Shown one piece after another: positions 1 through 64,000 of a DNA stretch of 64,000 nt; the first letter of the stretch is position 1, and every line of letters starts with the position of its first letter. A model generated the notes under the pieces. The model saw only the letters and a program-made list of their open reading frames with translations, did no database searches and was not told the DNA's origin. The stretch covers positions 1,088,001-1,152,000 of the forward strand of contig OZ244065.1 in NCBI GenBank assembly GCA_965215505.1, given 5' to 3'. A program made the translations under genes and the position numbers. This stretch comes from Capsulimonadaceae bacterium. Its GTDB lineage: Bacteria; Armatimonadota; Armatimonadia; Armatimonadales; Capsulimonadaceae.

Positions 1-329
1 CTTGTGCCATTGTGCTGTGTGGTTACCTTTGGTAATCGGAATGGATGATGCCGGGATGGGTGATCGGACAGGATAATGACAAAAATGATGACAGAATTGA
101 GAACGATAAAGGAAATCAGGATGATGACGGAAAAGATGGTCGGTCGAGGTGCCAGGCGACGAGGGCGGCGAGACGCCTGAAAGAGAACCATTCGCGGGGC
201 AAGAAGGAATCAGAACGTGACCAAAGGCCGGGCCAAGGAACGGGGGTGACGGTGAGCCGGACAGCCCGAAACGCGAAGGCACGACGACCGGGAATAGTGA
301 ACCTTGGGGCGTAAACCGGTTCCGAAGCC

Positions 330-338
330 ATTATACCA
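330..338 (-). promoter_or_regulatory. Extended -10 promoter (TGgTATAAT) in front of a ~315-nt leader
   Basis: Minus strand reads TGGTATAAT; the next plausible start is ATG GCA CAA at position 10, which runs off the window edge. Confidence 0.6.
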
Positions 339-385
339 CAGACGGCGTCGAAACAAACAGGAATTTTAATTTAATGCCCGCCTTC

Positions 386-955
386 CTATCCGCCGCCATA
401 GATTTCGGGCTTCAGGACGCCGATGTAAGGCAGGTTGCGGTACTTGCCGGCGTAGTCAAGGCCGTAGCCGACCACGAATCGGTCCTCGACTTTGAAGCCG
501 AAGTAGTCCACGGGGACGTCCACCCGCCGGCGCGAGGGCTTGTCCAGCAGGGTGCAGATCTTGACCGAGGCGGCGCGGCGCGAGCGCAGGTTCTCCAGCA
601 GGTAGGACAGCCGCAGCGTCAGGCCAGTGTCCACGATGTCCTCGACGACCAGGACGTGCTTGCTCTCGACGCTCTCGTCCAGGTCCTTCAGGATGCGGAC
701 GACGCCCGACGATTTAGTGTCCGCGCCGTAGGAGGAGACGGCGACGAAGTCGTAGGAGAGTGGGAGGGTGATCTGCCGGACCAAGTCGGCCATGAAGATG
801 TTGGCACCTTTCAGAATGCAGACCAGCATCAGCTCCTTGCCCGCGTAGTCCTGGGAGATCTGCGCCCCCATCTCGGCGACGCGGCGGGCAATCACTTCTT
901 CGCTCAGGAGGACCTGCTCGACGTCCTCCTCCATCTCCATTTCAACACTCGCCAT
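386..955 (-). CDS. hpt: Hypoxanthine phosphoribosyltransferase
   Basis: Motifs VCILKGA, VLVVEDIVDTGLTL and FVVGYGLDY...YRNLPYIG; ATG at 955 chosen. Confidence 0.95.
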   Translation of the reverse strand: MASVEMEMEEDVEQVLLSEEVIARRVAEMGAQISQDYAGKELMLVCILKGANIFMADLVRQITLPLSYDFVAVSSYGADTKSSGVVRILKDLDESVESKHVLVVEDIVDTGLTLRLSYLLENLRSRRAASVKICTLLDKPSRRRVDVPVDYFGFKVEDRFVVGYGLDYAGKYRNLPYIGVLKPEIYGGG

Positions 956-963
956 AAACGCAC

Positions 964-1734
964 TCAACCCCTCTGGCCGGCACCCGACAGGCGCAGCCGT
1001 ATCAGAAACTCATTCAGTGCCGCCCGGTTCGGCACTTCTTCCGGCAGCGGCGACGATTCGCGCGCCCCGTCCAGCCGCTCGAACAGCCCGGCGATGGCCC
1101 CGGTGAACGCCGCATCGTCACCCGCCACGTCCGCCTGCTCGCGCGTCTTCATCGCCAGCAGCGGGGCAAGGTCCAGCCCGAACCGCTCGTTCAGCCGATG
1201 CAGGTTCGCCTCGACGACGCCTTCGGTGAGAAGCACGATCCCGGTCATCAGGACGCGGTGCAGGTAGAGCAGTCGCTTGACCGTCTTCCCCACCCCAACC
1301 TTTTGATAATCCCGCCATTCGCCTCGCGCGAAACCCGCGTAGTGGTGGTACAGCTTTTTGCTCAATCCCGCCCGTGCCAGCGCAGCCAGCTCCTTATGCG
1401 CGGGCGAGGTCAGCACGACGAGCGGCGACAGGATCTGCTCCAGAACGTACCCGTTCGGCTTGACCAGCAGGCGCAGGTACTTGGCGACCTCGTGCCCGAC
1501 CAGCTCCACCTCGACGCCGCCGACTATCCCCTCCGGCTCCAATGTCTCGCGCGGCATGTCCAGCCCCAGCACATCGGGCAGCGGCGCGGCGAAGCTCCCG
1601 CGCAGGTCCACGTCGCTGTCGGGCGAGGGGAACCCGTAGAGGTGCGCCCCGCTGACCGTCACGAACAGCAGGCCGGGGACGTTTTGCTCGGCGTATCGGC
1701 GCAGGGCGTCATAATCCAGGTCAAGTGCGCTCAA
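964..1734 (-). CDS. Predicted nucleotidyltransferase (RlaP/YcgL-like, Pol-beta superfamily)
   Basis: Motif SGAHLYGFPSPDSDVDLRG and helical C-terminal domain. Confidence 0.8.
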   Translation of the reverse strand: MSALDLDYDALRRYAEQNVPGLLFVTVSGAHLYGFPSPDSDVDLRGSFAAPLPDVLGLDMPRETLEPEGIVGGVEVELVGHEVAKYLRLLVKPNGYVLEQILSPLVVLTSPAHKELAALARAGLSKKLYHHYAGFARGEWRDYQKVGVGKTVKRLLYLHRVLMTGIVLLTEGVVEANLHRLNERFGLDLAPLLAMKTREQADVAGDDAAFTGAIAGLFERLDGARESSPLPEEVPNRAALNEFLIRLRLSGAGQRG

Positions 1735-2030
1735 ATCTTTTGCATCCTACGGCGGCTGAACAGCCACCCGGAGAAGCCAAGAAAGTTGGCGAGCATCAGA
1801 AGGGTGAACAACAGACACAACCAGCGCAAAAGAGGCCAGCCAGCCCAAGCATTCTGGATGATGGCAGGAAATACGGCGCTCAGAAAGAGATAGGGCACCC
1901 ACAGCGTCAGGACGACGAGGTCAAAGAGACGCTGCCATTCTTTGCATCGAGTCGCTTTGGCCAGTACGACCGGTGTTAAGACAGCATAGAGGATGCCGAA
2001 GACGAGCATGACCCAGCGAAACCAGTCCAT
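1731..2030 (-). CDS. Small membrane protein
   Basis: About three hydrophobic segments; GGAAGG precedes the ATG at 2030; stop overlaps the next gene's start. Confidence 0.55.
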   Translation of the reverse strand: MDWFRWVMLVFGILYAVLTPVVLAKATRCKEWQRLFDLVVLTLWVPYLFLSAVFPAIIQNAWAGWPLLRWLCLLFTLLMLANFLGFSGWLFSRRRMQKI

Positions 2031-2059
2031 GTGTTTGCCTTCCTTCTTGGTCCCTTCAG

Positions 2060-2620
2060 CTACCGAAGCACCTGGCACTGGGCGGGGGGCCAGTAGCAGG
2101 CGACGGCCCTCCCGATGATGTCGTGGCGCGGCAGGTCGCCCCAGTAGCGGCTGTCGTCGGAGACGTCCCGGTTGTCTCCCATCACGAAATACTGACCGGG
2201 CGGGACCGCCTGGGCCGGCATGTCGCCGTGGGCGGCGAAGGCTTTGTACGGCTCCGGGAGCGGCCTGCCGTTGATGGACACTGCCCCATCCCGGATGGCG
2301 ACGGTTTCGCCGGGCAGGCCGATGACGCGCTTGACGTAGACCTGGCGGACGTCTCTGGGGTAGTCGAAGATCACGATGTCACCGCGCTTGGGCGATGCCA
2401 AACGGTAGGCCAGCTTGTTCGCCAAAACGCGCTCACCCGTATAGAGATGCGGCTGCATGCAGTCGCCCGCGACGCAGAAGCCCTGCATGACGAACAGGGT
2501 CGTGGCGACGGCCAGCAGGAACCCCAGCAAGACCTGTTCCCACTGCGTGATCGTGACCGACCGCCGGGGGCGCGTCTTTAGGAAGTGCTTCGTCATCCGT
2601 GCGGTGAGCAGAGGTGTCAT
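2060..2620 (-). CDS. lepB: Signal peptidase I (S26) homolog with Cys at the nucleophile position
   Basis: One TM segment; box B GDCMQPHL, box C RGDIVIF, box D YVKRVIGLPGE, box E MGDNR..SDDSR.WG. Confidence 0.88.
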   Translation of the reverse strand: MTPLLTARMTKHFLKTRPRRSVTITQWEQVLLGFLLAVATTLFVMQGFCVAGDCMQPHLYTGERVLANKLAYRLASPKRGDIVIFDYPRDVRQVYVKRVIGLPGETVAIRDGAVSINGRPLPEPYKAFAAHGDMPAQAVPPGQYFVMGDNRDVSDDSRYWGDLPRHDIIGRAVACYWPPAQCQVLR

Positions 2621-2749
2621 GCGGTTCTATAATGCACAAGTGGTGCCAAAGCGGCGACTTTAGGTTCGTTTTCGCAAATTCGCGTGTCCGTCAGCCGCCG
2701 ATGCCTTCTGAAAACCCAGCGGGCGGGCGTTCATGGATGGATTATACCC

Positions 2750-4741
2750 TTACTTTATCGGCTTCAGCACCAGGGCATCCAGGCCGAACAGGGTATTAGT
2801 CGCGGCCTCGTTTTTGCCGTGGATGGTGACGGCGAGGCGGCTGGGGCCGGGGGGCAGGGTGACGCGGCCCAGTGCGACCGGACCGCTGGGGACGACGCCG
2901 GCATGGTAGGCATCGTAGACGCCGCCGACGGGCTTGCCGTCGAGTGTGAAGGTGAACCGGCCATAGTCGGCGGCCTGGGTGAAGTAGGCGACGAGATCGA
3001 AAGTGCCGGGCCGGGGCGGCAGGGTCAGGGTCAAAGTGTCGCCGGCCTTGCCGCCCGTCCACCAGAGCTGACCGTCGCCGCTCCAGGCCCCTTCAAAGCC
3101 GCCCATGTCCTGCGTCTGGACCTTGCCCGCCGAGGCGACTGCGGTGGCGGCCAGCGCCTCGCCCTCGATGGGGTCCTTCAAGGTCAGGACGGAGGCCGCG
3201 CGGGGGTTCAGGGGCGGCCCGACCTGGCCCGCTGCCGGAGTAACAGACCAGGGCTGGGTCGGCCCCGAGGCGTACCAATAGGCGACGGACGAATAGTAGG
3301 TGTCCGGGGCGTCGTTCGCGCCCCCATGTTCAATCTGGGCGTCGAGGGAGCGTTGGAAGACGGGCGCGTCGTTAAGGAACCAGCGATAGGCGTTGATCCG
3401 GCCGGTCCCGCCGGACTGGTCCTTGACTAATGCGCCGTTGACGGGGAGGGCGTTCGGCCCTTTGTCGAAGTACCAGCCGCTGTTGAAGCAGTCCTCGGTG
3501 CCGGTGCCGTTCCACGGCCCGATCAGGGTCGTCGGGACGAGGCTCGCGCCCCACGGCTGGGCGTCCGCCCGGAACTGCTCGTCGCCTTCCAGGAAGCCCA
3601 GCCCGCGCGCCCCGGCCATCGTCTGCACGACGCCGACGAAGTGGCCACGCTGTCCCCGCGCCCGTGTCCAGACGTGGGGCAGGCCGCGCTTCGTCACCTC
3701 CTGCGACCACTGGGCGTGGAAGTAGCCGGTTTCTGCGGCGCGGAACGGCTGATGCACCATGACCGCATTCCAGGCGACGACGACATTCTTTCCCAGGCCG
3801 TTCTCGACCGTGAACCGGGCCGAGCGCGCGAACGGCATGGGGAAGCGCGACTGCATCACCCCGGCCTCCGTCTGGCTCAGGAGCAGGGAGGTGAAGGCTT
3901 TGTGGCCGTAACCGCTGCCGAAGAAGTCGGCGACCGGGGCCTCGATGTCTGGCGTCTGGTGGCCGTCGAAGTACCCCCGCAGGACCAGCCGGCGCAGGTC
4001 AATGCCCGTCGGCGCGGCGAACTCCAGCGAGCGGATCACGCCCGGCCCCTGGAAGTGGTCAATCTCGCGCGTCTTGCCTGTGAGGAGCGCGACCGACCAC
4101 GTTCGGCCCGGCACGGGAGCGCCAGTGCCTGCCGACGACCAGGCGTGGACGGCGGCCTGGAGCGCGGCCCGGTCGGCATCGGTCAGCGGCAGCGCGAACG
4201 GTCGGATCGGCGTATTCGCGGCGAGCGTCAGCGAGTTCACCTGATAGTACAGCCCGTGCGGGTCGTCCACGGTGATGCGGCAATGCTTGGCGTAGGGGAT
4301 GGGCAGGTAGGAGTAGAAGCCGCCGGACGAGCCCTGGGTCAGCGGCGGCACGAAACCCGGTTGGGAGCCGTCGAACAGCCTGGCGAACGGCACGTCAATG
4401 ACCGGCGCGGGGGCGTCGTCAATGTAGACCTTGAGCTGACCGTTCGGATTGGCGGACCACAGCCGGACGACCGCGCCCGGCCCGGCGAGGTCGGCAAGAG
4501 TCGCCGTCGTGCCGGTCATAACGGGGAAAGTCTGGAAGTCGCCGTTGCCGCCGGTGCGGTCATAGGACGATTGCAGGTTCGAGGCCCAGTCCCGGAGATG
4601 CGGCAGCCGGGTGAGGTCCGTTTCCTCGCGCAGCAGCGTGTCCACGCCGACAGGGGCTGGGACAGGCGGGGACGCGGAGCGGGCAGGCAGCAAGGGCAGG
4701 AGGAGCGTGAGCAGCCCGAGGGTGGCGAGGGAGTTCCGCAT
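2750..4741 (-). CDS. Secreted DUF2961 (GH172-like) glycoside hydrolase with C-terminal carbohydrate-binding-like domain
   Basis: Signal peptide; motifs SSYDRTGGNGD, FLEGDE, GTGTEDCFNSGWY and YSSVAYWY. Confidence 0.8.
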   Translation of the reverse strand: MRNSLATLGLLTLLLPLLPARSASPPVPAPVGVDTLLREETDLTRLPHLRDWASNLQSSYDRTGGNGDFQTFPVMTGTTATLADLAGPGAVVRLWSANPNGQLKVYIDDAPAPVIDVPFARLFDGSQPGFVPPLTQGSSGGFYSYLPIPYAKHCRITVDDPHGLYYQVNSLTLAANTPIRPFALPLTDADRAALQAAVHAWSSAGTGAPVPGRTWSVALLTGKTREIDHFQGPGVIRSLEFAAPTGIDLRRLVLRGYFDGHQTPDIEAPVADFFGSGYGHKAFTSLLLSQTEAGVMQSRFPMPFARSARFTVENGLGKNVVVAWNAVMVHQPFRAAETGYFHAQWSQEVTKRGLPHVWTRARGQRGHFVGVVQTMAGARGLGFLEGDEQFRADAQPWGASLVPTTLIGPWNGTGTEDCFNSGWYFDKGPNALPVNGALVKDQSGGTGRINAYRWFLNDAPVFQRSLDAQIEHGGANDAPDTYYSSVAYWYASGPTQPWSVTPAAGQVGPPLNPRAASVLTLKDPIEGEALAATAVASAGKVQTQDMGGFEGAWSGDGQLWWTGGKAGDTLTLTLPPRPGTFDLVAYFTQAADYGRFTFTLDGKPVGGVYDAYHAGVVPSGPVALGRVTLPPGPSRLAVTIHGKNEAATNTLFGLDALVLKPIK

Positions 4742-4774
4742 GGCAGGGTCCTCCGAGGATCGTGGAAAGGCCGA

Positions 4775-4794
4775 CCACGGGTTTTAACCCGTGG
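4775..4794. repeat. Single REP-like palindrome CCACGGGTTTTAACCCGTGG
   Basis: 9-bp arms; nearly identical to the arms of the element at 26256-26381. Confidence 0.7.
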
Positions 4795-4818
4795 AGAGTT
4801 TCTGCCGGATGGTAAGCA

Positions 4819-4858
4819 GGAGGCCCGCTCCTGTACGCTGTACAAAGAACGGGCCTCC
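4819..4858 (-). terminator. Hairpin downstream of sigH
   Basis: GGAGGCCCG...CGGGCCTCC stem with a weak U tail. Confidence 0.45.
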
Positions 4859-4878
4859 GATGGGAGCATGGAAAATAA

Positions 4879-5595
4879 TCACAAAAGCTCACTCAGGTCG
4901 GCATCGCCGATGGGGACGCCGCTGACCTTGCGCTTGATGCGGGCGAGGGCGTTATCCACGCTCTTGGTCTTGCAGCGCAGCTCGGAGGCGATCTCGCGGT
5001 AGGACTTACCGAGCTGATAGCCGGACAGGACGTGCCATTCGAAGTCGGAGAGCATCTGCTGCAAGGTTTCGTGGAGGATCTTGGTGTCCTCATTCCGCAG
5101 GACCATGTCCTCGGGGTCGGCCCCGTCGAGGTTCGGCAGGATGTCGGAGAGGTTCCAGTCGGTGGTGGGGTCTTCGGAGGGGCTTTCGAGCGAGAGCGAC
5201 TGGTTCAGGGGCATCTGCTTCTGTCGCGTGGCCGTCTTGATGGCGGTGATGATGTGGCGGGTGATGCAGACCTTGGCGAAGGCGGGGAAGGAGATGGCCT
5301 TGTCGGCCCGGAAGTCAATGATGGCCTGCCACAGCCCGATCTGGCCGACTTGCAGGAGGTCTTCCTTTTCCGCGCCGACGAGGAAATAGGATTTGACCTT
5401 GGTGCGGACGAGGTTGCGGTACTTGTAGAGCATGTACTCGGCGGCGGCGTTCTCGCCGCGCTGGGCGCGCGAGACGATCTCCCGGTCGGCCATGTCGGCG
5501 TATTTGAGCTGGGACTGACGCAGGCGGTCGGAGATGTCGTTGACGATGCTCCAGTCGCTGGATTGGGTTCTGATCAAGGGGAGCCTCACTGGCAC
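4879..5595 (-). CDS. sigH: RNA polymerase sigma factor, SigH/Spo0H type
   Basis: YFLVGAEKEDLLQ, CITRHIITAIKTATRQKQMPLN and KSVDNALARIKRK match SigH; start codon uncertain. Confidence 0.88.
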   Translation of the reverse strand: MPVRLPLIRTQSSDWSIVNDISDRLRQSQLKYADMADREIVSRAQRGENAAAEYMLYKYRNLVRTKVKSYFLVGAEKEDLLQVGQIGLWQAIIDFRADKAISFPAFAKVCITRHIITAIKTATRQKQMPLNQSLSLESPSEDPTTDWNLSDILPNLDGADPEDMVLRNEDTKILHETLQQMLSDFEWHVLSGYQLGKSYREIASELRCKTKSVDNALARIKRKVSGVPIGDADLSELL

Positions 5596-5738
5596 AAAGA
5601 TGAGTGTCGGAACGGATTAAGACGGGCTGAATGATGAAACGGTCTGAATGATGAACGGCGAAAGCGATGGGCGGCCAACGGCCTGGTGAGGGAAGGGGGC
5701 GGCGACCCAGAAGATGACGCGGGTGCCGCCACGGGGGG

Positions 5739-6047
5739 TCAGCGAGACGGCTCGTGATCCACTTCGATGGTCAGGGTGCTGATGATGACCGCCAGCAGGA
5801 CCAGCGCCATCGTGGCTGCGGTCGTGAGGGGGCTAACGGGGATCTCTTTGATGACGTGATTGCCCAGTCTGAGGCGCAGGGCGCGCACCTTGCTGGTGCC
5901 GGTGATACGCTGGACCTGGCCGAAGAGGTCCACCCCCAGGCTTAACAGGTTGGCGGCGGGAACATTACCTTGCATGATTGCATCCTCGGGTGCGACAGCA
6001 TTTCGGCCCCCTCCAGGGTCTTGGGACAAGGAGGAAGCCGCTCGCAT
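5739..6047 (-). CDS. Small DUF4342-like protein, probably leaderless
   Basis: VRALRLRLGNHVIKEIPVS, a hydrophobic helix and TIEV resemble DUF4342; alternative start at 5975. Confidence 0.55.
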   Translation of the reverse strand: MRAASSLSQDPGGGRNAVAPEDAIMQGNVPAANLLSLGVDLFGQVQRITGTSKVRALRLRLGNHVIKEIPVSPLTTAATMALVLLAVIISTLTIEVDHEPSR

Positions 6048-6053
6048 GAGGTC

Positions 6054-6082
6054 ATTATACACGGTCGGGGTTGGGGCGTCAA
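6054..6082 (-). promoter_or_regulatory. Sigma70 promoter TTGACG-17-TATAAT
   Basis: Near-consensus hexamers with a 17-bp spacer; ATG follows 6 nt after the -10. Confidence 0.8.
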
Positions 6083-6186
6083 CCCTTTTTCCCGTCTTCG
6101 GCGGCGTGTTTTCGCGGATTGTCCCGCAAACGGGACAATCCAGGCGGAATCGGGGCGATTTGGAGGTGAATCCAGGGAATCCGGGG

Positions 6187-6705
6187 CTATTTGCCCGCGA
6201 CGTCGGGCAACTCACGCCGGTAGCTCGTCGCGCCGGTGATGGTGTTTATGGCGGAGTGGTAGGCGGGGAACGAGTACAGCTCGGACCCGACCGTCCCGCC
6301 GCTGACCAGGGCGGCGGACGCCTCGCGCTGCGGGTCGGAAGTGACGAGGGCGGAGACCAGTCCGTGGGCGAGTATCATGCCCGCCGCGATCCCCCCGACC
6401 ATGCCGAACAGCCGGTCGAAGAGTCCGGCCTCGAACTGGGTCAAGCCGTGGCAGTACCAGGCGATGCCGAGGCAGAGCGCGCCGAGGAGGATGAAAAGAA
6501 GCCCGAACGCCCAGCTCCGGTTCAGGGCGGCCCCGCCGGCGCTGAGTGTGACGTGGGAGACCGCGAGCGGCGTGAGGAGGGAGGCGAGCCAGAGGGCGGC
6601 GTACAGGCCCAGGGCGTCGAAGGAGGCGCGGCCGAAGCCGTGCTTCAGGCCCAGCCCGGCGGCCCCGGCGATCAGTGCCAGCAGCAGGATGTCAAGCCAG
6701 TTCAT
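6187..6705 (-). CDS. CvpA (colicin V production) family membrane protein
   Basis: MNWLDILLL...GLKHGF and FDRLFGMVGG motifs; four TM segments. Confidence 0.75.
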   Translation of the reverse strand: MNWLDILLLALIAGAAGLGLKHGFGRASFDALGLYAALWLASLLTPLAVSHVTLSAGGAALNRSWAFGLLFILLGALCLGIAWYCHGLTQFEAGLFDRLFGMVGGIAAGMILAHGLVSALVTSDPQREASAALVSGGTVGSELYSFPAYHSAINTITGATSYRRELPDVAGK

Positions 6706-6768
6706 GCCGCCATTGTCGGCGGATTTGCGGGGATACGAGAGGGGGAGAAGATATGTGCCGCTGCCATG

Positions 6769-6777
6769 TGCTATAAT
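6769..6777 (+). promoter_or_regulatory. Extended -10 promoter of rnpB
   Basis: TGcTATAAT 7 nt before the RNase P RNA. Confidence 0.7.
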
Positions 6778-6784
6778 CACCCCC

Positions 6785-7186
6785 GAAGTCATCCGGGTGG
6801 CCGCTGCGCGCGCCGCCGGGCGCGTGTCAGAGGAAAGTCCGGACTCCACAGGGCGACGATGCCGGCTAACGGCCGGGCGGGGTGACCCGCCGGAAAGTGC
6901 CACAGAAACATACCGCCGCGCCCTTTCTTTCATGTAAGAGGCGCGGTAAGGGCGAAATGGTGCGGCCCTTCGGGGCTTAAAGTAAGAGCGCACCGGGTCG
7001 GCGGAGACGCCGATGCCGGGTAAACCCCATCGGGAGCAAGGCCGGAGGGCGCGGCCAGAGTTTTCCCGTCCCCGCCTGGAACGGCGGGAAAGCGACGCGC
7101 CCCTTTGCGCCGCTAGAGGCGTCGGGAAACCGGCGTCCCAGAGAGATGGCCACACAAACACAGAACCCGGCTTACAGGGTGGCTTC
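6785..7186 (+). ncRNA. rnpB: RNase P RNA (bacterial type A)
   Basis: Conserved GAGGAAAGTCCGGACTCC, GAAAGTGCCACAGAAA, GGTAAACCCC and ACAGAACCCGGCTTA; the 5' and 3' ends pair (P1). Confidence 0.95.
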
Positions 7187-7196
7187 ACCAAGAGGG

Positions 7197-7232
7197 AAGG
7201 CCCGCGCGTCACACGACGCGCGGGCCTTGTTT
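7197..7232 (+). terminator. Intrinsic terminator of rnpB
   Basis: AAGGCCCGCGCGTC-ACAC-GACGCGCGGGCCTT followed by GTTT. Confidence 0.75.
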
Positions 7233-7283
7233 CATGGGACGGTCCGCTGAAGACGGGCGAAAATCGGGTATGTTAATGTTTCC

Positions 7284-7922
7284 ATGAACGACCTTTCAAC
7301 TCACACAGGCGCGGAGCCGACCCGGCGGGACCAGCAGGCGCGGGAGACACGGGCGCGGCTGATCGAGGCCGCACTGACCTTGTTTGCCCGGAACGGGGTC
7401 AGCAGCACGCCCATCAAGGACATCGCGCGGGAGGCAGGCGTCGCGCAGGGGCTTCTGTATCACTACTTCGCGAGCAAGGACGACCTGCTGTGGGGCGTTC
7501 TGGAGGCGGACACGTTCCTGCCGCATCTGGAGGAGGTCTTCGGCGGCAGCGAGGGGCGGCCCGCCGGGGAGGTGCTTACGGAAGTCGCGCTTCGTTTCGA
7601 CGCGTTTTTGGCGGACCGGCAGCCGATGATGCGCCTGATTCTGGGCGAGCTTCAGTCCAACCCACGCATCCAGGTGCTCTGGGAAGATGGGATACGGCGG
7701 GAAGAACACGTCCTTCAGGCGTTTCTTCGGGCGAGGGCGCAGACCGGCGAGCTGCGGGAGCATGACGTCGAGGTCACGACTCGCATGCTGATGTACGGGG
7801 TCGTGCTGCTGCACCTGCCCGGCGGCCGGACGGCGGGCGGTAATCAGGCGTTCCTGCGCGCCATGGTGGAGACACTGATGCGTGGCATCGCCGCCGAACT
7901 CCCCTCTCCCGCCAAAAAATGA
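7284..7922 (+). CDS. TetR/AcrR family transcriptional regulator
   Basis: HTH IAREAGVAQGLLYHYFASKDDL. Confidence 0.92.
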   Translation: MNDLSTHTGAEPTRRDQQARETRARLIEAALTLFARNGVSSTPIKDIAREAGVAQGLLYHYFASKDDLLWGVLEADTFLPHLEEVFGGSEGRPAGEVLTEVALRFDAFLADRQPMMRLILGELQSNPRIQVLWEDGIRREEHVLQAFLRARAQTGELREHDVEVTTRMLMYGVVLLHLPGGRTAGGNQAFLRAMVETLMRGIAAELPSPAKK

Positions 7923-7946
7923 AGTGCGCCCGTGCGGCGCTCCCGC

Positions 7947-8000
7947 TTGACATGACCCGTGCGGTATGGTAAGATGGGCGCAGTTGAACGGAAGTTCAAC
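7947..8000 (+). promoter_or_regulatory. Promoter TTGACA-17-TAAGAT plus palindromic operator GTTGAAC-GGAA-GTTCAAC
   Basis: Hexamers at 7947-7952 and 7970-7975; perfect 7-bp inverted repeat at 7983-8000. Confidence 0.75.
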
Positions 8001-8098
8001 GAGCGCGATTAGTCCGGCGTCAGGCGGGACTATTTTTTGCGGCCTTCTGTTGGTTGGTTGTTCAATCAATAAAAGGCCGCCTGGAAAGAAGACGGACC

Positions 8099-8602
8099 AT
8101 GACACGCAAAGGGACAGCTCTCCTCAGAAAGAAATGCCTCCTCGGCCCCGCATTCACCGCCCTGCTGCTGGCGGCACACCCGATCGGGGCACAGCAGAAG
8201 CCGGCGGCCGTCGCCGCCGTCACCGTCGCCGTCAGCGGCGTTCACGACCGCGACGGCGTCCTACGGGTCAACCTGTACCGGAGCGCCGACGGGTTCCCGG
8301 CGGACACGGCGAAGGCCTACCAGAAGCGGGACATCGTGCTGAAGTCGCTCGCGCCGAACGCGCCGCTCGACCCCCTCCGCGTCTCGTTCACGGGCCTGCC
8401 GCCGGGCACCTACGCGGTCTGCTCCATCCACGACAGCAACAGCAACAATAAGCTGGACACCAACTTTCTCGGCATCCCCCGTGAAGACTGGGCCGTCTCG
8501 AATGATGCCCGCCCCCGGTTCCGCTCCCCCCACTTCGATGAAGCGCAGTTCACGGTCGGGGCGGGCGAGACAAAGGCGATCGCTTTCCGGGTGCGCCACT
8601 AG
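8099..8602 (+). CDS. DUF2141 family exported protein
   Basis: Signal peptide; LPPGTYAV..IHDSNSNNKLDTNFLGIPRE..AVSN..P.F.EAQF. Confidence 0.85.
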   Translation: MTRKGTALLRKKCLLGPAFTALLLAAHPIGAQQKPAAVAAVTVAVSGVHDRDGVLRVNLYRSADGFPADTAKAYQKRDIVLKSLAPNAPLDPLRVSFTGLPPGTYAVCSIHDSNSNNKLDTNFLGIPREDWAVSNDARPRFRSPHFDEAQFTVGAGETKAIAFRVRH

Positions 8603-8629
8603 GAGTGCGCCACTAGAATGGACTGAACG

Positions 8630-10288
8630 ATGCCCGCAGCGCTCCCTCAGACTGATCGCCGCGCCGGACGCCGCCCGGAACGGCTTCCCAAGCCCCCGCC
8701 GGAGGTGCCCGAAACCGGCGGACCTGTCGCGCCGCTCAACAAGTACCGGTGGATCATCCTCATCGGCCTGGTCACCTCGGCCATTTTGGAGGTCATGGAC
8801 ACCACGATTGTCAATGTCGCCCTGCCGCGCATGTCCGGCAACTTCGGGGCGACCTCCGACGAGATCGCCTGGGTGTCTACCGGCTACATTCTGTCCAACG
8901 TCGTCGTCCTGCCGATGACCGCCTGGCTCTCCCTGCGGATCGGACGCAAGCGCTACCTGTCGCTTTCCATCGGCGTCTTCATCCTGGCGTCGTTTTTGTG
9001 CGGCCTTTCGCACAGCCTGATCGAGATCGTGGCCTTCCGCGTGCTGCAAGGAGGGGCGGGCGCGGCCCTGATCTCCACGGCTCAGGCGACGCTGGTCGAG
9101 ATCTTCCCCGCAAATCAGCAGAGCATGGTACAGGGCTTCTTCGGGCTGGGCCTGGGCGTCGGCCCGGCCGTCGGCCCGCTGATCGGCGGCTGGCTCACCG
9201 ACAACTACTCGTGGAGCTGGTGCTTTTTCATTAACATCCCCATCGGCATGGCCGCCCTGACTCTGGTCGGCCTGTTCTTGCAGGACGCGCCGCAGCCGGG
9301 TGGCGATGTGGCCCGCCACACCCCCATTGACGGCATGGGGATCGGCCTGCTGGCGATCGGCCTAGGGGCGCACCAGTATGTACTGGAAGAAGGCAAGCGG
9401 CTGGACTGGTTTGACAGCGGTCTCATCAAAGAGCTGACGGTCGTGGCGGCGATCGGCCTGGCGCTGTTCCTGTACTGGGAGCTGCGCCGGGGCAACAGGC
9501 ACCCCGTCCTGGACCTGCGCGTCTACCGCGACAGGGGGCTTGCGGCGAGCGTCGCGCTGGCATTCGCGCAGGGCTTCGCGCTGTACGGGATTCTGTTCCT
9601 GTTCCCCCTGTACTCGCAGAACGTTTTGGGCTTCTCGCCGACCGAGACGGGGCTGGTGCTGCTGCCGCAGGGGCTGGTGATCGCCGTGTCCATCGGGGCA
9701 AGCTCGACCGCGATGGAGAAAGGCGCGGACCCGCGCCCGGTCATCCTGACGGGGCTTGCGGTCGGGGCGGTCGGCCTGTGGCTGCTGGGGCACCTGACGG
9801 CGGCGAGCGGCATCCCGGACTGCCGGCTCGCGCTGATGACGGCGGGCTTCGGGATCGGCTGCCTGTTCATCCCGCTGACGCTGACGGCGTTCGCGGGCCT
9901 CCAAGGCCCGCAGATCGCCACGGGGTCGTCGCTGCTGAACTTGGGCCGGCAGATCGGCGGCTCGGTCGGCATCGCGTTCCTGAACACATGGGTCACGAAC
10001 GCGGCGGTCACGTCGCGGTCGGCCATCGTCGCGCACATCACCTCCGGGCAGGCGCTGTTCACGGACCGGCAGGACTCGCTCACGCACGCCTTTGTCGGGC
10101 AGGGCTACGGCCATGCCGCCGCGTCGGCGGCGGCCCTCAGAGTGATTGACGGCGCGGTGCAGACTCAGGCCACCGTGATCGCATATGAGACCGCGTTTTT
10201 GGTTTCCGGCGCGGTGTTCGTGCTGGCCCTGCCGCTGGTCTTTTTTCTGAAGAAGGGCGATGCGTCTAAAGCCGGCGGGGGGCACTGA
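8630..10288 (+). CDS. DHA2 (EmrB/QacA) MFS efflux permease
   Basis: LEVMDTTIVNVALP, WVSTGY and WCFFINIPIG motifs; about 14 TM segments. Confidence 0.92.
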   Translation: MPAALPQTDRRAGRRPERLPKPPPEVPETGGPVAPLNKYRWIILIGLVTSAILEVMDTTIVNVALPRMSGNFGATSDEIAWVSTGYILSNVVVLPMTAWLSLRIGRKRYLSLSIGVFILASFLCGLSHSLIEIVAFRVLQGGAGAALISTAQATLVEIFPANQQSMVQGFFGLGLGVGPAVGPLIGGWLTDNYSWSWCFFINIPIGMAALTLVGLFLQDAPQPGGDVARHTPIDGMGIGLLAIGLGAHQYVLEEGKRLDWFDSGLIKELTVVAAIGLALFLYWELRRGNRHPVLDLRVYRDRGLAASVALAFAQGFALYGILFLFPLYSQNVLGFSPTETGLVLLPQGLVIAVSIGASSTAMEKGADPRPVILTGLAVGAVGLWLLGHLTAASGIPDCRLALMTAGFGIGCLFIPLTLTAFAGLQGPQIATGSSLLNLGRQIGGSVGIAFLNTWVTNAAVTSRSAIVAHITSGQALFTDRQDSLTHAFVGQGYGHAAASAAALRVIDGAVQTQATVIAYETAFLVSGAVFVLALPLVFFLKKGDASKAGGGH

Positions 10289-10311
10289 GCAGAGCCATTA
10301 AGGAGAAGAAT

Positions 10312-10590
10312 ATGAACACTGACGAGGCTGCCGCCTGCCCCTGTGCGGACGACTGGACGGCGATCGAGGCACGTTTCCAGCGTGCCAAACAAACGCTGCT
10401 GGAAGCGCAGCAGCGGCACTGCGACGCCGCCCACGAGTTTCTGCTGGCCCGCGCTCAGGTGCGGCAGATGCTGGAAGCGGTCTTTCCAGGCTCCCCCGGC
10501 GCAGAGGCGGCCCCAAGTCGGTCGGTTCCAGGGACGGGCGGCGGTAGGGCTGCCGCGAGGCAACCAGGAATACGCCCGAAGCACACCTGA
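10312..10590 (+). CDS. Hypothetical protein
   Basis: Strong RBS (AAGGAG) before the ATG; coiled-coil-like core. Confidence 0.45.
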   Translation: MNTDEAAACPCADDWTAIEARFQRAKQTLLEAQQRHCDAAHEFLLARAQVRQMLEAVFPGSPGAEAAPSRSVPGTGGGRAAARQPGIRPKHT

Positions 10591-10607
10591 TCGTCAACGA
10601 ATCATTC

Positions 10608-10643
10608 ACAAGACCACTCGCAAGGAACAAGACCACTCGCAAG
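10608..10643 (+). repeat. 17-bp direct repeat ACAAGACCACTCGCAAG, two copies
   Basis: Copies at 10608-10624 and 10627-10643, just upstream of the P450 start. Confidence 0.8.
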
Positions 10644-10658
10644 AAAGAGACCGACCCG

Positions 10659-11894
10659 ATGCCAGACCCAAACGCCGCCGAACAGTTCGACCCGCGCAGC
10701 CCGCGATTCACCGCCGACTGGTTCACGCTCCTCGCGCAGATGCGCTCCGAAACTCCCGTGACATTCCTCCCGGCGCTTGATGTTTACGCCGTGACTCGGT
10801 GGCAGGAAGTGCGCGACGTTTTGGGTGACCCCGTGACGTTCGCCTCCTCCGAGGCGTTCAGCGCGGGGGTACACCTCGCGCCCGAAGCCACCGCCCTTTA
10901 TCCTCTCACGTCGCCGCTGTTCGCGTACAACCTGATCAACGTGGACAAACCGCTCCACAAGCGCCTGCGTGACCCGCTCATGGCGGCGTTCTCCCTCAAG
11001 CGCGTCCAGTCGCTCGCCCCGCTGGTGACGGCGGACATCGAAAACCTGCTCGACTCGGTCGCGGCGTCGGGCGGTCAGACGGACCTCCTGGCCGCCTTCT
11101 GCAAGCCGCTCCCGCTGCGGACGATCTGCCGGCTCCTCGGCGTCCCGGTGGCGGACGCCGACAAGCTGCGCGGCTGGTCGGACGCGCTCATCGCCTTCCA
11201 GACACCTGGCCTGCCCGTCGAGGTGCAGGTCGGCGCGGCACACGGCCTGCTGGCGCTGGAAGACTACATCCGCAAAATCATCGCCCAGAAGACCGCGACG
11301 CCGGACGACGGCTTGATCTCCGCGCTGGTCGCGGGCCGCGCCGCTGGGGAGAACGACCTGTCGGAGGCTGAGCTGGTGGCGGACATCGGCGTCGTCTTTT
11401 TTGCCGGACACGAGACCACCATCAACACACTCGCCAATGCGTTCCACTCGCTGTTGATCCAGCGCGACCAGTGGGAAGCGGTCGTATCGGGAGCTGTGGA
11501 CGCCGAAGCTCTGACTGATGAACTTCTGCGCCACGATACATCGGTGATGGGCTTGTACCGACGCGCCACCGTGGATGTCGTCATCGGCGGCGTTCCCGTA
11601 CCGCAGGGCGCGACGCTCTGGGTATCCTACGGCGCGGCCAACCGCGACCCTGCCAAGTTCGACGCGCCGGAAACGCTTCGGTGCGGGCGTGAGAACGCTC
11701 GCCAGCATTTGACGTTCGGCTCCGGCGTTCACTACTGCGTCGGGCCGCTGCTCGCCCGCCTGCAAGTGCGCGAGGCGGTGACCAGTGCCGCACGCCGTTT
11801 CCCGGCCATGCGTCTTGCGCCGGGCGCATCGGTGCCGGAAATCCCGCACCATGGCCTTCGCGCTCCGATCACGCTTCCGGTGCTGCTGACGTAG
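10659..11894 (+). CDS. Cytochrome P450
   Basis: I-helix AGHETT, ExxR (ELLR), AANRDP and heme motif FGSGVHYCVG. Confidence 0.95.
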   Translation: MPDPNAAEQFDPRSPRFTADWFTLLAQMRSETPVTFLPALDVYAVTRWQEVRDVLGDPVTFASSEAFSAGVHLAPEATALYPLTSPLFAYNLINVDKPLHKRLRDPLMAAFSLKRVQSLAPLVTADIENLLDSVAASGGQTDLLAAFCKPLPLRTICRLLGVPVADADKLRGWSDALIAFQTPGLPVEVQVGAAHGLLALEDYIRKIIAQKTATPDDGLISALVAGRAAGENDLSEAELVADIGVVFFAGHETTINTLANAFHSLLIQRDQWEAVVSGAVDAEALTDELLRHDTSVMGLYRRATVDVVIGGVPVPQGATLWVSYGAANRDPAKFDAPETLRCGRENARQHLTFGSGVHYCVGPLLARLQVREAVTSAARRFPAMRLAPGASVPEIPHHGLRAPITLPVLLT

Positions 11895-11926
11895 AACAAT
11901 CATGTGAACTTGAAGGAGTGACTGCC

Positions 11927-12893
11927 ATGACCGAGAGAATCAATTCGACCCTTGATGTGCTGAAGGGCCACCTGACCGGGGCAGCCGCCAAGAGGGGCGT
12001 GGAGGCGATCCGGCAGTGGGAGGCCGATCTGGAGGAGGCCGACTGGCGCGGGTCCAAGAGTATCCATGCCGACTTGGTCAAGCTGCGCCGCCACCTGGAA
12101 AGCGGCGTTCTGGACGGCGTCGTTGTCGGCGCGCTGCTGGTCAAGCTGGGCGGGTCCACCGTGTACGCCGCCGCGCACACCGAGGGCCACACCGGCGGCA
12201 AGCTGGAGAGCCTGGGGCGGGCGCTCGTGCAGGCCGGCAAGGGACTACGCGCCGATGTCGGGCAGAGCATGCGGGGCCGTGAGCTTGGGCTGGCGCGTGA
12301 GGAGCTGCGCGCCAAAGACCCGGTGCTGCGCGGCCTGATCGACGCCAACCCTGAACTCGACGTTGATGCCTGGCGGCAGTCGCTCCCGGTGAAGGGTCTT
12401 TTCGAGGCCCTCCTGTTCCAGATCGTGGGGCAGCAGATCTCGGTGTCCGCCATGAACGCCATCTACACCCGTCTGCGCGCACTCTTCCCCGGCGGCAAGC
12501 CCGACCCAGAAATCCTCGCAGGAACCCCCGGCGACGTGCTGCGGGGCATTGGCCTCTCGGCGCGCAAGGCCGAGTACGCCAGGGACCTCGCGCGGCGTGC
12601 GGTCGCGGGGGAGCTTGACGGGATGGCGGACCTCCCCCACGAGGAGGCGCGGAAGAGGCTCGTTTCCTTCCGGGGCATCGGCCCTTGGACCGCTGACGGG
12701 GCCCTGCTCATCGCGTTCGGCTGGTCCGATGTCCTCGTTGCGGGGGACTTGGTGCTGCGTAAGGCGGTCCAGCGAGCCTACGGCCTCCCCGCCCTCGGAG
12801 AAAGAGGTCGAGGCGATCGGGGAGCGGTGGAAACCGCACCGCACGCTCGCTGCGGGCTATCTCTTCGAGTCGATGGGACTCGCAACCATCTAG
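11927..12893 (+). pseudogene. AlkA-like DNA-3-methyladenine glycosylase with extra N-terminal domain, frameshifted near 12795
   Basis: IVGQQIS and HhH RGIGPWTA motifs; the expected C-terminus ERWKPHRTLAAGYL lies in another frame ending at 12893. Confidence 0.8.
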
Positions 12894-12900
12894 GCCGTGA

Positions 12901-13488
12901 TCAGCGCTGATCGGGGGGCTTCGTCTTGCGGGGCCGTGGGTGGCGCTCGTCGGAGATGACATCGGGGGCGGCGGCCAGCAGGGCGGTCAGGTAAGCGATC
13001 TCCGCTTCAAGCCGGTATTCAAAGTGCCGGAGCGCCCACTGCTTGGCCACGCCGATATACTCCCTTGCTTCCTCACCGATGTGCTTGATCTCCGCCAGCC
13101 GCGCCTGCATCTCCTCCAGGCGTTCAGAAAGGACCGAGGGCAGCGTGTCTAGGAGTTCGGGGTCGAGCCGCGTGAGTGCGAGGTCGAAGGGATCAAACTT
13201 GAACTCGATCTCACTGAGGCCCTCGCGGCGAAGTGCGGCGAGGGTAGTACGTCCCTCCTCGGTTATCTCATAGAGCTGGCGGACCGGCCGGTTCCCTGCG
13301 CGCTCGCGGCCCGCCTCCCGCAGCAGGCCCTCAGAGGTGAGCCGCTTCATCGCCCCGTAGACCGCGCCGACGGTGATGTCGGTCCACAAGTGGACGCGGT
13401 TGCGCTCGGCTTCGAGACGCAGGCGATGACCGTGCATCGGGCCGAGTTCGGCGAAGGACGAGAGGATGAATAATCGGATGGAGGACAT
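12901..13488 (-). CDS. PadR family transcriptional regulator
   Basis: GPMHG...GAVYGAMKRL..EGL...YEITEEG. Confidence 0.88.
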   Translation of the reverse strand: MSSIRLFILSSFAELGPMHGHRLRLEAERNRVHLWTDITVGAVYGAMKRLTSEGLLREAGRERAGNRPVRQLYEITEEGRTTLAALRREGLSEIEFKFDPFDLALTRLDPELLDTLPSVLSERLEEMQARLAEIKHIGEEAREYIGVAKQWALRHFEYRLEAEIAYLTALLAAAPDVISDERHPRPRKTKPPDQR

Positions 13489-13607
13489 ATTGCTTTCGTG
13501 CGAGTAATCGGGTACTATGCTTCTAATTGCTCTTGTAAGAGTAATCGTGTCAACGCCGGGGGCCGCTCTTACAGTATACCTGTATCGGCAAGAGGAAGGA
13601 TTTCAAG

Positions 13608-14501
13608 ATGCGTGTCTTTTTGACCGGAGCCACAGGCTTCGTCGGTTCCGCCATCATCCCGGAACTCATCAACGCGGGGCATCAGGTACTTGGATTAACA
13701 CGGTCGGAGGCCGGTGCCCAATCTCTGGCCGCCGCCGGAGCCGGGGTGCATCGGGGGGACCTTGAAGACCTGGAAAGTCTGCGGAGCGGGGCGGCGGCCT
13801 CGGACGGCGTGATCCACTGCGGCTTTAACCATGACTTTTCTAAGTTTGTGGAGAATTGCGAGGCAGACCGACGCGCCATCGAGGCGATGGGTTCCGTGCT
13901 TGTCGGCTCCGACCGGCCCCTGCTCATCACCTCCGGGACCGGAATGGGGAGCGCCGCGCCGGGTCAGCCCGCGACCGAAGACTACTTCGACGCCGACAAC
14001 CCGAACCCTCGCAAAGCTTCGGAAGAGGCCGGCGCTTCCGTGGCGGGCCGTGGCGTGAACGTGTCCGTAGTGCGGCTTCCCCAGGTCCACGACCCCGTCA
14101 AGCAGGGCCTCATCTCCCCCCTGGTTCAGATCGCCCGTGAGAAGGGAGTCTCGGCCTATGTGGGCGACGGCCTCAACCGCTGGCCGGCGGCACACGTCAG
14201 CGACGTCGCCCGTCTGTATCGGCTGGCCCTGGAGAAGCAGGAGGCGGGCAGCAGATACCACGCAGTCGCGGAAGAGGGGGTCGCAGTCCGGGAGATCGCG
14301 GAAGTCATCGGCCGGGGCTTGAAGGTGCCGGCGGTCAGCCTTTCGCCGGAGGAAGCCCCGGACCATTTCGGATGGCTCGGCGCGTTCGTCGGGTACGACC
14401 TTCCCGCGTCGAGCGCGCAAACGCAGGAACGGCTGGGATGGCACCCGACCGGGCCGGGGCTGCTCGCCGATCTCGAACAGATGCGATACTTCAAGGCCTA
14501 A
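13608..14501 (+). CDS. Extended SDR / NAD-dependent epimerase family oxidoreductase
   Basis: MRVFLTGATGFVG and GDGLNRWPAAHV. Confidence 0.9.
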   Translation: MRVFLTGATGFVGSAIIPELINAGHQVLGLTRSEAGAQSLAAAGAGVHRGDLEDLESLRSGAAASDGVIHCGFNHDFSKFVENCEADRRAIEAMGSVLVGSDRPLLITSGTGMGSAAPGQPATEDYFDADNPNPRKASEEAGASVAGRGVNVSVVRLPQVHDPVKQGLISPLVQIAREKGVSAYVGDGLNRWPAAHVSDVARLYRLALEKQEAGSRYHAVAEEGVAVREIAEVIGRGLKVPAVSLSPEEAPDHFGWLGAFVGYDLPASSAQTQERLGWHPTGPGLLADLEQMRYFKA

Positions 14502-14565
14502 CTTCACAGCCTGAACGGACTGCCCCGGACCTAGTCTTCCAAGGCTGAGTCCGGGGACAGAAAGA

Positions 14566-15690
14566 ATGACCTTAATGCCAACGAATACAGCCGCGTGGCT
14601 CGGATCGAAGCAGGCCCAGCTTGAGGTCAAGTCCGCGCCCTACACGCCCCCGCGCGCAAACGAGATCGTCGTCAAGAACCACGCTGTGGCCATCAACCCC
14701 ATCGACTGGATACTACAGGTCGTCGGCGGCCTCATCTTTCCCTGGATCAAATACCCCTTCGTCCTCGGCTCGGACCTCGCGGGCGAGGTCGTCGAGGTCG
14801 GGAAAGACGTCACTCGGTTCAAAGTAGGCGACCGCGTCCTCGGTCATGCCGTGGGATCGGCCAAAACGCGCAACTCTGCGGCGGAAGGCGCGTTCCAGGA
14901 ATACACCGTCGTCCTCGCCCACATGGCCGCGCCGATCCCCGACGCCATGCCTTACGAAAACGCCGTTGTCCTGCCACTGGCCCTCTCCACCGCCGCCTGC
15001 GGCCTGTTCCAGAAAGACCATCTGGCGCTTTCTTATCCTGCGGCGGCCCCGAAACCCACCGGCCAGGCCCTTCTCGTCTGGGGCGGTTCAACCAGTGTCG
15101 GCGGCAATGCCATCCAGCTTGCGGTCGCGGCGGGCTATGAAGTCATCACGACATCTTCGCCCCGGAACTTCGACTACGTCAAAGAACTGGGAGCAAGCCA
15201 GGCCTTCGACTATCGCAGCAAGACGGCGGTCGCAGACACCATCGCGGCCCTCAAGGGCAAGACGATAGCGGGCGCTCTCGCCATCGGGGCCGGGTCGGCC
15301 GAGGCTTGTATCGACATCGTCCATGCCTGCCACGGCACGAAGTTCGTCTCGACGGCCAGTACGCCCGTCTCGTTTGACACCCTTCCGCCGCACCCCGGCA
15401 TGGGCCGAGTGCTTCCCCTTCTCCTGCGGATCGTGTCGTCCACCGTGTCGCTACAGGTGAAGTGCCGCGCGCGACATATCCGCACCAAGTTCATCATCGG
15501 CGACACTCTGATAGACAACGAGGTCAGCCGGGTGATCTACGAAGACTTCTTGCCCGGCGCTCTCGCCGAAGGCCGCTACGCCGCCGCCCCGGACCCGGAG
15601 ATCGTCGGCGAGGGCCTTGAATACATACAGGCCGGACTGGACATTCAGAAGAAAGGCGTGTCCGCAAAGAAAGTGGTCGTCTCCCTATGA
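14566..15690 (+). CDS. MDR-family (trans-enoyl reductase-like) oxidoreductase
   Basis: AVAINPIDW, YPFVLGSDLAGEV and WGGSTSVG. Confidence 0.88.
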   Translation: MTLMPTNTAAWLGSKQAQLEVKSAPYTPPRANEIVVKNHAVAINPIDWILQVVGGLIFPWIKYPFVLGSDLAGEVVEVGKDVTRFKVGDRVLGHAVGSAKTRNSAAEGAFQEYTVVLAHMAAPIPDAMPYENAVVLPLALSTAACGLFQKDHLALSYPAAAPKPTGQALLVWGGSTSVGGNAIQLAVAAGYEVITTSSPRNFDYVKELGASQAFDYRSKTAVADTIAALKGKTIAGALAIGAGSAEACIDIVHACHGTKFVSTASTPVSFDTLPPHPGMGRVLPLLLRIVSSTVSLQVKCRARHIRTKFIIGDTLIDNEVSRVIYEDFLPGALAEGRYAAAPDPEIVGEGLEYIQAGLDIQKKGVSAKKVVVSL

Positions 15691-16555
15691 GAACAGTCCT
15701 GGTCATTGGCGCTTCGGGCTTTGTCGGGGGACATGCCGCTCGGGCGCTGCTCGCGGCCGGGTACGCGGTCCGCTGCCTAGCGCGTGACCCGGCGCGGGTC
15801 CAAGGCCTGGCGACGCTCGGCTGCGAAGTCGTCCGGGGCGACGTTTCCGAATCCGCATTCGTGGAGCAGGCCTTGGACTCCGTTCAGGCGGTCTATGTCT
15901 CGGTACACACGCTGTCGCCTCAGCCGGGCAGTGCGGGCGATCGGCGCTTCATGGCGGTGGAGAGGGACGGGCTGGAGAACATCGTTACGGCCTGCCGGGC
16001 GCAGGGGGTGCGCCGCCTGATCTATGTCACCTCGCTGGGGATTACAGCCGATGCATCAAGCGAGTGGCTGCGAGAGCGCGGGCGGGCGGAACAATTTTTG
16101 CTCGGCAGCGGCCTCGACGTGACTATCCTCCGGCCCGGCATGATCGTCGGCGTGGGCGGGCGCGGCTTCGGGATGATAGCGGGCCAGGCCAAAAAGTCGG
16201 TCGCCGCCTTCTTGGGCGGCGGGCAGCCGATGCGCTCCATCGGCATTGACGACCTGACCTATTACCTCTCGGGCGTGCTGGACGACACGCGCTGACGAAC
16301 GGCGAGAGGCTTGACATTGCGACGGACATTCTCGGTCGTCGCCCTCCCCTCAAGCTGCAAATCCCGACTTCGCTTCTGAGCGCACTCGCGCCGCTGATCG
16401 AGCGCGCGGGCAATCTCCCGAAGGGGGCGATGAGGGGGATGGTGGACAGCCTGGAGGCCGATGCGAGCGGCGACCCGATGCCCATCCGGGCATTGCTGCC
16501 TCGGCCGCTCCTGTCCTTCCGGCAGGCGGTAAAGCGGGCATTGATGATTGAATAG
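15687..16555 (+). pseudogene. NAD(P)H-binding (atypical SDR) protein interrupted near 16291
   Basis: GASGFVG; stop after DDTR, and a second frame 16292-16555 continues as LTNGERLDIATDILGRR...FRQAVKRAL. Confidence 0.75.
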
Positions 16556-16562
16556 AGACGCC

Positions 16563-17471
16563 CTACATTTGATGGATGGGATAGCCTGTTTCTTTGATTT
16601 TCAGCGCGTCCCGCAAGGGCGAGTTCCCAAACATACGAGAATATTCCCGGCTGAATTGGGAGGCACTTTTGTACCCTACTTTGAAAGCTGAACCCTCGGC
16701 GGTTTCACCCTCATCGGTCATCAAGCGCCTTGCTTCCAGCAAGCGAAGGCGCTTCTGATACTGAATCGGACTGAGCGCCGTCACTTCTTTGAAGTGCTTG
16801 AAAAAAGCGGAGCGGCTCATTGCCGCCGCCTTTGCAAGAGCGCCGACATCTATCTCCTCCTCGAGTTCGGCTCTGAGGCTGTAAATCGCCTGAGAGATCT
16901 TGTGCCTATTGCTGCCGGAGCGAACGAACTGTCGGATCGCCGGTCCGTCGGGTCCTTTTAATAGATGATACATCAGTTCTTTAATTACCAGAGGCCCAAG
17001 CACGGGTGCGTCCTCGAGCGCCCGGCAAAGCTCTCCCAGCCGAAGCGCCGCGTCCAGCATTGGATCGCTCGCTCTACCGAGGAACACTGCACGCCCCGAA
17101 TCCTCCGTTTCCTGCGGAGAAGATTTTCCCATCTGAGCCGCGACTTCGCTCAAGGTCAGCGGATCAAAAACGATTTTGAGACACAAAAAAGGCCTCTCCG
17201 GTGTTGCCGAGCAGACGCGGCTGATGACGGGCAAATCAATTGGGGTGGCAACATAATGCGCCCTGTTGTACTGATAGGTTTCGCGTCCCAGCGTGATTTC
17301 CTTTGACCCCTGGGCGATGATGCTTATCGAGGCACGCCAGTGCTGCTTTGTGGGGCGACTTGGCTGAGAGATCTTTATGCAATGCGTGCCTGCAACGGGC
17401 AGCTCATGGAGACCGTCTCCAGGGGAGAATTGGGTGATTATGTTTGCTAGTTCGTTGAGTAATTCCGTCAT
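16563..17471 (-). CDS. AraC family regulator (YqhC-like)
   Basis: MSRSAFFKHFKEVTALSPIQYQKRLRL and VGYKSASQFSREYSRMFG; GGAGG RBS. Confidence 0.92.
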   Translation of the reverse strand: MTELLNELANIITQFSPGDGLHELPVAGTHCIKISQPSRPTKQHWRASISIIAQGSKEITLGRETYQYNRAHYVATPIDLPVISRVCSATPERPFLCLKIVFDPLTLSEVAAQMGKSSPQETEDSGRAVFLGRASDPMLDAALRLGELCRALEDAPVLGPLVIKELMYHLLKGPDGPAIRQFVRSGSNRHKISQAIYSLRAELEEEIDVGALAKAAAMSRSAFFKHFKEVTALSPIQYQKRLRLLEARRLMTDEGETAEGSAFKVGYKSASQFSREYSRMFGNSPLRDALKIKETGYPIHQM

Positions 17472-17636
17472 AAATCCTCCAGTACAGGATCTGCACTTTG
17501 CATCCCCATTATAGCGCATTGTGGACTATTAGGCAATAGATTTGGACTTTTATGGTTGGCACTCAAGAAAGAGCGAAGGTACTATCATGTCTCGGAAGAC
17601 GCCATAAATGACAAAGAACAAGGAGGAAAAATAAAT

Positions 17637-18119
17637 ATGAAGACGACAGGCGAAAGAATGGACCCCGAGCTAGCTGAGGCGCTCGCGGCCATACCGATGG
17701 GGCCGAACGGGATATTCGACCTGAACGACATTGAAGGAACGCGGGCGGCGGTGCGCGAGATGGCGGCAGCCATGTCTGTCGGGCCGGAAGATACGACTGT
17801 ATCCATCGAAACGGTCGAAGTGGGCCGTTCCGAGGGGCCGGACGTGCCGATCAGGCTCTTCCGACCAGCGATGCGGCCCGGCCTGCTTCCTGCTCTACTC
17901 TGGTTCCACGGCGGCGGGCAGGTCCTCGGCGATGCAGCCCAGGAAGATCAGTCCCTCAAGCGCATGTCTGTCCAAGTCGGCTGCGTGATCGCCGCTGTTG
18001 ACTACCGTCTGGCGCCTGAGACGCGCTCTCCGGGAGCGGCGGAGGACTGCTACCTCGCGTACCAATAATTATGCCGTGAGGCAGTACGGCTGGGCATCGA
18101 CGCCGGCCGGATCGGCATT
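17637..18119 (+). pseudogene. Truncated alpha/beta hydrolase (HSL family esterase)
   Basis: HGGG and VDYRLAPE; TAA at 18066-18068 where Trp is expected; homology continues LGIDAGRIGI and stops before the GxSxG motif. Confidence 0.8.
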
Positions 18120-18172
18120 CTGGCGTCGATGGCTGCTTCCATTTCGCTGATTGAATTGAAGGAGGATTTAAC

Positions 18173-19081
18173 ATGCGTGTTTTCGTAACAGGAGCCACCG
18201 GCTTCATCGGCTCGGCGGTCGTGACCGAGCTAAAGGCGGCGGGGCACCAGGTGCTGGGGTTGGCCCGCAACGACGCTGCCGGCGAGGCATTGGCGAGGAT
18301 GGGCGCTGGGGCACACCGGGGCGACTTGATGGACCCGGAGAGCCTCGCGGCAGGTGCGCGGGCTTGCGACGGCGTGGCCCATCTGGCCTTCAACCACGGC
18401 TTTGGCACGACCCCGCTTGATGTCGCCGCCGGGATGGACCTGCGTGCGGTGGAGGCGATGACCGGCGCGCTGGAAGGCACGGGCAAGTCTTTCGTCCTGA
18501 CGTCCGGGACTCTGATGATTGCGTTCGGCCGCGCCGACGCAGGAACCGGCACGGAGGAGGACGCGCCGGTGAGCCTGGACATCCCGCGCGCCGCGTCGGA
18601 GGCGGCGGTGCTGGCGGCCGCCGGTCGTGGCGTGCGCTCCAGTATCGTGCGATTGTCGCCCACGGTCCACGGCGCGGGCGACCACGGCTTCGTGCCCATG
18701 CTGATTGAGACCGCGCGCCGCACAGGCGTCGCTGCCTACATCGGCGACGGCGCGAACCTCTGGCCGGCGGTCCACCGTCTGGACGCCGCGCGCCTCTACC
18801 GGCTGGCGCTCGAGAAGGCCGCCCCCGGAACACGCCTGCACGGCGTGGCCGAGGAGGGCGTACCGACCCGAGAGATCGCCGAGGTGATCGGCCGACGCCT
18901 GGGCCTGCCGGTCGTCAGCAAGTCCCCCGAAGAGGCCGCCAACCATTTCGGCTGGATCGCGTACTTCCTGGGCATCAACGGCCCGGCGTCGAGCGCGCTC
19001 ACGCGGGAAGGGCTGGGGTGGCACCCGACGCAGCCGGGGCTGATCGCCGACCTCGACCATGGGACCTATTTCGACGCCTGA
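18173..19081 (+). CDS. Extended SDR oxidoreductase, paralog of 13608-14501
   Basis: MRVFVTGATGFIG and WPAVHRLDAARLYRLALEK. Confidence 0.9.
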   Translation: MRVFVTGATGFIGSAVVTELKAAGHQVLGLARNDAAGEALARMGAGAHRGDLMDPESLAAGARACDGVAHLAFNHGFGTTPLDVAAGMDLRAVEAMTGALEGTGKSFVLTSGTLMIAFGRADAGTGTEEDAPVSLDIPRAASEAAVLAAAGRGVRSSIVRLSPTVHGAGDHGFVPMLIETARRTGVAAYIGDGANLWPAVHRLDAARLYRLALEKAAPGTRLHGVAEEGVPTREIAEVIGRRLGLPVVSKSPEEAANHFGWIAYFLGINGPASSALTREGLGWHPTQPGLIADLDHGTYFDA

Positions 19082-19092
19082 AAGGAGTACCG

Positions 19093-19968
19093 ATGAGTAA
19101 CGCACCATTCTTCGTAGCGGGAGTCACCGGCAACGTCGGGGGAGCAGCCGCGCGCAGGCTGCTGGAAGAGGGCCACACGGTCCGCGCCCTGGTGCGCGAC
19201 CCGTCGAAGGCCGCCGGATGGGCGCAGAAGGGCGTTGACATGCGCCAGGGGGACTTCACCGACCCGGCCGCCGTCGCTGCGGCTCTGGAGGGGGTCGCGG
19301 GCGCTTACCTGATGATACCGCCCATCCTCGTCCCGTCGCCGGGCTACCCGGAGGCGAAGGCCGTCCTCGTCAGCTTCCAAGAGGCGCTGCGCCAGTCACC
19401 CCCGCCCCGGCTGGTGCTGCTGTCCTCGATCGGTTCGGAGCAGGGCAGCGGGCTGGGGAACATCACCACCACCCACCTGATGGAAGAGGCCTTGGGCGGC
19501 CTGCCCTTCCCGACCGCTTTCGTCCGGGCCGGCTCGTTCCTGGAGAACTACCTCGGCGGGCTGGGGGCGGCGGCAGCCTCCGGGGTGTACTACAGCTTCT
19601 TCCAGCCCGTGGACCGCGCCTTCCCGATGATCGCCACGGCGGACATCGGGGCAGAGGTCGCCCGGCTGCTGGTCGGCGGCTGGGAGGGCAAGAAGATCGT
19701 GGAGATCGGCTCCCCGGTCAGCGCGAACGACCTCGCCCGCGCGATGGCCGAGGCGCTCGGCCGGCCGGTGCAGGCGCAGGCGATCCCGCGCGAGCGGTGG
19801 GCGGCCACCCTGGAGACTTTCGGCATGGCACCCGGCACCACCGGTCTTTACGAGGAGATGATGAACGGGTTCAACACGGGCTGGATCGCCTTCGGCGTTC
19901 CCGGCACCGAGCCGGTTCCCGGCACGACCACCCCGGCCCAGTTCTTCGCGTCGGCGAGAAAGGCTTGA
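19093..19968 (+). CDS. NmrA family NAD(P)-binding protein
   Basis: GVTGNVG and MIATADIG; AAGGAG RBS. Confidence 0.88.
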   Translation: MSNAPFFVAGVTGNVGGAAARRLLEEGHTVRALVRDPSKAAGWAQKGVDMRQGDFTDPAAVAAALEGVAGAYLMIPPILVPSPGYPEAKAVLVSFQEALRQSPPPRLVLLSSIGSEQGSGLGNITTTHLMEEALGGLPFPTAFVRAGSFLENYLGGLGAAAASGVYYSFFQPVDRAFPMIATADIGAEVARLLVGGWEGKKIVEIGSPVSANDLARAMAEALGRPVQAQAIPRERWAATLETFGMAPGTTGLYEEMMNGFNTGWIAFGVPGTEPVPGTTTPAQFFASARKA

Positions 19969-19998
19969 CCGGTCGGCACGAGTCCGGTCGGCACGAGT
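19969..19998 (+). repeat. 15-bp tandem duplication CCGGTCGGCACGAGT, two copies
   Basis: Exact adjacent copies immediately after the NmrA stop. Confidence 0.85.
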
Positions 19999-20016
19999 GA
20001 GGAAGATTAGAGAGCC

Positions 20017-20090
20017 ATGATCTTGATTACCGGGGCCGCCAGGAGCCTCGGTAGGGTCATCAAACACCTATGGGAAAGTGGCTTCCCCCG
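20017..20090 (+). pseudogene. N-terminal remnant of another SDR/NmrA gene
   Basis: Reads MILITGAARSLGRVIKHL, a degenerate Rossmann start, and then loses similarity. Confidence 0.55.
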
Positions 20091-20098
20091 CTACCATG

Positions 20099-20476
20099 TC
20101 AGGGGATGTACGAGCCGTCGTTAGGGAGGATGACTTGCAAGAACGCCTCAAACAAGAGGAGGCAGGCAGCGGCTAATGTGAAGGCGACTGCGAAGACCGG
20201 AAATCGCCGCCGCAGCAACGCGAAAAAGCCCGCATAGACAAGTGTGGTGATACAAAGGATCATGCAATCCCTCGGGCCATAGTATGAGGCGGGCGGCGGG
20301 TGCGGCAGCGGAAGAAACCAGCTCAACCAGAGCAAGAGCAGGAAGAATGCCACGACAGAAACCGCCCCGAAGAGTAAACCAGAGATAGCCGAACCAAACG
20401 CGATGCCCCACACGTCTGGGTCTTCCTCGCTGGGTGTCTCGGCCTCCCTCATGTTGTCCGATGCCTTCGCGTCCAT
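20099..20476 (-). CDS. Hypothetical membrane protein
   Basis: Three hydrophobic segments. Confidence 0.5.
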   Translation of the reverse strand: MDAKASDNMREAETPSEEDPDVWGIAFGSAISGLLFGAVSVVAFFLLLLWLSWFLPLPHPPPASYYGPRDCMILCITTLVYAGFFALLRRRFPVFAVAFTLAAACLLLFEAFLQVILPNDGSYIP

Positions 20477-20542
20477 GCGTCATAACCTTTATCGCGTGAC
20501 TCAACATGGTGCGATGCCGACCACTCACGGCATGGCGGATAT

Positions 20543-20579
20543 GAGGCCGCCCCGGAATTTCCGGGGCGGCCTCCTTTTG
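20543..20579. terminator. Strong GC-rich hairpin (terminator-like)
   Basis: GAGGCCGCCCCGGAA-T-TTCCGGGGCGGCCTC followed by CTTTTG. Confidence 0.65.
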
Positions 20580-20599
20580 TCCCTGTGGGTTGGGCCGAC

Positions 20600-21733
20600 C
20601 TATTGATTGGCGGGGATCAGGAAGCCGACTTTCCAGGTGCGGGTGAAGTGCAGCCGCTTGTCCAAAGCCTGGAAGCGGGCGGCGTCTTCAGGGGTCAGCC
20701 GGACGGCGTCCTCGGCGGGACCCAGGACCCGCTCGGCGATCAGGATCAAGGGGTGTGCGCCCCCCACCCCGGCCTCGGCGTCGGCTTCGGCGTGGTAGTA
20801 GCGGACGATGGACTCTTCCTGGACCTCGTCCGGCGTGGGGACGTGCGAGCGGTCGGGGTAGAGGAGGGTCTGGTCGGGCAGCGCGCCGTAGATGGCCGGG
20901 GCCGGCGAGCGGCTGATGCGCGGCAGGCCGCGGGCGTCGATCAGGATGCCGGTATAGACCGACATGTCCTCCACGACCGGGGCCACGGGGACGGGCGCCG
21001 GGGCGGGTGCCTCGGGGGCGGGCAGGACGCGCAGGCGGTCCGCTTCCACCACGCCGCTGGGCAGGAGGACTCCGACCAGGCGGACGCGCATCCCGGCCGT
21101 CAGGTCGGCGGTCTGCCCGGCCCGCTCGGTCCCGCGCAGGATGATGTCGGCGGCGTGGGTGTCCAGCGAGTACCGCTTGTCGTCGTCGCCCAGGAAGGTG
21201 ACGGCGTCACGGGCGGCGTCCACCTCGCGGACGATCCCGTCCAGGTTGAGCTGCGGCTGTGCGGGGGCCGGCGCGGGTTCAGGCGGCAGGGGCACGGCGG
21301 GAGGCAGGACCGCAGCGGGTTCGGGCGGCAGCGGCAGGGCGGGCTGCGGGGCGTAGGGGGCGTCCTCGACGAGCGTACCTCGGAAGCGGGGCAGGACGCG
21401 CAGGCGGGTGGCTTCCAGCAGGTTGCGGCCCAGCAGGGTGCCGGTGACCTCGACGCGCATACCGCGCGCGAGGTCGGTCGTCTCGCCCAGGCGGTGACTC
21501 TGCTGGAGGAGGATGTCGGCCCCGTAGGCGTCCACGATGTAGCGGTGGTTGTCGGTGCCGGCCAAGGCGAGGCGGTCATCGGACCGGCTCACCGACTGGA
21601 CGGTCCCCTCCACGACGTAGTCGCCGTGGATGGGGTGATACGGGTCGTCGTCCGCGCGCACGGGGACGGTAGCGAGGGCGGAGGAGAAACAAAGGAGACC
21701 GAAGGCCAATGCGGCAAAACGAACACGCGGCAT
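20600..21733 (-). CDS. Secreted protein with two DUF5666-like repeats and a C-terminal YTGILIDARGL domain
   Basis: Signal peptide ending VRA; two repeats of the form G.V..V...DL..GMRV...G.LL.....EA.RLRVLP with Pro-rich linkers. Confidence 0.65.
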   Translation of the reverse strand: MPRVRFAALAFGLLCFSSALATVPVRADDDPYHPIHGDYVVEGTVQSVSRSDDRLALAGTDNHRYIVDAYGADILLQQSHRLGETTDLARGMRVEVTGTLLGRNLLEATRLRVLPRFRGTLVEDAPYAPQPALPLPPEPAAVLPPAVPLPPEPAPAPAQPQLNLDGIVREVDAARDAVTFLGDDDKRYSLDTHAADIILRGTERAGQTADLTAGMRVRLVGVLLPSGVVEADRLRVLPAPEAPAPAPVPVAPVVEDMSVYTGILIDARGLPRISRSPAPAIYGALPDQTLLYPDRSHVPTPDEVQEESIVRYYHAEADAEAGVGGAHPLILIAERVLGPAEDAVRLTPEDAARFQALDKRLHFTRTWKVGFLIPANQ

Positions 21734-21818
21734 AGTAGATCCCTCCCAGAATGTCTTGAGTCCATTATACGGCAGATTCGGCCTAATCTTCAGAGACATC
21801 CCGGCCATAATAGGGAAT

Positions 21819-22874
21819 TTAATTCTCGCGGCGGCGCACCCGGTCCGCGAGGGATTTGAACAGGCCGCCGTCGTACCCGGCGATGTCCGGGGCCTGGCGG
21901 CGGCAGAAGTCGTCCACGATGCGTTTCGCCTCCCAGGGCGTCATCGCGCCGCCCCCGGCCAAGGCGCGCAGCAGGTCCAGGCGCGTGACCGTCTCCCGCG
22001 CGGGGTGCGCGCGGAGGACCGAGGCCAGGATGTCGTCGTAGTCCGTCGGCACCGGGGCAGGCGCGGCCAGGCGCTCGCTGTCCATGACGCGCCGGACGCC
22101 GGCCAGGCCCGCCTCGTTCGCCTCGCGGAGCGCCTGCAAGACGCCGGTGCGCCCGAACGGGGAGCGGGCACTGCTCTTGGCATTCATGAGGTTCTGGGCC
22201 GAGGCGAGGAAGGCGCGGACTTCTGCCAGGTCCGTCTCGCGCCGGACGAGGCTCGTCAGGAGGCCGGCGGGGACGAGGGCGGCTGCCTCCTCGACGGCCG
22301 GGGCGGGCAGCGGGGCGGGGAGCGCGGGGTGGGTGAGCTGATACACAAACTCCGGCTCCGCAAGGTCGCGCAGTACCTTCATGCCCAGCGCGACCAGGGC
22401 CGCGCCCTCCGGGAGCAGGTCGTGGACTAGGGAGCGGGTGAGGCTGGACAGCAGGATCTGGCCGCCCTCGGCCAGCGCGCGGAGGCGGGCACAGCGGTTG
22501 ACCGCGACCCCGTAGTAGTCCCGCTCGCGCAGGTCGGCCTCGCCGGTGTGCAGGGCCATCCGCACCCGCAGGGGGGTGTCGGCCGGCCACTCCTCGATCG
22601 CCAGGGCCTGCTGGAGCGTGCAGGCGGCGCGGACGGCGTCCGGGGCGGAGGCGAAGACGGCGAAGAGGCTGTCGCCCTCCCCCCGGCTCTTGATCAGCAG
22701 GCCGTCGTGGGAGTCCACGAGGCCCGAGGCGAGGGTGTCGTGGCGAGTCAGGGCGGCGCGCATGGCTTCCGGGGATCGCTCCCAGAGGCGGGCGCTGCGC
22801 TCGACGTCGGTGAAGAGGAAGGTGATCGTCCCGGTCGGCGGGGCCGAGGCGGGCGATCCCGAAAGGGCGGACAT
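21819..22874 (-). CDS. Class III adenylate/guanylate cyclase domain protein
   Basis: FLFTDV, GEGDS, RMALHTG and YYGVAVNRCARL. Confidence 0.88.
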   Translation of the reverse strand: MSALSGSPASAPPTGTITFLFTDVERSARLWERSPEAMRAALTRHDTLASGLVDSHDGLLIKSRGEGDSLFAVFASAPDAVRAACTLQQALAIEEWPADTPLRVRMALHTGEADLRERDYYGVAVNRCARLRALAEGGQILLSSLTRSLVHDLLPEGAALVALGMKVLRDLAEPEFVYQLTHPALPAPLPAPAVEEAAALVPAGLLTSLVRRETDLAEVRAFLASAQNLMNAKSSARSPFGRTGVLQALREANEAGLAGVRRVMDSERLAAPAPVPTDYDDILASVLRAHPARETVTRLDLLRALAGGGAMTPWEAKRIVDDFCRRQAPDIAGYDGGLFKSLADRVRRREN

Positions 22875-22958
22875 GGGTTAGGTATTCGCCGCCGATGCCC
22901 GGAATCCTGCCCGGCAGGCTCCGAGCGGGTATAATAGCCCCAGACTTAGTGGCAGACA

Positions 22959-24311
22959 GTGAAGGACCTCCCCCTTATGGCGGCACCGCGCGAGAGACAC
23001 GACCCGTGGCAGGCGGACCTGACCTACATCATCGGCCACCAGAGGCCGGACATGGACGCCATCGCGTCGGCAGTCGGCTACGCCTGGTTCCTGGGCCAGA
23101 CCGGGGCCGACAGGGTCGTGGCCGCCCGCGCGGGCCAGGTGGGGGCGCAGGCGGCTTTCGCCCTGGGCTACTTCGGGACCCGCCCGCCGCGCGTCCTTTC
23201 CAGCGCGGCCCCGACGTTCGGGCACGTCGCCTCGCCGCAGGAGCCGGTGACGCCGGACGACCTGCTCGGGGAGGCGATGTCCAGGCTGGCGCAGGGGGAA
23301 CGGCTGGTGCCGGTGGTGGACGGCGACGGCAAGCTGCTCGGCGGGCTGACGCCGCTGGCCCTGGCGCGTGCCTACGCTCAGGTGGCCGGGGGGCTGGCCC
23401 GCGCTTCGGAGCAGACCTGCCGGGCCTATGTGGAGGACCTGCCGACGGTCCCCGCCGGCGACCGTATCCGGGACCGGCGCGGGGCCATGCTGCGGGGCGG
23501 CGGCGAGGAGTTTTTGGTGGTCGGCGAGGACGGACGCTATCAGGGCACGGCCAGCCGTCAGTGCCTCCTGGAGCCGCCGCGCGCCCGGCTGATACTGGTA
23601 GACCATAACGAGCTGTCGCAGGCCGTGACCGGGGCGGACGAGGCGGAGATTGTCGGCGTGCTGGACCACCACCGGCTGGGGAACGCCTCCACGGCGGCCC
23701 CGATCCCGTTCGTCGTCGAGCCGGTCGGCAGCACCAGCACCCTGGTCGCGGAGGCCTGCCGTCAGGGGAACGCCGCCCCGCCCGCCGAGATCGCCGGGCT
23801 GCTGCTGTCGGGCATCCTGTCCGACACGCTCGTCTTCCGCTCCCCGACCGTGACCGACCGGGACCGGGTGGCCGCCGACTGGCTGGCGGGCCTGAGCGGC
23901 ATCGAGATCCCCGACTTCGGCCAGCACTTGATCCAGGCCTCGCCCGGCCTGGTGGACCGCTCCGCCGACCAGATCGTGGACGGCGACCGGAAGAACTACG
24001 AGATGGCGGGCAAGGCGGTCAGCGTCGCCCAGGTGGAGGTGACCGGCTTCGGGGAACTGCCCGAGCGTAAAAAGGATTTAGTGGAGGCGCTGGACGCCCG
24101 CCGGGAGCGCGACGGCCTGGCCCTGATCTGCCTGATGGTGACGGACGTGGTGACGATCCAGAGCCGCCTGCTCTGCCGGGGCGACGCGGCCATCCTGGGC
24201 GGCCTGCCGTTCGCGCGCATAGACGGCAGCGAGTTCGAGCTGGGCAGCATCGTCTCCCGGAAGAAGCAGCTCGTGCCGGCCCTGCAAGGCGCGATCGAGG
24301 AGTTGGAATAA
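22959..24311 (+). CDS. ppaC: Mn-dependent (family II) inorganic pyrophosphatase with a CBS pair and no DRTGG domain
   Basis: GHQRPDMDAIASA, LVDHNE, LDHH, GSTST and SRKKQLVP. Confidence 0.88.
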   Translation: MKDLPLMAAPRERHDPWQADLTYIIGHQRPDMDAIASAVGYAWFLGQTGADRVVAARAGQVGAQAAFALGYFGTRPPRVLSSAAPTFGHVASPQEPVTPDDLLGEAMSRLAQGERLVPVVDGDGKLLGGLTPLALARAYAQVAGGLARASEQTCRAYVEDLPTVPAGDRIRDRRGAMLRGGGEEFLVVGEDGRYQGTASRQCLLEPPRARLILVDHNELSQAVTGADEAEIVGVLDHHRLGNASTAAPIPFVVEPVGSTSTLVAEACRQGNAAPPAEIAGLLLSGILSDTLVFRSPTVTDRDRVAADWLAGLSGIEIPDFGQHLIQASPGLVDRSADQIVDGDRKNYEMAGKAVSVAQVEVTGFGELPERKKDLVEALDARRERDGLALICLMVTDVVTIQSRLLCRGDAAILGGLPFARIDGSEFELGSIVSRKKQLVPALQGAIEELE

Positions 24312-24313
24312 AG

Positions 24314-25219
24314 ATGCAGATTTTGATCACGGGCGGGTGCGGCTTCATCGGCAAGGCGGCGGGCCGGGCGCTTAGGGAGTGTGGCCACGAGGTCCGGCTG
24401 CTGTCCAGCCGGTGGTCCGGCGTACAGAACGGCGTCCCGGTCGTCCGAGGCGACGTCCGCGACCCGGCGAGCCTGACGGCGGCGACGGAGGGCGTTGAAG
24501 GGGTCGTCCTGGCCCACCAGTTCCCGAACTTCCCCATCGAGAACCCGAAGGCACGTCAGACGTTCCGGGAAGTGGATGCAGAGGGAACGGCCAACGTCAT
24601 CGCCGCACTCGAAGTACACGGGCGGCCAAAGCATCTGGTCTACCTGAGCGGGGCGGCCGTCCGGGACGAGATGGCGGGGGCACATCCGGGCATTGACGCC
24701 AAGCTCGACGCCGAGCGGCATGTGCGCGAGAGCGGCATCCCCTGGACCATCCTGCGGGCCTCCATCGTCTACGGGCCGGGGGACCACTACTTCTCGCGGC
24801 TGGCCGACATGATCGCGGCAGGGCCGGTCGTGCCGGTCTTCGGCGACGGGCGCGCGCTGTCCTCGCCCATCCACATCGAGGACCTGGCCCAAGCCGTCGC
24901 CGCCGCCTTTGACGACCCGCGCGCCCACAACGCGCTGCTGGATGCCTGCGGGCCGAACGTGCTCAGTGCGAACGCGACGCTGGACCTGCTGATGCAGGTC
25001 TTGGGGCAGCGCCGCCCCGTCCTGCACCTGCCGGTCGGGGCGATGAACGCCGTGGCCTCGGCTTTGGAGCGGCTGCCTGCCCCGCCGCTGTCGCGCGGCC
25101 TGATCGCCTTCAGCCGCTTTGACAACACCTCGCAGGGCATGAACGCCGACACATTGCTGGGCCTGAAGTTCCGCACGGTGGACGAGGGCGTCCGGCAGGT
25201 CTATGGGGGGATCGCATGA
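24314..25219 (+). CDS. NAD-dependent epimerase / NDUFA9-like SDR
   Basis: ITGGCGFIG and [14 protein letters not shown]. Confidence 0.8.
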
Positions 25220-26244
25220 AAGCACTGGTGAAACGACACGCGGAGCCGGGACTGTGGCTGGAGGACGTGCCCGAGCCGGTCATGGGCATCAACGACGTGC
25301 TAATCCGGGTTCTGCGGACGGGCATCTGCGGGACGGACCTGCACATCTACGACTGGGACGCCTGGGCGCGGAAGACCGTGCCGGTGCCGCTCGTCGTCGG
25401 CCATGAGTTCGTCGGGGAGGTCGTGGCCGTCGGCGCGAATGTCTCGGACTTCTTCGCGGGCGAGATCGTCAGCGGCGAGGGCCACGTCGTCTGCGGGCGC
25501 TGCCGGAACTGCCTGGCGGGGCGGCGGCATTTGTGCAAAGACACGCAGGGCGTCGGCGTCAACCGGGCCGGCGCGTTCGCCGAGTTCATCGCGCTGCCGA
25601 TGACGAACGTCTGGCACCACCGGCCCGGCGTGGATTTGGACGTGGCCGCGATCTTCGACCCGTTCGGCAATGCCGTCCACACCGCCCTCTCCTTCCCGGT
25701 TCTCGGCGAGGACGTGCTGATCACGGGCGCGGGTCCCATCGGCATCATGGCCGCCGCCGTGGCGCGGCACGCCGGGGCGCGGTTCGTCGTCGTCACGGAC
25801 GTCAACGAGTACCGGTTGAACCTGGCAAGAGAGATGGGCGCGACGGTGGCCCTGAACGTCCGCGAGGGCAGCCTGGCCGACGTCCAGGCGCAGCTCGGGA
25901 TGCAGGAGGGGTTCGACGTGGGTCTGGAGATGTCCGGCAGCCCCGCCGCCCTGCACGACATGATCGACGCCCTCTGCCACGGCGGCAAGATCGCCATGCT
26001 GGGCATCCCGTCGGGGCCGATTGACGTGGACTGGAACAAGGTCGTCTTCAACATGCTGACGATCAAGGGCATCTACGGGCGCGAGATGTACGAGACGTGG
26101 TACAAGATGAGCGTGATGCTGCAAAGCGGCCTGGACATCAAGCCGGTCATCACGCACCGCTACCCGGTGGACGAGTGGCAGCGGGGCTTTGAGGTGATGG
26201 GGACGGGGAAGTCGGGCAAGGTGATCTTGGAGTGGGCGGCATGA
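25216..26244 (+). CDS. tdh: L-threonine 3-dehydrogenase
   Basis: [24 protein letters not shown] and [15 protein letters not shown]. Confidence 0.96.
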
Positions 26245-26255
26245 GGCGGCAGTTA

Positions 26256-26381
26256 GCCACGGGTTGAAACCCGAGGCTGGCAAAAGCCCAGCGTCCAGGG
26301 GACGCAAGAAAGGGCTATGCCGTGCGGGCCTCCGTCGCCTCGACGGTGGGCACTTCGGAGCCTCGGGTTTCAACCCGTGGC
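26256..26381. repeat. REPIN/MITE-like element with perfect 23-bp terminal inverted repeats
   Basis: GCCACGGGTTGAAACCCGAGGCT at 26256-26278 and its reverse complement at 26359-26381. Confidence 0.85.
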
Positions 26382-26402
26382 GGCTCATAGAAAGACAGCA
26401 AC

Positions 26403-27587
26403 ATGTACGGAGCGACGAAAGAGCGGCTGACGCGGGAACTGGAAGGCATCCAGGAGGCGGGGCTGCACAAGAGGGAGCGGGTCATCACGACGCCGCAGGA
26501 CGCGCACGTCCGGGTGGGCGGGGGCGGGCCGCTGCTGAACCTGTGCGCGAACAACTACCTCGGGCTGGCGGAACACCCGGACGTGCTTGGGGCGGCACAC
26601 GCGGCGCTGGACAGGTGGGGTTACGGGCTGGCCTCGGTGCGCTTCATTTGCGGGACGCAGGGCGTTCATAAGGAGCTGGAAGCGAGCCTGAGCGCGTTCC
26701 TGGGGACGGAAGACACCATCCTCTATGGGTCCTGCTTTGACGCCAACGGCGGGCTGTTTGAGACGCTGCTGGGGACCGAGGACGCGGTGATCTCGGACGC
26801 CCTAAACCATGCCAGCATCATTGACGGCATTCGGCTCTGCAAGGCCCAACGCTACCGGTATGCCAACAACGACATGGCCGATTTGGAGGCGAAGCTGAAG
26901 GAGGCGTCCGGGGCGCGGACGCGCCTGATCGCCACCGACGGCGTGTTCTCGATGGACGGCACCATCGCCAACCTCCCCGCCATTTGCGACCTGGCCGAGC
27001 GTTATGACGCCCTGGTCATGGTGGACGACTCGCATGCGGTCGGCTTCCTGGGGAAGACCGGGCGCGGGACGCATGAGTATCACGATGTCATGGGCCGCGT
27101 AGACATCTTCACCGGGACGCTCGGGAAGGCATTGGGCGGGGCCAGCGGCGGCTACACCAGCGGGCGCAAAGAGGTCGTGGACCTGCTGCGGCAGCGGTCG
27201 CGCCCTTACCTGTTTTCGAATTCGCTCGCGCCGCCCATCGCCGCCGCCTCCCTGAAGGTGCTGGAGATGCTGTCGGCATCCACCGCCCTGCGGGACAAGC
27301 TGGAAGACAACACGCGCTTCTTCCGGGACGGCATGAGCGGGCTGGGCTACGAGATCGTGCCGGGGATACACCCCATCGTACCGGTCATGCTGGGCGATGC
27401 GTCGCTGGCGGGCCGGGTGGCCGAGGCGATGCTCGCGCACGGCGTCTACGTCGTCGGCTTCTCCTATCCCGTCGTGCCGCAGGGCAAGGCACGCATCCGC
27501 ACGCAGATCAGCGCCGCCCATTCGCGGGAAGACCTGACGTTCGCCATCGAGGCGTTCGGGGCGGTGCGGAAGGAACTGAGCCTGTGA
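26403..27587 (+). CDS. kbl: 2-amino-3-ketobutyrate CoA ligase (glycine C-acetyltransferase)
   Basis: [20 protein letters not shown] lysine motif GTLGKALGG and [11 protein letters not shown]. Confidence 0.96.
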
Positions 27588-28669
27588 CAGAGATGGTCAG
27601 GGCCGCCATCATTCCCGCGCCGGGGCAGGCCGTCGAGGTCCGCCGCTACGCCGTCCCGGACCTGGAACCGGGGGCCGTCCTGCTGAAGACGCTGGCCTCG
27701 GAGGTCTGCGGGACGGACGTTCATCTGTGGCACGGGCGGCTGGCGGGCGTCCCCTACCCGCTCATCCCCGGCCACATCAGCGTCGGTGCGGTGGAGGCGA
27801 CGGGCGGGGCGGTGGTGGACATCGAGGGCGTCCCTGTCGTAGAGGGCGACGTGGTCACCTTCCTGGACGTGGTCGGGACGTGCTACAACTGCTGGTACTG
27901 CCTGGTGGCCCACCAGACCACGCGCTGCCCGCACCGGCGCGTCTACGGCATCACGCTGGGGGCCGATGACGGGCTGCTCGGCGGCTGGTCGGAGCGCATC
28001 TACCTCAAACCGGGTGTCAAGATCGTCCGGCTGCTCCCCGACGTGTCACCCGAGCTTTGGATCGCCGGCGGCTGCGGCCTGCCGACGGCTCTGCACGCGG
28101 TTGACCGGGCGGAGATCCGGCTTGGGGACCGAGTGGTCATCCAGGGCGCGGGGCCGGTGGGCCTGAGCGCCTGTGCCCTCGCCGCGGCTTCAGGCGCGGG
28201 CTGGGTGGGCGTCGTGGACGCCGTCCCGCACCGGCTGGAGGCGGCCCGCCGGATGGGTGCGGACGGCCTCATTCCCCTGGATGCCGACACCATAGACGCC
28301 GTGCGCCGGGCGACGGGCGGGCGCGGGGCGGACATCGTGATTGAGGCCAGCGGCAGCCCTGCGGCCGTCCCGCAGGGCTGCCGGATGGCGCGCGACGGCG
28401 GGCGGTATGTGGTGGTCGGGCAGTACACGGACAACGGGACGGCGGAGATCAACCCGCACTGGGACATCAACCGAAAGCACCTGGAGGTACGCGGCTGCTG
28501 GGGCGTGGACTTCAGCCACATCTGGCGGGCGATGGAGTCGCTGTCGCGGCTTGGTGACCACTTCCCCTGGACGGCGCTGATTTCCCGCCGCTATGGGCTG
28601 GACGAGGCTGGGGACGCGCTGGCGGCCGTCGAGTCCCGGTCGGTGGTCAAGGCGCTGATCGTGCCGTAA
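27584..28669 (+). CDS. Zinc-binding alcohol dehydrogenase family protein
   Basis: CGTDVH, CxxCxxC...C structural zinc site and QGAGPVG. Confidence 0.88.
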
Positions 28670-28693
28670 GTCTGCCCGTGTCCTCCGGTTCCC

Positions 28694-30166
28694 TCAGAAC
28701 GTGAAACTCTTGCCGACGCTGACATCCAGATAACTCCGGCGGAGGCCGTCGCTGCCATAGGTCGTGGTGATCTCGAAATATGACGGCGTCCACCGGTAGC
28801 GCGCGAATACGGCCCCCGTCTCGTGCAGGCCGAGTACGGGCGAGGTGTACTCGAGGCCGACCTTGTAGTGCCACGGCGGCCCAAGCCCGGCGATTTTCCG
28901 CCTGTAGGGCTGCGGAACCATCATGGCATCAGAGGCTGGAGTTTCGGTCGGCGGGCAGACGGGCGTGGCTTCCATATAGGTCGTAAGCTTCAGGATCGTG
29001 TCCTGATAGATGGCCGCGAACCCCAGCCGCTCGGCCCCCCGCTGCCCGCGGTCCCGAAAGCTGTCCTGGAAATACTGCACGGCGGCGACGGCCGTAACCC
29101 CCGATGCGCCTTTGCGGAACGGGTACAGACGTGAGACGGTCGCGCCGCCACTGAAAATGTCGCCGCCCGGAAACAACTGATCCCCGACCACGAGGGCGGC
29201 GGCCGGGCGGCGGGTCCCGTCCGCGAAGTCCCCCAGGACACTGGCTTGCGTGGCGTCGAGCTGCTGAAGCAAACTCTGCAATTTGTCGCAGACGACGGGC
29301 GGGATACCGTCTCCAATCCGCTCCGCCGTTTCAGCGGTGATATCCAGCGCCTTAAGAACAGCGTCGCCGCCTCTGATCACCTCATTGTCAGGCACCTCAT
29401 TGTCAGGCAATTCTTTGTCAGGCAGCAGCCCGTACAGTGACCTGACCGTCGTCACGTTGAGTGTCCTCAACGGATTCAGATTGAGATCGTCTATCTCCCG
29501 GAGAATCTTCGTCACCTCGTCGTGACGCCTGAGACTGTATGCGGCGAGGCTCTGCGGGATGTACTTGAGGGAGAGGCCCAGGCTATCGCGGCGGCTCGCG
29601 CCATCGGTGTAGGCGGATTGGAGGTACTCGGCCACTCCCAGCTCGAACGCGTTCCGCACGTCGCCATAGATCACGTTGGGGGCGTAGATCGGTTTGCCGG
29701 TGCCGACGCGCGTTTGGGCACCGATGTAGGAATAGTAGTACGGCAGAGGGGAACGCAGGGCGTCCTCCTGCACTTCGGAGTTCAGTGTCCTGATTGTCTT
29801 CAGGAGCTCTCTGTCGGCGGCAAGAGCGGCGACGCCCTGCGCGCGGTAGGTGGCAGAATTTTTCGCCGCGCGGTAGAAGGATTTTAATGATTTCACATGC
29901 CTGCTCACGGAGCCGTCGACGGCGTCTGTGTCCTCCTCGTAATCCTCGCGCATGTTGTTCTTGTCAACGATCATCGCGGGCGCGACGGCGAGGCTTGGGG
30001 TGCCGTTCTGGCCGTCCGTGAACTGGCCCGGCTTGCCGTTGTTCGGGCTTTGGACGCTGTTCCGGCTTTGGGCGCTGTTCGGGCTTTGGGCTTTGACGGG
30101 GCCGTACACCGGCGCGAGGGCGAGGAGGCAGAGCAGGACGGCGCGTGAGGCTGAGTGGGTTCGCAT
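28694..30166 (-). CDS. Secreted hypothetical protein, possibly with a C-terminal beta-barrel
   Basis: Signal peptide ending VKA; AAGGAG RBS; amphipathic strands ending YLDVSVGKSFTF. Confidence 0.65.
   Translation of the reverse strand: MRTHSASRAVLLCLLALAPVYGPVKAQSPNSAQSRNSVQSPNNGKPGQFTDGQNGTPSLAVAPAMIVDKNNMREDYEEDTDAVDGSVSRHVKSLKSFYRAAKNSATYRAQGVAALAADRELLKTIRTLNSEVQEDALRSPLPYYYSYIGAQTRVGTGKPIYAPNVIYGDVRNAFELGVAEYLQSAYTDGASRRDSLGLSLKYIPQSLAAYSLRRHDEVTKILREIDDLNLNPLRTLNVTTVRSLYGLLPDKELPDNEVPDNEVIRGGDAVLKALDITAETAERIGDGIPPVVCDKLQSLLQQLDATQASVLGDFADGTRRPAAALVVGDQLFPGGDIFSGGATVSRLYPFRKGASGVTAVAAVQYFQDSFRDRGQRGAERLGFAAIYQDTILKLTTYMEATPVCPPTETPASDAMMVPQPYRRKIAGLGPPWHYKVGLEYTSPVLGLHETGAVFARYRWTPSYFEITTTYGSDGLRRSYLDVSVGKSFTF
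30040..30091. repeat. 18-bp coding tandem repeat, three copies (QSPNSA-like)
   Basis: Units TGTTCGGGCTTTGGACGC, TGTTCCGGCTTTGGGCGC and TGTTCGGGCTTTGGGC. Confidence 0.75.
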
Positions 30167-30204
30167 GGCTTTCTCCTTGAGGAGTTCTACTGCCGGACAT
30201 TCAG

Positions 30205-30248
30205 ATTATAGCATGAGCAGCCGCTTCCTGTCTATGAAAGATGTCACA
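30205..30248 (-). promoter_or_regulatory. Extended -10 promoter with a CRP-like box
   Basis: TGcTATAAT at 30213-30205 and TGTGA-CATCTT-TCATA at 30248-30233. Confidence 0.5.
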
Positions 30249-32859
30249 CCGGCTCCAGCAGGGCGAGCCTGCCGCGGACGACCTCCGAGCGCCAGCCGTC
30301 GTCGCCGTAGAGCTGCCGGTAGAGTTCCAGCACCTCCTGATAGTGGGTCCGGGCCTCGGGCCATTGATGCAGGGCCTCATGGGCCACGGCGGACAGGTAA
30401 AGGCTGGAGGCAACGTCGGTGTGGATCGGACCGTGGATGCGGCGGTAGTTTTGCAGGGCCGCCTCGTGATACGCCAGCGCCTCGCGCCACCGGCCCTGCT
30501 CCCTCAAGACTTTCCCCAGGTTGTTCCAGTAGACCGACATCGCGGCCGTGGGGCCGTTCTGTGTCGCCCGCAGGCGCTCCGTCTCCAGGGAGGCGCGCAG
30601 GCAGGCCTCTGCCGCCCCGAGTTCCCCCCGCTTCGCGAGTACCATCGCCAGGTTGCTGCGGCAGAGGGATACCTTCGGGTGATCCGGGCCGGAGCGGAGG
30701 ATGCACAGAGCGAGCGCTTTTTGTGAGAACATCTGGGCGCGTTTGAGCTGCCCCTTCTCCTTGAGGATGTAGCCCATCGTGCCGAAGTAGTCCAGCAGGT
30801 CTTCGCTTTCAGGCGCGCCGACGCGGCGCACGAGGCGGAGGGCCGCGCGGACGTTCCGCAGGGCGCTCACGACATCGCCTTGCCCCTGGTCAACCTCTCC
30901 CAGCAGGAGCAGCAGCCGCGCGCGGCCGGCGTGGACGGGGCCGTGCAGGCGCTCGACAAGCCTCAAGGCTTCCTGGAGGTGGGCCGCGGCGTGCGCGAAG
31001 TCGCGCTGCAAGATCAGGAACTCCCCGGATGCCCTCAAGAGCGGGTGCAGGCTTTCGTCGAGTCCGTGATCCCGGCTCTCGGCGATGGCGGCGGTCAGGT
31101 GGGCCATCTCCGGCCGGACGCCGCGCCAGTCCAGTTCCTCATTGGCCCGCCGCAACCGGTCGGTCAGGGCGGCGGCCAGGCGGGCGACATGGGCGCGGTG
31201 TTCCTCTTCGGAGAGCTGCATCCGGGCGAACAGGCGGACCAGCTCGTGCAAGCGCAGGCGCGGTGCGGGGTCCGGCCCGGCCTCACCCGGCTCGGCGGGG
31301 GCTTCATCTTCGGAGATCAGGGAGGCGTCAACGAGGTCTGCCAGGGCCTCTTCCCAGACGCCGACTTCTGCGGGTCCCAGGACATCCAGCAGGAGGTCGC
31401 GCCCGAAGCCGGCGGGGGCGAAGCAGGCGGCGGCGGCGAGGACGGTGCGCGCGGCGGGGTCCAGGCTGAGGTAGGAACGCTCGATGGTCTCGTAGATGCG
31501 CCCTTTGTGGCCGGTGGCGGCGACGAACTTCTCCCGCGCGCGCTCCAGGGTCCGCAGCAGGACGTCTTCGGCGGGGCGGTTCTCACTGGGCGGTGAAAAC
31601 AGGCGACGGCGGTAGTCGGCGAGGCCGAGGCGCAGGCGGGACCGGTGCTGCGCGATGAGGGCCAGGGCCAGCGGCAGGCGGCCCACGGCGTCGGCGATCT
31701 GCCGGGCCGCCGCCCGCTCGTCGCCGTCGGGCACGGCACCGGGGCCGTGCAGCAGGGCGGCGGCGTCATCGGCACCGAGTTTGGGCAGCTCGACCAGCTC
31801 GAAGCCGGACGGGGCGAGGTGTTTCTGCTGGGTGGTCAGCAGCAGGCGGCAGTGGGGGGAGGCCGGCAGCAGGGACAGGTCGGTTTCCTCGGTGACGTTG
31901 TCGAAGACGAACAAGGTGGGCTGCGACAGGTGGTGCAGGCGGTCGCGCAGGCGGGCGACGCAGACCTCGGCGGAGAGGGTTTCGGGGATGCCGAAGAAGC
32001 TCCGGGCGAGGGTGGCATAATCCTCCCGCACATGGCTGCTGTCGGCGGCATTGATCCAGAAGAGGCCGCCGGGGTAGTCCTGCGGGTGCAGGTGGGCGTA
32101 GTGGAGCGCGAGCTGGGTCTTGCCCAGGCCGCTCAGGCCGACCAGGGCGACGGGGGCGGCGGCGGAGAGCAGGCCGTGGACGAGGGACAGCGTCGGCGCG
32201 CGGCCCACGAACTGGTCGGTGCGCCAGAACGGCAGGTTCGTCGGGGGCGGCGGGGCGGGGGCGACGAGGACGTCGAGCCGCCGGGGCAGGGCGGGGTTGC
32301 CGCAGCCCTCACGGTGGAAGCTGACGACGGGCATCTGGAGTCCGTGTTTGACGAGCGCGTGTCCCAGGTCGTGCAGGTCCGATGCCCAGTCCCCCGACCG
32401 CCGGAGCAGGTCGGCGTAGCTTTTGGAGAGGAGGATGTGGCCGGGGTCGCCGCAGTCCATGACGCGCTGGGCGAGGTTGACGCCGTCCCCGGAGACGTTC
32501 TCCCGGCCGTTGATGTCCCGTCGGCGGATGATCGGGCCGCTGTGGAGGCCGATGCGGAGAGGCAGGCGGGCGGGCGTGCCGGTCGCGGCGGCGATCTCGC
32601 AGGCGCAGCGGATCGGGGACAGCGGATCGGCGAAGAAGACCAGCGCCATGCCGTCGCCGGTGTCGGAGCGCAGCAGGTCGCCGGAGGCCTCGCACCGGCG
32701 GAATTCCTCGGTGCCGCGCACGAGGGCGTGGAGGTCCTGGACGACGCGGACCTGGTCCCGGAGGGGCAGGCGCGAGTAGCCCGCCATGTCCAGGTAGAGG
32801 ACGTGGGCGGCCTCGGCGGCGGGGGCGTCGGTCGGCGGACGGTCTGCCTCAATATCCAT
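30244..32859 (-). CDS. Class III cyclase - NB-ARC (STAND ATPase) - TPR protein
   Basis: LDMAGYS, TGDG and GVNLAQRV; P-loop GLSGLGKT, Walker B FVFDNV and GRLPLAL; C-terminal TPRs (GPDHPKV, HTDVASS). Confidence 0.88.
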   Translation of the reverse strand: MDIEADRPPTDAPAAEAAHVLYLDMAGYSRLPLRDQVRVVQDLHALVRGTEEFRRCEASGDLLRSDTGDGMALVFFADPLSPIRCACEIAAATGTPARLPLRIGLHSGPIIRRRDINGRENVSGDGVNLAQRVMDCGDPGHILLSKSYADLLRRSGDWASDLHDLGHALVKHGLQMPVVSFHREGCGNPALPRRLDVLVAPAPPPPTNLPFWRTDQFVGRAPTLSLVHGLLSAAAPVALVGLSGLGKTQLALHYAHLHPQDYPGGLFWINAADSSHVREDYATLARSFFGIPETLSAEVCVARLRDRLHHLSQPTLFVFDNVTEETDLSLLPASPHCRLLLTTQQKHLAPSGFELVELPKLGADDAAALLHGPGAVPDGDERAAARQIADAVGRLPLALALIAQHRSRLRLGLADYRRRLFSPPSENRPAEDVLLRTLERAREKFVAATGHKGRIYETIERSYLSLDPAARTVLAAAACFAPAGFGRDLLLDVLGPAEVGVWEEALADLVDASLISEDEAPAEPGEAGPDPAPRLRLHELVRLFARMQLSEEEHRAHVARLAAALTDRLRRANEELDWRGVRPEMAHLTAAIAESRDHGLDESLHPLLRASGEFLILQRDFAHAAAHLQEALRLVERLHGPVHAGRARLLLLLGEVDQGQGDVVSALRNVRAALRLVRRVGAPESEDLLDYFGTMGYILKEKGQLKRAQMFSQKALALCILRSGPDHPKVSLCRSNLAMVLAKRGELGAAEACLRASLETERLRATQNGPTAAMSVYWNNLGKVLREQGRWREALAYHEAALQNYRRIHGPIHTDVASSLYLSAVAHEALHQWPEARTHYQEVLELYRQLYGDDGWRSEVVRGRLALLEPV

Positions 32860-33008
32860 GGGATGGTATCCCGCCGTGCGGCGGTTCCGGTGAGTACGGG
32901 GCGTGTGCGCGGTCAAATCGGGCGTCCGTCTGAGGCGTTCACCGGCGGGGGCGTTGATTCCTTCCTGCATCCTTGCTGCATCCTTAACGGCGCGGCTGTT
33001 TTGCGGCT

Positions 33009-33923
33009 TCACCGGCGCGGGCCGTGACCTCTCCCCGCGACGAGTCGCGACCCTGCCCTGTCAAGGGAGGGTGAGGAGGGGATCGGTGCCGTCGCGTGGG
33101 GGTGCGCCGCGCGCCGCCGGTCTTCGGTTGGTTCGGCCATTCCCCCCGGTGCCTCCGCCGCCTCGAACGGGAGTTCGTTTCGGCACTTTTCGGCGGCGTC
33201 CGTCGGAGGGGCGGGCAGGACAGGAGCAGGCACGACCGGTTCGGCGGAGCGCCACGGGGTCGCCGAGAGGGACGGCACGGCAGGACGCGGCGGAACGGGA
33301 CCCGACCCGGCCCGCGTGTCCAGCGGCGCGTCGGCGAGGGCGGCCACCACCGCCTCCGTCGCCTTGCGGATGCGCCGCAGACGGCCACGGGTCTCCAGGT
33401 CGATGTCCGTCTCCTCCCGCGCATCCTCCCGGCACTCCCGCTCCGACGTCCGCGCCTCCTCCAGCACCTCGTCGCGCACGCGCCGGGCGTACAAGGCGGG
33501 CGCATCTTTCCCCAGCATCTTGACGGCGGTGTCGATCTGCCGGTGCAGATGGGTCTCGTGGCGCAACGCCTTGTCCAGCCGGTCCAGGCGGGCGTCCTCG
33601 GTCAAGGCGTCGTCTTCAAAGAGCTGGGCCTGCCAGCGGTGCAGGCGGCGCAGGCGCCAGGAGGCGGCGGCGATCTTCTCGACGTAGTGCTGCTCGAGCA
33701 GGGTGCGCGGGGGGAGCTGGGCGAGCCAGGCGTCTTCGAGGAGTCGGTAGCCGTGGGGGTCTTCGCCGAGGGCGGGGAGGACCACGTCGCGGGCGAACAG
33801 GCCGTGGGTGGTGGCATTGCGGGCGGCGACGGCCTTGCCGGCGGGCGTGCGGGGGCCGGTGGCGGGGGAGGCAGCCGGGGGCATGGTGATTTGGGGGGCG
33901 GAGGCAGCGGCGTCGGTGAACAT
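33009..33923 (-). CDS. Hypothetical protein of the TGPRTxxGK...NA..HGL family
   Basis: ATGPRTPAGKAVAARNATTHGL followed by EKIAAASWRLRR. Confidence 0.75.
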   Translation of the reverse strand: MFTDAAASAPQITMPPAASPATGPRTPAGKAVAARNATTHGLFARDVVLPALGEDPHGYRLLEDAWLAQLPPRTLLEQHYVEKIAAASWRLRRLHRWQAQLFEDDALTEDARLDRLDKALRHETHLHRQIDTAVKMLGKDAPALYARRVRDEVLEEARTSERECREDAREETDIDLETRGRLRRIRKATEAVVAALADAPLDTRAGSGPVPPRPAVPSLSATPWRSAEPVVPAPVLPAPPTDAAEKCRNELPFEAAEAPGGMAEPTEDRRRAAHPHATAPIPSSPSLDRAGSRLVAGRGHGPRR

Positions 33924-33988
33924 GGGGTGGCCTGTTGCTTTCTTGTGCGCGTCGCGGTGATGCGCGTCGGTGTAATAGCTTGTCTACT

Positions 33989-34017
33989 AGTATAGCGCAT
34001 GATCGAAGGAATGTCAA
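33989..34017 (-). promoter_or_regulatory. Sigma70 promoter TTGACA-17-TATACT
   Basis: Near-consensus promoter 65 nt upstream of the 33923 start. Confidence 0.8.
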
Positions 34018-34153
34018 GGGGGAGTAGCCGAGGGAACGAGTGAATGAATTCACTCGCTGATTGGGACCTGTCCAGGGGACAGCGGAGGGAGGGGACGGGG
34101 TCCGGGGGGTCGGGTCCGGGAGAGCCGAAGGCAGAGGGGGCCTCGCGGGCGTC

Positions 34154-34317
34154 TGAGTTGTTTCTGAGTCTTCTTTGAGTCTTCTCTGAGTAGTCTCTGT
34201 AGTAGTTTGCGGGAACCCTGCAAACTGGTGTGCGGGATTCGTGCAGGCTGGCGTGCGCGATTGACGCAGACTTGTGTGCGGGATTCGGGGGGTCCAGTAT
34301 GCGGGATTTGGGCAGCC
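34154..34317. repeat. Origin-like array: 11-bp-period repeats plus five 23-bp iteron-like repeats
   Basis: TGAG at 34154/65/76/87; TGCG(G/C)GA at 34208/31/54/77/300. Confidence 0.8.
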
Positions 34318-34367
34318 GAGAGGGGCACGAAGGGCGGTCAGGGCCGCGCACGGGAGGCGTTCCGGGG

Positions 34368-34775
34368 TCAGGCGGGGGGCCGGGCGCGCAGGAGTTCCCG
34401 CGCCAGGGTTTCGCCCAGCGTCAGCGTGACGGCGGGCGCGCGCCGGAACTGGAAGGCGAGATTGCCGGTCAGCAGCCCCTTCCTGGGGGTGACGGTGATG
34501 TCGCCCCATGGGATCAGCAGCGGCGGCAGGAGGCCGGGGACACTCAAATACAGGCATTGGTGGTCGGCCCCGGCTTCCAGGCAGTTCTGGAGGGCCATGC
34601 CGCCGACGATGCCGTACTGGGACGCGCGCTTTTCCCCGGCGAACACGGGCGGGCCGGGGTAGAGGCGCGCGAGTACGGCCCAGCCGCGCCGGTAGCTGAG
34701 GACGTAGTAGGCTAGCATCCCGGCCACGAAGAGGGGGATGAGGAGAAACGGGAGCGACGACACCGACGGGTGCAA
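34368..34775 (-). CDS. Hypothetical protein with an N-terminal TM helix
   Basis: GW..LA..Y and PPLLIPW.DI pattern; GGAGG RBS before a TTG start. Confidence 0.6.
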   Translation of the reverse strand: MHPSVSSLPFLLIPLFVAGMLAYYVLSYRRGWAVLARLYPGPPVFAGEKRASQYGIVGGMALQNCLEAGADHQCLYLSVPGLLPPLLIPWGDITVTPRKGLLTGNLAFQFRRAPAVTLTLGETLARELLRARPPA

Positions 34776-34885
34776 GGGGGACCTCCGCGCGGGGCGGCCC
34801 GTGTGGGGCGGGCCGGCATGGGGGGAGTGTACTCAGGGGGGCGGACGGGGTAACGGGGTGTGGTCCCGCCCGATGCTTGCGGCTC

Positions 34886-35164
34886 TCAGCCGGATAGCTC
34901 GTCCATCAGACTTTGAACGCGCTTTTCGATGGCTTCACCGGTGGCCTTGTCGAGAACGAAATTGGGCATCCTTTCCGCGCCGGCTTCAACAGCGGTCAGA
35001 AGGGAAGAGAGAGTATAGAGGCTGGGTATTTGGACAGTCAGCCAGTCCCCCTCTTCTGTTTCTTCCGGCAAATCCTGTAGCGGAACCGAATACTCTTCCG
35101 CATCCTCAACCAGGACTGCCAGACTCCCTTCAATCTGGTCTACAAACACATGTGCCTCTGCCAT
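34886..35164 (-). CDS. DUF3006 family protein
   Basis: VDQIEGSLAVL..E...LPE...EGD.L; usual neighbour of ComEC-like genes. Confidence 0.75.
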   Translation of the reverse strand: MAEAHVFVDQIEGSLAVLVEDAEEYSVPLQDLPEETEEGDWLTVQIPSLYTLSSLLTAVEAGAERMPNFVLDKATGEAIEKRVQSLMDELSG

Positions 35165-35170
35165 ATCCCC

Positions 35171-36178
35171 TCACTTCGCGGACGGAAAGACTCCGTAAGT
35201 ATTGCCATCAGTTTGTATGTTGATCGTGCCTTGCAGATCGGTCCGCCACACCTTGACTTTGGCCCGATCGAGCGCATCCAGTGTCGCTTGATTTGGGTGA
35301 CCATAGCGGTTCCACAGGCCACAAGAGATCACCGCGACTTTGGGATGCACCCGTGCAAGGAAGACGTCATCGGTCCCATTCTGCGAGCCGTGGTGGGCGA
35401 CTTTCAGAACTGTGGCGTTCAGGCTGCTCCCGCTGGCAAGCAGTGAGGCCCGTTCTCCTGCCTCTGCATCTCCCATGAATAGGAAGCCGACGCTCCCCGA
35501 ACTGATCTTCAGGACGATGCTGCTGTCATTCGCGTTGGGGGAGAGTAGAGTCGGGGCAAGGTAGTCGAGAGTCACGCCATCGCCAAGGTCCTGACGGGTT
35601 CCTGCGAGGTGCTGCCGCGTCACATTGACGAAGGAGATGTTCTGGCGCTTAACTTCGGCGAGGAGACTTTCCTGCGTCAAACTTCCCTTGACGAAACCGC
35701 AGTCAACGACAATCGCCGTCGGGAGGCGGCGCAGCACCGCTACTGTGTTACCGTAGTGGTCTTGGTCGGGATGTGAGGTGATCAGCATCTCCAGCCGATT
35801 AACGCCCCGTTGCCCGAGTTCGGCAAAAAGCCTGCCGCTTGCAGATGATGGACCTGTATCGATCAGGATGTTCTTGCCGGACGGCGTTTGTATGAGGGTG
35901 CTGTCTCCCTGTCCTACATCGAGGAAAGCGACTACGAGCGGTTTCCTGTACGAGCCAACAACGGCACGGCTCTGATAGCGGTGAATGCCGTAAGCAGCGA
36001 GGCAGGCTACCAGCAGGAGCAACAGGAACGGCGGCAGCCAGCGCCGACGGGAGGGGTTGACTAGCTTCGCAGGCGGCGGGAGGCCGAGGCGCTTCCGCGC
36101 GAGTCGGTCGAAGTCATCCAAGGGCTTTGCGGCGTCCTGAAGTTTGTGCCGTTTCTCGGCCGGTGTCTTTTTAGCCAT
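35171..36178 (-). CDS. ComEC/Rec2-type metallo-beta-lactamase fold nuclease (stand-alone)
   Basis: FLDVGQGDS, SHPDQDHYG, LKVAHHGS, NRYGHP and WRTDLQGTI. Confidence 0.88.
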   Translation of the reverse strand: MAKKTPAEKRHKLQDAAKPLDDFDRLARKRLGLPPPAKLVNPSRRRWLPPFLLLLLVACLAAYGIHRYQSRAVVGSYRKPLVVAFLDVGQGDSTLIQTPSGKNILIDTGPSSASGRLFAELGQRGVNRLEMLITSHPDQDHYGNTVAVLRRLPTAIVVDCGFVKGSLTQESLLAEVKRQNISFVNVTRQHLAGTRQDLGDGVTLDYLAPTLLSPNANDSSIVLKISSGSVGFLFMGDAEAGERASLLASGSSLNATVLKVAHHGSQNGTDDVFLARVHPKVAVISCGLWNRYGHPNQATLDALDRAKVKVWRTDLQGTINIQTDGNTYGVFPSAK

Positions 36179-36197
36179 TGTGTGCTGTCTGCCGCCG

Positions 36198-37160
36198 TCA
36201 CTTCAAGAACTTGTGCGCCCGGTGCCAGGCTAGAGCCTCGGTCGCGGGAGCGTACTCCGGCTGGGGCGGCAGATGGAGCGGCGTGCCGGGTTTCAGGTAC
36301 TCCTGCCCCGTCTGCCGCAGATGGGGCGAGGCAATGATGCGGTAGTCGTCGGTGGCGGCGAACCAGCCGGCGTCGAAGCCCCAGTGGTGGTTCTTGCACA
36401 GGGCCAGGCCGTTGCGCGGGTGGTCGTTGTGGAACTCGGCGAAGGGCATGATGTGGGCGGCTTCCACGAGGGTGCCGTTCAGCGCCCCGGCCTTCAGGCG
36501 GCAGACGGCGCAGGTGTCGTCATAGAAGGACTTGATGACGCGGGGGAACAGCGTGTGGCGGACGTAGTACCCGACATCGTCTTTGGGTTCCTGGACGCGG
36601 CGCGTCCTAAACCGGCTCTGCGCCTGTGCGGCCAGCCGCTCCGCCTCATAATCGAGGGCGGGCCGTGGGGCTGGCGGCTGCCAGAGCTGCGGCTCGGGCG
36701 GAAAGTAGGTTTGCAGTAAATGGACGCGCAACGCCTGAACAGCCATCGGCGTTTGCAGCAGGTCCCACAAGTCCGGAGCGAGACGTGCGCCATCTACGGA
36801 TTGCAGTTGGCGGATGGAAGGGGAGGGAAACTGCTGCGCGTCTACTGGTGCCCCACCCTGAACCAGTTCCCAGAAGCGATCATAGACTAGGTAGCGGAAC
36901 GGCAGGGCGATCTTCTCCTCCCAAGTCTCCGGCGGCACATGCGCCAGCCAGTTCTGATGGAAGGCCACGATCAGGTCGCTGTTGAGCGGTACGAGGTTTT
37001 CTGTGATATGTCCCGCCGCCACTTGATCCAGCACCGCCAGGAGCAGGATCGGCTTGTGCGGCGCGTCGCCCAGGCGTGAGTTCTTGTTGCGGTGCAGGCT
37101 GCCGAAGGCGGTCAGGTACTTTTTGAGCGTGTCGGCGATCATCTTATGGTTCACGGACAT
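36198..37160 (-). CDS. Putative modification-dependent restriction endonuclease (SBD-like plus HNH)
   Basis: APHKPILLL..., PFRYL, CAVC, EAAHIMP and NGLALCKNHHWGFDAG. Confidence 0.82.
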   Translation of the reverse strand: MSVNHKMIADTLKKYLTAFGSLHRNKNSRLGDAPHKPILLLAVLDQVAAGHITENLVPLNSDLIVAFHQNWLAHVPPETWEEKIALPFRYLVYDRFWELVQGGAPVDAQQFPSPSIRQLQSVDGARLAPDLWDLLQTPMAVQALRVHLLQTYFPPEPQLWQPPAPRPALDYEAERLAAQAQSRFRTRRVQEPKDDVGYYVRHTLFPRVIKSFYDDTCAVCRLKAGALNGTLVEAAHIMPFAEFHNDHPRNGLALCKNHHWGFDAGWFAATDDYRIIASPHLRQTGQEYLKPGTPLHLPPQPEYAPATEALAWHRAHKFLK

Positions 37161-37227
37161 GGTTCGACACGGGGAGGGCGACTTCCTGCCGGATGTTGAA
37201 GAGGGAAAGGAGGGATAGGAGGGAAAG

Positions 37228-37252
37228 AGGGCGCGATGAATCGCGCCCCTAC
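37228..37252 (-). repeat. GTAG-type REP
   Basis: Minus strand GTAGGGGCGCGATTCATCGCGCCCT. Confidence 0.75.
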
Positions 37253-37315
37253 GCGGATGGAAGTGCATAGACAGCACAGGGCGGACAGGATGGGCAGGGC
37301 GCGGATTATGAAGGG

Positions 37316-37339
37316 GGGCGCGGCAAGCGGCACCCCTAC
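37316..37339 (-). repeat. GTAG-type REP
   Basis: Minus strand GTAGGGGTGCCGCTTGCCGCGCCC. Confidence 0.7.
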
Positions 37340-37343
37340 GAGA

Positions 37344-38312
37344 TCAATAGCCCTCGGCCTTGTCCACGACGTTGACGAGGGGCTGGCCGGCGAGGTAGCG
37401 GGCGAGGTTGTCGAGGAAGATGGCGTCGGCGCGGGCGCTGTAGTCGGGGCGGCTGCCGCTGTAGTGGGGGGTGAGGTAGACGTTCTCGGTGGTCCAGAGG
37501 GGGTGGCCGGGGGGAAGAGGCTCGGGGTCGGTGACGTCGAGCAGAGCAGCCCCGAGGTGGCCGGAGCGGAGGGAGGCGAGGAGGGCGTCGGTGTCCACGG
37601 TCTTCCCGCGCCCGGTGTTGATGAGGATGGCGGCGGGCGGCATGGCCGCGAACTCGGCGGGGCCGAGGAAGCCGCGCGTAGCGGCGGTGAGGGGGAGGGT
37701 GTTCATGACGACGTCGCATTCGGCGAGGAAGGCGAGGCGGTCGGCGGGGGTGTACATGCGGTCCACATCGGGGTGCGGGCCGCCATTGCGGCGCAGGCCG
37801 ACGACGCGCATGTCGAAGGCCTTGCCGACGCGGGCGCTGTGCCCGCCGATGGCCCCGACGCCCAGGACGCCGAGGGTCTTGCCGGAGAGAAGGCCGACCT
37901 TATCCCCCAGCCCGTCGCCGTTCCACTGGCCGGTCTTCTGGCGGTCCCAGGCTTGGGCGAGGCGGCGGGTGACCATCAGGAGCATGCCGAACATGTGCTC
38001 CGTGATGGGGGCGGCCCCGACGCCGCGCGCGTTGGTGAGGGTGAGGCTGTCCGATTGGACGTGGGGGACCAGCCCCTCGACGCCCGCGCCGCCGGTCTGG
38101 AGCCAGCGCAGGCGGGGCATCCGCGCGAGTTGGTCTGCGTTCAGCCAGCCGTAGGCGATCTCAATTTGGCCCATCAGGTCCGGGTTCTGGTCGGCCTGAG
38201 CGGGCGTGATGATCTCGATGCGGTCGCTGACGGCCCGTATTTGGTCGTGGAGGGCGGGGCTGTCGTCGGCGATGAAGGCTCTAAGGGGGGAGGAACTGGC
38301 TAGGTCGGGCAT
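37344..38312 (-). CDS. D-2-hydroxyacid dehydrogenase family protein
   Basis: GVGAIG, INTGRG, LDVTDPEPLP and TPH. Confidence 0.92.
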   Translation of the reverse strand: MPDLASSSPLRAFIADDSPALHDQIRAVSDRIEIITPAQADQNPDLMGQIEIAYGWLNADQLARMPRLRWLQTGGAGVEGLVPHVQSDSLTLTNARGVGAAPITEHMFGMLLMVTRRLAQAWDRQKTGQWNGDGLGDKVGLLSGKTLGVLGVGAIGGHSARVGKAFDMRVVGLRRNGGPHPDVDRMYTPADRLAFLAECDVVMNTLPLTAATRGFLGPAEFAAMPPAAILINTGRGKTVDTDALLASLRSGHLGAALLDVTDPEPLPPGHPLWTTENVYLTPHYSGSRPDYSARADAIFLDNLARYLAGQPLVNVVDKAEGY

Positions 38313-38418
38313 GGTGTCTCCTGGGCGGGTGAGGGATAGGGTGGGCCGCCCCCACCCCCAGCCCCTCCCCCGCAAGCGGAAGAGGGGGGCATGAAGGGGA
38401 GGGGGCGGCCCTTGAAGG

Positions 38419-38443
38419 AGGGCGCGGCAAGCGGCGCCCCTAG
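38419..38443 (-). repeat. REP copy (CTAG variant)
   Basis: AGGGCGCGGCAAGCGGCGCCCCTAG, near-identical to 53574-53598. Confidence 0.7.
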
Positions 38444-38467
38444 GGTTCTGTGTCGGCGCGGGGCGCT

Positions 38468-41400
38468 TCAGGAAGGGCGTTCGACGGCGTGGACGAGAAT
38501 CCCTTCCGGGGCGGCCTGTTGGTCCTTGGTCTGTGGGCGGTGGTAGACGTGAGCGCCGCCGCTCGTCCCGTTTTCGTCGCGGCCCGTCCCGTCCCGGTCG
38601 TCTTGCTTGTCCCCCTTCTTTTTGTCGTCCTCCTTGCTGTCGTCCTTCTCGAACCAGGCGTAGAGGGTGGGCAGGACGAACAGGGTCAGGAACGTGGACG
38701 TGATCAGGCCGCCGATGACGACAGTGGCGAGGGGCTGCTGCACTTCGGCCCCCATGCCCCTGGAGACGGCCATTGGGATGAAGCCGATGGCGGCGACGGT
38801 GCCGGTCATCAGGACGGGGCGCAGGCGCTCTTTGGCACCTTCCAGGGTGGCATCCTCGACGGATTTGCCCTGTTCGCGGAGGTGGTTGATGAAGGTCAGG
38901 AGGACGATGCCGTTCAGCAGCGCGATGCCGCCGAGTGCGATGAAGCCGACGGCGGCGGTCATGGAGAACTGCATGTGCCGCAGGGAGAGGGCGAGGATGC
39001 CGCCGCTGATGGCGAGCGGGATGCCGGTGAAGATCATCAGGGCCTGCCGCAGCCTGCCGAAGACGATCAGCAGCAGACCAAGAATGGCGGCCAGGGCGAT
39101 GGGAATGACGGTCAGCAGGCGGGCGCGGCCGGATTTGAGGCTTTCATAGTCCCCGGCGTATTCCAGGGTATAGCCGGGCGGCAGATTCACCTGGGACTGG
39201 ATCTTCTGCTGGGCCTCCTGGACGAAGGAGCCGAGGTCGCTGCCCCGGACATTGGCCGTGACGGTGATGCGGCGCTTCTCATTCTCGCGGCTGATCTGAA
39301 CGGGACCGTCCACAGTGCGAATGCTCGCGACTTCGGAGAGCGGCACTTGCAGGCCGTTCGGGCCGGGGACCAGGACGTGCCCGATGCGGGTAGGGTCGCT
39401 GCGGTAAACCTCGGCCAGCCGGACGGTGACGTCAATCTGGACATTGCCGTCCGTCACGGTCGTCACCGTCCGGGGGCCGATGGCCGAGTCAATGACCGCA
39501 TTGACATCCGCGATGCTGATGCCGTAGCGGGCCAGAGCGGTCCGGTTGACGGCGACGACCAGTTGGGGCAGGCCATTGGTGGTCTCGGCCTTGACATCGG
39601 CGGCCCCCTTGATGCCTTGGAGGACCTGCACGATAGAGGCCGCCTGTTGGCGCAGGGTCTCCATGTCCGTGCCCAATATCTTGATGCCGACATCGGCCCG
39701 GTCGCCCTGGCCGTAGATCATCTCATCCATGCGCGTCTGGATGGGCTGGGAGTAGCTGGACTCGAAGCCGGGCAGCTCGTCCACGACCTTGGTGATCTTG
39801 GTGGTCAGCTCCTTCTGGTCTTTGGCCTGTGTCCAGGCGGACTCGGGGCGCAGGGCGATCAGGACATCGCACTGGGATTGGAGCATCGGGTCGGTCGGGA
39901 TCTGGGGGCGGCCGATGCGGGTCAGGACGTGGCTGATCTCATGCGGGAAGTGCTGCATCAAGACCTTTTCCAGAAGGGTGGAGCGGTCCACCATTTCGGG
40001 AACGGACGTTGCCGGGTCGTAATAAGCCGAAATGTCTATGGCGTTCTCTTGAAGCTGGGGCGCGAACTGGCTGCCCAGATGCAGGCCGAAGAAGACCGAG
40101 ACGGCGAGGAAGGCCAGGGCACCGCCGACGGTGACCCACCGGTGTTCGACGGCCCGCTTGACGCCCTTGGCATAGCGGTCGGTCAGCCAAAGCAGGGGCT
40201 TGTTCGGCTTCTGCTGGCCCCCTTTCAGGAAGAAGGCGCACAGGGCGGGAATGAGTGTCAGGGAGAGCAGGAGCGACCCGAACAGGGCGAACATGACCGT
40301 GACGGCCATCGGCTTGAACAGCTTGCCTTCAATGCCGGAGAGGGTCAGGACTGGCGTATAGGTCGCCAGGATGATGAGGATGCCGAAGACGCTCGGCGTC
40401 AGCACCTCGACGGCGCTCCTGCGGATGATCTCGTGCCGGTCCTCGTCGGACAGGTCCCCTTCCCCGTCTTTCCCCTCCCCCTCCTTTCCCTCACTGTCTT
40501 TGTGCTGCTGCGCGAGGTTGCGGACGGAGTTCTCGACGATGATGACGGCTCCGTCCACGACCATGCCGAAGTCGATGGCACCGAGGCTCATCAGGTTGGC
40601 GGAGATGCCCAGGGCGCTCATGCCGATGAGGGCGACCATCATGGACAGGGGAATGATGGCGCTGACGATCAGGCCCGCCCGGAGCTGGAGCAGGAACAGA
40701 AACAGGATGACGATGACCAGCGCGCCGCCTTCGACGAGGTTATGGACGACGGTCCGCAGGGTCTCGCGGATCAAGGTGGTGCGGTCGAACTCGTACTCGA
40801 AATGCGCGCCGGGGGGCAGGTCTTTGGCAAGGGCGGCGAACTTGGCTTTTACGGCCGTCATGGTGGTGCGCGTATCGGCCCCCATTCGCAGCAGGGGCAG
40901 GATGACGACGGTCTCGCCCGACCCGTCCTGGGTGGCCGTTCCCTGGATGGGGGCCGCGCCCTCCTGAACGTCGGCGACCTGAGACAGCAGGACGGGGGTG
41001 CCGGCGCGCGAGGAGACGACGGTCTGGCGGACATCGTCCAGGGACTGTACCAGGCCGACGCCCCGGACGATGCTCTGGGTCGGCCCCGAGGTGAGAAACG
41101 AGCCGCCGATGTTGGCATTGTTATTGGACAGGGCGGTGTCCACATCGGCGATGCTCAGGCCGTGCGCGGCCAGCTTCTGGGCGTCCACGGACACCTGCCA
41201 CTGGCGGGTCCGTCCGCCGATGACATTGACATCGGCGATGCCCGGCACGGTCAGAAGCTGCGGGCGGGCGGTCCAGTCCATGAAGGTCCGCTGCTCCAGG
41301 GGCGTCATGGGACCGCCCACCAGACGCACATGCACGATCTCGCCCAGGCCGGTGCTGACCGGGTTCATCTGGGCGTTCACCCCGGCGGGGAGCTGGCTCT

Positions 41401-41752
41401 GCGCCTGCATCAGCCTCTCGTTGACCAGCTCGCGGGCCTGATAGATGTCTATCTTCTCATCGAAGTAGCAGGTCACCTGGGACAAGCCGAACTGCGAGAT
41501 GCTTTCGGTATGGTCCAGGTCCTTCATGCCCGCCAGGGCGATCTCCAGGGGGAAGGTGACGCGCGTTTCCAGCTCCTCGGGGCCGTAGGCGGGGGCTAGG
41601 GCGCTGACCACGACCTGGGTGTTGGTGACATCCGGTTCGTTGTCAATGTTGAGCTGGGTCGCGCGCCAGACCCCAAGCCCGAGGAGGAACACGGCGAAGA
41701 TGACGACGGCGACCCGCTGCTTGACGGCGAACTGTACGATGGCATTGATCAT
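38468..41752 (-). CDS. CusA/CzcA family heavy-metal efflux RND permease
   Basis: NLMSLGAIDFGMVVDGAVIIVEN, RLRPVLMT and GAEVQQPLATVVIGG. Confidence 0.93.
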   Translation of the reverse strand: MINAIVQFAVKQRVAVVIFAVFLLGLGVWRATQLNIDNEPDVTNTQVVVSALAPAYGPEELETRVTFPLEIALAGMKDLDHTESISQFGLSQVTCYFDEKIDIYQARELVNERLMQAQSQLPAGVNAQMNPVSTGLGEIVHVRLVGGPMTPLEQRTFMDWTARPQLLTVPGIADVNVIGGRTRQWQVSVDAQKLAAHGLSIADVDTALSNNNANIGGSFLTSGPTQSIVRGVGLVQSLDDVRQTVVSSRAGTPVLLSQVADVQEGAAPIQGTATQDGSGETVVILPLLRMGADTRTTMTAVKAKFAALAKDLPPGAHFEYEFDRTTLIRETLRTVVHNLVEGGALVIVILFLFLLQLRAGLIVSAIIPLSMMVALIGMSALGISANLMSLGAIDFGMVVDGAVIIVENSVRNLAQQHKDSEGKEGEGKDGEGDLSDEDRHEIIRRSAVEVLTPSVFGILIILATYTPVLTLSGIEGKLFKPMAVTVMFALFGSLLLSLTLIPALCAFFLKGGQQKPNKPLLWLTDRYAKGVKRAVEHRWVTVGGALAFLAVSVFFGLHLGSQFAPQLQENAIDISAYYDPATSVPEMVDRSTLLEKVLMQHFPHEISHVLTRIGRPQIPTDPMLQSQCDVLIALRPESAWTQAKDQKELTTKITKVVDELPGFESSYSQPIQTRMDEMIYGQGDRADVGIKILGTDMETLRQQAASIVQVLQGIKGAADVKAETTNGLPQLVVAVNRTALARYGISIADVNAVIDSAIGPRTVTTVTDGNVQIDVTVRLAEVYRSDPTRIGHVLVPGPNGLQVPLSEVASIRTVDGPVQISRENEKRRITVTANVRGSDLGSFVQEAQQKIQSQVNLPPGYTLEYAGDYESLKSGRARLLTVIPIALAAILGLLLIVFGRLRQALMIFTGIPLAISGGILALSLRHMQFSMTAAVGFIALGGIALLNGIVLLTFINHLREQGKSVEDATLEGAKERLRPVLMTGTVAAIGFIPMAVSRGMGAEVQQPLATVVIGGLITSTFLTLFVLPTLYAWFEKDDSKEDDKKKGDKQDDRDGTGRDENGTSGGAHVYHRPQTKDQQAAPEGILVHAVERPS

Positions 41753-41759
41753 AGATTAG

Positions 41760-43292
41760 TTAGCCTCCGGCGGTCTTGCCAAGCTCCGATTTCAGGAGAA
41801 AGGCGTTCTTGGTGACGACCGCCTGACCGTCCCTCAGCCCCGACGTGATCTGGGTGAGGCCGTCCACGGTCTCGCCGGGCTTGACGGGCTGGGCGATATA
41901 GACGCCGGGTTTGCCGCCCGGCGTGAAGACGGCGGGGCCGGCATCGAGCGCCTGCACGGCTTCCTGCGGCACGGCGACGACATTAGCGCGGGCGGCACCG
42001 TAGATGGTTCCGCCGATGTAGGCACCGGGGCGCAGGGCACCGTCGGGGTTTTGGATGAGGCAGTAGACCGGGACGGTGCGGGTGGTGGTGTCCAGGGCCG
42101 CGCCGACCGTGGAGACGACGCCCCGGTAGTTGCGGCCCGGCGCGGTGTTCGAGACGATCAGGACGAGCAGGCCGACACGCAGGTGGGAGGCATCCTCCTG
42201 GTAGACATTAAGCTGGACCACGACGGTGCGCGCGTTCAGGACGGTCAGCAGCGGCTTGTCCGGCGTCACCGTCTCGCCCTGCGAGACCATGCGGGCGCTG
42301 ACCCGTCCCGCAATCGGGGAGGTAACGGTCAGCAGACCGCCCTGGGGGGAAGCCTCGTCAATGGGTGATCCCCCAAGAAGCTCGACCTGCTTGGCGGCGG
42401 CTTCCACTTCATGGGCGGCGAGCTGATAGGCCTGCCGGGCGGGGGTCACCTGTTCGGCGGTGAGCAGGCCGCCGTTATAGACCGATGTCTGCCGGGCCAA
42501 CTCGCGCCCGGCGGTCTGTCCGCGCTTCTGGGCGTTAAGCTGCCGGTCCGCGGCGGCTTGCAGGCCGGTCCGCGCCTGCGCTAATGCGGCCTGGGCTTGC
42601 TGGGCGTTCGCCTCCGCCTGCTCCAGATCCTGGCGAGAGACAAGCTGCGCTTGAGAGAGAAGCTGGGCGCGGGCATACTGCTTCTGAGTCAGATTCACCT
42701 GGGCCTCGGCGGACACGACCTGGGCCTGCTGGACGTTTACGGCATCTTTATCAGCTTGAATCTCGCCCTGGGACGACTGGAAGTTGACGCGGGCGGTGAC
42801 CAAAGCCGGCCGCCCATAGACGCCCAGCCCGCCCAATCTCAATGTCCGGGACAGGGTGGAGGCCGCCGCCGCGCGCCGCAGGAGGGCATCATGGTATGTC
42901 GCCTGCGCCTGGTCCAGCTCGACGCTGGAAACGACGGCCAGGGCCTGACCGGCCTCGACGGACTGGCCGACATTGACGGGGATGCTTACGATCTTGCCGG
43001 CCAGCCGCGAGGTGACCTGGGCCATGCCGTTGAGGTTCGGGGCGACTGTCCCGAGGGCGGAGAGCCGGGTCGCCAGCGTCGTCGTCCGGGCGGTCCCCGT
43101 TTGAAGCTGGGCGTACTGGAGCTGCTGCGGGTCCAGTGTCACGGTCGGCGGGCCGGGCGGCGGCGCGGGCGGCTTGGGCGCGGCGGCGGCCTTGTCGCCC
43201 TTCGCGCTGCCGTGTCCGGCCAGGTAACCGCCGCCGGCGGCCAGCAGCAGGAACAATGTGGCTCCGAGTATTCTGGGCCAAGGTCGGCTCAT
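41760..43292 (-). CDS. RND periplasmic adaptor (CzcB-like) with an extended coiled coil
   Basis: SRLAGKI, SPIAGRV, TTRTVPV and LRPG. Confidence 0.88.
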   Translation of the reverse strand: MSRPWPRILGATLFLLLAAGGGYLAGHGSAKGDKAAAAPKPPAPPPGPPTVTLDPQQLQYAQLQTGTARTTTLATRLSALGTVAPNLNGMAQVTSRLAGKIVSIPVNVGQSVEAGQALAVVSSVELDQAQATYHDALLRRAAAASTLSRTLRLGGLGVYGRPALVTARVNFQSSQGEIQADKDAVNVQQAQVVSAEAQVNLTQKQYARAQLLSQAQLVSRQDLEQAEANAQQAQAALAQARTGLQAAADRQLNAQKRGQTAGRELARQTSVYNGGLLTAEQVTPARQAYQLAAHEVEAAAKQVELLGGSPIDEASPQGGLLTVTSPIAGRVSARMVSQGETVTPDKPLLTVLNARTVVVQLNVYQEDASHLRVGLLVLIVSNTAPGRNYRGVVSTVGAALDTTTRTVPVYCLIQNPDGALRPGAYIGGTIYGAARANVVAVPQEAVQALDAGPAVFTPGGKPGVYIAQPVKPGETVDGLTQITSGLRDGQAVVTKNAFLLKSELGKTAGG

Positions 43293-44923
43293 TTTTGTGT
43301 CAGATCCTTCCCGAGTTCGGTCAGCAGGACGGGCGGGACCGCCCCGACGGCGCGGTCGAAGTCGGCCCGCGCTTGGGCCGCCTGGGCCTGCGCGTCCAGC
43401 CGCTCGGCGGCGACGGCTTGATAGGTCCTTTGGGCGTCCAATACGGAGATGATCGTCGTTGCCCCTTCGCGGAAGCCGAACAGGGCGGCGTCCAGCACGG
43501 CGCGCGCATTTTCCAGCAGCCCGCCGTCGTATTCCCGCAGGGCATCCTGGGCCGCGCCCAGGCGCACGGCAGCCTGGGCGGCTTCGAGCCGGACTTGCGC
43601 CTGGGTGCCGATGACGCGCGACTGGTCCGCGTCCGCCGTCTGCTCGTCCGCGCGGATCTGGTTACGGCGCGTTCCATAGTCCAAAGGCACGGTGATGACG
43701 ACGCCTAACCCGGCATCCATGTAGGTCGGAGTGATCTGGCTGATGCGGAACTCGGGGGCGATGTCCGGCCGCCCCTGCGCGCGTCCCAGCCTGGCCCGCG
43801 CCGAGGGAATGTCGCGTGTCGCCTCGGCGACGGCGACCTCGGCGCGTGACCGGAGCGCCAGACGCTCGGCGGCGGCGATGTCCGGCGGCATCGGGGCCGC
43901 GCCCGCGTCCGTCCCGAGGGCGGCATCAATCGGGTCCAGCGGGGCACGTCCGAGATAGGCGTTGAGGTTGGCGCGGGCCGCCTGCTCCTCGCCGGCCGCC
44001 TGAGCCTCCAGAGTGCGCGCCCGCGCCGCCTCGACGGCCGTCTGCCGCCGCTCGATGCCGGGCCGCGCGCCGAGGGCGACCTGCTTGCGGGCGATCTCGT
44101 CGAACTGCCCGGCGATCTCCCGCCCTTCCCGCGCCAGGCGCAGCCGCTCCTGGGCACGGGCCAGAGCATAGACATCGGTCCGGGCCGTGTACACCAATGC
44201 CTGGAGCTGGACGACTGCCTGGGCCTGGGAAAGACGGAGCTGGGCGCGGGCGACATTGGTGCGCGCCCCGCGCGTCCCATTCAGTTCCAGCGGCTGCTCG
44301 AACAGAAACCCGTCCGTTGTCCCGCCGGTCTGGAGGGCGGGGCCGATGGTGAAGACGGGCGGCGAGAGGGCGGCGGCGGACCGGACGCCGGACCGGGCCG
44401 CGAGTACGTCCTTCAGGGCGGCCAGCACACCGAGATTTTTCCGAACGATGCGCTCGACTGCCCCGTCCGCCGTCAGGGCCAGGGGCGTCGCGCCCGGCGT
44501 CACCGGCGCGAAGGTAGCAGGCGGCGCGGCGGGGAGCGTCTGGGCCAGGGCCGGCGGGGCCATGTTCGGGGCGGGCGGCAGCGCGAGCGCTCCGGGAACG
44601 GCGGTCGGTACGGGCGGTGAGACAGGAACGGCCGCATTGGGCGCGACGCCGGGCGTGTTCGTACCCGGCATGGCACCCGGCGCATTCGTGGCGGGGCTGG
44701 CAGGCGGCGCGGGGACGCCGACGGCGCTGGAGCCGGGCGTCGGCGGCGTCGCGGCGGCGTCAGACGTGGTGGGTGCATCGCCGCCGGGGGAAGCAGCCGC
44801 CCCCCCCGGCAGGATGGTGCCCGCAGAGCGGGGCGTCGCCGAAGGGCCTGCGGTCTGTGCCTGGGCGCTCGCCGCGAGCAGAAGGAATAGGGCTAAAGGC
44901 GCGGGGCGCAAAATCGTGACCAT
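43289..44923 (-). CDS. TolC/CzcC family outer membrane efflux protein
   Basis: EQPLEL.G.R.AR and VLDAQR; signal peptide plus long Pro/Ala-rich N-terminus. Confidence 0.85.
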   Translation of the reverse strand: MVTILRPAPLALFLLLAASAQAQTAGPSATPRSAGTILPGGAAASPGGDAPTTSDAAATPPTPGSSAVGVPAPPASPATNAPGAMPGTNTPGVAPNAAVPVSPPVPTAVPGALALPPAPNMAPPALAQTLPAAPPATFAPVTPGATPLALTADGAVERIVRKNLGVLAALKDVLAARSGVRSAAALSPPVFTIGPALQTGGTTDGFLFEQPLELNGTRGARTNVARAQLRLSQAQAVVQLQALVYTARTDVYALARAQERLRLAREGREIAGQFDEIARKQVALGARPGIERRQTAVEAARARTLEAQAAGEEQAARANLNAYLGRAPLDPIDAALGTDAGAAPMPPDIAAAERLALRSRAEVAVAEATRDIPSARARLGRAQGRPDIAPEFRISQITPTYMDAGLGVVITVPLDYGTRRNQIRADEQTADADQSRVIGTQAQVRLEAAQAAVRLGAAQDALREYDGGLLENARAVLDAALFGFREGATTIISVLDAQRTYQAVAAERLDAQAQAAQARADFDRAVGAVPPVLLTELGKDLTQK

Positions 44924-45113
44924 CGTTTCTGACCAAGCGAAAAAGAATCAGGGGTGCTGACGTTTCCAGCGGGAATTTCTACCCCACCTCGGTGGACCTC
45001 AAACGCAGGCTGAAGTTAGCACCGGCAGTTGCCGAATGTAGGAAAGTGCCGTATAATGGAACACGGCGTCCGCGCCGCCTGTTCATCCCCCGCAAGAAAG
45101 AGGCCCCTCGCAT

Positions 45114-45353
45114 ATGGATTGGAAGAAGCATCTGATGACAAGCACCGAAGTCTGGACCGGCGTGTGCCTGACTCTGGCCGGCGTGATCGCGCTGGGCTTG
45201 GGCCTGCACGGCGTTCTCGTGCAGGCGCTCATGCCGTTCGGCATCGGCCTGGCCCTCAGCGACGTGCTGACCAAGGCCGCGAAGGACGCCCGCGAGCGCA
45301 GCAAAGTCCGCGTCCGGCGTGATGACGACCGCGATCAGACTACGAACTTTTAG
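45114..45353 (+). CDS. Small membrane protein
   Basis: Two hydrophobic segments; GAGG RBS; TATAAT upstream. Confidence 0.6.
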   Translation: MDWKKHLMTSTEVWTGVCLTLAGVIALGLGLHGVLVQALMPFGIGLALSDVLTKAAKDARERSKVRVRRDDDRDQTTNF

Positions 45354-45383
45354 GCCACGAACTTTCAGGAATCAGCGTCCCTT

Positions 45384-45992
45384 ATGCCCACACCTCGCCG
45401 CCTGGTCGTCGCCGTCACCGGCGCGAGCGGCGCGCTCTATGCCGTCCGCTTTCTGCGCCAGGCCGCGCGCCACTATGACGAGATCTACGTCATGCTCTCC
45501 GACAACGCCCCCGGCGTGTTCGCCACCGAGACGGGGGGGACGCTGACGCGGCCCTACTCGGCCCAGGACTATCTGGGCGATGACGCGGCCTACGACAACA
45601 TCCGCTTCCTGAACACCAAGGACTACTACACGCCCCCCGCCTCCGGCTCGTTCGTCCACGAGGGCATGGTCATCATTCCGTGTTCGATGGGGACGCTGGG
45701 CCGGATCGCCAACGGCATCTCCAACGACCTGACCACGCGGGCCGCCGACGTCTGCCTGAAGGAGCGGCGCAAGCTGATATTGGTGGCCCGCGACACGCCG
45801 CTGAACCTCATCCACCTCCGCAACATGGTGGCGGTGACCGAGGCGGGCGCGGTCGTCCTGCCCGCCGTCCCGGCCTTCTACCACCAGCCCAAGACCGTGG
45901 AGGACCTGGTGGACACGGTGGTCGCCCGCGTCCTTCAAAACCTCGGCGTGCATCAGGACCTCCAGCCGCAGTGGGCGGTGGACGGCGAGTAA
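45384..45992 (+). CDS. ubiX: Flavin prenyltransferase
   Basis: VTGASG, ASGS, PCSMGTL, RAADVCLKERR and PAFY. Confidence 0.93.
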   Translation: MPTPRRLVVAVTGASGALYAVRFLRQAARHYDEIYVMLSDNAPGVFATETGGTLTRPYSAQDYLGDDAAYDNIRFLNTKDYYTPPASGSFVHEGMVIIPCSMGTLGRIANGISNDLTTRAADVCLKERRKLILVARDTPLNLIHLRNMVAVTEAGAVVLPAVPAFYHQPKTVEDLVDTVVARVLQNLGVHQDLQPQWAVDGE

Positions 45993-46019
45993 TTCCTTTG
46001 TTCATGCTATAATAGCGGC

Positions 46020-46418
46020 ATGAAAACGATGACCCCTTTGCTGCCGCTCGCCGAGTGGACGCGAATCATGTATTCCCTGGAAGAAGATGTCACGCGCTGG
46101 TCTGAGGAGCGGGGCTGGCAAGTCCAGACCACAAAGGCCGGCTTCATGGAGGATTATCCGCGCGAGTTCGTGCCGCGCACCCTCACCATCCAGACGCCGC
46201 ATGGCCGCTTGATGCTGGAAACGCCGCCGCATGAGTCGGACGGGCGAGGACGAGCCAAGCTCTATGCGTGGCCTACTCTTTACCGCGTCTGGCTCCGGCA
46301 CAGCGAGCGGCATGGCGGCTGGGAGATATGGACGGACTCGGGCATCCCCATCCACCAGGATTGGAACAAGGAGACATTCAGCACCCTCGCCACTGATCTG
46401 CTGAACGCGGATGAGTAA
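46020..46418 (+). CDS. Hypothetical protein (leaderless), partner of the HEPN gene
   Basis: TGcTATAAT-6nt-ATG; overlaps the downstream gene by 8 nt. Confidence 0.7.
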   Translation: MKTMTPLLPLAEWTRIMYSLEEDVTRWSEERGWQVQTTKAGFMEDYPREFVPRTLTIQTPHGRLMLETPPHESDGRGRAKLYAWPTLYRVWLRHSERHGGWEIWTDSGIPIHQDWNKETFSTLATDLLNADE

Positions 46419-46854
46419 AATCTACAGCCGCATCTTGGAGCAGGTGCATCAGGAATTCGCCGCCGCGCGTGACGCACTCGCCTATGTGGAGCAGAACTGG
46501 TGGAGGCAAAACATTTTCCTGGACATGCCAGCCAGCGGCCTGCCAGATGTGATGCGGGCCACTCGCCAGCAGGAAGCGGTGTATTTCATCCGGCTGTTCA
46601 GCACGTTCGAGGCTGTCCTAAAAGAACATCTGGCGCAGCATCATCCCGGCATCAGTGTTCCCGAGGAAGCCCGCGCGGTCTGGCTGATAGACCGCGTCGC
46701 CCAGCGGCAGGCCCCGCCGGTCACGGCGGCGCTGAGGAGCCGGGTGCATGATGTTCGCCGCCACCGCAACCACCTGACTCACCTCGACGATAGGCCCTTG
46801 TTCCCAATCCCATTCACCCTTGCATTGGCGCGGTTGAACAAGTTCGTGGACTAA
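46411..46854 (+). CDS. HEPN-like protein
   Basis: Helical; upstream FE..L and RNHLTH (RxxxxH) motif. Confidence 0.62.
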   Translation: MSKIYSRILEQVHQEFAAARDALAYVEQNWWRQNIFLDMPASGLPDVMRATRQQEAVYFIRLFSTFEAVLKEHLAQHHPGISVPEEARAVWLIDRVAQRQAPPVTAALRSRVHDVRRHRNHLTHLDDRPLFPIPFTLALARLNKFVD

Positions 46855-46999
46855 GTAGTAGGGCTGAAATAGGTTATATTTAGAAAGTCCCGCCTGTTGA
46901 ACACGTTTCTTCTAAAAAGGCGAATTTTTGCTCTCGTGATAATGTAAACCTAATGTCGTCCATGTACTTATCTGCCGGAGCCTCGCTAGACAACTCCCT

Positions 47000-48058
47000 A
47001 TGAGCAACCCAGACAACAGCAGCGCGTATGCGCGGGCGGGCGTAGACATTGACGCGGCCTCGGACGCGGTTAGACGCATGAAGGCCCACATCAGGACGAC
47101 CACGACGCCGGGCGTGCTGACGGAGGTGGGCAGTTTCGGCGGCATGTTCGCGCTGTCCGCGCTGGGGACTCTGGCGGACCCGGTGCTGGTGTCGAGCATT
47201 GACGGGGTGGGCACGAAGCTGAAGATCGCCTTCGCGACGGGGCGGCACGACACGGTGGGCAAAGATCTGGTGTCACACTGCGTCAACGACATCCTGGTGC
47301 AGGGGGCGCGGCCTCTGTTCTTTTTGGACTACTTCGGGACCGGGAGGCTGGAGCCGGGCGTGGCCGCCGAGGTGGTCAAGGGCCTGGCGGAGGGCTGCCG
47401 GGCGGCGGGGTGCGCGCTGATCGGCGGCGAGACGGCGGAAATGCCGGGGCTGTATGGGGACGGCGAGTACGACCTGGCGGGCTGCATCGTCGGGCTGGTG
47501 GAGCGGGCGAAGGTCGTGGACGGGGCGGGCGTTGCGGTTGGCGATGTCCTGCTGGGGCTGGCCTCGGAGGGCCTGCACACGAACGGCTACTCGCTGGCCC
47601 GGCAGGCGCTCTTGGAAGACGCCGGGATGAGGCTGGACGGGCCAGTTCTGGAACTCGGGGGCGTGACGCTGGGGGAGGCTCTGCTGTGGCCGCATCGGTG
47701 CTATGCGCCCGCCGTCCTGCCGCTGCTGGACCTCTCCCCCACCCCGATCAAGGCGATGGCGCACATCACGGGCGGCGGGTTCGTGGACAACATCCCGCGC
47801 GTCCTCCCGGATGGCATAGGCGTCTGGGTCGACCGGGGGGCGTGGACCGTACCGCCGCTGTTCCGTCTGATCCAGGACAAGGGCGGCGTGTCCGAGGCGG
47901 AGATGTTCCGCGTGTTCAACATGGGGATCGGATTCGTCCTGATCGTCCCGGCGGGGGCGGCAGACGAGATGCTGGCACAGCTGCGGGCGTCGGGCGAGAC
48001 TGCCTGCCGTCTGGGCGAGGCCGTGGCCGGCGAAGGGGTGACGTTTGCCGGCGGGTGA
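47000..48058 (+). CDS. purM: Phosphoribosylformylglycinamidine cyclo-ligase
   Basis: YARAGVDI, DGVGTKL, GGETAEMPG, GLHTNGYSL and FNMGIG. Confidence 0.96.
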   Translation: MSNPDNSSAYARAGVDIDAASDAVRRMKAHIRTTTTPGVLTEVGSFGGMFALSALGTLADPVLVSSIDGVGTKLKIAFATGRHDTVGKDLVSHCVNDILVQGARPLFFLDYFGTGRLEPGVAAEVVKGLAEGCRAAGCALIGGETAEMPGLYGDGEYDLAGCIVGLVERAKVVDGAGVAVGDVLLGLASEGLHTNGYSLARQALLEDAGMRLDGPVLELGGVTLGEALLWPHRCYAPAVLPLLDLSPTPIKAMAHITGGGFVDNIPRVLPDGIGVWVDRGAWTVPPLFRLIQDKGGVSEAEMFRVFNMGIGFVLIVPAGAADEMLAQLRASGETACRLGEAVAGEGVTFAGG

Positions 48059-48082
48059 CGGCAAGCCTGGAAAGGTTTTCTC

Positions 48083-50599
48083 ATGTGTTTCCGTGTCCTG
48101 TGGGGCTTTCTGTTCGCGTTAGCCGTTCTTATTGCGCCAATTGCTTGCGCGGCTCCTGCGCGGCCCACGCAGTCGCTTGGGGCGTTCATCGCGCCGGCGG
48201 ACGCCTGGGCGTCCAGTTCGCAGACGTCGGCAGGGCGGACGGCGCGCAAGCTGATCGACGGGTCGGGCTGGGACGAGGCGGTACCGGGCAGCGGCGTCTA
48301 TGTGCATACGAGTGACGTTTCCAGCGACGGCAATTGCATGTGGAACGGGGCACCGGATGCGTGGCTGGTCTTCGACCTGGGGAAGATATACCGGGTCAAC
48401 AGCGTTTACGTCTGGAACTACAACGAGGGCGGCGGGTGGAACAGCCGGAGCGTGAAGGATGTGGCGGTCTCGGCCTCCACGGGCGGCAAGGAGTTCCGGC
48501 CCGTCGGGACGTTCACGCTGGCGGAGGCGTCCGGGCGCGATGACGACGCGGGGCAGGCGGTCGCCTTCCCCGCCGTCACGCGGGCGCGGTATTTCAAGTT
48601 CCAGATCCTCTCCAACTACCGGGGCGGTGAAAGCTCGGGGCTGTCTGAAGTGCGCTTCAGCAACGCCGACTTGAAGGCCACGGCCACGCATCCCCTCGTC
48701 TGGAAGCCGCCTTATGCACGGCCGGTTTACGCACGTCGCCCGCTGGGTCAGCCGCTTGCCGGGGCGGAGAACATCGTGTACCCCGCCGACGCGAGCGTCG
48801 TGGACGTGACGAAGCCGCCCTACGCTGCCAAAGGGGACGGGCGGACGGACGACACGGCGGCGATCCAGAAGGCGCTGGACGACAACCCGAGCCGGGGCGC
48901 GATCATCTATCTGCCGAACGGCGTTTATTCGGTTTCCGACACGCTGCACTGGCCGCACGGCGGCAACTCAGGCGGTGAGGAGAAGGAGACGGTGCTGCAA
49001 GGGCAGAGCCGGGCGGGGACCGTCATCAGGCTGCGGGACGCCTGTCCCGGCTTCGGCGATGTGCGGCACCCGAAGGCACCGCTTTATACGGGCAAGGGGC
49101 CGGCACAGCGGTTCGGCAACGAGGTCCATAACTTGACGGTGGACACGGGGGCGGGCAATGCGGGCGCGTGCGGCATCCAGTTCATCGCCAACAACCAGGG
49201 CGGCGTTTATGACGTCTCCATCGTCTCGGGCGACGGGCGAGGCGTGGTCGGACTGGACATGGGCTACACGGACGAGCAGGGGCCGTGCCTGATCAAGAAC
49301 GTCTCGGTGCGCGGCTTCGGCCTGGGCATCCACGTCGCCACGTCGGTCGCGAGCGAGACATTGGAACACATCACGGTCGAGTATCAGGGCAGAGCGGGCG
49401 TCCGCAACGACGGCCAGCCCTGCACGGTACGCGACCTCCACAGCGTTAATGCCGTGCCGGCGTTTGTCGCGGCGGGCGGCTTCTCGGTCCTGGTCGGCGC
49501 GCACCTGAAGGGGGTGGGCGCGGCATCGGGGCAGCCCGCCGTGGTCGCCGACGCGCCGCTCTCGGCGCGCAACATCGAGACATCCGGGTATCGGGTCGCC
49601 ATCGCCGGCCGGGTCGGGGGCAGGCAGGACCTGATCGGGCCGAACATCCCCCTGTTCCTGAGCAAGCCCGCCGCCAGCCTCTTCGGCTCGCCCGGCCCGC
49701 CGCTGGCCCTGCCGGTTCGCGAGACGCCCGAGGCCCCCTGGGACAAGCTTTCGGCTTGGGTGTCGCCGCAGCGTTTCGGCGCGGCGGCGGACGGCGACCG
49801 GGACGCAAGCGCGGCGATCCAGTCGGCCATCGATTCGGGCGCGACGACGGTCTATCTGCCGCGCGGGGATTACAAGGTCGGGCACACCATCGTCATCCGT
49901 GGCGGTGTCCGCAGGATAATCGGGTGCAAGGCGAGTCTGAGCGTCATCGCGCCACTGAGCGCGTCGGCGCAGCCGGTCTTCCGGTTTGCCGAGGGAAGCC
50001 AGCCGGTCGTGACGGTGGAGGGGCTGAACACGGATTTCAGCGGCGGCCCGTTCTGGTTCATGCAGGACGACGCGGCGCGGACTCTGGTCTTGCGGCGGCT
50101 CGCCATCAACTTCCAGGCGGCGGACGCCTTTCACGGGTCGGGTCCGGGGGCGGTCTTTTTGGAGGACGTGGTCGGGCGGTATTTCCGGTTCCACGGGGAG
50201 ACGGTGTGGGCGCGGCAGTTCAATCCGGAGGGGACGGGGCTGCACGTCCTGAACGACGCCGGGACGATGTGGATTTTGGGGCTGAAGACGGAGGGCGGCG
50301 GGACACTGCTGGAAACGAAGGGCGGCGGGCGGACGGAGTTGCTGGGCAGCTTTAGCTACACGACGGGGGGAGGCAAGCTGGCCCCGATGCTGGTGGTGAC
50401 CGACTCGCAGGCCAGCTTCAGCTTCAGCGAGGTCTGCTACTCGGGGGACCCGTTCACCGTGATCATCCGGGAGACGCGGGGCGGGGAGACGCGCGAGATG
50501 ACGCTGGCCGACCCGCGCTGGGCCGGCCACCTGACGCTGCTGACGGAGGGCACGCCGGTTCCTGCCCCGGTCAGTACCCCCGGCGGCCGATCAAAGTGA
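48083..50599 (+). CDS. Secreted beta-helix glycan-active protein (pectate lyase 3/GH55-like) with an N-terminal discoidin-like domain
   Basis: FDLG...VWNYN; AKGDGRTDDTAAIQKAL..IYLPNGVY, repeated as DASAAIQSAID..VYLPRGDY. Confidence 0.78.
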   Translation: MCFRVLWGFLFALAVLIAPIACAAPARPTQSLGAFIAPADAWASSSQTSAGRTARKLIDGSGWDEAVPGSGVYVHTSDVSSDGNCMWNGAPDAWLVFDLGKIYRVNSVYVWNYNEGGGWNSRSVKDVAVSASTGGKEFRPVGTFTLAEASGRDDDAGQAVAFPAVTRARYFKFQILSNYRGGESSGLSEVRFSNADLKATATHPLVWKPPYARPVYARRPLGQPLAGAENIVYPADASVVDVTKPPYAAKGDGRTDDTAAIQKALDDNPSRGAIIYLPNGVYSVSDTLHWPHGGNSGGEEKETVLQGQSRAGTVIRLRDACPGFGDVRHPKAPLYTGKGPAQRFGNEVHNLTVDTGAGNAGACGIQFIANNQGGVYDVSIVSGDGRGVVGLDMGYTDEQGPCLIKNVSVRGFGLGIHVATSVASETLEHITVEYQGRAGVRNDGQPCTVRDLHSVNAVPAFVAAGGFSVLVGAHLKGVGAASGQPAVVADAPLSARNIETSGYRVAIAGRVGGRQDLIGPNIPLFLSKPAASLFGSPGPPLALPVRETPEAPWDKLSAWVSPQRFGAAADGDRDASAAIQSAIDSGATTVYLPRGDYKVGHTIVIRGGVRRIIGCKASLSVIAPLSASAQPVFRFAEGSQPVVTVEGLNTDFSGGPFWFMQDDAARTLVLRRLAINFQAADAFHGSGPGAVFLEDVVGRYFRFHGETVWARQFNPEGTGLHVLNDAGTMWILGLKTEGGGTLLETKGGGRTELLGSFSYTTGGGKLAPMLVVTDSQASFSFSEVCYSGDPFTVIIRETRGGETREMTLADPRWAGHLTLLTEGTPVPAPVSTPGGRSK

Positions 50600-51464
50600 T
50601 GGCGACGGCGACGCCAAACACGGCGACGGCGGCCTGGACAGGGAACGGGTCGGGGGCGGGCGGCGGGAGGGAGACGATGCCGGTTTCGTCCGTTCGGGCG
50701 GGGCTGCCGACGTAGCGGCCATGGGCGGGGGCGGTGAAGGCGTCGGCGAACAGGTGGAGGTCAGCGGCGACCTCGGGACCGGTGAGAGGCCGTCCGTGGC
50801 CGCAGCCGATGGCGAAAGGATTGAAGGAGGCCAGGAGTCGGACGGAGCTTTCGGATGCCGGCCAGTCGCAGGTGAACGGGGCGGGCGGGCGGGAGAGCTG
50901 GGGCGCTTTGGCGACGAGGGCCGGGAGCGAGTCCAGGTTGACCGTGGCGAAGGCATCCCCGGCCACCAGGGTACCGTCCTCGGGGCGGAAGTAGGAGACG
51001 TGGCCGGGCGAGTGTCCCGGCGTCGGGTGCCATTCCCAGTCGGGGAGGCCAGGCACGACGCCGCCTTCGGGCAGCGGCAGGACGCGGTCGCCGAGGTCGG
51101 TCACGTTCATGGGGAAGACGCGCGAGAGCATCGCCATCGCGCCGCCGACGGTCGGGTCCTTGGGCGGGTATTTAGACTTGCCGGTGAGATACGGCATCTC
51201 CAGCGGGTGGGCGTAGACGGGGACGTTCCAGGCGTCCGAGAGCGCCAGGGCCGACCCGACATGGTCGGCATGCCCGTGGGTCAGCAGGATGGCCTCGGGC
51301 CGCGCGCCCTCGCCGTAGCGCTCCCGCGCGGCGGCCTGGATTCGCGCGGCACTGCCGGGCGCTCCGGCATCCACCAGCACCCAGGGGCGGCCGGGCGCTC
51401 CGACGAAGTAGACGTTCTCGATGGACAGGGGCAGGGCGGCGACGTTCGGGGCGATCTCTTGCAT
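50571..51464 (-). CDS. MBL-fold metallo-hydrolase
   Basis: THGHADHVG, PGHSPGH, GDA and GHG. Confidence 0.88.
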   Translation of the reverse strand: MQEIAPNVAALPLSIENVYFVGAPGRPWVLVDAGAPGSAARIQAAARERYGEGARPEAILLTHGHADHVGSALALSDAWNVPVYAHPLEMPYLTGKSKYPPKDPTVGGAMAMLSRVFPMNVTDLGDRVLPLPEGGVVPGLPDWEWHPTPGHSPGHVSYFRPEDGTLVAGDAFATVNLDSLPALVAKAPQLSRPPAPFTCDWPASESSVRLLASFNPFAIGCGHGRPLTGPEVAADLHLFADAFTAPAHGRYVGSPARTDETGIVSLPPPAPDPFPVQAAVAVFGVAVAITLIGRRGY

Positions 51465-51477
51465 GTGGCGTTCCTTT

Positions 51478-52461
51478 TCAGACTTCTTTGAGCGCGGCGG
51501 TGGCGGCGCAGACGGACTCGTCGGCACGGCCATAGTACAGGAAGAACCGCCCGGCGAACCGGGCCGTTCCCATCGCGAACAGGACGTAGTTGTTTTCGCC
51601 CTGCTCGTCCGCGAACCGGGCCGAAACCTCGTCGGCGCTTTCCCCGCGCAGGAGCGGGCCGGGGGAGCGCCAGAGCAGGCGCGCGGGATCGTGGCGGTCG
51701 AACACGGCGACGCCCGGCTCGTAATGCATCGGCGTTCCCGCCGAGATCCGGTTGTAGATCAAGACGATGCCTTCCGGTGTCACAAAGGGAGGCGGCCCGA
51801 CCTCGATACCGTTCTCCGCCGTGCCGGGATGGGGCGTCAGCACCGGCGTCGGATGGTCCTCCCAGGCGATGCCGTCCGGCGAGGAGGCCAGCCGGATGTC
51901 GCCCTCGCCGTAATACATCCAGTAGCGGCCCGCGACCCGCTCGCTCAGGATGCCACCCGACTTGGCCGTAAAGGGGAACACCGGGCCGTGTTCGCGCCAG
52001 GTGTAAAGGTCGTCGGACTCGGCCAGGAACAATCTGATCGTCCCGCCGAAGTCATACAGCGATGCGCCCGAGAACGCCGTGCAGGTCATCAGGAAGCGCC
52101 CGTCGTCCATGCGCGTGACGCGCGGGTCTTCCACGCCGCGCGTCTTCCGGGCCGCCCACGGCCCCCCCGTGCCCAGGACCGGCTTGTCGCTCATGCGCTC
52201 GAAGTGCAGGCCGTCCGCGCTACGCGCCAGGCCCAGACGGCTGGTGTAGAGGTTGTCCTCCCGGATGTCGGCGGGCGGGACGTCCTCGGCCCGGTACACC
52301 ATCCACACCGCCCCGTTCCAGACGACGGTGGAGGCATTGTAGACCGCCCCCGCTTCCCAGGGCTGGGAGGGGCTGGCCGCCAGGATGGGGTTGCCCGGAT
52401 GCTTTTCCAAAGCGCCGCGCCAGGGGAGGAGGGAGAGAGCGTCGGCATCAGCGTCGTTCAT
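51478..52461 (-). CDS. GH130-like glycosidase/phosphorylase
   Basis: NPIL, VYNA, YRAED, GLARSADG and GVEDPRV. Confidence 0.82.
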   Translation of the reverse strand: MNDADADALSLLPWRGALEKHPGNPILAASPSQPWEAGAVYNASTVVWNGAVWMVYRAEDVPPADIREDNLYTSRLGLARSADGLHFERMSDKPVLGTGGPWAARKTRGVEDPRVTRMDDGRFLMTCTAFSGASLYDFGGTIRLFLAESDDLYTWREHGPVFPFTAKSGGILSERVAGRYWMYYGEGDIRLASSPDGIAWEDHPTPVLTPHPGTAENGIEVGPPPFVTPEGIVLIYNRISAGTPMHYEPGVAVFDRHDPARLLWRSPGPLLRGESADEVSARFADEQGENNYVLFAMGTARFAGRFFLYYGRADESVCAATAALKEV

Positions 52462-52488
52462 CGTGTCCCTTTGTTGCAGGGCGCGGCC

Positions 52489-52887
52489 CTACTCGGCGTC
52501 TTTTTCGCCGTCTTTGTTCAGGCGGGCGAGGTAGCCGGCGACCACGGTGACCAGATGCTCCGGGCTGAAGGGCTTGGTGATGTACTCGTCCACGCCGATC
52601 TCCACGCCCTTTCGGATGTCCTCCTCCTGGGCTTTGGCCGAGAGCATGATGATCGGCAGGCCCGCCGTCGCCGGGTCCGCCCGGACGGCCCGCGCCACCT
52701 CGTAGCCGTCGATGCGGGGCATCATGATGTCCAGCAGGACCAGGTCGGGGGCGTGGGCGCGGATCTTCTCCAGGGCCTCCTCGCCGTTGACGGCGACCTG
52801 CATCTCATGGCCCTGCCGGGCCAGGATGAATTCCATCAGCCGCACGATGGTCGGCTCGTCGTCCACCACCAGTATTTTGTACGCCAT
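52489..52887 (-). CDS. Stand-alone response regulator receiver
   Basis: VVDDE, LLDIMMP and KPF. Confidence 0.93.
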   Translation of the reverse strand: MAYKILVVDDEPTIVRLMEFILARQGHEMQVAVNGEEALEKIRAHAPDLVLLDIMMPRIDGYEVARAVRADPATAGLPIIMLSAKAQEEDIRKGVEIGVDEYITKPFSPEHLVTVVAGYLARLNKDGEKDAE

Positions 52888-53072
52888 GTGACCCTTCCTC
52901 GGATTCGTTCTCAGCCCCTATTGTACCTGACACGCCGGGCATAAGGGACGGGCGGGAGAACCCAAATTGGGAGGGGCAGGTTTGTCAACCGGGCGGACAC
53001 GGTATAATGGCGGAGACGCCGACATCCCAAGGGGCGTCATATCAGGCGTCGCATTAGAAGTGAGGGCTTTCC

Positions 53073-53261
53073 ATGAATAAGGACGTGCAGGGGCTGATCT
53101 ACGGCGCGAGCGTCGTGTCCATTATCACGGCGATCTACATGTATGCGACCGGCAAGAAGGACACGGGCATCTTCATCGGGCTGTGGGCACCGACGTTCCT
53201 GTCGCTGGGGACGTTCTACAACACCGAGACCCGCGTGGCGAAGGACGAGAGCGCGCCATAG
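53073..53261 (+). CDS. Small membrane protein (GIFIGLWAPT motif)
   Basis: Two TM segments; GAGGG RBS; downstream hairpin at 53309-53332. Confidence 0.65.
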   Translation: MNKDVQGLIYGASVVSIITAIYMYATGKKDTGIFIGLWAPTFLSLGTFYNTETRVAKDESAP

Positions 53262-53503
53262 ACGGTGCGGCCGGACTGTGAACGGCAAGACGCAGGGCAA
53301 GACGAGCGGGGGGCGGCCATGTGGCCGCCCCCTGTTCGGTTGTGGCAGGGGGAAGAGGAGAGGAAGGGAACGAGTGAAGGACCCGGCGTTTGTCAGGGCC
53401 GACACGCGAGCGGGTCGGTGCGCGAGCGGGTCGGCTCCATTCGTCCCGGCCCCGTTGTCACCGGCGAAGCCGGGAATAGACCGGCCCTTCGGGGCTTTGG
53501 ACA

Positions 53504-53554
53504 GGAGCAGGCAGGAGATGGGAGCAGGCAGGAGATGGGAGCAGGCAGGAGAAG
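53504..53554 (+). repeat. 17-bp tandem repeat GGAGCAGGCAGGAGATG, three copies
   Basis: Two exact copies and one variant. Confidence 0.85.
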
Positions 53555-53573
53555 AGGGCGCGGAGGGGAGAAG

Positions 53574-53598
53574 AGGGCGCGGCAAGCGGCGCCCCTAC
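53574..53598 (-). repeat. GTAG-type REP
   Basis: Minus strand GTAGGGGCGCCGCTTGCCGCGCCCT. Confidence 0.75.
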
Positions 53599-53732
53599 GA
53601 GGCGGGAATGGTGCTGTCCGAGAACCCGAAGCCCGGCGAGTCTCGGTCATGGGAGGCTCATGCAGCAGGTTTCACCGTCCGCCTCCGGCCCCGGCCCGTG
53701 CGCCGCCGGTCAGGCCCGCTGACCGCCCGGCG

Positions 53733-53930
53733 TCACCACCCGGCTTGGGCGGTGACCATCTCCCACTGGAGGAATTGCAGGTACACGCGGCCCATCGGGC
53801 AGTCGGGGTGGTCGGCGGTATATGCCTCCGCCCATTCCAGTTCGCGGGCCAGCATCAGGAAGTTTTCCTCGGCCGCCGTCCACAGAGTCTCCGCCGCATT
53901 GCCGTCCAGTCTCTCGTCGTTCATCGTCAT
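53733..53930 (-). CDS. Small hypothetical protein
   Basis: TATAAT and a G-rich RBS upstream; helical composition. Confidence 0.45.
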   Translation of the reverse strand: MTMNDERLDGNAAETLWTAAEENFLMLARELEWAEAYTADHPDCPMGRVYLQFLQWEMVTAQAGW

Positions 53931-54045
53931 GTCCCCCGCCCTCGTTCGATCTTGGGGCCATTATAAACCATCGGCGGGCGGCCTTCAACAGCAAAAGTAC
54001 GGGTTTTTGCGGGCTGCTCAACCGGGGCTTTCCAGCAGACGGTAT

Positions 54046-54144
54046 GGAACTCTGCGAAACCTCCGGGTGTTTTTACTTGTAAGAGCAGTGAACAATGGGA
54101 CGCGGCTGTGGAACAATGGGAACATTGTGAGAGTCGGGGACGTA
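54046..54144 (+). promoter_or_regulatory. Two tandem ECF-type promoters
   Basis: GGAAC-N17-TGTT (54046-54071) and GGAAC-N17-CGTA (54119-54144). Confidence 0.6.
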
Positions 54145-54166
54145 TTGGGAGGGGAGGACGCAGACC

Positions 54167-54787
54167 ATGGCAGAAGTGGCCGAAGCCGTACCGGGACAAT
54201 TAGGGACAGTCGCGCGTGAGCAGCCGGGCCGTCGGGCGGAGTTCGACCGGCTCGTGGAGCGCTACCACAAGCAGGCGTATAACATCGCCTATCGCATGAC
54301 GGGCAACCACGCCGACGCGGAGGACTTGACGCAGGAGGCGTTCGTGCGCGCCTTCCGGTTCTTCGGCAACTACCGCCGGGACTGGCCGTTCGACAACTGG
54401 CTGTACAAGATCATGTCCAACCTGTTCGTGGACGACCTGCGGCGGCGTCCCAAGGCGCACCTCCAGTCGCTGGACCAGCCGCTGGACCTGAGCGGCGGCG
54501 GGGACGTCTATCTGGAGATCCCCGATGCTGCGTCCAATCCCGAGCGCATGGTCATGTCGCACGAGCTGGACGAACACATCCAGCGCGCCCTGAACGGCCT
54601 GCCGAACGATTTCCGCATGACCGTGATCCTCGCGGACATCGAGGGGATGTCTTACGAGGAGATCAGCGTCGCGATGAAGTGTTCCTTGGGGACGGTCCGG
54701 TCCCGCCTGCACCGGGGCCGCAAGCTGCTCCGGGCCAAGATCGCCGCCTTTGAGCGCGACGGCCTGATGCCCGTGGGCCGCGTCTGA
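54167..54787 (+). CDS. ECF RNA polymerase sigma factor (SigE/SigW-like)
   Basis: DAEDLTQEAFVRAF, WLYKI and GTVRSRLHRGR. Confidence 0.93.
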   Translation: MAEVAEAVPGQLGTVAREQPGRRAEFDRLVERYHKQAYNIAYRMTGNHADAEDLTQEAFVRAFRFFGNYRRDWPFDNWLYKIMSNLFVDDLRRRPKAHLQSLDQPLDLSGGGDVYLEIPDAASNPERMVMSHELDEHIQRALNGLPNDFRMTVILADIEGMSYEEISVAMKCSLGTVRSRLHRGRKLLRAKIAAFERDGLMPVGRV

Positions 54788-54836
54788 CGGATCTCATTCT
54801 CATGCCAACTCTCATGCCACAGGAGTGTGTCGCGAC

Positions 54837-55472
54837 TTGAACTGCCACCGCGCCCGACAACTGATTTCCCCGTATCTCGACCAGCAGCTCACGGGGCGGG
54901 AGATGCTGGCCTTGCAGCAGCACTTCTCCGAATGCGAGTCGTGCGAGGCCGAACGGCATTCCATCCGGCAGGTCAAGACGCTGCTGCGGTCGCTCCACGA
55001 GCCGCGGCCCCGCACCGAACTCCAAGGGGCGATCTTCGCGCGGCTTGCGGAATCGGAGCAGCCCTGGCGGTTCACTCTGCTGACTGTATCCCCCCACCGC
55101 CCGCAGCGGGGGCGGCGGCTGGCGACCGCGCTGGCGCTTTCCTGCATGACCGTCCTGTCTTTCGCGGCGGCCTGCTTTGCCCCGGCCGCGCACAACGGCG
55201 CGCTGGCCTCTTCCGGGTTTTTTTTCCCCTCGGGACCGACCCCGGTCCGGACGATGCCGACGGACGAGGCGAGTCTTTCGCCTCTGACCGACCCGTCCCG
55301 CCCCGACTTCCTGAGCCAGCCGGGGACCGTGGGGGTGCGCCGCGAGCGACTGTTCAGCAGCCAGGGGGCGGCCCCGCCGCAGCCCGAGCTGAGGCTGTCG
55401 CCTTTGCCGGACGGGTCGGTCCCCGATTACATGCAGGGGCAGGCTTCCTTCGCCGAATACCGTACCCGGTAG
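54837..55472 (+). CDS. Zinc-binding anti-sigma factor (zf-HC2)
   Basis: C..AR..IS.YLD..L and HFSECESC (HxxxCxxC); one TM; TTG start chosen after AGGAG. Confidence 0.85.
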   Translation: MNCHRARQLISPYLDQQLTGREMLALQQHFSECESCEAERHSIRQVKTLLRSLHEPRPRTELQGAIFARLAESEQPWRFTLLTVSPHRPQRGRRLATALALSCMTVLSFAAACFAPAAHNGALASSGFFFPSGPTPVRTMPTDEASLSPLTDPSRPDFLSQPGTVGVRRERLFSSQGAAPPQPELRLSPLPDGSVPDYMQGQASFAEYRTR

Positions 55473-55514
55473 CGCCCGCGCGTTTCCCCTGACCGTACAG
55501 AGAGAAGTTCCATC

Positions 55515-57077
55515 ATGCCCGCGTCCCGTCCTTCCCATCCCATCTCCCGCCGCCTGCTGCCGCTGCTCGCCGGCCTGACCATGCCCGGCTTCGTCGGCGC
55601 GGCCCATGCCGCGCCGGGGGCGACGGCGGGGACGATCCCCAGCCCGCCCACCACGGCGGCCCAGAAGTCCATGCTGCTCCAGATGCAGGACGCCTTCACC
55701 AACATCGCGACGACGGTCGAGCCAACTGTCGTCAACATCAAGGCGGAGCGGCTGCGCGCGGCGGACTCGTCGGACGGCTCGGGCGGGGACCCGGCCGCGC
55801 CGCCCACCCGGCGTCGCGGGGGCAGTGGCCCCCGGCTGCCGTTCCCCACCCCGCGCCGCTCCGAGGCGACCGGGTCGGGCGTCATCGTGCGTTCGGACGG
55901 CTACATCCTGACCAACGACCATGTGGTGGAGGGGGCGAGCGGCGGGGTCGTCACGGTGACTCTGGCGGACGGGCGTGAGTACCAGGGGAAGGTTTATGCG
56001 GACTTCAAGAGCGATCTGGCCGTGGTGAAGATCGATCCGGGCGCGACGCCGCTCCCGGCGGCTGGCTTCGCCGACTCGGACGCCGTCCGCCCCGGCCAGT
56101 GGGCGGTCGCCATCGGCAGCCCGTTTGACTTGCAGAACACCATGACGGTGGGCGTCATCAGCGCCGTGGGCCGCCACCAGAGCATCGGGGGCGAGTCGTC
56201 GGCCCGGTATTACCCGGACCTGCTCCAGACGGACGCCGCCATCAACCCCGGCAACTCGGGCGGGCCGCTGTTCAACATTGACGGCAAGGTGGTCGGGATC
56301 AATGTCGCGATCGAGTCGCCGGTGGAGGGCAGCGCGGGGGTCGGGTTCGCCATCCCCAGCGCCATCGCGCAGGCGGTGATGAACGCCCTGATCCAGTCCG
56401 GCAAGGTGACGCGCGGCTATCTGGGGATCGCGCCCGAGGACCTGACGCCCGCCTTGCAGACGCAGTACGGCCAGAAGGACGGCGCGTTCATCCACGACGT
56501 CACGCTGAACAGCCCGGCGGGCAAGGCGGGGATGCAGGCAGCCGACATCGTCACCGCCTACGACGGCAAGCCCGTGCGCGGCGAGGTCGCCCTGCGCGCC
56601 CTCATCAGCGCGACGCCGCCCCAGAAGACGGTCGCCATCGCCTATATACGCGACGGCCGGCCGGGCGTGGCCTCAGTCACCCTGGGCACGGCCCCCGTCC
56701 TGCCCGATGAGACGACGGCCCCGGTCGCGCCCCCCAAGCCGGTCGTGCCGTCCGCCAACCCGCTCGGCCTGAACGTGCGCGACTTGACGGCGACGGACCG
56801 GGTGACCCTGAGCCTGCCGCCGACGACGACCGGCGTCATCATCACGGGCGCGGACGCGGGCAGCCCCGGCGAGACGGCGGGCGAGACGGCGGGCCTGACG
56901 CCGAATGGGACTCTGAACGGAGTCGTGCTGCAAAAGATCGGCCGGAAGACCATCGGGAGCAAGGCGGATTACAGCCGGGCCGCCGCGACACTGACCTCCG
57001 GTGCGGGCACGACCCTGGTGCTGCTCACGACCGACGGCGGCAGCGTCCACCAGACAGCCCTGACTCTTCGGCTGTGA
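55515..57077 (+). CDS. HtrA/DegP serine protease with PDZ domains
   Basis: TNDHV, DLAV, TDAAINPGNSGG and RGYLGI. Confidence 0.95.
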   Translation: MPASRPSHPISRRLLPLLAGLTMPGFVGAAHAAPGATAGTIPSPPTTAAQKSMLLQMQDAFTNIATTVEPTVVNIKAERLRAADSSDGSGGDPAAPPTRRRGGSGPRLPFPTPRRSEATGSGVIVRSDGYILTNDHVVEGASGGVVTVTLADGREYQGKVYADFKSDLAVVKIDPGATPLPAAGFADSDAVRPGQWAVAIGSPFDLQNTMTVGVISAVGRHQSIGGESSARYYPDLLQTDAAINPGNSGGPLFNIDGKVVGINVAIESPVEGSAGVGFAIPSAIAQAVMNALIQSGKVTRGYLGIAPEDLTPALQTQYGQKDGAFIHDVTLNSPAGKAGMQAADIVTAYDGKPVRGEVALRALISATPPQKTVAIAYIRDGRPGVASVTLGTAPVLPDETTAPVAPPKPVVPSANPLGLNVRDLTATDRVTLSLPPTTTGVIITGADAGSPGETAGETAGLTPNGTLNGVVLQKIGRKTIGSKADYSRAAATLTSGAGTTLVLLTTDGGSVHQTALTLRL

Positions 57078-57127
57078 CCAAATAGGCGGCTATGACCAAA
57101 CAAATGAAGAATACCTGCCCCAAGCCC

Positions 57128-57156
57128 TTGACATCGGGGGCGAGGGCGGGTATACT
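57128..57156 (+). promoter_or_regulatory. tRNA promoter TTGACA-17-TATACT
   Basis: Near-consensus promoter upstream of the tRNA. Confidence 0.85.
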
Positions 57157-57179
57157 CCTACTCGTAACGCAGACAACGA

Positions 57180-57253
<74 letters not shown>

Positions 57254-57260
57254 TTTCCAA

Positions 57261-57295
57261 GGCCGCTCTCAGAATGATCTGAGAGCGGCTTTTTT
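57261..57295 (+). terminator. Intrinsic terminator
   Basis: GGCCGCTCTCAGA-ATGA-TCTGAGAGCGGCT followed by TTTTT. Confidence 0.88.
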
Positions 57296-57321
57296 GTGTC
57301 TGGGTGGCCGCCACACGCCTG

Positions 57322-58251
57322 TCAGGTTTCGTGCCTTTTTCCCGCAGAGATCGCGGATGCGGCGATTCCGATCAGATGCGGCGTCCATTCCGCCCGGCCA
57401 AGCCCGTCCAGGTACAGGGCGATTAAAAGGGCCTGGTAGGCTTCCCATATACAGAGGACATGGGCGGTTCCGGCGTCCAGCGGTCTGCCTCCGAGGTAGC
57501 CGTCCAGCAGGGGCGGCAGCAGGTCGTCATGCCACCCGCCTTTCCAGGCTTTCACGCCGAACAGGAACTGCCCCAGGTCGGCGTGCGGCCAGGTCGCCCC
57601 GCCGTCGCGCCAGTCAACGACCGCGAACGTGGGGCCACCGTCGGTGATGACTTCCACCCCGCCCCGGTGCCCGAAGGCCGTCGGGGGCGGGGTCATCAAA
57701 ACCCGCGCCTCCTGGAAGATGCGCTCGAAGTCGTCGCAGCAGAGGGCGTGCTGGCGCAAGGCGAAGTGCTGCCGCTCCCACCACACGTCCAGGGCGTTCT
57801 CCTGCGCCTCCTCGGTGCCAGCGCCGCCGGGGACGCTGCCTAGGGGAATGGAAGCGAGGCCCGCGATGAACCTGCCGATGCGGTCGAACGTGCGGAAGGC
57901 GCTGCGGGGGTCGCACCGGTAGATGTCTTCGAAGCTCTGCCCGACGATCAGGGGCATGGCGGTGAAGGGGCACGGGGCTTGGGGATGGTCTTCCTGCGTG
58001 AACTCGATTCGCGGCACTTCCAGGCCCAGACCCAGCAAGGCGCGCATGACGGCCTGTTCGTCGGTGACAAAGTGCGCGTACTCGTTGGGGACTTTGAGCG
58101 TCTTGTCGGGCCGTGCACCGGCGAAGTCCAGGCGGTAGACACGGCTCTCCTCGGAGTGGAATCGGTGCAGGGCGGGCGTCGGGCCATACAGGGCCGCACC
58201 GATCCCTTGAACGGCGGCCTCACTGATCGGTTCCGTCTTCGGGTGTGTCAT
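57322..58251 (-). CDS. Aminoglycoside phosphotransferase (APH)-like protein
   Basis: LK...E..VM..L...G..VP and VVDW; the catalytic-loop motif is degenerate. Confidence 0.65.
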   Translation of the reverse strand: MTHPKTEPISEAAVQGIGAALYGPTPALHRFHSEESRVYRLDFAGARPDKTLKVPNEYAHFVTDEQAVMRALLGLGLEVPRIEFTQEDHPQAPCPFTAMPLIVGQSFEDIYRCDPRSAFRTFDRIGRFIAGLASIPLGSVPGGAGTEEAQENALDVWWERQHFALRQHALCCDDFERIFQEARVLMTPPPTAFGHRGGVEVITDGGPTFAVVDWRDGGATWPHADLGQFLFGVKAWKGGWHDDLLPPLLDGYLGGRPLDAGTAHVLCIWEAYQALLIALYLDGLGRAEWTPHLIGIAASAISAGKRHET

Positions 58252-58443
58252 GCGTCATCCCCTTGATTGTGTCAGGCTCCCCCACCCCGCCGACCCGCAC
58301 GGGGTACGCCGAGCCTGCGGCCGTGCTGCCATTCTAGCACATGGGCGCGGCAAAAGTTCCGCTGCCGCTCGGTGCCGGCGGGGCATTTTGAGGATTATTC
58401 GTGGTACTATAAGAAAACTTCCAGTTCAGGAGACGAGCGACTG

Positions 58444-58701
58444 ATGCGCCTTCGCGCCTGGTTCTTTTTTGTCGTCGGGCGCTTCGCCGCCGTGATGCTC
58501 CTCGCGTTCGCGCTGTGGCTCGGCCTGAACCTGCTTTTCCCGCCCCACCGCGTCAACTGGCCCAAGGCGCTCGACCAGGCCCTGTCGTCGTCAGTCGTCT
58601 TCCTGATCAGCGATGCCCTCCAGAAGCGTGTGCGGAGATGGTTCCAAGTTCGAGAAAATGTTGTAGAGGAGAAAAGCCATGTGGGTTGTTACGACCGATG
58701 A
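58444..58701 (+). CDS. Small membrane protein
   Basis: AGGAG RBS; two hydrophobic segments. Confidence 0.45.
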   Translation: MRLRAWFFFVVGRFAAVMLLAFALWLGLNLLFPPHRVNWPKALDQALSSSVVFLISDALQKRVRRWFQVRENVVEEKSHVGCYDR

Positions 58702-58996
58702 CCGGACCGTGAATATCGAGGGGGCCACCGAGATCACGGTCCAAACCAATTATTATGCGGAAGCGTTTATTGACCCTGCCGACAGCGCGCGGGACGCCCT
58801 CGACTCGGACGAGATCGAGAACTTCGAGGTCTGCGCCGAGCTGTCCTCGGGGGAGCGCGTCGTTCTTGCTCGGGTGGCGTGTGAGCCGGCCGACACGCCG
58901 GCGAAGGTCCAGGACTGCGCGCGGCCTTATGTCGCAAAGATCCGCCATGCCCTCGCGAGCGGCTTCGGGCTTTGCGATCTGAAGTCGGTGGAATAG
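58679..58996 (+). CDS. Hypothetical protein
   Basis: GAGGAG RBS; typical high-GC codon usage. Confidence 0.6.
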   Translation: MWVVTTDDRTVNIEGATEITVQTNYYAEAFIDPADSARDALDSDEIENFEVCAELSSGERVVLARVACEPADTPAKVQDCARPYVAKIRHALASGFGLCDLKSVE

Positions 58997-59211
58997 CTCC
59001 GTCCGACCTGAGCAGGATCAAGTGGGTCCCGGCCCTGACGGGCCGGTCCAGGGTTTTATTGGGGTATTCCCGGCTTCGCCGGTGGGCCGCCCGCTTCGGG
59101 GCTTCGGATGTTGTTGCCGGACAACGCTGCCGGGCGGCGGCGCTTGGGCCTCGTTGGGGCAACGCTCGCCGTACCCTCCCCCGCATGCCTAAAGATTAGC
59201 CTCTAATACCA

Positions 59212-59240
59212 TTGACTTATTCCAGAAAAGGGGCTATAAT
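59212..59240 (+). promoter_or_regulatory. furA promoter TTGACT-17-TATAAT with a FurA-type operator
   Basis: TTGACTTATTCCAGAAAAGGGGCTATAAT; ATG 8 nt after the -10. Confidence 0.8.
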
Positions 59241-59248
59241 CAGGTTCC

Positions 59249-62010
<2,762 letters not shown>

Positions 62011-62039
62011 GCGGCGTCGGCGGGGCGATGCAGCAAACG

Positions 62040-62072
62040 GCCGCCCAGGATTATCGTCCTGGGCGGCTTTTT
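62040..62072 (+). terminator. Intrinsic terminator after katG
   Basis: GCCGCCCAGGA-TTATCG-TCCTGGGCGGC followed by TTTTT. Confidence 0.85.
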
Positions 62073-62202
62073 AGCTTCACGCGCGGCGGTAACTGAACAC
62101 AAGCGAGGTACAATGGCCTTGACTTAGATCCAAGGCGGTCGGTCGGGAACGTGAGCAGTGGGACGGAGGGCCTTGATGTGTCTTCCGGTGTAGAACGCTG
62201 TT

Positions 62203-62742
62203 ATGAGTGATGCCGAACGACCTGAACGTACCCGCGAACATTACATTGATGCGCTGGGTCGGAACCACGTCGAACGATTTATTCTCCTTCGCGGTCATGC
62301 CGCCGACGAGCCAAAGCCGGACTATGGCTATGACATCGTCATCACGACGTTCGACTACAAAGGGAGTGCTGATTTCAGGAGCGGCGAGGTTGAAAATGGG
62401 TCGGTCTATGTGCAGCTCAAATCGACCGATAAGTTGAAGGTCGGGAAGAAAGACAGCACAAGAATTTCGTTTTCCATCAAGCGCCGCCATGCGGTATATT
62501 GGATCGGTGAGCCACTGCCCGTTGTGTTGATCGTCTACTCCGTGCCTGATGGGAAGGCGTACTGGCTCCACATGCAGCCCTACCTGAAGTCAGATCTTTT
62601 TGTGATGCCGCCTTCGTCGCAGGAGGAGATCATGGTCTATCTCTAGACAAACAACATCGTGGATGAGGCCGCCATCGAAACTTTCCGGGAGTACAAGGCG
62701 AGTGTGCTTAGGCTGATCGAGGGGATGAATCTCTATGGCTAA
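62203..62742 (+). pseudogene. DUF4365 (PD-(D/E)xK-like) protein with an in-frame TAG at 62644-62646
   Basis: DYGYD...VYVQLKST and PVVLIVY...AYW; the frame stays open for 31 codons after the TAG until TAA at 62740-62742. Confidence 0.7.
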
Positions 62743-63145
62743 GGTTTTCAGAAAATCTGGCCGGGTCACCTACAGCCGACTCGAAAAGGTTCTCACCACG
62801 TTGGGGTTTGTTCGCAAAGAAACGGACGGTTTCACCGCATACCGTGAGGCGGAACATGACGCTCTGATCGTTCTGCCTAGGATGAGTGCCGGCAGTGACG
62901 TGGGGGAGCCTCACCTTGTGACCGTTCGCAACACGGTCACCGGCAAGGGCATCGCATCGCTCGGCAGGTTCCAGATGCTGCTCGCCGGCCTCCATGTCAA
63001 GCCTGTCGCGGGCGGATTGAGAACACGCACCCCCCGGCATCGCGAAGCCTTCATGAAGCCGCACAAACCGGGCTTGAAAGTGCGCGATCAGCAGCCAGCG
63101 CGAGTTGAGAGAGCTTACAAGAAATACGCGATCAAGAAGCACTAG
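62735..63145 (+). CDS. HicA-like fold hypothetical protein with a basic tail
   Basis: VTYSRLEKVLTTLGF...IVLP...V...HL..VR pattern; GAGGGG RBS. Confidence 0.5.
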   Translation: MAKVFRKSGRVTYSRLEKVLTTLGFVRKETDGFTAYREAEHDALIVLPRMSAGSDVGEPHLVTVRNTVTGKGIASLGRFQMLLAGLHVKPVAGGLRTRTPRHREAFMKPHKPGLKVRDQQPARVERAYKKYAIKKH

Positions 63146-63327
63146 TCGCCCGTTTCGGGCGGAGAGTGTCCTCGGAGGCTCTCGCAGGAGACTTCAGCGC
63201 GGACCCGTGAGAGTAGGAAGCAGAGGGCATGGCAACGGGAGTGATTCCGTCGCTGTGCCCTCTTTTTCTGTCATGCCTACTGCGCGAACAAAGCGCCGGA
63301 GGTTAAGATTCCGGCACAGCCGTGGCC

Positions 63328-64000
63328 TCACGCGGGGCCGAAATCCACGGAAATGCGCTCCCCCGCTTCGGCGGAGCGCCGGGCGGCGTCGAGGATGCCG
63401 ATGGCGCGGCGGGCTTCGGGCAGTCTGACCAGCGGCGACGCGCCCCGCGTCAGAACGTCGGCCAGGTTCTTGTAGAAGTCGCGCCAGCGGCCGGGGACGC
63501 GCATCACTTCCTCTTCGGCCCCTGCACCTTTGAGGCGGGCGGCGTGCGCGGGGTCAGGGCATGCCGCGTCGATGTCCCCGGCCATGAGGGCGGCTTCCTG
63601 CGGGTCCATGCCGTACTGGACATAGGTGGCCTGGGTGCCGTGGGCGCAGAAGCGGGGTTTGGGGAACGCGCAGCGGCTGGACAGGTCGCAGACGGCGGTC
63701 CGGCCGCTGGCGAAGTCTATGACGATGAGGCACTCGCTGTCTGTGTCGGACTCGGGAAAGTCGCGGGGCATCCGGCAGAATACGCCAGTGATGCGCTCCG
63801 GGAACAGCAGCGCGATCTGGTCAATGAGGTGCGCCCCCAGGTCGTAGAAGCGGCCCCCGCCGAGGGCGGCCGACCCGCGCCAGCCGCCCCACGCCCCGAA
63901 CCCCTGCCAGGCCGATTCGAGCCAGCGGACGTCGCCCAGGCGGCCGTCCGCCATGCAGGCCTGAAGCGTCCGGAAATCGTCGTCCAGCCGGCGGTTCTGG
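63328..64000 (-). CDS. Gfo/Idh/MocA family oxidoreductase (5' end beyond window)
   Basis: QNRR.DDDF, GGGRFYDLGAHLIDQ and G.DPQEAAL. Confidence 0.88.
   Translation of the reverse strand, partial: QNRRLDDDFRTLQACMADGRLGDVRWLESAWQGFGAWGGWRGSAALGGGRFYDLGAHLIDQIALLFPERITGVFCRMPRDFPESDTDSECLIVIDFASGRTAVCDLSSRCAFPKPRFCAHGTQATYVQYGMDPQEAALMAGDIDAACPDPAHAARLKGAGAEEEVMRVPGRWRDFYKNLADVLTRGASPLVRLPEARRAIGILDAARRSAEAGERISVDFGPA

Follow-up and report, generated by a model that had tools for sequence, protein, structure and literature searches.

Type I signal peptidases are the standard example of a Ser-Lys dyad and, to our knowledge, the entire S24/S26 clan is regarded as serine-type. A thiol version has been made in the laboratory: Escherichia coli leader peptidase engineered to carry Ser90Cys is said, in literature of the early 1990s, to keep its processing activity and to become sensitive to thiol reagents. 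The S26 fold can also serve without catalysis. SipA (Spy0127), encoded in a pilus locus of Streptococcus pyogenes, has lost the nucleophile Ser, the Lys and the residues that correspond to Gly272 and Ser278 of E. coli, and carries Asp and Gly at the dyad and Asn and Arg at the other two positions, according to the accessible part of its description (PMC4049620). The same part states that, in the E. coli enzyme, Gly272 adjoins the catalytic Lys and Ser278 holds it. In the accessible part of a genome paper on an Armatimonadetes isolate, signal peptidases appear only as a count of four signal peptidase I genes (PMC4072686), and a literature search that took in few subscription journals and was made without MEROPS returned no published description of a natural Cys form of signal peptidase I.

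Here we analyse a gene from a 64,000-nucleotide stretch of a Capsulimonadaceae genome (the window) that encodes a signal peptidase I homologue with Cys at the position of the nucleophile Ser. Its sequence makes it likely, in our judgement, that the product is an active accessory type I signal peptidase which uses the Cys thiol as nucleophile and Lys as base, alongside Ser-Lys enzymes of the same cell.

Results

The gene occupies 2060..2620 on the minus strand as an open reading frame of 186 aa with an ATG start (P0001). Its product matches the Pfam family Peptidase_S26 (PF10502) over residues 29-177 with an E value of 1.6e-47 and 162 bits (cut-off 22.9), and the NCBIfam model TIGR02227 (sigpep_I_bact) with 154.9 bits (cut-off 47). 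The archaeal/ER-type S26B model TIGR02228 scores 18.2 bits, under its cut-off of 51.85, and the base position holds Lys rather than His. When the protein is aligned by HMMER with solved structures of the E. coli enzyme (1b12, 1kn9, 1t7d and 9nlo; about 89 bits), C54 pairs with the second Ser of IPSGSMMPTL, K97 with the Lys of YIKR and box E, GDNRDVSDDSRYWG, with GDNRDNSADSRYWG.

Box B reads VAGDCMQPHL (residues 50-59; 2444..2473, minus strand), with TGC as codon 54 (2459..2461, bases 2461-2459 read on the minus strand) placing Cys54 where E. coli has Ser90. Box C, RGDIVIF (residues 79-85, minus strand), is intact. Box D, YVKRVIG (residues 95-101), supplies Lys97, encoded by AAG at 2330..2332 (minus strand), at the general-base position of E. 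coli Lys145; box E (residues 148-161; 2138..2179, minus strand) supplies G148 and S154 as the equivalents of Gly272 and Ser278. Translation and the E. coli alignment thus bear out the preliminary description of this DNA, which had reported the Cys-containing box B with TGC at 2461-2459, the Lys of YVKRVIG and intact boxes C and E.

Hydropathy and the structural model described below place an N-terminal membrane anchor at about residues 22-48 (2477..2557, minus strand). The best 19-residue Kyte-Doolittle window spans residues 30-48 (mean 2.09), and residues 1-26, ahead of this peak, contain six K/R and no D/E. By the positive-inside rule, the predicted topology is N-in, with the catalytic domain outside the cytoplasmic membrane. 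The protein accordingly has the S26 catalytic domain in sequence (PF10502, TIGR02227) and fold (Foldseek), the general-base Lys, the box E Gly and Ser and, with its orientation predicted in this way, the N-terminal anchor with an external catalytic domain that characterize S26A enzymes; at the nucleophile it has Cys54 instead of Ser. As the family is defined as one of serine peptidases, we treat the protein as a variant rather than a standard member.

An AlphaFold2 model generated from an alignment of 32 diverse members of the Cys clade (A1) has a mean pLDDT of 82.5 and a pTM of 0.74. It shows a helix at residues 22-44 followed by a beta-rich domain; the block of residues 51-60, which contains the nucleophile loop, has a mean pLDDT of only 75. 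The top Foldseek matches of the model are E. coli signal peptidase I (E 1.5e-08) and Staphylococcus aureus SpsB, with E values for the two of about 1.5e-08 to 3.5e-08; SpsB superposes on about 152 columns with an rmsd of 3.4-3.6 Å. Matches to SipA and to the LexA/UmuD fold rank lower.

Conservation of the Cys was examined using P0001 as query against 41 genomes of relatives, with orthologues defined by E ≤ 7e-83. Orthologues were found in 24 of the 41 genomes, namely the window's own, 22 of the 23 other genus members and one genome of a sister genus; the sole genus member without one is represented by a genome that is 75% complete. All 24 orthologues have Cys at the aligned position, encoded by TGT in 17 and TGC in 7. 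Compared with the window gene, dN/dS (Nei-Gojobori) is 0.07-0.28 in 22 of 23 pairs, and in the remaining pair dS is saturated. Among the query and its best 120 metagenomic matches, Cys is present in all 119 sequences that cover the column (two end before it) and Lys97 is kept in 120 of 121. These comparisons of orthologues, codons, substitution rates and metagenomic homologues indicate that Cys54 is under selection.

Support for the TGC codon was found in four public sequencing runs from four studies (X1, X4, X6 and X7), whose contigs over 2459-2461 contain no other letter; the source sample may be among them, as the best holder, and the four need not all be independent. In run X7, the bins at 2218-2291 are without cover. 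Several short 'skip' joints of related organisms' contigs also occur. The preliminary description had proposed aligning homologues to learn whether the Cys is conserved in a clade, inspecting the support for TGC, and taking Ser in all close orthologues as evidence against a natural Cys enzyme. The close orthologues carry Cys without exception, no alternative letter appears in the contigs of the four runs, and conservation extends from the 24 orthologues and 119 metagenomic homologues to 45 of 45 members of the phylum-wide clade described below.

Three other readings of the conserved Cys and its surroundings were considered and rejected. A regulatory Cys49-Cys54 disulfide would not be general, given that only 84 of 119 sequences have Cys at position 49, where 25 have Arg and 7 have Trp, and that this position is unconserved in A1. 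A lipobox around Cys54 is contradicted by the residue at -1, which is variable and often charged (Arg in 14, Asp in 5 and Glu in 3 of 54 rows). His58, four residues after the Cys, was rejected as a general Cys-His partner. His at +4 of box B is found in 112 of 120 Capsulimonadaceae-like homologues and is a trait of that subclade only: in the wider Cys clade Asn predominates (36 of 54 rows), and His accounts for 6 rows and Thr for 4. Among the Ser rows, 12 of 78 have Asn at this position, and Ser types mostly have Thr.

Two further cysteines, Cys175 and Cys182 (ACYWPPxxC; 2075-2098 of the window, minus strand), are found as a pair in 91 of the 121 close homologues, and the wider clade lacks them. 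They probably form a lineage-specific disulfide in the last hairpin.

We then surveyed Armatimonadota at large in a sample of 301 genomes, using a divergent Cys-type representative as query (E ≤ 1e-25), and 76 genomes matched. Seventy matched places were read: the 30 returned loci were all Cys, and the 40 other stretches comprised 15 Cys and 25 Ser. In total, at least 46 of the 301 genomes, from 10 families, have a verified Cys form (45 read in this sample plus one genus member read earlier), with Lys97 and an intact box E in every one. In public records, these Cys-type proteins are named plainly 'signal peptidase I'.

Residues invariant in A1 are G52, C54, M55, P57, G62, R64, D81, F85, P88, K97, R98, G104, V146, G148, D149, R151, S154, D156, S157, R158 and G161. 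The box B signature of the Cys clade is G-x-C-M-E-P-[N/H/T]-L. With K97, G148, S154, D156 and R158 all invariant and box B otherwise canonical (G-x-C-M-x-P-x-L), it is the nucleophile alone that differs.

Occurrence within the phylum is patchy. In the sister family f2, no Cys form was found in any of 16 genomes (best P0001 match at E 1e-18), and all six loci read there are Ser; it was likewise not found in 6 of 18 other genomes of family f1 in the phylum sample. Its lack in f2 and part of f1 implies that the gene is dispensable.

To place the Cys form more widely, we combined several searches. Searched exhaustively with phmmer, a set of 1.84 billion cluster representatives yielded 61,245 matches; among the best 150 of these the nucleophile position is Cys in 17 and Ser in 126, three lack the column and the rest have Ala, Thr or Ile. 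Scanning species-representative genomes with a degenerate box-B DNA motif located 101 stretches; among the 80 of these that were listed, at least 30 are true Cys-type S26 genes, and the 50 others, with no S26 match, were taken as chance. The 30 listed Cys-type loci comprise 24 of Armatimonadota type (16 labelled Armatimonadota/Chthonomonadales), 5 from Dehalococcoidia and 1 from Saccharibacteria. One more Dehalococcoidales case came from an alignment-query locus search. In that search, the 86 box-B alignments among the matches listed were 85 Ser and 1 Cys; in a protein-query locus search, 86 such alignments among the matches listed were 82 Ser, 2 Cys and 2 Gly. Outside the Armatimonadota, Dehalococcoidia and Saccharibacteria lineages, the Cys form is rare in two broad samples.

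These searches also turned up S26 proteins altered in other ways. In the Dehalococcoidia/Saccharibacteria Cys variants at loci L197, L309 and L337, the Lys-holding Ser of box E is replaced by Ala (GDNRNNANDSH, GDNRNVAYDSH and GDNRPQAFDSR), a second active-site change. Two Ktedonobacteria S26 copies have Gly at the nucleophile position (L040 5289-5768, from a Dictyobacter vulcani record, and L106 321-788; YRVDEPGMQPGL and YSVNDPGMTPAL), and the L040 copy adjoins a second S26 gene. A further protein, P0122 (291 aa), has two tandem S26 domains with Ala and Ile at the nucleophile positions and is probably a non-catalytic duplicate.

A phylogenetic tree was constructed from 133 catalytic domains (55 Cys and 78 Ser) over 143 columns with a short IQ-TREE search. 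The Armatimonadota Cys forms make up one group of 43 rows, all Cys, with an SH-aLRT support of 96. This group adjoins a mixed Chloroflexota/Patescibacteria group, within which the Dehalococcoidia and Saccharibacteria Cys forms lie among Ser forms. The tree can be labelled with as few as five changes between Ser and Cys, and the starred branches force at least four; with a short alignment and many open forks, the exact number of switches is soft. A single origin of all Cys forms is not what the tree shows, and the Armatimonadota Cys clade is old.

The gene order around the peptidase gene was compared across the same genomes. On the minus strand of the window, the order is a cvpA-like gene (PF02674), a DUF4342-like small ORF (5739-6047; weak match, E 0.093), a SigH-like sigma-70 family factor (4879..5595; NF006148, 233.1 bits, cut-off 208), a DUF2961 protein of 663 aa with a signal-like N-terminus (2750..4741; PF11175, E 2.6e-60), the peptidase, a small hydrophobic membrane ORF (1731..2033/2078; no family match), an RlaP-family gene (964..1734; PF10127, E 2.9e-39) and hpt (386..967; TIGR01203, 225.6 bits). 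The DUF4342-like ORF lies directly upstream of the sigma gene. It is preceded by a promoter-like site, TTGACG-17-TATAAT, at 6082-6054 (minus strand; 11 of 12 consensus matches), and no terminator-like site was found on the minus strand from there until 235-218, just past hpt, both sites being consensus matches only. We know of no sporulation in Armatimonadota, yet the sigma factor exceeds the cut-off of the sporulation SigH model.

The membrane ORF, RlaP gene and hpt are closely spaced or overlap by 2 nt, which makes their cotranscription with the peptidase gene plausible on sequence grounds. The preliminary description had proposed this set. Its named downstream genes are present and close or overlapping as described, although the small membrane ORF is unconserved at orthologous loci: within 1.5-kb flanks of 23 other orthologous loci, we counted sigma at 16, RlaP at 17, hpt at 13, DUF2961 at 3 and the small membrane ORF at 2. 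The insertion of DUF2961 between sigma and peptidase is confined to the window's genome and L009-L011.

A neighbour that recurs across the phylum raises a rival explanation, in which the peptidase is a dedicated processing or regulatory protease tied to the SigH-like sigma factor, for example as the site-1 protease of a membrane-bound inhibitor, possibly gated by thiol redox state. Precedent exists: the anti-sigma factors RsiV and RsiP undergo site-1 cleavage by signal peptidases, as the accessible parts of two reports have it (PMC4183432, PMC8844934). An upstream sigma gene on the same strand is present at 24 of 30 phylum-sample loci and 17 of 24 Armatimonadota-type motif-scan loci (sets that overlap in part), besides the 16 of 23 orthologous loci, and in the window the promoter-like site precedes the DUF4342-like ORF and sigma gene with no terminator-like site before 235. 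The distribution of the two genes argues against such a tie, however. The sigma factor is far commoner than the peptidase, being present in 153 of 301 genomes (E ≤ 1e-60) that include families without the peptidase (f2, 14 of 14; f8, 17 of 17), and in eight peptidase-less genomes no S26 gene was found within about 4 kb downstream of it. Conversely, no sigma match at E ≤ 1e-60 was obtained from two family-f3 genomes that have the Cys form, and none of the six non-Armatimonadota Cys forms has a sigma neighbour. In family f15 (L303 2895-6424; L288, L312 and L322 likewise), the peptidase gene is flanked by the genes of the two glycyl-tRNA synthetase subunits, with glyQ between sigma and peptidase and glyS after the peptidase, a placement that looks like conserved housekeeping gene order. 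The DUF4342 neighbour, for its part, has no sizeable part past its C-terminal hydrophobic stretch. We therefore consider a dedicated sigma-linked protease improbable. The wider spread of the sigma factor, together with the lack of a nearby S26 gene in the eight genomes, points instead to conserved gene order, possibly with co-expression, and to a sigma factor that is independent of the peptidase.

Sigma identity is 65-96% phylum-wide at loci where that of the peptidase is about 45-55%. Relatives of the DUF4342-like ORF were seen at L274 4941-5315 (E 4.3e-06) and L340 5448-5813; their proteins have a UBA-like N-terminus and, at the other end, a hydrophobic stretch and then an acidic tail. A literature search, thin in subscription journals, found no mention of DUF4342. 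Its protein could be a partner of the sigma factor.

Finally, we asked which other signal peptidases accompany the Cys form. The preliminary description had suggested looking for a separate Ser-type lepB, and the window's genome has two in tandem. Each is a canonical enzyme some 340 aa long, one bearing PSPSMEPTL and the other PSASMEPTL, and both have the Lys and box E. They lie at about 586,000-590,000 of G000:C1 (L002 and L003), and in both a long insert separates box D from box E. A third S26 homologue in this genome, of 159 aa, has GPSMSPTY and LIKRIA (L006 1255-1734, minus strand); its gene is flanked by what we take, from the translations, to be threonine-synthase-like and SAICAR-synthase-like genes. 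Each of five other Cys-bearing Armatimonadota genomes (99-100% complete) encodes at least one Ser-type PSxSM enzyme. The canonical Ser type hence coexists with the Cys form in all six Armatimonadota genomes checked, which implies that general secretion does not need the Cys-type gene. Among five Dehalococcoidia assemblies, three have both types and in two the Cys form is the sole S26 match (1.0 and 1.2 Mb; completeness not given), a hint that it can be a cell's sole signal peptidase.

Discussion

The window protein has the fold and the one N-terminal anchor of S26A enzymes, among them LepB of E. coli, SpsB of S. aureus and the short peptidases of Bacillus type, along with their boxes B-E, their general-base Lys and the Gly and Ser of box E, and its Gly at -2 is that of short Gram-positive-type signal peptidases. 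It differs from them in its Cys nucleophile, in the +4 residue, which is His in the window's family and mostly Asn in the wider clade where S26A enzymes mostly have Thr, and in being an accessory paralogue beside Ser-type enzymes. With the engineered Ser90Cys enzyme it shares the same Cys-Lys arrangement in the same fold, and that mutant, with its reported activity, sets a precedent for preprotein processing by such a dyad. In contrast to the laboratory mutant, the window protein belongs to a lineage that occurs in nature and that selection has maintained across a phylum.

We read this lineage as active Cys-Lys peptidases because only the nucleophile has changed, its Lys partners are kept, purifying selection is strong and the clade is old and its change recurrent. 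It counts against this reading that other serine proteases usually make poor amidases in their thiol versions. In the mechanism we propose, one N-terminal transmembrane helix would anchor the peptidase, with the catalytic domain facing the outside of the cytoplasmic membrane. Lys97, positioned by Ser154 of box E, would act as the general base, and the Cys54 thiolate would attack the scissile bond of a signal-peptide-like substrate held in the conserved S1/S3 cleft. A thioester acyl-enzyme would form and then be hydrolysed by water. Since it would work beside two canonical Ser-Lys signal peptidases in the same genome, we regard it as accessory, probably serving particular substrates or conditions of its own; redox state could be one such condition.

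A more adventurous proposal, which we rate as quite improbable, is that the thiol is kept for chemistry that Ser cannot perform. The thioester might be resolved by an amine, as in a sortase-like transpeptidase built on the signal-peptidase scaffold that attaches or cyclises cleaved proteins, or the thiol might be a redox switch through which the oxidation state of the envelope would start and stop processing. If either were true, Armatimonadota would possess a second, chemically distinct branch of export processing.

The absence of the defining Ser, in an S26 fold, also recalls SipA. The preliminary description had left the choice between a thiol peptidase and a non-catalytic, SipA-like chaperone that binds peptides and has lost peptidase activity. 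SipA demonstrates that the fold can serve in this way, within the accessible part of its description (PMC4049620), and its structure (4n31) matches our model with a Foldseek TMt of 0.77. Yet all the positions that this source gives as lost in SipA, other than the Ser, are invariant in A1, as are D156 and R158, and the Ser is replaced by Cys every time (119 of 119 and 45 of 45 sequences). The gene context is unrelated: pilin and sortase genes are absent, and the neighbours are sigma, DUF2961, RlaP and hpt. The window protein also aligns to SipA with 39.8 bits, whereas its alignment with the E. coli enzyme scores about 89 bits. On these sequence comparisons, a chaperone of this kind seems very unlikely, and the thiol-peptidase alternative is favoured. 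As for a sequencing or assembly error or a strain-private mutation, for which a TGC one base from the Ser codons AGC and TCC would give an opening, we dismiss it, because all 24 orthologues have Cys and use both of its codons, the contigs of four runs show only TGC and the clade is conserved phylum-wide.

A natural Cys-Lys dyad lineage of signal peptidases, conserved across one phylum and re-invented in at least two others, amounts to a ready-made natural experiment in nucleophile exchange in a dyad protease. Thiol reagents, oxidants and signal-peptidase inhibitors should affect its members differently from the Ser enzymes. Where one genome encodes both types, the question arises of what the thiol enzyme does beyond the serine enzymes.
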